IMG/VR virus record: IMGVR_UViG_3300045953_000138
Location: 1-26,125 of that record
Direction: 5' to 3' (one strand)
Source: a virus
Taxonomy: Duplodnaviria > Caudoviricetes
DNA: 26,125 nt
The translations under genes were made by a program, and so were the position numbers. Below are positions 1-26,125 of the stretch, piece after piece (position 1 is the stretch's first letter; each line of letters begins with the position of its first letter). Below the pieces are notes generated by a model. That model saw only the letters and a program-made list of their open reading frames with translations, did no database searches and had not been told where the DNA came from.

Positions 1-794
1 GCATCCGACGTCTTCAGATGATTGCCGTCGGACAACTGCTTGTAGGCCGCCTGTAGGAACTTCTCGGGATCGCGGCCCTCGAAGGTGCGGTCGGGATCGA
101 GCTTCGGCAGAATGGCGGCCTTCCAGGCCTCATAGCCAGCCCGCATGATCTTGTAGGAATCGTGCGACTGCCGCACGATGTAGCCCGGCATCCTCTTGAT
201 CCAGGCGCCGGAATTGTTGGCGTCCTGGCGCACCGCTTCCTGCCACTTGTAGGCGATGTCGGCGATGCGCGCCGCCTCCTCCGGAATGCCTGGCGGCGCG
301 TCGATATTGTCTTCCTTGGCCCGCAGCGCCCGCGCGATGTCGCGGTCGAAGGCGCCGGAGGCAAGCTCCTTGCGCAATCCGGCCACCTCGATGTCCGACA
401 TGAAGCCGCCGAGGTAGTAATTTGTGAGTTGCGTCTGCTCCGCGCCGACCGAGGCCCGTGCTCCCGGCCGCGGCCGATTCACGCCGACCAGCACGGCCTC
501 GAGCCCGAGTCCTTCCTTGCCGGCGAATTGCGTGCGGATGTAGTCGATCGCCTCGAGCCGCGTCTTCAGGCCGATCGCGGCATTGCGCTTCTCGATCAGC
601 GCCTGCTCGGCCATTTGCGCGGCATAGTCGTCGGCGGCCTTCAGCGCGGCTTCATCCAAGCCTTCTGCGGAGGCCGTCAGTTGCCGCTCGCGCGAGCGCC
701 GCTGCAATTCCGTCAGCAGGTCGTCGAGCTCGTCGTCGCTGAGATCGCGGCCGGCGGCGCGCTTGATCTCGTCGATGCAGTCCTGGTAGCTCAT
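1..794 (-). CDS. Large internal virion (ejection) protein, N-terminal part; runs off the window edge
   Basis: Not in the ORF track because it is truncated. ATG at 794 overlaps the TGA of the upstream gene (ATGA) and reads MSYQDCIDEIKRAAGRDLSDDELDDLLTELQRR. It occupies the last position in the internal virion gene block. Confidence 0.7.
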   Translation of the reverse strand, partial: MSYQDCIDEIKRAAGRDLSDDELDDLLTELQRRSRERQLTASAEGLDEAALKAADDYAAQMAEQALIEKRNAAIGLKTRLEAIDYIRTQFAGKEGLGLEAVLVGVNRPRPGARASVGAEQTQLTNYYLGGFMSDIEVAGLRKELASGAFDRDIARALRAKEDNIDAPPGIPEEAARIADIAYKWQEAVRQDANNSGAWIKRMPGYIVRQSHDSYKIMRAGYEAWKAAILPKLDPDRTFEGRDPEKFLQAAYKQLSDGNHLKTSD

Positions 795-2446
795 CCGCCG
801 CCCCGCCGCAGTCCGCAATTGGCGGCCGCCTGCACCGCCCGCCCATAGGCGTCGGCCGTCTCCGTCAGCTCGTCGAACGGCTTCAACTCGCGCGCCACCA
901 GTTCCTCGTCGCCGAGCGCGCGGGCGAGGTTCTGTGTGTCCTGCATGATGTCGGCGAGACTTTCCTGGATGACAGCCGCATCGTCATTGGCCGGCGCGGC
1001 CTTGACGGTTTCGTCGCCGGCGCGGACGGCCTGCATGTCGACCAAACGACCCTCCTCGGGCGTGAAGTTCTTGGCACCGGCGGCGGCGACATCCTCCGGA
1101 CGGAAAGGCGAACTGCTGGTCACGGCCTGGCGAACCGCAAGCTTTGATACATTCATCGGTGCGAATGGTTTCAGTTGCTTGGCAATGTCTTCCGAAGCTT
1201 CGATGTTGCCGTAACGACCGACCATGTTGGTCTGGCCCGCCTCATCGATCTCATCCCATAGCCGGGCCGCGACCTCGACCGGATGCCCTTTCGGAACATC
1301 GACATAGTGAACCTCGTTCGGCTTTCCTCCCCCCGTCCGGAAATCGCGCGCATAAGCAGGATCGGGCGTCAGCCAGCGCGGACCGCCGCTCGTCGGATCG
1401 ACACCGCCATGATAGAAACGAACGGTATCCGGTGTTTGCGGCGGCACGGTTTCAGTCGCAAGCGGAACTTCGGACCGCGCGGGCGGCGCAGGTTCTCCGG
1501 CGATGGCTGCCCCGGCTTGACGCACTGCCGCCGTAGGCTGCTCGAACTCACCACCGCGGATCGGCGTCTCACTCGAACGCAGCGCCGGCTCAACATCAAT
1601 TGCCCGCCCGGTCAGCGCTTGCGAGATGCCGACACGCAGCGCCGCCTCGCGCGCTTCCGCCGGAACCTGTTCCAGGATGCGCGGGATCGGCGCGTCGACA
1701 GGCTTGGTCGTCTGCCACGGCAGGCCGCGCGCGATCGCGTCTCCCGCCGCGCCTATGCCGACGTGCAGGCCGCCGCCGAGCGCGGTGCCGAGGCCAATCG
1801 CCAGCAGGCTGTCGGCCAGGTGATAGTCGGCCTGCTCCTGCTGCGCGACGCCGTAGACGATCGGCTCGACGATGGCGGCGCCGACGGCTCCTTCAACCGC
1901 CCCGACCCGCGCCCGCACAAGCCCGCGCCCAACCGCGCCGCCGGCCTGCGCCAATGCCGTGGCATAACGTGACGGCCCGATCACCGGCACGAACGCGGTC
2001 GCCACATTGAGCGGGTCCATCGCTGAAACCGCGAGCGCGGTACCGATATTGGCCATCGCCGGGCCGATGCCGGACGGCCCGCGCGCCATGATGTCCTTGC
2101 GCCTGCGCTCGTTCGACTTGCGCTCGATCAGGATGTCGAGCTGATCCTGGCGGATGCCGGTATCGGGAACGGTGAGCTGCAATCCTTCTTCCTTGATGCG
2201 CGCGCGCGCGTCTTGCGCCGAAACCATCGGCGAGGGTTCCGCAAGCTGGATCTCGCCGGTATCGGCGCCGACGCCGAGCGGCACGCCCTGTGCGGCATTG
2301 CGCAATTCGATGGCGCGACCGATCGACGGCGTCGGCGAGCGCACCCAGGCTTCCTCGGCCTGCGCGGCCAGCACGTCCGACATCGGCGCCTGAACGTCCG
2401 ACCAGAAGATCGGTCCGGTGCGAACTTGTGGCAGGAACAGCGTCAT
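791..2446 (-). CDS. Internal virion protein with an ADP-ribosyltransferase-like insert
   Basis: Start MTLFLPQV at 2446 is ATGA-coupled to the previous stop. Ala/Gly-rich hydrophobic segment (DPLNVATAFVPVIG...GAVEGAVGAA) typical of ejection proteins. YHG...WLTPDPAYA motif near the C-terminus. Confidence 0.7.
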   Translation of the reverse strand: MTLFLPQVRTGPIFWSDVQAPMSDVLAAQAEEAWVRSPTPSIGRAIELRNAAQGVPLGVGADTGEIQLAEPSPMVSAQDARARIKEEGLQLTVPDTGIRQDQLDILIERKSNERRRKDIMARGPSGIGPAMANIGTALAVSAMDPLNVATAFVPVIGPSRYATALAQAGGAVGRGLVRARVGAVEGAVGAAIVEPIVYGVAQQEQADYHLADSLLAIGLGTALGGGLHVGIGAAGDAIARGLPWQTTKPVDAPIPRILEQVPAEAREAALRVGISQALTGRAIDVEPALRSSETPIRGGEFEQPTAAVRQAGAAIAGEPAPPARSEVPLATETVPPQTPDTVRFYHGGVDPTSGGPRWLTPDPAYARDFRTGGGKPNEVHYVDVPKGHPVEVAARLWDEIDEAGQTNMVGRYGNIEASEDIAKQLKPFAPMNVSKLAVRQAVTSSSPFRPEDVAAAGAKNFTPEEGRLVDMQAVRAGDETVKAAPANDDAAVIQESLADIMQDTQNLARALGDEELVARELKPFDELTETADAYGRAVQAAANCGLRRGGG

Positions 2447-5400
2447 GGCATGCCGCCCGGCATGGTCAGCCCTTGCGCCGGAGGAACAGAAGGCGGCGGC
2501 GATGCTGTCGGTTCCGGCACTGGCGGCGGCGCTGGCATGCTCCGCATTTGCGGCGTCAGGCCATAAATAATCTCGTGTTCGGAAAGCGGTGCAGTATCGT
2601 TGGCGCCTGCGCTCAATTGCAGGAGCCTTTCCCAGGACACCGTGAACGGCTTCCCATCGATCGTCACCGCCTTGCGGGTCGGCTCCTGCATTAGTGTCAG
2701 GCCCGTTTGGTCGAATGATGTGACCCAAAAGCCTTTACCGGCCTGTAATGAACGGACGAATTGCTCCTTGAAGTATTCCGGTTTCATGCCTCCCGGCGTC
2801 GCCGTCGGCAGATCGATGTCGCTCTGTGGCAGCAGCTGCGTGAGCGCCTGCTCGGCGCCATGCATGATCAGGCCGCTGTTGTATTCGTTGGGGATGCGCG
2901 CCATGCCGACCATGGTGAACTTCTTGCCGATAACATCCTCATAGGCGCGGCTGGCGGCGCGCTCGACCGAGTCGCCGTGGCCCATGTTGTCCATGGCCAG
3001 CTTGTAGATTGCTTCCTGGAACTGATTGAAGGTGATTTCCGCGCCGGGATTGTTCACCAGCGTCGAGCGGAAGCCGCGCATCCGCTCCAGCACGGTCTGC
3101 TGCAACCCGTCTCTGCCTTTCAATTCCTCGTCCTTGTAGGCCTTCTCCATTTCCTTGAGCGGGATTTTCGAGAGCTGCGCCAGCCGCTGCGCGGCATGCG
3201 CCTGATCCGGCTGGTTCATGGTGCCGATCACGACCGCTGTGCCGGGCAGGTTCTTGGCAATCTCGCCATGCACCTTCGGCCACATCGATCCCCATTGCGC
3301 CTGCAGGCCTTGCATCAGATTGGCGGCATTGACCGGATTGTCCTCGAACTGCTTGCCGATGGCTGCGGCCATCTCCGGCGTGGCGATGCGCTGTAATTCC
3401 GGCGGCACGCCAAGCCGCGCCTGCTCGGCGAGCGTTGCGGCGGCATAATCCTGCGACAATCCTGGCAGCTGGGCCGGTGCCGCTCGTGCTGCTGTCGCCA
3501 TCGTCTGCGCCGACTGCCGCACCTCGGGAGAATATCTCGCGGCATAGGTTGCCGGGTCTTTCACCAGGGTTGCATTACGATCTTGGATGATCTTGCCGAT
3601 GGCATCCAGTTCCGCCTTGTTGATGCGATAGTCTTCCGGCGATTTCTTCCGTTCCTCGTAATCCTTGATGATCGTATCCAATTCCTCCGGCGTAGCGGTG
3701 GCGATGGACTTGACCTTGGCGCCATAGGCGGCATCCTTGTCGAAACTTTCCTGTGCGAGCTTGCCGACGTTCGGGCCGTAACGCTGGACGAATTCGGCTT
3801 CCTTGGCCGGGTCACGCTCGTTGCCGTCGCGGATGAACTGCGAGTAATCCGCAGTCTCGCGATTTGCCTGCGTCGCGAGCCTTGCGTCGCGTTGGGCGAT
3901 CATCCGGTCGACGACGCCGACACCGGGCAGAACGGACTCGGCCGCCGACCGCGTCTGGCTCGTGGCATCCGTCATCGTGCCCGTCGCCGCCTGCGCGGTC
4001 TGCGTTCCCCGTCCGCTGCGAACGGCCGCAACCAGCGCCTGTCCTTCGCCGGACTGCCGGTCGCCCTGGATCTCGCCATGCCCGACGACATTGTCCGGCG
4101 CGATGCCGTATTTCTGCATCAGTCCCGCAGCGAGCCGCGCCGCGGCATCCTTCTGCGCCTGCGTCTCACCGCCGGAGCCGACGAACGAGATGCCGATCGC
4201 GTTCTCGTTGGCAATGTCAGGCCGGCTCGTGCGCTGCGCCTGTCCCGGTCCCTTGACGTGATTGGTGCGCTTGTCGAGCGGCACGCCCTGATAGACCGTG
4301 CCGTCCTTGTCGATATAGAAATGATAGCCGAACGAGCCGCCGCCGCGGGACGGGTCGCCTTTCAGCGGCGCCATCGATCCTTGCAGCGTATCGCTGCCGG
4401 TATGGTGCGCGACGATGGCGCGGAACGGCTGCGCATTGGCGGTTGCGGCCCGGCCATACTCGCGGCCTTCGTCGGCGACGTAGCGGATCGGCAGACCGGC
4501 CATGGTGAACTGTTTGTCGCTGCCACCGACGGCGCGCGGCCCGCCGCCGAACCGGGAAACCGGACCTTCCGGCGCATAGAAGGCGTGCCCGCCGATGCGC
4601 TGCCCTTCGCCTCTTGCCCAGGCCGGCGCCGGTTGCCCGCGCCGCGCCATCTCCACCGGCGAATAGAAATGCGTCGCCCCCCTGGTGGGATCTTCGCCGC
4701 CGGCCAGCGCGCGATCGACATTGGCGGCGGCGCGCCGGTATTCCGCCGACTCCGGCGAGATCGCCTCCAGCTCCTGGCGCCGTGTCGACCACGGCTCGAA
4801 CTGTCCCGGCGCCATGACGACGTCGCGCACGGTTTTGCCATGGCGACCCGAACCGGCACGGTTCAGGATGACATTGGCGACCGCCGCCTGGCCCTCGTCG
4901 GATTCGCCCCTCGCCTCGCCGATGACCGTGCGGATCATCAGGTCGCGGTCTTGTTGCGAGACTGGTCCAATGCGCTCTCGCCGCCGCAGTTCCTCGCCGC
5001 GCTGCCGCTCCATCTCCTTCGCTTCATCGTAGCGGTTGGCGTCGACCAATCCCTGCAGCCGGGATTGGTAGGCGCGCTTCTTGAAATCCTCGATCCGCTC
5101 GTGCTTGCGCCCGGCATCGAGGCCGGAAGTGTTCACCCGGTTTTCGTATTCGGCCAGCTGCGCATCGTAATCGTCAGGCCTGCCGGCAAGACCGGCGACG
5201 GCAGCATCGCGATAGCGATCCAGCTCGTTGCTTTCGTAGCCGAGCCGCGCATCGCGCTCGAACGTGGCCGAGCGTGCCGCGTATTGCCGGGTGAAGTTTG
5301 CCAGCCGCGCCCGGTATTTCTGCTGCAGCGGCGGCGGCAGGGAGCGGATGTATTGCTCGCCCTCCTGCCCGAACGTGGTCATGAAGCCGGTGGTGTGGCC

Positions 5401-5667
5401 CTTGCCGGTCGGGTCGGCGTTCTGCCGCGCTTCCGCTTCCCGTTCCTGCATGCGCTGCAGGAACTGATCCTCGGCGATCTGCGCGTCGAAGTCGGCCTGC
5501 TTCTCCTGTTGCTCGCGGAACCGCCCGCCGAGCATGGCCAGCGTCGAGCCGAGCCCGGCGAGCTCGCGCCCGATATTGGCGCCGAACTGGTCGGGCGTCG
5601 CCTGGCCGACCGGGAACGCCGCCTGCACCCGTTCGCGCGATTGGAAGTACGGGATCGGGATCGCCAT
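2443..5667 (-). CDS. Internal virion protein (1074 aa) with SleB/Hydrolase_2 and Amidase_2 peptidoglycan hydrolase domains
   Basis: RTVIGEARGE..GQAAVANVILNR..GQFEPW..DPTRGATHFY..IGGHAFY matches Hydrolase_2. IVAHHTG..GYHFYIDKDG..NAIGISFVG..VVGHGE matches Amidase_2. Position follows the tail genes. Confidence 0.85.
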   Translation of the reverse strand: MAIPIPYFQSRERVQAAFPVGQATPDQFGANIGRELAGLGSTLAMLGGRFREQQEKQADFDAQIAEDQFLQRMQEREAEARQNADPTGKGHTTGFMTTFGQEGEQYIRSLPPPLQQKYRARLANFTRQYAARSATFERDARLGYESNELDRYRDAAVAGLAGRPDDYDAQLAEYENRVNTSGLDAGRKHERIEDFKKRAYQSRLQGLVDANRYDEAKEMERQRGEELRRRERIGPVSQQDRDLMIRTVIGEARGESDEGQAAVANVILNRAGSGRHGKTVRDVVMAPGQFEPWSTRRQELEAISPESAEYRRAAANVDRALAGGEDPTRGATHFYSPVEMARRGQPAPAWARGEGQRIGGHAFYAPEGPVSRFGGGPRAVGGSDKQFTMAGLPIRYVADEGREYGRAATANAQPFRAIVAHHTGSDTLQGSMAPLKGDPSRGGGSFGYHFYIDKDGTVYQGVPLDKRTNHVKGPGQAQRTSRPDIANENAIGISFVGSGGETQAQKDAAARLAAGLMQKYGIAPDNVVGHGEIQGDRQSGEGQALVAAVRSGRGTQTAQAATGTMTDATSQTRSAAESVLPGVGVVDRMIAQRDARLATQANRETADYSQFIRDGNERDPAKEAEFVQRYGPNVGKLAQESFDKDAAYGAKVKSIATATPEELDTIIKDYEERKKSPEDYRINKAELDAIGKIIQDRNATLVKDPATYAARYSPEVRQSAQTMATAARAAPAQLPGLSQDYAAATLAEQARLGVPPELQRIATPEMAAAIGKQFEDNPVNAANLMQGLQAQWGSMWPKVHGEIAKNLPGTAVVIGTMNQPDQAHAAQRLAQLSKIPLKEMEKAYKDEELKGRDGLQQTVLERMRGFRSTLVNNPGAEITFNQFQEAIYKLAMDNMGHGDSVERAASRAYEDVIGKKFTMVGMARIPNEYNSGLIMHGAEQALTQLLPQSDIDLPTATPGGMKPEYFKEQFVRSLQAGKGFWVTSFDQTGLTLMQEPTRKAVTIDGKPFTVSWERLLQLSAGANDTAPLSEHEIIYGLTPQMRSMPAPPPVPEPTASPPPSVPPAQGLTMPGGMP

Positions 5668-5701
5668 GAGCTATTTGCATCCAGACGGGCGTGAACGCCC
5701 T

Positions 5702-6184
5702 TTAGACCCACAAATTCGACATGCCGCCGCCGGTCCCGGAGCGCCCGTAGCCGAAGCTGCCGAGCCCGGACAAGAGCCGCGTCGCGCCGCCGATGTAGCC
5801 GCCGGTGCGCGCCGCCTCCGCCTCCGCGCGCAAGCGCTGCGCGTTGTTGAGGTGGCCGATGGCCGCGACATTGCCCTCGTGCGCGAGCGTCAGCACGTCG
5901 AGATCCTGGTTCGCCGCCGACTGCTGCGAAACGTCGAACAGCGAGCCGGAATAGCCAAACCCGCTCTCGCCGATCGCGGCGCGCTGCAGCCCGAGATTGC
6001 GGCGCATCTCGCGCGTCGCCTGCTCGGCGTGCGCGGCGCCTTCCTCGCGCCGCTGCTGCGCGAGCTGGGCCTGCACCTGCGCATTGTAGTTGGCGGCATT
6101 GGCCTGCGCCTGGCCGGCATAGATTGAGCCAAAAGCCGACATCGCGGCGCCGGCAACGCCCAGCACGGCAGGAAGGAACGCCAT
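5702..6184 (-). CDS. Small internal virion protein (T7 gp14-like position)
   Basis: Ala/Gly/Gln-rich with a hydrophobic N-terminus followed by QAQANAANYNAQV; synteny. Confidence 0.7.
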   Translation of the reverse strand: MAFLPAVLGVAGAAMSAFGSIYAGQAQANAANYNAQVQAQLAQQRREEGAAHAEQATREMRRNLGLQRAAIGESGFGYSGSLFDVSQQSAANQDLDVLTLAHEGNVAAIGHLNNAQRLRAEAEAARTGGYIGGATRLLSGLGSFGYGRSGTGGGMSNLWV

Positions 6185-6628
6185 TTATCTCACCCGCGCA
6201 TAAAGCCGAAAATCGCGGCCGTCGACGAACTTGCGCATCAGCCCTTCGCTCGCAAAGCCGAGCGCCTTGACCCAGCGGTGCGCCCGCTCCCAGCTCTCCT
6301 CGACGTGGCATTCGATGCGTTCGAAGCCGGCATCCTCGAGCATGCGCCGCGCCATGGCGGTGATCATCACGCCGCCGACCGGGTCATGCATCGCGCGCTC
6401 GGAAAGCAGCGCCCAGGCCGCGGCGTTGCCGCGCCAGCGCACGGCGAGGCCGACCGCGCCGAGCGGTCCGGCCGCATCGTAGGCGACGAAGCCGGGCCCG
6501 GCCGCAAGCATCGCCGCGTAGTCGGCTTCGCTCGATCCGGTGGTCAAGAGCGCCGCCGCCTGCCGCGGCTGCGGCCGGATCGCTTGCAGCTCGCCGACCG
6601 CGAGCAGCGGGCGGATGTCAAGCGTCAT
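6185..6628 (-). CDS. GNAT-fold protein (T7 gp13-like position)
   Basis: RIECHVEESWERAHRWVKALGFASEG resembles the GNAT motif. Directly downstream of tail tubular B. Confidence 0.7.
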   Translation of the reverse strand: MTLDIRPLLAVGELQAIRPQPRQAAALLTTGSSEADYAAMLAAGPGFVAYDAAGPLGAVGLAVRWRGNAAAWALLSERAMHDPVGGVMITAMARRMLEDAGFERIECHVEESWERAHRWVKALGFASEGLMRKFVDGRDFRLYARVR

Positions 6629-8870
6629 TGGTCGACACCTGCGGAACGATCGCCGTCACCGTCATCGGCAGCGGCTGCTCCTGCGACACGCAGATGTGGC
6701 CCTCCCGGCTCCAGTCGCCGTCGAGCGACATGCGGATGTCGCCGGTGAAGAGGTCGGGCGCCTCGTCCATCTCCATGGCGCTCGACCGGTAGAGGATCTC
6801 GGACAGCCGGTCGAAGCGCGTGCCGACCCGGCCGCCGAGCGTGGTGTCGAGGCGTAAGACTACCTTCGCGATCCGCTTGATGCGCCCTTGCGCGGTGCCG
6901 TCGGAAGCGCCGGCCTCGACCCGCATGGTTTGCAGCCGCGAGGCATAGGGAAGCCCGATATGCACCTTGCGCGCGGCCGGCTCGCTCAGCGTCACCTGCC
7001 CGCCGAGCACGGTCTGCGGCGGGAGAACCGCGCCGTCGGCGAGGATATGCACGGTCTCGCCATTGAGATGATCGAGCCCGGAAAACACCGTCTGCGGCGC
7101 GCCCGCCACGCTGTAGCTCACGCCGCAGTCGACATAGAAGGCATCGTCTTTCGACGCGCCGCGCTGAAGCGGCCGTTCCAGGATCTCGATATAGCGCCGG
7201 GTCGTTCCATTGACGGTGCGGCGGACGATCAGCCAGAGATCGTCGTGCGTCCCGTCGGGATGCGGGATGGACGCGCAACTTTCGACGAAGCCGTCGCCGC
7301 CGAGCGGATGCCGGTGCCAGCCGACCACGCCGCGGTCGCGGTTGTGGGTGAGCGCATGCAATTCGCCTGCCCCCGTCGCCACCCACAGGATCGAATCCGG
7401 CTCCTGCTGGTAGCAGTAGTCGATGACGCCGTTCGTGAGCATGTGGTCAGCGAGGATCGTGAGGTCGGGCGCGACGTAGCGGTCCTCCTCCAGCGCGAAG
7501 CGGTATTCGTGGATCTTGCGGCCGTGCCGCTGCACGAACAGCGCCACGTTGCCGATGCGGATCGCCTGCAGGCGCTGCGAGCCGACGCCGGTCATCACCA
7601 CGGCGGTGGCGTTGGTCGATGAGAACGGCTGGTTCTCGGTCGCGCCGGCGACGATCACCTCCGAGCCGGCGGTGCCGACGGCGAGCGCGTTGGCGATCGG
7701 CATCATCCAGCGGATTTCGTCGACGCTCTCGGTCGCCATCGCCAGCACCATCGCCGCATCCGGCGTGAAGTCGGGTCCGATCTTGCGGTTGTGGCTGAAG
7801 AAGTCGCCGACTTGGCTGGCGTAGATGGTGCGGCCCTTGCCGAAAAATAGCCTTTCCTTGTAGAGCGCGGCCGTGGTCGGCCAGCCTTCCGCGTCCGACC
7901 AGGCCTCGAACGCCCACCACTTGGTCGGATTGGCGACGACGCCGGCTTGCGCATAGGTTGCGCTCTCGTCCGGCAGCCGCTTGAGCACCGTGCAATTGGC
8001 GACCGTCGCCGAGGCGATGGCTTCGATCTGCACGATGCCGTAGTTGGAATGCAGATATTCCCAATCGATGACGCCGTCGTTGCCGATGCCGCGATCGTGG
8101 ATCGGCGGCGCCGCGCCGGTCGCGCCAGTGATCGGCCCTCGGCACAGGTAGATGTTGCCGGCGTTGCGTCTGGGGACGACGTCGATGTCGCCCCCCCCGA
8201 CGCCGAGCCCGGGTTGCCAGGAGCCGACGGCGGCGAGGTTCTCCGGTTCGAGATAGACCAGCTTGCCGATGTCATCGTCGGAAAACAGCGCCGCCGAGGC
8301 GGTGAGCGTGATCGCGCCGGTCGCGGCTGAGGCGGCCAGCGTGATCGCCTCGTCGCTGCGCAGGTCGTGGAACGGCCCCTCCAGATTGTCGTAGACCGGG
8401 AACGTCCAGTCGGTCGCGCCCATGCGCCGCAATTGCCGCGGCTGCTGGTCGCCCTTGACCGAGACCACGAACAGCACGTCGGCCGACTGCACGGTCTGCA
8501 ATGCGAAGGTGCCCGCCGCCGCGATCAGGTCGGCTTCCGCATACGGCGTCGCCACTTCGAGCGGCGCGCCGCCGGTGAGCAGCGGTGCGCGGTTGACGAA
8601 CAGGCGCAGATAGTTCTCGCCCCATTCGACGATGTAGCTCTGCTCCTCGTTGAACTGGAACGTCGACAGCCAAGTGCGCTTGCTTTGATCCTTCACCTCG
8701 GCGACGAAGCGGGTCCCGCCGCGCCGCACCGCCGGGCCCGGCACCGTCGGGATGAAGTTCTCGAGGACCTTCGCCCCCGTAAAATATTTTTCTTGATCTA
8801 CACGACCATCAATAGCCGGCGAATATTCTCCACCGTTAAACTGCGTCCAGATCCCATACTGACGAGCCAT
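6618..8870 (-). CDS. Tail tubular protein B / nozzle
   Basis: 750 aa. N-terminal FNGGEYSP..GRVD..Y..G..LENFIP..G..RRGGT, plus WPT..YKERLFF and LFVQRHGRK; follows tubular protein A. Confidence 0.85.
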   Translation of the reverse strand: MARQYGIWTQFNGGEYSPAIDGRVDQEKYFTGAKVLENFIPTVPGPAVRRGGTRFVAEVKDQSKRTWLSTFQFNEEQSYIVEWGENYLRLFVNRAPLLTGGAPLEVATPYAEADLIAAAGTFALQTVQSADVLFVVSVKGDQQPRQLRRMGATDWTFPVYDNLEGPFHDLRSDEAITLAASAATGAITLTASAALFSDDDIGKLVYLEPENLAAVGSWQPGLGVGGGDIDVVPRRNAGNIYLCRGPITGATGAAPPIHDRGIGNDGVIDWEYLHSNYGIVQIEAIASATVANCTVLKRLPDESATYAQAGVVANPTKWWAFEAWSDAEGWPTTAALYKERLFFGKGRTIYASQVGDFFSHNRKIGPDFTPDAAMVLAMATESVDEIRWMMPIANALAVGTAGSEVIVAGATENQPFSSTNATAVVMTGVGSQRLQAIRIGNVALFVQRHGRKIHEYRFALEEDRYVAPDLTILADHMLTNGVIDYCYQQEPDSILWVATGAGELHALTHNRDRGVVGWHRHPLGGDGFVESCASIPHPDGTHDDLWLIVRRTVNGTTRRYIEILERPLQRGASKDDAFYVDCGVSYSVAGAPQTVFSGLDHLNGETVHILADGAVLPPQTVLGGQVTLSEPAARKVHIGLPYASRLQTMRVEAGASDGTAQGRIKRIAKVVLRLDTTLGGRVGTRFDRLSEILYRSSAMEMDEAPDLFTGDIRMSLDGDWSREGHICVSQEQPLPMTVTAIVPQVSTNDA

Positions 8871-9470
8871 CTACAGCCGACCCCAAATCCAGGCATCGTC
8901 GGGAATAGGCTCCGGCGGGTTCTCGATCGCGCCGGCGCGCTTGGCGCGCTTGATGGCGTAGTCGAATTCCTTCAGCAGCAGCTCGCGCCGGTCGGCGCCG
9001 CCCTCGGTCATCGGCACGTTCAATTCGACCGCGAGCTTGCAGGCAAGCGCATTGTCGAACAGCGCGTCCTGCGCCTCCTCGGTGTCGGCGATGTAGACGA
9101 TCGGCAGCGGCGCGCCCTGGTCGGTGAACACCTGTCCGCCCTCGACGTGCCACGGTTGCAGCGGGCCCGTGACATAGGGCCGGCGCACCGGGAAGGCGTA
9201 CCATTCGCCGACATAGATCAAGCGGATGAAGTCGGCGGGGAGCTGGTAGCGCAGCGCATAGCCCCAATCGGGCGGATCGGCGAGCGCGGGGAGCTTGCAG
9301 CGCCGGGTGGCGAAATTCCAGCCGTACTCGCGCAGCAGCGCGCGCCGCTCAATGTCGTACATGGAATTGACGGCGCGCCCTTCCGGGGTGTCGTCGGTCA
9401 GATCGATGATGCGCGCCGCGCCGACCTTGGTCAGCGCGCGGTTGGCGATGGCCGTGCGGGATGCAGGCAT
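8871..9470 (-). CDS. Tail tubular protein A / adaptor
   Basis: IANRAL.K.G, WNFATRR and YQLPADFIR motifs; 199 aa. Confidence 0.85.
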   Translation of the reverse strand: MPASRTAIANRALTKVGAARIIDLTDDTPEGRAVNSMYDIERRALLREYGWNFATRRCKLPALADPPDWGYALRYQLPADFIRLIYVGEWYAFPVRRPYVTGPLQPWHVEGGQVFTDQGAPLPIVYIADTEEAQDALFDNALACKLAVELNVPMTEGGADRRELLLKEFDYAIKRAKRAGAIENPPEPIPDDAWIWGRL

Positions 9471-9474
9471 GACA

Positions 9475-9666
9475 TCAAGCCGGCGGCCACCGATCCTCGA
9501 GCGCGGCGTTCTTGATCTCCTCGACCAGCCGGGCGAACTCGGCGCGGTCGAGGCCGCCGGTCAAGTTGACCGCGATCTCGACGCCGGCGCCGGCAAGCGT
9601 CGCCGTGGCGCTCTCCACCACCGCGGTCTTCTGCCCGCCTTTGGCGAGCTTGTAGAAACGAGCCAT
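9475..9666 (-). CDS. Small putative virion protein (63 aa)
   Basis: GGAGG RBS. Clear paralogy with the N-terminus of the adjacent upstream gene. Confidence 0.7.
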   Translation of the reverse strand: MARFYKLAKGGQKTAVVESATATLAGAGVEIAVNLTGGLDRAEFARLVEEIKNAALEDRWPPA

Positions 9667-9684
9667 GACTGTCCTCCGTTACCG

Positions 9685-10581
9685 TCAAACCCCCGGCGGG
9701 AAATGCGCGTATGGATGCGTGGGCGGCAGCAGGCTCGGCAGGCGCGCATCGTGCGCCAGCCAGCCTTCCATTTTTTCCTGATCGGAGAGCGCGAGAAGGT
9801 CGGTCACCAGGATATGGCGGACGATGCCGCCGAAGAGGTTTGCCGCCGATGTGGCCGTGTTCGCCCCGATGCGCAGCCGCGTCGCGTCGGTGTTGAGCGT
9901 TGCGTCGTCCGTTCCGGCCTGCGCGCCGTTCTGCCGCAACGTGAACAGCGCGGCATCGAAGCGGGCGCCCAGGATGCCGAAACCACCAAACGAGCCGCCG
10001 TTGACAAGACCGCCGCTGCCGTCGTGCATCTGCGCCAGGCCGCCCGAGCGCCGCACGGTACGGAAGCTGGCGGCGGCGCCGCCATATCCGAAAACGGTTA
10101 TCGTCGACCCGGATGTGCGCCGCGTTAGCGTCCACACTTCGCACGGCACGGCGCCGACCGGCAGGCTGCCAGTCCCGACCAGCGTCAACTGGTCGTCGAC
10201 GCCATCGAACGTCACACCGCCGACGCCGTTGAACGACGCCCAGCCCGCGACCGGCTGATTGGCCGGGCTCGCCTGCACGGGCGTATTGCCGGCAATGCGG
10301 TCGGCCCAGGCGCTAGCCGGCCCCTCGCCCAGATCGTCGGCGTTCCACCATGCCAGCAGACCCGCCCCGAGATCGGCCGGCGTCCACAGCGTGGCCGGGG
10401 CATCGGGCCAGTAGCCTTCGTCGATATGCTGGCGCACATCGGTGAGAAGCCGCACGAACTCGGCCGTGCTCATGCCGTCGGCGTCAACCGCGATCTCGAC
10501 GCTGCCGCCCTGGGCGGAAGCCGCCGCCACGACGGCGGTTTTCTGGCCTCCCTGCGACAGGCTGAAGTAGCGCACGGCCAT
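9685..10581 (-). CDS. Putative virion decoration protein: paralogous N-terminal module plus LamG/ConA-like domain
   Basis: WTPADLG..LLAWWNADD..W.D, FDGVDDQL and the C-terminal EGWLAH..LP..HPY pattern resemble phage LamG-like lectin domains. Confidence 0.6.
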   Translation of the reverse strand: MAVRYFSLSQGGQKTAVVAAASAQGGSVEIAVDADGMSTAEFVRLLTDVRQHIDEGYWPDAPATLWTPADLGAGLLAWWNADDLGEGPASAWADRIAGNTPVQASPANQPVAGWASFNGVGGVTFDGVDDQLTLVGTGSLPVGAVPCEVWTLTRRTSGSTITVFGYGGAAASFRTVRRSGGLAQMHDGSGGLVNGGSFGGFGILGARFDAALFTLRQNGAQAGTDDATLNTDATRLRIGANTATSAANLFGGIVRHILVTDLLALSDQEKMEGWLAHDARLPSLLPPTHPYAHFPPGV

Positions 10582-10582
10582 C

Positions 10583-11323
10583 TCAGAACTTATCTCCGAG
10601 GGCGCGCCAGCGGGTGTTGATCTTCATCAGCTGGATGGTCTGGACGCCACCGAGCACCACATCCACTCCGCCAGAGAAGACGAACCTGTTCGTGCTTGTG
10701 GAGGAGGCGCTATCGTTCTTGAGGGTGATCGCGGTCGAGGTGGTGTTGTGCAGGACGAGGAGGCGCCCAGTGTTGCCGCCCTCCGGCGCTATGCCGGTGA
10801 TGTTCACCGGCGTGGTTGCGCTGATCAGCCAGACCGCAGCGGCGGCGCCTGCGTCCGGCGCCCAGTTGTTCACGTCGGCGGTCAGCGCCGCTGGCGTGAT
10901 GACTGAGGAGAGCCGCAGGTAGCCGGTGAAGTTGGGCGAGGCGAGCGGCGCCTTCAGCGCCAAATCGGCGACGAGGTTGGTGACATCCGACTGCGCGTGC
11001 GTGTGCGCGGCCGTCACATAGCCCTGCGCCTTCACGAACGCCGTGGTCGCGATGCTCGTGTCGTTATCGGCCGTGGCCGGCGTCGGCGCCTGCGGATCGC
11101 CGGTGAACGCCGGCGAGGCGAGCGGGGCTTTGAGATCGAGCGCGGCCTGTGTGGCGTCGCCGACCGGCTTGTCGGCGTCCGCGGTGTTGTCGACGTTGCC
11201 TAGACCGACTTGCGGCGCCGTCACCGCATGCGGGTTGTCGGCGCGCAGCCGCGCATAGCTCGGGAACCCTTCGCGGGCGCGCGAGGTGTAGGGAACATCG
11301 CTCGACCAGTGCCGGCTCGGCAT
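10583..11323 (-). CDS. Fibre-like virion protein
   Basis: Start reassigned to MPSRHW (ATG at 11323, GGAG upstream). NPHAVT..QVGLGNVDNT.DADKP, KAPLASP.FTG (twice) and DTSIATTAFV are fibre repeat motifs. Confidence 0.7.
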   Translation of the reverse strand: MPSRHWSSDVPYTSRAREGFPSYARLRADNPHAVTAPQVGLGNVDNTADADKPVGDATQAALDLKAPLASPAFTGDPQAPTPATADNDTSIATTAFVKAQGYVTAAHTHAQSDVTNLVADLALKAPLASPNFTGYLRLSSVITPAALTADVNNWAPDAGAAAAVWLISATTPVNITGIAPEGGNTGRLLVLHNTTSTAITLKNDSASSTSTNRFVFSGGVDVVLGGVQTIQLMKINTRWRALGDKF

Positions 11324-11338
11324 ATTCCTGCTCCCAGG

Positions 11339-11442
11339 AAAAAGATCAGGGCGCAAACGGCTGCGCCCCAGTCTGGCACTAACGAAAGGGCGTTGCGCCC
11401 GTCTTGACGTTAACGAAAGGGCGTTTACGCCCGTCTTGACGT
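11339..11442 (-). terminator. Tandem hairpins / putative terminators after the capsid-decoration genes
   Basis: Two copies of a 31-32 bp unit (11380-11410, 11411-11442), each with GGGCG-loop-CGCCC followed by TTTCGTT on the minus strand. A third GGGCGCA..TGCGCCC hairpin precedes TTTTT. Confidence 0.6.
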
Positions 11443-11949
11443 TTACTGCGTGTACTTGACCGACACGGCGATCGTGCCGGCGGCGTCGGCCGCCGCAGTG
11501 AGCGTGAGCACCACGTCGTAGTTGCGGCCAGGATCGGACGCGAGCCCGAGCTTCTGCCACACCGCCTGCGTCGAGGTGGCGACGGTATAGACGCCAGACT
11601 CGTACATCTGATTGGTGGCGGCAACGATCGCCGCCGAGCCGAGCGCTAAGCCTGAGCAGAACAGATCGGCGTCGGCCGCAGCCCCGCCGTTCTGCGTGGT
11701 CTGGTACAGCCCGAGATCGCCGGCCGTCGTGGTGCCGATGTCGGGCGCATCGATGCCAACATGCTTGATGACGGCATTCGAGGGCACTTCGCAGATCAGG
11801 TACTTTGAGGCGATGCTGTCGCCGGACGCGATGGCGACGGTGCCGACGCTTTCCTTGACGTTGGCGCCCGTGAGCGCGCCGGAGCTCAAGACCACCGGCG
11901 TGGCATCGCGGTTCGAGATCTGTGTGGATTTTACCGTAACGACTGCCAT
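11443..11949 (-). CDS. Putative capsid cement/decoration protein
   Basis: AGGAGG RBS before MAVVTVKS; 168 aa, beta-rich; immediately downstream of the capsid gene. Confidence 0.65.
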   Translation of the reverse strand: MAVVTVKSTQISNRDATPVVLSSGALTGANVKESVGTVAIASGDSIASKYLICEVPSNAVIKHVGIDAPDIGTTTAGDLGLYQTTQNGGAAADADLFCSGLALGSAAIVAATNQMYESGVYTVATSTQAVWQKLGLASDPGRNYDVVLTLTAAADAAGTIAVSVKYTQ

Positions 11950-11959
11950 GATTGCCTCC

Positions 11960-12844
11960 TTATTCCGCACAGATGATTTCGATCACCTTGCCTTCCTCCA
12001 GCCGCGTCGCGCCGATGGTGGCGACGGAATAGAGTTGGTAAGGCTCGTTGCGCAGGTCGTGGCGGGTCGACACCGAGTGCCGGATGTCCTGCCAGGTGCC
12101 GAGATGCATGCCCGACTTCGCCCACGCCGGCACGCGCCGGAACGTAGAGGCATTGAGCCCGAGCCGCTGGGTGTTGACGAAGTTGAACCCCATGAACGAG
12201 GTGATCCGTCCGTCCACCAGCACCGGCCGTGTGTTGTAGTCGAGCGAGATCGCCTGCTGCTCGCCGAGCAGGTCGTCATGCTGCTGCGCCGTGATCGCGA
12301 CGTAGAGCGTGTCGGCCTCGACGTCGACCTCGTTGGTCATCAAGAGCCGCTTGGCCTCGCGCAGTTTCGCGATGGTCAAGCCGGTATTGCTGGCGCCCCC
12401 GTAGTCGACGGCGACCTGGTTGGCGGCAGGGAAGGACGTTGTGGTGGCGCCGGTTTCCCCGGTCTTGGCGTCGCCGAAGAAGGCGGCGATGATTTCATCG
12501 TCCATGGCGCGGCCGAGCGCATAGGTCGCGTTCTCGGTATAGGCCGATTTCGGATCGATGATCAGCCGCAGCATGTCGAGCGTGTCGATCAGCTGCGGGA
12601 CGTCGTAGTCGGCGGGGAACACCCAGCGCCGGTCGGTGGGAGCGTCGATGCGCGGCATCGGCGCGAACCGCGAGGAGACGCGGGTTGCTGCAATGGCGCC
12701 GATCTGGTCGACCGGCGAGGCCTGCTTGCCGACCGCGCTACCGTTCATCACGGTGTTGCGGAGCTTTGAGCCCTTCTGTTGCAGCAGCAGATCGACGTTC
12801 GTGGAGAACGTCGAGACATAGTTGTTGATGAGATTGGCAGACAT
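11960..12844 (-). CDS. Major capsid protein
   Basis: GGAGG RBS before MSANLINNYV. LLQQKGSKLR, ALGRAMDDEII, FMGFNF and GATRLEEGKV motifs of podoviral capsids. Confidence 0.9.
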   Translation of the reverse strand: MSANLINNYVSTFSTNVDLLLQQKGSKLRNTVMNGSAVGKQASPVDQIGAIAATRVSSRFAPMPRIDAPTDRRWVFPADYDVPQLIDTLDMLRLIIDPKSAYTENATYALGRAMDDEIIAAFFGDAKTGETGATTTSFPAANQVAVDYGGASNTGLTIAKLREAKRLLMTNEVDVEADTLYVAITAQQHDDLLGEQQAISLDYNTRPVLVDGRITSFMGFNFVNTQRLGLNASTFRRVPAWAKSGMHLGTWQDIRHSVSTRHDLRNEPYQLYSVATIGATRLEEGKVIEIICAE

Positions 12845-12880
12845 TCCTGCCCTCCGATGAACTGAGTTGCGTTCGTCGAA

Positions 12881-13079
12881 GGGGTTGCCCGCCGAGCTAG
12901 CGGACCCGCGGATCAAGTCCGGGGGTTGCCCGCGTCGTCACGGACCCGTTCTCGGCGCCTTACGCTGCGCCGTCGTCTCGCCGCGTCTATTCCGCGGATG
13001 TCAGCGGGGCCTTCCGGCTTGTCCGCTTGGGTGGTCGCTTGCGCCGATACGACACGACGGGGCCTTCCGGCTTGTCCGC
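12881..13079 (-). promoter_or_regulatory. Four CAA-bulged hairpin motifs upstream of the capsid gene
   Basis: Perfect 22-bp direct repeat GCGGACAAGCCGGAAGGCCCCG (13005-13026, 13058-13079) and two copies of CGGGTCCG-N7/8-GCGGGCAACCCC (12881-12908, 12922-12948). Confidence 0.55.
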
Positions 13080-13187
13080 CGCATCGTCGACCCAGGCTTC
13101 CAGAATTTGCGCCCGTGCAATGATCTGCTCGGGCGAGAGGTCGCTTCGATAAACCAGCGTCAGCAGCGCGAGCCGCGTCTTGCTCAT
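12987..13187 (-). CDS. Hypothetical protein (66 aa)
   Basis: ORF starts 1 nt after the scaffold stop. Its C-terminal half overlaps the repeat motifs. Confidence 0.5.
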   Translation of the reverse strand: MSKTRLALLTLVYRSDLSPEQIIARAQILEAWVDDAADKPEGPVVSYRRKRPPKRTSRKAPLTSAE

Positions 13188-13188
13188 G

Positions 13189-14115
13189 CTAGCCCGCGCC
13201 GCCGCCGGCGATGGTCTGCAGCCGCTGCATCTCCTCGATCGCAGGCGCGCGCACGCGCGGATCGTCGGAGAGATAGCGCGTCGTCCACTCGCGGCTGGTC
13301 GTCAGCTCCTTGATCTTCGCCTTCGCCGCTTCCGCGGTCATCAGCATGTGCGCCCGCTGTGGATTGTTCGGGAAGGTGTCCTCCGCCACCTCATGCGCGC
13401 GCTTGTGCAGAATTTCCAGGAACCGTTTGGTGCCGAGCGCGCGCTCGATCGCGAACCGCTCTGCGTCGGAGAGGCCGTCATGGTCGAGCACCCGCTTCAT
13501 CATCGTCATCGAGCGCTCGTAGGCCTGCCCCTGCCGGCGCTCGAACTCGGACCATTCCTGCCCCGCTTGCGCCTCGAACACCTCCTGCGCGGCGCGCTGC
13601 TGCTCGACGGCGTAGCTCTGGTATTGCTGCGCCAGCCGCTCGGCCTGCCGCTTCGACAAGCCCGCCTCGTGGAACGCCGTCTCGGCCCAGGCCGTGAAGC
13701 CCTTGTCGGCGCCCTCGATCGCCGAGAAGCCGTAGCCGTCCGCCTGCTCCGGCCGCCCGAGCCGGTTGTAGAGCGTGTCCCAGCCCGCCACGTCGTCCGC
13801 GTTCGACGGCACGATCACGCGCTCCTCGCTGCCGAGCAGCCGTTCGAGGTTGCGGTAGGACGCCATTGCGGTCGGCGCATCGGCGAAATTCTTCGCGCCG
13901 AGCCATGTCAGCGTGTCGGCGTCCTGGATGCCGAGCTTGCCATACCAGGCGCCCTCCGGTGCCGTTGTGACCATCGGCGATCCGCTCGCCGTGGCGCTGG
14001 GCGCCGCCGCCGACGGCGCGCCGCCGCTCGTGAGCAGCGCCGACGGTGTCGTTGGCGCAGCCGCTCCCGTTCCTGCAGCCGGTGTGGCTGCGGGTGTTGC
14101 CGTCGCTTCCGCCAT
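13189..14115 (-). CDS. Capsid scaffolding/assembly protein
   Basis: Ala/Pro/Thr-rich N-terminus, SYRNLERLLG, YNRLGRPE..DGY and HEAGLS..QA motifs; lies between portal and capsid. Confidence 0.8.
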   Translation of the reverse strand: MAEATATPAATPAAGTGAAAPTTPSALLTSGGAPSAAAPSATASGSPMVTTAPEGAWYGKLGIQDADTLTWLGAKNFADAPTAMASYRNLERLLGSEERVIVPSNADDVAGWDTLYNRLGRPEQADGYGFSAIEGADKGFTAWAETAFHEAGLSKRQAERLAQQYQSYAVEQQRAAQEVFEAQAGQEWSEFERRQGQAYERSMTMMKRVLDHDGLSDAERFAIERALGTKRFLEILHKRAHEVAEDTFPNNPQRAHMLMTAEAAKAKIKELTTSREWTTRYLSDDPRVRAPAIEEMQRLQTIAGGGAG

Positions 14116-14116
14116 G

Positions 14117-14404
14117 TCAGACTTCCTCTCGCTCCGGCTCGGCGGTTTCAATCAGCCGCCGCAACTCGGCGTCCGGCTTGAGCCGGTTCATCACATGCAG
14201 CCAGACCTGCCGCCGCCCCTCAAGCGCCGCCATCTCCAGCGCCGCATTGGTCCCGTCGATCGCCGTGGTGCGGTCGACGCAGCAGAACCGCCGCAGGTCG
14301 GCCATGACGATCGCCGCCGGCGGCGTCAGCTCGCCCCGGTCGCCCACCAGGATCGAACGCCAGCACGACTTGAGCCGCCAGCGCGAGCGCACGAAGTCGA
14401 GCAC
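14117..14404 (-). CDS. Bbp19-like small protein
   Basis: GTG start overlaps the portal TAG. VMADLRRFC...ALEGRRQVWLH motif; usual position after the portal. Confidence 0.7.
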   Translation of the reverse strand: MLDFVRSRWRLKSCWRSILVGDRGELTPPAAIVMADLRRFCCVDRTTAIDGTNAALEMAALEGRRQVWLHVMNRLKPDAELRRLIETAEPEREEV

Positions 14405-16035
14405 TAGCCGCCCTGCGCGATCTGCATCGTTTCCGCCGAGAGCTTGCCGGCCTGGGCGATGTCGCGCGCCGCCGTCGCCCCTGCCGGCACCGCCTGCGCG
14501 ATCTGCATCAGCGCCGCCTGCTGGGCCAGCGCCTCCATCTCGGCCGGCGAGCGCAGCGTCTTCGGCGGCAGCCCGTGCGCGTCGGCGAGCATGTTCAAGA
14601 CCTCGTCGGCGTTGAACCGGGCCATCACTTCCGGGTTGATCTGCGCCAATGGCGCGATGCCCTCGAACGTGCGCTGTAGCGCCAAGGCGTCGCCCGCCCG
14701 CTGCGCCCGCGTCAGCGGCGTCTCGTACTGGATTTCCAGCCCGCCGCTTTCGAGCAGGATTTCCGGCGGCTGCGGCGCGGCATTGGCCGCCGTGATGATG
14801 TCGAGCTCGCGCTGGATCACCGGATCGAGGATCTCGGCCTGGATGCGGCCCGCCACCGGCGAGAGCAGGATGCCCTTCTCCTGCGCCCGCATCAGCACCT
14901 CGGTCGCCGTCATCTGCGGATTGTCGATCAGGATCTGGAACACAGTGACGAAGAACGCGCGGTTGATCGCCTCGCGCACCTGCTGCATCACCTCGAATGC
15001 GACCTGGAATTCTCCCTTCAATTGCAGCGGCTGCACCAGCGCGCGGCCCTGCTCGTCGACCCCGCCGTAGTTGAGCGCATCGGGGCGCACCTGGAACGCG
15101 CGGATCGTGTCGGCGTCCGGCAGCAAGAGCGGCGGCGACACCGAGAGCTGCGCCCCCTTGATGACGGTCTTCGCCATCTCGTTGATCATCTTGATCGAGG
15201 CCAGCACGTTGATCGCCGGCGAGCGTCCGTACACCTCGCGCGGCGTCGTCTGATAGCGCCCGACGCAGTACGGCATCGTGCGGTAGCCGCCCTCCTGCAC
15301 GATCTGCTGCCCGGTAATGCTCACATGGTAGGAAGCGAACGGCATCCCCCGATAGTTGCGCATGCCGCGCTTGATCTCGGCATTCGGCTTGACGCAGTGG
15401 ATGAACTCGAACTCGTGCTCGGGCTCGCGCTCGGCGCGCGTCTTGATCTCGTCGGGACAGTTCTCGCCGTAGGCCTGCACCGCCTGCCTGGCCGTGTATT
15501 TGAACTTGCGATGCACCTTGTCGATCTGCCCGACCGCGTTCTCGGCGAGATACATCTCGACCACGTCGATCGCCTCGTAGCGCGTGCCGACGCCGGGCAC
15601 CTCGTCGACCAGCAGGCAGCCCGGGCCGAACACGCCCATCTCCATGAACACTTCCGCCATCTGGCCGGCGAAGTTGGCGGCCGGGCGGTAGCGCATCGCG
15701 AACACCTGGTCGGCGAGCGCGTCCATGTAGCGCGCGACCTCGGGCTGGTCGTTGAGCGCCTCGTCGCGCACCCGGAACGTATGCCATTTCTGCGAGCGCG
15801 GGCAGCATACGCTCTCCATCGCGGCCGCGAACACTTCCAGCGCCATCGGCGCGGTACTGTCGAACATCAGTTCGTCGCGCCGCTGCGCTACCGTGCGCCA
15901 GTTGCCGGCGGTGACGTCGGCGAGGCGCGGCAGCACGCGGCGCGCGGCATCCTCCCACAGGCCTTCCCAGACCGCGCGATCAGCCGCCATGCGCTCCTGG
16001 TCGCGGATCACCTCTCCCGCGCGATCGTCAGGCAT
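14404..16035 (-). CDS. Portal (head-to-tail connector) protein
   Basis: 543 aa. FDSTA..A...A, EVYGRSPA and MTATEV..R..E motifs of T7-like connectors. Confidence 0.92.
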   Translation of the reverse strand: MPDDRAGEVIRDQERMAADRAVWEGLWEDAARRVLPRLADVTAGNWRTVAQRRDELMFDSTAPMALEVFAAAMESVCCPRSQKWHTFRVRDEALNDQPEVARYMDALADQVFAMRYRPAANFAGQMAEVFMEMGVFGPGCLLVDEVPGVGTRYEAIDVVEMYLAENAVGQIDKVHRKFKYTARQAVQAYGENCPDEIKTRAEREPEHEFEFIHCVKPNAEIKRGMRNYRGMPFASYHVSITGQQIVQEGGYRTMPYCVGRYQTTPREVYGRSPAINVLASIKMINEMAKTVIKGAQLSVSPPLLLPDADTIRAFQVRPDALNYGGVDEQGRALVQPLQLKGEFQVAFEVMQQVREAINRAFFVTVFQILIDNPQMTATEVLMRAQEKGILLSPVAGRIQAEILDPVIQRELDIITAANAAPQPPEILLESGGLEIQYETPLTRAQRAGDALALQRTFEGIAPLAQINPEVMARFNADEVLNMLADAHGLPPKTLRSPAEMEALAQQAALMQIAQAVPAGATAARDIAQAGKLSAETMQIAQGG

Positions 16036-16041
16036 GATGCA

Positions 16042-16500
16042 TCATGATGTCTTGGGGTTTGCCCTGATATAAATCCATTTCGTGTTTGGAGCACGGGGAT
16101 CCAGTTGCAGCTTGAACGCATCCTTGTCGGCGGGAAGATTGCGCAGATATCGATTGATAATCGCCGCCTGCGCATCGTCATAGGTCGAAACAAACCCTTC
16201 GCCGAGCCGGTTCACCCACTCGTCCAATTCCCGTTCGTTCTTGAAATCCGGCACCGTGTTGCGGCTGCGCCAGGGATGGAACAACTTGCTTGCTTCCTCG
16301 TGCGGCAATTCGGGCAAGGCCGCTTCTTCCTCGGTCCTTCCCACACGCGATTGCCCGCTCACATCGGTCGGTCGCGCCTCCTGCCCGCCCACCAACTGCA
16401 TCATCGCGCGCAGCTCCTCCAGCTCCCACGCTGGACGATCGCCCACCATCCCCTGCTCGCGCTGCGCCCGCCAGTAGGCGAGGCCGGGAATATCCACCAT
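16042..16500 (-). CDS. Hypothetical protein (152 aa)
   Basis: ORF is coupled (TGATG) to the upstream gene and fills the gap before the portal. No recognisable motif. Confidence 0.6.
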   Translation of the reverse strand: MVDIPGLAYWRAQREQGMVGDRPAWELEELRAMMQLVGGQEARPTDVSGQSRVGRTEEEAALPELPHEEASKLFHPWRSRNTVPDFKNERELDEWVNRLGEGFVSTYDDAQAAIINRYLRNLPADKDAFKLQLDPRAPNTKWIYIRANPKTS

Positions 16501-16727
16501 CAGCCGACGCCGCCGGAAATGCCGCCGCCGCGCCCGTTGTAGAGCTGCGAGCGCGGGCCGAGCCCGCCGAGGTTGGGCAGCCCGCTTTCGCTGGTGAGCA
16601 CCGTTGCCGCCTGCCCGCGCCGCGCCGTGTTGTAGCGCTCGCGCGCGCGCATCTGCGCCTCATCGATGCGCGGCGGCGGCGGCGGCGCAATCGGCGCCGG
16701 AATGCTCGGCGGTCTTAAGAAGCCCAT
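16500..16727 (-). CDS. Small Pro-rich putative virion protein
   Basis: AGGAGG RBS. PPPPP followed by RRGQAATVLT, typical of the small gene between terL and portal. Confidence 0.7.
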   Translation of the reverse strand: MGFLRPPSIPAPIAPPPPPRIDEAQMRARERYNTARRGQAATVLTSESGLPNLGGLGPRSQLYNGRGGGISGGVG

Positions 16728-16736
16728 CGGCTCCTC

Positions 16737-18071
16737 CTATCCAAAGATCGAATAGCCTTCGGCCACTTGCGGCCGCTGCGTGCGGCCGATCGACGGCGTC
16801 TTGAGGCCGTGCGCGAGATAGCGGAATGCGTCGGCAGCGTGTGAGCAAAAATCATGCAGCGGATGATCCGCGAACACGCGCAGCCGCTCGTCCCACTTGC
16901 GCTGATACTGGCGCAGCGCGGAAATCCCGTCCTTGCACTTCTCCGCGTCGAACACGCACCTGTTGAGCAGCGCCCGCACCGCATTGATGCCGTCGTCGAC
17001 CTTGTACATCGGCAGCACCGTGCCGCGGATACCGAGCCCGGCGAGCGCCTTCACCCGCGTCGTGCCGGTGATCAGTTCGCTCGCCTCGGCATCGTGCGGC
17101 AGGATGTGGTTGTCGTATGCGTAAGGCTTAGACTTTAATACCTTGGCATAGTGATCAAGGCCGTAACCGCGGTTGGCGTAATAGTCGATCACGCGCACCT
17201 CGCGCCCGACCTGCTGCACGAACCAGATCGCGGTATCGTCGCCGATGCCGAGATCCCACGCCGTCGTCACCGCGTGGCCGGCATCGTAGGGAACGCGCGT
17301 GAGCTGCCCGTTCTTCTCCATCTGCGCGAATTGCGCGCCGTAGTAGCTGCCGCGGATGATCGCATCGAACGAGCAGTAGTATTCCTGGCGGATGTAGATG
17401 CCGGCATCCTCGACGTTGCCGAACTCGTCCGCCATCTCTCTGCGCTCGCGCTCGACGATGTGGCTCGGGATCGCGCGCGTGTCCTCCACCGTGAGCAGCT
17501 GCGCGAACCAGTCCGGCTCGCGCCGCGCCATGTTGTAGATATCGACGCCATGATTGCGCCCGCGCGGCGTGTAGATGAACACCGCCCAGCCGCCGTTCTC
17601 GGCGAGGATCGGCCGCACGTAGGACCACGCCGTCGGATCGGCGAGCGCGTATTCGGAGAACACCACGCCGACCGGGTTGGCGCCCACCAGGTTGTCGTAG
17701 TTGTCCGAGCCGACGCATTGCCAGATCGAGCCGTTGATGAGCTCGATCTTCATCTCCTGATCGTTGGTCTTGGCGCGCAAATCGGCCGGGAACGCCTGCT
17801 CGATGAAGCGGACGCCGGATGATGCGATCCCGTCCCACACGATCTTGCGCACCTGACGTTGCGTCGGCGCCATGTGCCAGTAGAGCCCGACGCGCTGCGC
17901 CGCCGACACGGCGGTCCAATTCAGCGTCATGCTGTCCTTGCCGGCGCGACGATGCCACACCAGCACCGCGCGCTTGCCGCCGTTCTGCAAATAGCACCAT
18001 GCCGGCAGCTGGTAGCTGCGCGGATCCCACTCGTTGGGCAGCGTGAGCGTCTTGGCCGGCTGGTCATTCAT
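16737..18071 (-). CDS. terL: Terminase large subunit
   Basis: Walker A-like HRRAGKD, Walker B VVFSEY, TPRGRNH, nuclease WDLGIGDDT and SHAADAFRY. Confidence 0.95.
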   Translation of the reverse strand: MNDQPAKTLTLPNEWDPRSYQLPAWCYLQNGGKRAVLVWHRRAGKDSMTLNWTAVSAAQRVGLYWHMAPTQRQVRKIVWDGIASSGVRFIEQAFPADLRAKTNDQEMKIELINGSIWQCVGSDNYDNLVGANPVGVVFSEYALADPTAWSYVRPILAENGGWAVFIYTPRGRNHGVDIYNMARREPDWFAQLLTVEDTRAIPSHIVERERREMADEFGNVEDAGIYIRQEYYCSFDAIIRGSYYGAQFAQMEKNGQLTRVPYDAGHAVTTAWDLGIGDDTAIWFVQQVGREVRVIDYYANRGYGLDHYAKVLKSKPYAYDNHILPHDAEASELITGTTRVKALAGLGIRGTVLPMYKVDDGINAVRALLNRCVFDAEKCKDGISALRQYQRKWDERLRVFADHPLHDFCSHAADAFRYLAHGLKTPSIGRTQRPQVAEGYSIFG

Positions 18072-18486
18072 CGTAACGCTTGATCGCCGGGCCGCCGCCG
18101 TTGCGATCCCCGCCTTCGCGGGGACGGCCGTTGCTGCTGCTGTCCTCGATCGGCTCGTGCTCGATCAATGCGCTGCCATTGGTCTGCGCGCGACCGTCGA
18201 GGTGGATGATGAATTGCTTGACTTCGAGGTGGATGCCGCCGCCGTTGTTGCCGCGGTGATCGATCGTGGCGAGGCGGGGGTGCAGATAGGGCGCGGCCGA
18301 CTTCGCCATGTCGTCGCGACGCCGCACGGCCGCCATGGGATCGCGCATCACCAGAAGCATGTAATCGATCGGCAGCAGGCCTGCCGAGGCTTGCGCGGCC
18401 TCGATTGCTTCCTCGGTTGCAGCGATGATCCTTGGTTTGTTGCCGGTGCCTTTTTGCCGCCCGCCGGTTTTTCGACCGAGGGCCAT
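18064..18486 (-). CDS. Putative terminase small subunit
   Basis: KTGGRQKGT.NK N-terminus and AKSAAPYLHPRL; overlaps the terL start. Confidence 0.7.
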   Translation of the reverse strand: MALGRKTGGRQKGTGNKPRIIAATEEAIEAAQASAGLLPIDYMLLVMRDPMAAVRRRDDMAKSAAPYLHPRLATIDHRGNNGGGIHLEVKQFIIHLDGRAQTNGSALIEHEPIEDSSSNGRPREGGDRNGGGPAIKRYDE

Positions 18487-18517
18487 GGGGCCGCTCCTTC
18501 TAACCGATCAAACTTAT

Positions 18518-18604
18518 CTATCTGAGCAGATAGGCGATGGCAGCGGCGATGGTAGCGAGGACGGCGGCGACGGCGAGCCACATGAGGATATTGATCGCAT
18601 CCAC
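18518..18604 (-). CDS. Tiny single-TM membrane peptide
   Basis: GTG start 4 nt after the previous stop; (M)DAINILMWLAVAAVLATIAAAIAYLLR. Confidence 0.35.
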   Translation of the reverse strand: MDAINILMWLAVAAVLATIAAAIAYLLR

Positions 18605-18608
18605 CGGC

Positions 18609-18770
18609 TCACTTGCCCCGACCTTTTGCGCTGCCTTTGCGCTCAGGCAGGCGCGCCGGCGGCTTGTGGGCGGTGAATTCCTTGCCGACGGATTTGGGGA
18701 TGCCCAGCGTGGAGCGGCCGTGGGCGGCGGCCTGCATGGCGCGCAGCTGGGCCTTGGATTTGACGGGCAT
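18609..18770 (-). CDS. Small basic phage protein
   Basis: MPVKSKAQLRAMQAAAHG.STLGIPKSVGKEF resembles small ORFs I recall upstream of terminases. AGGAAG upstream. Confidence 0.7.
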   Translation of the reverse strand: MPVKSKAQLRAMQAAAHGRSTLGIPKSVGKEFTAHKPPARLPERKGSAKGRGK

Positions 18771-18891
18771 GGCGGACTTCCTATGGCTTCCTGACACCAT
18801 TGCCGAGCGAGCCGGACGGGCGCGTGTGGGGAAGGGGTTTTCCGTCCGGCCCGCTGTTCCCCGGCTAGCAAGGGCGGTTGCGCCGGGAAAC

Positions 18892-18917
18892 AAAAAACCC
18901 CCGCGGAAACGCGAGGG
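18892..18917 (-). terminator. Rho-independent terminator at the early/late boundary
   Basis: Minus strand CCCTCGCG-TTTC-CGCGGGGG followed by TTTTTT. Confidence 0.75.
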
Positions 18918-18964
18918 CCATAGAACTGCATCTTGGCGTTTTTACCTCCACTTACCCGACGCCG

Positions 18965-19060
18965 TCAAGCGGTGGCCCACAGGCTCAGCAGCAGGGCGAT
19001 GAGCGCGAGCGCGGCGGCGATGAGCAGCACGCGGGCGCCGCGGCGTTCGAGGCCGGTCAT
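18965..19060 (-). CDS. Tiny single-TM membrane peptide
   Basis: ATGA-coupled to the upstream gene; MTGLERRGARVLLIAAALALIALLLSLWATA. Confidence 0.45.
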   Translation of the reverse strand: MTGLERRGARVLLIAAALALIALLLSLWATA

Positions 19061-19593
19061 GAAAAATCCATTGGTGCAATCGAGGCGTAGCCGAGCGCAA
19101 TAGCTGCGAGCTCCAGCGCCAGCCGGAACTGCTCGGCGAACACCTTGAGCTGCCGCTCGCTCGCGTAGCCGCGCCTGACGCCGGCCTGGTAGAGGAACAT
19201 CCGCTCGGCGAGCACGTCGCGCAGCAGGAAGAACCGGCGCGGCCCGATCTCGGCGCGCAGCTTGCGCAACTCGGCCATTGCCCAGCATACCCGGTCGCCG
19301 ATCGTGGAGACCGCCACGGCGCCGCCGTCGACCGGCGTCTGCGTGGTGTCGACCGCGCCGACGCGGCCGATATCGGCGAGCTCGAACAGTTCCTGCACAT
19401 GCCGGCCGGCGGCGTATTGCGCCTGGTCGATGTGGCCGCGGCGGAACAGCCGGCCGAGCGGATCGTCGCGCAGCGAGGCGAGCGCAAGGATGCGCCCGCC
19501 CGGCTCGTAGGGATCGTCGGCCTCGATCGTGGCGACGTCGGCGTTGTAGGGCGGCGATGCGCGGCGGTCGGGGAGGGCTTGCGGCTTGCTCAT
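19057..19593 (-). CDS. Putative late-gene regulator (DUF6456-like, Q-like position)
   Basis: DPLGRLFRRGHIDQAQYAAG motif and a C-terminal HTH-like region. It is the last large early gene before the terminator and packaging genes. Confidence 0.55.
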   Translation of the reverse strand: MSKPQALPDRRASPPYNADVATIEADDPYEPGGRILALASLRDDPLGRLFRRGHIDQAQYAAGRHVQELFELADIGRVGAVDTTQTPVDGGAVAVSTIGDRVCWAMAELRKLRAEIGPRRFFLLRDVLAERMFLYQAGVRRGYASERQLKVFAEQFRLALELAAIALGYASIAPMDFS

Positions 19594-19594
19594 G

Positions 19595-20144
19595 CGGATC
19601 GCTCCGGCAGGTCGGTTCTCTCTCCAGGAACGGCTCGCTCCGGCAATGCGGTTCTCTCAAGTCGCACGGCTCGCTCCCGTCGTCCGGTTCACTCTCCAGG
19701 AACGGCTCGCTCCGGCATGTCGGTTCTCTTGCCTGCAACGGCTCGCTCTCGTTACACCGTTCTCTCCGACCGCTAGGCTCGCTCCGACGATTCGGTACTC
19801 TCAGTGGTTTCGGCTCGCTCTCTCAACACGGTTCTCTCGCGGTTGACGGCTCGCTCCTTTGCAACAGTTCGCTCTGTAGCACCGGCTCGCTCAGTTATCT
19901 CGGTTCTCTCACTCGTCTCGGCTCGCTCTAGCTCGACGGTTCTCTCACGACGGGCGGCTCGCTCTAGCTTGACGGTTCTCTCGCGAATGGCGGCTCGCTC
20001 TAGCTTGACGGTTCTCTCGCGAATGGCGGCTCGCTCTAGCTTGACGGTTCTCTCGCGAATATCGGCTCGCTTTCACTTCACGGTGCGCTCTAGAGGTTCG
20101 GCTCGCTCGCGCTGTTCGGTCCTCTCAAACCCCCCGGCCTTCAC
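19595..20144 (-). ncRNA. TIGR-like dual-repeat guide array, 15 x 36-bp units (downstream of tas)
   Basis: Plus-strand CGGCTCGCTC-type repeat every 36 bp from 19595 to 20099 (degenerate copy at 20135). It alternates with a CGGTTCTCTC-type repeat offset by 18 bp. Variable spacers are 8 nt and there are no indels. Confidence 0.9.
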
Positions 20145-20938
20145 GGCCTGCGCACATGCGCGTGGCCGAGAATGGCGATCGGATACGGCAGCGGCGGCTC
20201 CCTGCCGTACTCGTGGCGATACCACTCGCCATGTAGATCGGACAAGAACTGCTTGACCGCATAGCGCGTCGCCCGCAGGTCGAGCCGGCCGGGCGGCAGG
20301 CGCCCGCGCTCGTAGTGCGCGCGCTGCTCCGCCGTCATCCGCGGCCCGCGCGCCGCGAGATCGGACTTGCACAGCTCCGCATGCTCGCCGCGCTGATCGC
20401 GCGCGATCTCGTACCGCTTGCGCTGCAGGTAAAGGTGGCCATAGACGCAGCCCTCGTGCCCGGAGAATTTCTTGAAGCTCTCGCCCAGCTTCCAGCACAA
20501 GACCTTCAAGCCGGCGTTGTATGGCCGCTTCTGGCCCTTGCCCCATTTCAGCGTCGGATCGAGGCCGGCGAAGCGCCAGATGTGGCCGACCGTCGGCGCG
20601 GCCTTGATGTCGATATGCGCCAGCAGGCCGGCCGCGATCACCGGGCCGATGCCGACGATGCCGCGCGTCCATGCGCCCATCGGATGCGCGCTCGAGTAGC
20701 GGTCGAGCGCCGCCTTGACCTGGTTCTCCATGAACATGGCGTTGCTGGAAAACCAGTCGAGCACGGCATGCGGCTCGTCCGCCATGGCGCGGCGGCGGTT
20801 GTCCTGCACGATGCGCTGTTTCTGCATCGAGTAGTAGCCGTCGACCAGGAAGCGAACCTCCTGGTCGGACAGCGTGCGCGCCGCCTCGCGCAGGTCTTTC
20901 GACAGACGCTGCACGGCTTCCTGGTCGAGATAGGTCAT
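20141..20938 (-). CDS. tasA: TasA-like Nop-domain RNA-guided DNA-binding protein (no nuclease domain), 265 aa
   Basis: Coiled-coil N-terminus (LVDGYYSMQKQRI). GIVGIGPVIAAGLL..WRFAGLDP, YNAGLK and RATRYAVKQFL match the IS110 C-terminal/Nop fold. No DEDD RuvC or HNH domain. Flanked by 36-bp arrays. Confidence 0.85.
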   Translation of the reverse strand: MTYLDQEAVQRLSKDLREAARTLSDQEVRFLVDGYYSMQKQRIVQDNRRRAMADEPHAVLDWFSSNAMFMENQVKAALDRYSSAHPMGAWTRGIVGIGPVIAAGLLAHIDIKAAPTVGHIWRFAGLDPTLKWGKGQKRPYNAGLKVLCWKLGESFKKFSGHEGCVYGHLYLQRKRYEIARDQRGEHAELCKSDLAARGPRMTAEQRAHYERGRLPPGRLDLRATRYAVKQFLSDLHGEWYRHEYGREPPLPYPIAILGHAHVRRP

Positions 20939-21126
20939 GGCCGCTCCCACATGTCGGTTCTCTCAGCACATACGGCTCGCTCACTTCGAACGGTTCACTC
21001 TGATCAACCGGCTCGCTCGCTCTTGACGGTGCTCTCGCCTGCGATGGCTCACTCATCACCGACGGTCCTCTCGAAGTCTGCGGCTCGCTCTGGAACTTCG
21101 GTTCTCTCACGAACAACGGCTCACTC
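20937..21126 (-). ncRNA. TIGR-like dual-repeat guide array, 5 x 36-bp units (upstream of tas)
   Basis: Same two repeats: type 1 at 20973, 21009, 21045, 21081, 21117 (degenerate at 20937); type 2 at 20955, 20991, 21027, 21063, 21099. Confidence 0.88.
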
Positions 21127-21128
21127 AG

Positions 21129-21320
21129 TCATGGCGGCTGCTCCTGTTCGGCCTCCTCGCGCAGGCGGTTGAGCGTTTCGAGCACGGCTTGCATGCGCTG
21201 CATGTGCAATTCGGCCACCGACTGGCGCATTTTTCCGCTTGCCACTTGGCTAGCGTAGACGCGCCGGCGCAGCGATAATTCTCTTTCGACTTCCTCGATC
21301 TGCTGGTTGAGCGAGATCAT
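21129..21320 (-). CDS. Hypothetical phage protein (63 aa)
   Basis: QQIEEVERELSLRRRVY..V..GKM helical small protein; starts 3 nt after the upstream stop. Confidence 0.7.
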   Translation of the reverse strand: MISLNQQIEEVERELSLRRRVYASQVASGKMRQSVAELHMQRMQAVLETLNRLREEAEQEQPP

Positions 21321-21323
21321 AGC

Positions 21324-22124
21324 CTAAGCCCCCTTGCCGCCGTTGGTCGGTCGCCATTGCTTGCCGTCCCAGGCATAGCCCTTGCCGGCCATGAAGGCGT
21401 CCTGCTCTTCCAGAGTCATCGTCGGTTGGCTCGGCTGCGTTTCCGTCCAGCGCTTGTCGTCGAGCCAGCGGGCGGCGCTGGCGATGTAGCGCGTGCCGAC
21501 ATTGCCGAGCCTGGCCTGCGCCTCGGCATAGCCCTTGGCGCCGTCGACGATGGCTTGCGGGTCAACCCCGTCCTCGACTGCTTGGCCGAAGGACTCGCGA
21601 GCCGCTTGCTCGCTGTTGCCGCCCTCGCGTTCCGGGTAGCTCTGCCAGAAGCGCTGGAAGCTTTCTTCCTGATCGAATTTTTCCTCGCGCGCGCGCGAAG
21701 ACGCGAGAGATGTATCTTCCTTCTTGGAGGAAGATACATCTTGAGAGTCTGGAGTATGGAGTAAGGTAGGTAGAGGCTTGGTACTACCACGGTAATACCG
21801 AGCCTTTACCGCGGTAGACTGCCGCTCGTGATATTTCAATGAGTTAGCCAATTCCTTGCCGATCCGCTTGTGGGAAAGCATGGGGGGGATGCTGGCGTCC
21901 GGCATGAACAGCGCACGCAGCTTGTCCCGGCTGGCTTTCCACTGCTTATGGTGGAGGTGGCAGATTGCCATCAGTTGCCGGTCATCGTCCGGGATATTGC
22001 CGCCATGCACCCACGCATACCCGAGCAAGAATTGATACGCCGAACGCTCGATGTGCGTCAGGTGCAGCGTATCGCGCCAGTAGTCGCCCCAGTGCCATTG
22101 CATCGTGTGCGGCGCGTGCGTCAT
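21324..22124 (-). CDS. DUF1376/YdaU-like replication initiator
   Basis: MQWHWGDYWRDTLHL..ERSAY..LL...W..G.IPDDD..L..I N-terminal domain, S/K-rich linker, and FQRFWQSYP...ARWLDDKRW C-terminal domain. ATGA-coupled start. Confidence 0.8.
   Translation of the reverse strand: MTHAPHTMQWHWGDYWRDTLHLTHIERSAYQFLLGYAWVHGGNIPDDDRQLMAICHLHHKQWKASRDKLRALFMPDASIPPMLSHKRIGKELANSLKYHERQSTAVKARYYRGSTKPLPTLLHTPDSQDVSSSKKEDTSLASSRAREEKFDQEESFQRFWQSYPEREGGNSEQAARESFGQAVEDGVDPQAIVDGAKGYAEAQARLGNVGTRYIASAARWLDDKRWTETQPSQPTMTLEEQDAFMAGKGYAWDGKQWRPTNGGKGA
21685..21820. repeat. Inverted repeat and short GGTA repeats; putative intragenic replication origin
   Basis: AGATGTATCTTCCT (21708-21721) and AGGAAGATACATCT (21728-21741) are perfect 14-bp arms. 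Clustered GGTA/TACC words in a locally AT-richer stretch. Confidence 0.5.
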
Positions 22125-22396
22125 GGCCGATCGTCCGGATCGTGGTTGCGCATGAACAGGTGGGCCGTGTTGAGCAACGCTTTGACGTTGACGCGGATGG
22201 CGGCCCATTCTTTGGCTGTGACGCCGATAATCTGGGCGAGCTCGGCATCGCTATCGGGCAATGAACCATGACGATGCCGGTGCATCATCAGACGGAAAAA
22301 AGCGCCAAATTCCAATGCACTGCAATCGCGCGTCGCCTCCAAGAATGCGACCGTATGAATAAAGATCGGGCGATCGTCGTCGCCGATAGCGCTCAC
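22121..22396 (-). CDS. Short second DUF1376-like protein (91 aa)
   Basis: GTG start with GGAGG RBS; FLEATRDCSALEFGAFFRLMM..GSLPDSDAELAQIIG..EW. Confidence 0.65.
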   Translation of the reverse strand: MSAIGDDDRPIFIHTVAFLEATRDCSALEFGAFFRLMMHRHRHGSLPDSDAELAQIIGVTAKEWAAIRVNVKALLNTAHLFMRNHDPDDRP

Positions 22397-22545
22397 GGCC
22401 TCTCCTCCCGGATGCCGATGCAGCGCAGGCCGCAGTCGCGCAGCAGCCGCTTGAGCAGCCGCCGCAGGGCGTGCAGCCCCGCGCGCTCGTCGGCCGCCAG
22501 CACGCGGATCACGTAGACGCGCGGCAGGCGCGGCGGCGCGGTCAT
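22393..22545 (-). CDS. Small hypothetical protein (50 aa)
   Basis: MTAPPRLPRVYVIRVLAADERAGLHALRRLLKRLLRDCGLRCIGIREERP; its stop overlaps the next GTG (GTGA). Confidence 0.55.
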   Translation of the reverse strand: MTAPPRLPRVYVIRVLAADERAGLHALRRLLKRLLRDCGLRCIGIREERP

Positions 22546-22556
22546 GCGGATGCCCC

Positions 22557-22585
22557 TTGACGCGGCTGGTTTTTGTCGTTACATA
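22557..22585 (+). promoter_or_regulatory. Putative sigma70 promoter, probably leaderless
   Basis: TTGACG-N17-TACATA ending 7 nt before ATG 22593; no SD sequence. Confidence 0.45.
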
Positions 22586-22592
22586 AACGGGT

Positions 22593-22802
22593 ATGGCTGA
22601 AGTGACCCTGGAATTCATCGGCGAACGGCTGGAGCGTATCCAGGCCGACTTGGCGGCGGTGCGCGCCGATATCGCCGACATAAAAGCCGACATCACTGTG
22701 CTGACCGGCATGGTGCTGCGCCTCGAGCGCGGCATGGTGCAGATGCGCGACGGCTTGGCCTCCCTGTCCGAGCGCGTGCGCAAGCTGGAACAGACCGAAT
22801 AG
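22593..22802 (+). CDS. Small coiled-coil protein (69 aa)
   Basis: Heptad pattern LERIQADLAAVRADIADIKADI; GC3-rich codons. Confidence 0.75.
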   Translation: MAEVTLEFIGERLERIQADLAAVRADIADIKADITVLTGMVLRLERGMVQMRDGLASLSERVRKLEQTE

Positions 22803-22809
22803 CTCGCTT

Positions 22810-23163
22810 ATGCCGACGGTTCGCATGACGCTTGAAGAGGCGCGCAAGTTCAAATTGACGCGCGCGGAAAAGCGGCGGCTCGATGCGATGACCGACGCCG
22901 AGATCACGGCGGCGGCGAAGGCCGATCCCGATAATCCGCCGCTCACCGATGCCGAGTTCGCGCTGATGCGCAAGCTGCGGCGCGGCGGCCGGCCGCCGGT
23001 GGCGGAAGCCGAGCGCAAGGTGCAGGTGACGCTGCGGCTGCCGCGGCGCGTGCTCGATTGGTACCGCGCCTCCGGCCCCGGCTGGCAGACGCGCATGGGC
23101 GCAACGCTCGCCCGCGCGGCGCCGGCGGGCCCCATCCCGGCCAAGCGGCGTAAGGCGAAATAG
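22810..23163 (+). CDS. BrnA-family antitoxin-like protein
   Basis: MTDAEI.AAA..DPDNPPLT and GRPP....KVQVTLRL...VLDWYRASGPGWQTRM, the BrnA RHH signature. Confidence 0.85.
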   Translation: MPTVRMTLEEARKFKLTRAEKRRLDAMTDAEITAAAKADPDNPPLTDAEFALMRKLRRGGRPPVAEAERKVQVTLRLPRRVLDWYRASGPGWQTRMGATLARAAPAGPIPAKRRKAK

Positions 23164-23165
23164 CC

Positions 23166-23387
23166 ATGAAACGAGCCATCGGCTGGATCGTCAGTTGGGC
23201 GCTCTTTTGGCTGGGTCATGGCGTATCGCGTCTGTTTCGGCTGAAGCTGGTTGATCGGCTCGATCAATTGCATCCTTACCCGCTGTATTGCTGGTTCATG
23301 GGAACCTCGCTCGACGTGCAAGATTGGGCCGGCAATGATGGACCGTGGAAACGGCCGGCGCCCCGTGACCGCCAACCCGAGTGCTGA
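23166..23387 (+). CDS. Hypothetical protein with hydrophobic N-terminus
   Basis: Starts 2 nt after the brnA-like stop; Trp-rich. Confidence 0.55.
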   Translation: MKRAIGWIVSWALFWLGHGVSRLFRLKLVDRLDQLHPYPLYCWFMGTSLDVQDWAGNDGPWKRPAPRDRQPEC

Positions 23388-23408
23388 GACGACGGCAGGG
23401 CGACACAA

Positions 23409-23768
23409 TCATGTGGCCTCGCTCTGCGCCATCGCCGCGTCCCCGCGCAGGCGGGGATCCGGGTCGAGATCGTGCGCCGCGCTCGCGGAAAACACCGCGT
23501 CGGTTAAGCCGCGCAGCCCCTCGCTCCTAGGGTCGCTCGCCCAGCCGCAGTTGCACCAGGCGAGCGTGACGCCGCCGCGAGAACTGAGAATGGGAACGAG
23601 GCGCGAGCTGTGCTCCGCTTCACCCGATCGACCGCAACCGGCGTTGATGCCCAAGGCAGCGCAACTACATCGGCGCAGAAATCGGAGGGTCCGCCCTATA
23701 ACGGACCGCTGGGGGCCTTGCGAGCCGTACCAGACGCCTCTGGGGTATTTTGGGTGAGGCGCGATCAT
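23409..23768 (-). CDS. Hypothetical Cys-containing protein (doubtful)
   Basis: ATGA-coupled to the upstream small ORF, but with atypical composition. Confidence 0.3.
   Translation of the reverse strand: MIAPHPKYPRGVWYGSQGPQRSVIGRTLRFLRRCSCAALGINAGCGRSGEAEHSSRLVPILSSRGGVTLAWCNCGWASDPRSEGLRGLTDAVFSASAAHDLDPDPRLRGDAAMAQSEAT
23440..23460. repeat. REP-like palindrome at a convergent junction
   Basis: TCCCCGC-GCAG-GCGGGGA followed by TCC. Confidence 0.5.
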
Positions 23769-23911
23769 CGCCGGGCCTCGGAAAGAAAAGGCGGCGCACC
23801 AATCGCCGCAGTTGCCGACAGCTGTGCGTCGGAGCTGTTAACAGCCTCGACCATGGCGGCCAATGCCTCGCGGTGCTGATCGGCAAGGCCGGCGGGATCG
23901 TCAGGCGACAT
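23765..23911 (-). CDS. Small hypothetical protein (48 aa)
   Basis: MSPDDPAGLADQHREALAAM...; start overlaps the end of the MT-A70 gene. Confidence 0.3.
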   Translation of the reverse strand: MSPDDPAGLADQHREALAAMVEAVNSSDAQLSATAAIGAPPFLSEARR

Positions 23912-24518
23912 TGAAGCGCCTCGTGTCGTTGCCCCAGACCGTCCAACCCCGCCGCTCCTGCCGCGCGAATAATTCGAGGTAAGGCCCAGCGACTAGCCGT
24001 TCGATCCGCTCATGCACGCAGTCGGGCTTGCGGGAATGCTCGCGCCCCGGCTCAATTATCGCTTGTCGCACATCGGCGTTAAGGCGCTTGGGCTTGCCGC
24101 GGGTGGCGAGCAAGCATGGTTCGGTATTGGCGCGGGTCCAGTAGCCCATGCCCATAGATGCGGGAATCGACCGCTCGAATAATTCGATTTGTCCGGCATG
24201 GGCTTTCGTCCAATCGAACGCACATGTTTTGTAAGCGAATCCCCACGCGCTGAGGAGCGATATGGCATCTTCTAGGTTCGGCCACGTCACCCAAAGGAAC
24301 AACGCACAATCGTCGGCCGCCAAGCTGGCAACCGGCAGCCCGCGCAAGTCGTCAATAGGCATTGTGTTGTAGTGTGTGGCGGCCGAGACGTTCGTTCCGG
24401 CGCCGCGCCGCCGGATTGCCTCGCGGTTATCCCATGTGCGGAATCGCCACGGCGGGTCGGCGAGGATCGCGCCGAAATGGTTGCGCGGCAGGCCGGCAAA
24501 GGCGTCGGGCGCGGTCAT
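23901..24518 (-). CDS. MT-A70 family adenine methyltransferase
   Basis: ILADPPW, HYNTM, LFLWVT, WGFAYKT, GMGYWTRANTE.CLL, REHSRKP and LELFAR motifs. Confidence 0.92.
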   Translation of the reverse strand: MTAPDAFAGLPRNHFGAILADPPWRFRTWDNREAIRRRGAGTNVSAATHYNTMPIDDLRGLPVASLAADDCALFLWVTWPNLEDAISLLSAWGFAYKTCAFDWTKAHAGQIELFERSIPASMGMGYWTRANTEPCLLATRGKPKRLNADVRQAIIEPGREHSRKPDCVHERIERLVAGPYLELFARQERRGWTVWGNDTRRFNVA

Positions 24519-25417
24519 GGCGCGCCCTCCTCGGCCAGGCCTGCGAACAATGGCGCGCGCATCGCATCGAGCGCTTCGTAGGCTTGGCGGTTGAGCCACA
24601 GGCATTCGGTGCGCGGCCTCGCCCCATCGGCATACGCTTGCGTCTCGCTGCGCCGCCACCCGGGCAGCAGCTCGTCGTAATCGGGCGACGGATAGCCTGA
24701 GAGCGCTACCATGCCGTCGAGCAGCCGCAGCGTGTCAAGCAAGCGGACGTGTCCTGCCCGATCGATCTCATGCGTGTAGGCGACGTATCCGTTGCCCTTG
24801 CGGTTTCCTATGCGGCTGCGCGTTTCGGGCATGTAGGGCGGATCGCAATAGAACAGCACATCATCGCCGTCGTGCTGGCGCATCAGCTCGATGGCGTCGC
24901 GGTTCTCGATGCACACGCCGTCGAGGCGCACGATCGCTCTTTGCAGGGCGTCGGGGTAGCGCGCCCAATCGTGCGAAGGGATCGTGCTGAACGGTGATCT
25001 AGCGCTTCGAGTGGTGTTGTTGCGGAAGCCTGTCGCCCCGGCAAGCGCGACGTTGCTTACCGAGCCAATGCCCATAAACGAACGAATGATCAATCGCCGC
25101 GCGCGCTCGATCGCGTCGTCCGTCGTCTGATATGCGAGCTCGAATTCACGCCGGGCGAAAGGTGTCAATCGCAACGCTTCCAGCAACCGCGCCGAACGGC
25201 CGACGTCGCGCAAGATGCAAAACAGATTGACGGCCTCATCGTCGAGATCGTTCCAGAGCTCAGCGAAACTGCGCTCCTTGCGCAGAAGCACGCTCGCCGC
25301 CCCGCCGAACGGCTCGACGTACACGCGGTGCGGCGGGAAATGCGCAATGATCCAAGGAGCGAGTTTCCATTTTCCGCCGTGCCATCTCAAAACCGGTCGG
25401 GTGGGCGCGGTCGTCAC
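24515..25417 (-). CDS. Dam-like (D12 class) N6-adenine DNA methyltransferase
   Basis: LRWHGGK, YVEPFGGAASV, NDLD and FYCDPPY motifs. Confidence 0.93.
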   Translation of the reverse strand: MTTAPTRPVLRWHGGKWKLAPWIIAHFPPHRVYVEPFGGAASVLLRKERSFAELWNDLDDEAVNLFCILRDVGRSARLLEALRLTPFARREFELAYQTTDDAIERARRLIIRSFMGIGSVSNVALAGATGFRNNTTRSARSPFSTIPSHDWARYPDALQRAIVRLDGVCIENRDAIELMRQHDGDDVLFYCDPPYMPETRSRIGNRKGNGYVAYTHEIDRAGHVRLLDTLRLLDGMVALSGYPSPDYDELLPGWRRSETQAYADGARPRTECLWLNRQAYEALDAMRAPLFAGLAEEGAP

Positions 25418-25938
25418 GTCCCCTCCTCGCGCCAGCCGCTCGCTTCCTCGATCCGCATCGCCAACAGCGCCAGCTCGTCGCGCAGCCGCGCGTCGGTCTC
25501 GCGCAGCTGAGCGATCCTGCGCCGGGCGTGCAGCACGGTGGTGTGGTCGCGCCCGCCGAAGGCGCGCCCGATATGCGGCAGCGAGTGGGTCGTCATGGTG
25601 CAGCAGAGATAGATCGCGACGTGACGCGGCCAGACCACCGCGCGGTCGCGCCGCTGCGCCAGCAATTCGGTCACCGGCAGGCGGTAGAAGCCCGCAACGA
25701 TGGCGCGGATCAGTTTGCAGGTCGGACGCGGCGCAAGGCTTTCGACGCCTGCGCCCGCCGCGATTTGTTCCGCGCGCTGCACCAGCCGATAGAGTTCAAG
25801 ATCGATGGGCTCAGGCGCTGTTTGCATCGGCTGTTCCGGTTTGGGCGGCGGCGGTTCGCCTTCCGGCGCCGGCGGCGCAAACCATCGGCGGCGGCGTTCG
25901 GTGTGCTCGTGGTGCAGGCGATCGAGCAGTTCGCCCAT
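25414..25938 (-). CDS. Protein with a DnaA domain IV (C-terminal HTH)
   Basis: RR...V.WPRHVAIYL......SLPHIGRAFGGRDHTTVLHA; no AAA+ domain. GGAGG RBS before ATG 25938. Confidence 0.85.
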   Translation of the reverse strand: MGELLDRLHHEHTERRRRWFAPPAPEGEPPPPKPEQPMQTAPEPIDLELYRLVQRAEQIAAGAGVESLAPRPTCKLIRAIVAGFYRLPVTELLAQRRDRAVVWPRHVAIYLCCTMTTHSLPHIGRAFGGRDHTTVLHARRRIAQLRETDARLRDELALLAMRIEEASGWREEGT

Positions 25939-26049
25939 GCGTTCGCCTCCCTCGCTTGCGCGGGCCGTCGTTTCTTCCTTCTCGCGTTCCAATTCCGAAA
26001 GGTGAGATCGGCTTGTCAGCGCCGCCTCTTGCCGGGCGGCTTGTTCAGT

Positions 26050-26125
26050 TCACGGCTTAGCCTCGTCGCTTAACCAGGGCGCGATCCATTCCGCCCAGTC
26101 CGCCATCAGAGTCCCGCAACCGATC
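26050..26125 (-). CDS. 3' end of a possible upstream ORF
   Basis: Open frame ...LMADWAEWIAPWLSDEAKP* entering from the window edge. Confidence 0.3.
   Translation of the reverse strand, partial: IGCGTLMADWAEWIAPWLSDEAKP

Follow-up and report, generated by a model that had tools for sequence, protein, structure and literature searches.

Terminal guide repeats of a soil phage TIGR-TasA locus overlap the translation signals of tasA and of a DUF6456-like gene

Results

A dual-repeat TIGR-TasA locus in a soil phage

The window, by which we mean the whole 26,125-nucleotide stretch of phage DNA that was analysed, contains a dual-repeat TIGR-TasA locus with 5 + 15 guides of 36 nt on the minus strand of a soil phage (Table 1). 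Repeats of 10 nt recur every 18 nt at 21126-20937 and at 20144-19595 (minus strand), separated by 8-nt spacers, and alternate between an edge form (GAGCGAGCCG) and a loop form (GAGAGAACCG) in a 10+8+10+8 register that is held across the 5 and the 15 units. The locus thus has what defines a TIGR array: edge and loop repeats (8-12 nt) in alternation, short spacers and a 36-nt unit. GAG...CCG is common to edge and loop, with C4 and G7 in the edge and AGAA in the loop, both in the window repeats and in the clade matrices. Box D and box C covary between the two forms, the edge having an extra pair and the loop being A-rich. Truncated edges are also present: the outer side of the repeat is degenerate at three of the four array ends, the first upstream edge being nearly complete. 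Chance origin of the arrays was tested by shuffling homologous loci, which yielded chains in 0 of 127.

Table 1 Features at the TIGR-TasA locus, in window coordinates
Feature	Position	Strand	Remarks
DUF1376 replication-initiation-like gene	21324..22124	-	Upstream, same operon
63-aa phage ORF	21129..21320	-	Stop ends 2 nt ahead of the first upstream edge
Upstream dual-repeat TIGR array	20937..21126	-	5 units (predicted guides 21121-20942)
Last upstream edge	20937..20948	-	3'-truncated; SD-like GGGAG 20948-20944; predicted cut 20942/20941; overlaps tasA ATG
tasA	20141..20938	-	265 aa, solo Nop domain; Y252/H259 align to SpTasH Y289/H296
First downstream edge	20135..20144	-	5'-truncated, 6/10; predicted cut 20140/20139, 1 nt past the tasA stop
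Downstream dual-repeat TIGR array	19595..20144	-	15 units, including duplicates (predicted guides 20139-19600)
Last downstream edge	19595..19605	-	9/10 match; SD-like GGAG; predicted cut 19600/19599, 6-nt leader
DUF6456-like gene	19057..19593	-	178 aa; putative regulator of transcription, with a sigma-4/Q-like helical fold at the C-terminus; end of early operon
31-codon hydrophobic ORF	18965..19060	-	ATG overlaps DUF6456 stop (ATGA); no family match
Intrinsic-terminator-like hairpin and U tract	18896..18919	-	Probable operon end

The arrangement resembles the systems described by Faure et al. 2025 (PMC12045711) in its 36-nt unit of edge, spacer A, loop and spacer B, in the solo Nop protein, in having arrays on both sides of tas, and in its 5'- and 3'-truncated terminal edges. 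The 10-nt repeats with 8-nt spacers are also those of SpTIGR. It differs from the dual-repeat systems of Faure et al. in its box D/C, which is AG/CCG rather than UG/CCA, and in the way the arrays end, which is on a start codon, whereas the typical array ends with a rho-independent terminator. No separate terminator had been evident in the original prediction, and this was borne out: nothing terminator-like lies in the cassette, neither array is followed by a terminator, and the first strong one (18919-18896) is some ~680 nt downstream.

Guides are duplicated in the downstream array at 19955-20072 and 19595-19748, with spacer B TCAAGCTA present three times (plus TCGAGCTA) and spacer A TTCCTGGA twice, and the distal end of the array holds a family of related spacer B sequences. 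The repeated spacers suggest that the array grew by unit duplication. Two isolated perfect edge 10-mers lie outside the arrays, at 18805-18814 (+) and 6987-6978 (-), one of them intergenic and before the packaging genes; they are probably chance occurrences in GC-rich DNA. Among the TasA loci, L050, L069, L107, L146, L194, L195 and L199 have a best array period of 35 or 37 nt, not 36.

The gene order is two DUF1376 replication-type genes, the 63-aa ORF, TIGR-TasA, the DUF6456-like gene, the 31-codon ORF and the terminator, beyond which lie podovirus-type packaging and capsid genes. Early genes of this phage overlap or abut. An ATGA overlap joins the two DUF1376 genes, which lie in tandem (21324-22393, minus strand) and encode 90 aa and 266 aa. 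The opposite strand within the early region (22593-23163, plus strand) carries an ORF of 69 aa and a gene for a BrnA-type antitoxin, with no BrnT match seen, and the TIGR-bearing operon may have its promoter in the 48-nt gap between the divergent genes (22546-22592). Adjacent DNA methyltransferase genes of the MT-A70 and D12 classes are found at 23901-25417 (minus strand). A complete record of 43.5 kb (G001), 99% identical to the window and the same in sequence over 19001-21400, carries an integrase, and the phage bearing the locus is temperate. We take its host group to be alphaproteobacterial-type.

TasA is a Nop-domain protein with a processing dyad

A phmmer comparison of the window TasA with 9MTY and TasH gave E values of 2-3e-8, so that TaTasR and SpTasH are matched by sequence. 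In the structural comparison, Foldseek ranks 1-10 for the TasA model were all TasR or TasH (TM 0.54-0.64). The model of the 265-aa protein (pLDDT 89) is all helical and leaves no room for RuvC or HNH; the Nop-domain protein lacks a nuclease domain and keeps the C-terminal Y/H processing dyad. Among 119 sequences, H259 is invariant and Y252 is present in at least 90%, and among 84 clusters the dyad has H in 84/84 and, at the other position, Y in 75 and F in 9. SpTasH processes pre-tigRNA autonomously via Y289/H296 (PMC13421893). Besides the aligned dyad, its edge architecture (GCG/AGYCA, a slash marking the cut here and below) is the same, whereas it differs in having an HNH nuclease and a hairpin between its stop codon and array. 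The Pfam/PHROG label of IS110 transposase was rejected: the PF02371 match is sub-threshold and covers 37 aa only, IS621 and ISCro4 rank under the Tas structures, the locus has a tandem array, not a bridge RNA, and the N-terminal DEDD/RuvC domain is absent. No match to the window TasA was found by tblastn among GenBank phages at 1e-5; a homolog used as the query in its place picked up SpTIGR and Mvi-JY20.

The target of a guide was taken as spacer A plus spacer B in reverse complement. Ungapped comparison at up to 2 mismatches gave no target in the 43.5-kb G001 for any of the 20 guides, and the targets therefore lie elsewhere. Self-targeting was likewise discarded, as the 6 guides that match G001 at 3 mismatches compare with 3.8 in shuffles.

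Three array ends coincide with gene starts and stops

The original prediction placed terminal repeats on the translation signals of tasA and of the downstream gene, and inspection of the sequence confirmed all three overlaps. The last upstream edge (20946-20937, gg GAGCG GCCAT g) gives tasA both its SD and its start at ATG 20938; it matches the consensus at 6/10 positions in register, or with one base deleted. GGGAG lies 5 nt ahead of this ATG. Two rival in-frame starts are GTG 20950, inside spacer B, and GTG 20914; the anti-SD duplex amounts to -6.9 kcal/mol for ATG 20938 vs -2.9 for GTG 20950 (entries 12862 and 24515 were left out of the anti-SD comparison, as they are not at start codons). 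The first downstream edge, GTGAAGGCCG (G TGA AGGCCG), holds the tasA TGA at 20143-20141. The last downstream edge (19604-19595, g GAGCGATCCG c ATG) gives a GGAG to the gene starting at 19593, whose ATG is the sole start codon in frame from the upstream stop to +75 nt. GGAG is common by construction since all edges begin with GAG, and it is weak evidence because a preceding G gives the same motif in 5/14 internal downstream edges. As to regulatory hairpins, none of the three junctions folds better than shuffles (z 1.69, -0.71, -1.13).

Terminal edges are conserved on one side of a predicted cut

Homologues were collected from 203 loci, 190 of them with an HMM score >200, which form 127 clusters at 85% identity. 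Internal edges of homologous loci are conserved along the full repeat. First edges (n=108) are conserved at positions 6-10 only (0.80-0.91 vs 0.31-0.51), and last edges (n=102) at positions 1-5 only (0.79-0.93 vs 0.30-0.53); a low count of G7 in last edges was a filter artefact and was discarded. The synthetic mature guides given in Table S3 of PMC12045711 start with AGCCA or AGUCA and end with GCG. Because of this half-conservation and the published mature guides, we infer that the edge is cut between positions 5 and 6 (GAGCG/AGCCG). The comparison indicates that terminal edges retain only the half needed by their own guide, and that neighbouring genes have moved into the free half.

G5, which is invariant internally, is kept in 20/58 truncated first edges, and A6 in 13/40 truncated last edges. 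These losses fit half-edges that remain uncut, and equally a cleavage that takes its direction solely from the loaded unit. Minimized arrays required full edge repeats for processing (Faure et al., PMC12045711), and the terminal half-edges may stay uncut entirely. The three window junctions differ at the two bases of the predicted cut: both are lost at the tasA stop (A/G vs consensus G/A), G5 is kept at the tasA start, and both are kept at the DUF6456 junction.

With the cut in this position, both SD motifs would lie 5' of it, within the spacer B and box D portion of the last guide. Cuts at the two start junctions would leave leaders of 3 nt for tasA and 6 nt for the DUF6456 gene. Leaderless initiation in Caulobacter depends on leader length (PMC8459731), and therefore some translation could persist. 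Even if no terminal cut is made, TasA bound to the final unit would mask its box D and spacer B, and with them the SD, to judge from the published description of the TasR structure.

tas stop codons often straddle the predicted cut

Among relatives, the overlap at the stop is a stronger pattern than that at the start. In 38 of the 84 clusters with a downstream array, the tas stop straddles the bond between positions 5 and 6 (TG/A, TA/A, T/AG or T/AA), for which only two offsets are possible. Of the other stops, 10 lie further 3', 5 are still within the edge but immediately 5' of the bond, 8 are no more than 12 nt upstream and 23 are more distant, where several calls reflect missed first units. 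The window stop belongs to the 5, ending 1 nt before the predicted cut. A register-free motif found a straddling stop in 49/84 of these loci, vs 1/21 loci with an upstream array only and 7/18 with no array called. The count also exceeds an availability-weighted null that allows for the ease with which the repeat AG completes a stop (38/50 vs 0.38, P=6e-8; 33/45 straddling with one tight clade collapsed; 38/43 vs 0.73, P=0.012, over the narrowest range), although these P values are optimistic, as the loci are related. The 38 stops represent 20 classes of offset, codon and tail length and are scattered over a quick tree on which sister pairs switch register. C, the sole base at position 5 that is incompatible with a straddling stop, occurs in 3/58 truncated first edges. 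The pattern extends to a distant, cultured cyanophage, Microcystis phage Mvi-JY20 (PP438412.1), whose tas stop (T/AG CCT) straddles the predicted first-edge cut. Its TIGR-TasA locus (L205:2125-2470) is annotated as hypothetical, and a terminator-like hairpin closes the array.

The breadth of these 20 classes, the excess over the null, the rarity of C5 and the Mvi-JY20 stop argue for selected autoregulation. TasA would cut the terminal half-edges of the tas mRNA and so stay stoichiometric with its guides: processing of the first guide through the stop would give a non-stop tas mRNA, with a stalled ribosome and tmRNA tagging, and in a subset of loci, including the window phage, processing would also remove the SD. 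In two overlapping sets, in which the non-tas ORF calls are noisier than those of tas, tas stops straddle more often than non-tas stops (38/84 vs 6/32, P=0.01; 12/30 vs 3/26, P=0.03). However, non-tas genes straddle too, and they do so equally in the UG/CCA type (tas 6/21 vs non-tas 6/27, P=0.74). Within 10 nt, the excess is not significant in two pattern-derived sets (12/22, P=0.09; 6/14, P=0.5), and relatedness among the loci makes the P values optimistic. The poor retention of G5 in truncated first edges fits an absence of cleavage there. In SpTIGR the stop does not straddle, a hairpin separating it from the array, and in the window the stop sits off the bond with both of its cut bases changed from the consensus. 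On this balance we consider selected autoregulation a tentative explanation, rather doubtful as it stands.

The same fusions could arise by packing without any regulatory effect. As the retained half-repeat starts with AG and the repeat with GAG, microhomology deletions would end in fusions of stop and edge or of SD and edge, comparable to ATGA overlaps; translation on the nascent RNA would precede TasA loading, terminal units would remain uncut and protein output would be unchanged. Any neighbouring gene can overlap an array in this manner, and the ratio of offset 4 to offset 3 among the 38 stops, 24:14, comes close to the 2:1 that codon availability would predict.

Start-codon overlap recurs in a minority of relatives

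Conservation of the start overlap in homologous loci, which the original prediction left to be checked, turned out to be partial: the overlap recurs, but in a minority, with an ATG at +7 to +13 in 13/105 array ends (188 ends, of which 138 passed a true-end filter and 105 were left after similar downstream peptides were collapsed). At 46 upstream junctions the tas start lies at +5 to +14 of the last edge in 8, at -2 in 4 and at +16 or further in 32; in the remaining 2 it lies at -26 in one and was not called in the other. Repeats of the window's CCG type have the tas start at +8 to +11 in 9/22, the window included and several of them closely related, vs 0/15 below +15 in the UG/CCA type. A related group of tas loci (L176, L180, L185, L193, L361 and L366) has its start at -2 of the last upstream edge; there the terminal edge forms the first codons and the loop repeat supplies the SD.

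A G precedes the terminal GAG in 6/13 ends with an ATG at SD distance vs 13/92 others (P=0.012), although two of these six belong to the window itself and a G is found before 210/778 (27%) of internal edges. Where starts lie at +16 to +40, a separate SD (GGAG/GAGG/AGGA) is placed wholly 3' of the cut in 19/30. The usual layout thus protects the RBS from processing, and that of the window phage does not. Packing without effect does not itself explain the prevalence of a separate RBS past the cut, which hints that embedding the RBS is costly.

Archaeal C/D box sRNAs offer a comparison for both kinds of overlap. In reporters, their 3' overlaps with genes are neutral or slightly negative, in line with mere packing, but 5' overlaps significantly cut the expression of the downstream gene (PMC7994747). 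The closest relative of the window phage has not kept GGAG, which again favours packing. Taking both sides together, we consider it improbable that the overlaps have no effect.

RNA contigs bridge the start junctions

A sigma-70 scan of 18400-24000 returned 0 promoters vs 0.9 expected and hence has little power. Soil metatranscriptome contigs bridge both start junctions (X3, 20846-21102; X2, 19544-19770; depth about 2), and the tasA stop junction is bridged by none among the RNA pieces listed. These data are contigs from 4 runs, which carry no ends, strand or level, and in which DNA carry-over is possible. Guides and mRNAs would appear to come from one transcript; co-transcription cannot be established by sequence alone, as pointed out by Xu et al. 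2026 (bioRxiv 10.64898/2026.09.09.750476). In run X1, the deepest 99%-identical contig listed (20939-21128, depth 21) matches the upstream array within 2 nt at each end. Its ends miss the predicted cuts by 3 and 7 nt, and the X3 contig, from the same sample, runs through.

The downstream gene and the lytic programme

DUF6456 clusters occur most often in Pseudomonadota and the viruses of that group. The C-terminal half of the DUF6456 protein was modeled as sigma region 4-like (Z 7-8.3), with weaker matches to a chain of a Q-engaged complex (6JNX, Z 5.9) and of an AlpA-loaded complex (7XYB, Z 5.4), all of these Z scores (5.4-8.3) being at or below the level that the tool deems common. Foldseek returned nothing for the model at E<=0.001. 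The identity of the protein as a regulator is suggestive only, and the position of its gene would suit a late activator.

The original prediction had proposed that guide processing could gate translation of this gene as a putative late regulator, with guide maturation thereby linked to lytic growth. Such an evolved switch, acting on a Q-like protein, would agree with the place of the gene, last in the early operon and ahead of the terminator and packaging genes, with the resemblance of the model to sigma region 4 and to 6JNX and 7XYB, with the integrase of G001, and with a terminal edge that keeps G/A and a 9/10 match, making it the likeliest junction to be cut. Gating as a conserved design is not supported by the comparison, however: an array is found at 2/80 loci of DUF6456-family phages, and a conserved TIGR-DUF6456 module was rejected, as the two are the window phage and one 88%-identical relative. 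That relative has its ATG at +10, with the spacing kept and CGAG where the window has GGAG. The common-level Z scores, the lack of a Foldseek match and the lack of a guide target in G001 at up to 2 mismatches also count against the switch, which we regard as very improbable.

Discussion

The reading that we prefer is that, through compaction of the phage genome, TasA has come to damp tasA in a way that is real though modest, with the DUF6456 gene affected incidentally; we give it about an even chance. The replication genes and the DUF6456 gene would have been parted, within a narrow lineage, by insertion of a TIGR-TasA cassette, with no spare DNA at its borders. One transcript would then yield both guides and mRNAs. 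A TasA dimer would load on each 36-nt unit, and the Y/H dyad, as shown for SpTasH, would cut the edges at GAGCG/AGCCG. With TasA present, internal cuts would fragment the operon mRNA, and TasA on a terminal unit would either cover the SD or cut it off, leaving the 3-nt and 6-nt leaders. By either route, binding or cutting, tasA and the DUF6456 gene would both be translated less. The negative feedback on TasA would probably be incidental or lightly selected, a product of genome compaction, and the effect on the DUF6456 gene would be a lineage-specific side effect, not a conserved lysis switch.

Of the original prediction, autoregulation of tasA by TasA stands as plausible, given the SD inside the last guide, the Y/H dyad and the 9/22 recurrence in the CCG type, with the reservation that most loci avoid the overlap; lytic gating is unsupported. 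The wider view, in which Tas proteins are autoregulatory mRNA endonucleases and the terminal guides double as tas translation signals, is conceivable and, in our judgement, less than likely. It would have the stop cut family-wide (~45-58% of loci with a downstream array) and the RBS covered or removed in the window phage and a CCG subset.

TIGR-TasA, flanking arrays and truncated array ends have been published; the overlap of mRNA and guides is apparently unpublished, and it is testable. The available main text of Faure et al. (PMC12045711) makes no mention of start or stop codons, Shine, ribosome binding or autoregulation. Xu et al. 2026 (bioRxiv 10.64898/2026.09.09.750476) suggest that maturation of the guides and translation of Tas are linked, and report that TasA represses transcription. 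Their intragenic tigRNAs lie inside coding sequence, mainly in stem-loop systems, whereas the window guides overlap gene ends, and their main text, as far as available, has no SD analysis and no stop codons on the cut bond. The literature searched, with supplements partly outside the search, held no report of SD motifs in terminal edges or of stops on the cut bond.

The nearest parallel is again with archaeal C/D box sRNAs, Nop-family guides that overlap ORF ends: their boxes are described as providing the upstream gene's stop codon in 25% of genes, and 7% overlap a downstream start, with reduced expression (PMC6009581, PMC7994747). By way of a motif in the 5' UTR, L7Ae is reported to repress its own translation (PMC5539422). 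These sRNAs are single, methylate RNA and need L7Ae, whereas TIGR guides form tandem arrays on which the effector itself does the cutting, so that the mRNA would become a substrate.

The transcription of TIGR arrays, and the possible sharing of a transcript by tas and guides, are a question named by Xu et al. 2026, for which the junctions described here give base-exact predictions; the cultured Microcystis phage Mvi-JY20 (PP438412) provides a native test system with a straddling stop. As a warning for engineering, the yield of Tas may be restricted by tas-array junctions in their native form. Should the feedback prove real, it would account for the balance of effector and guides in a one-protein system. 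An RNA-guided system would then have an effector-to-guide feedback built into it, and an inserted array could put any neighbouring gene under Tas control.
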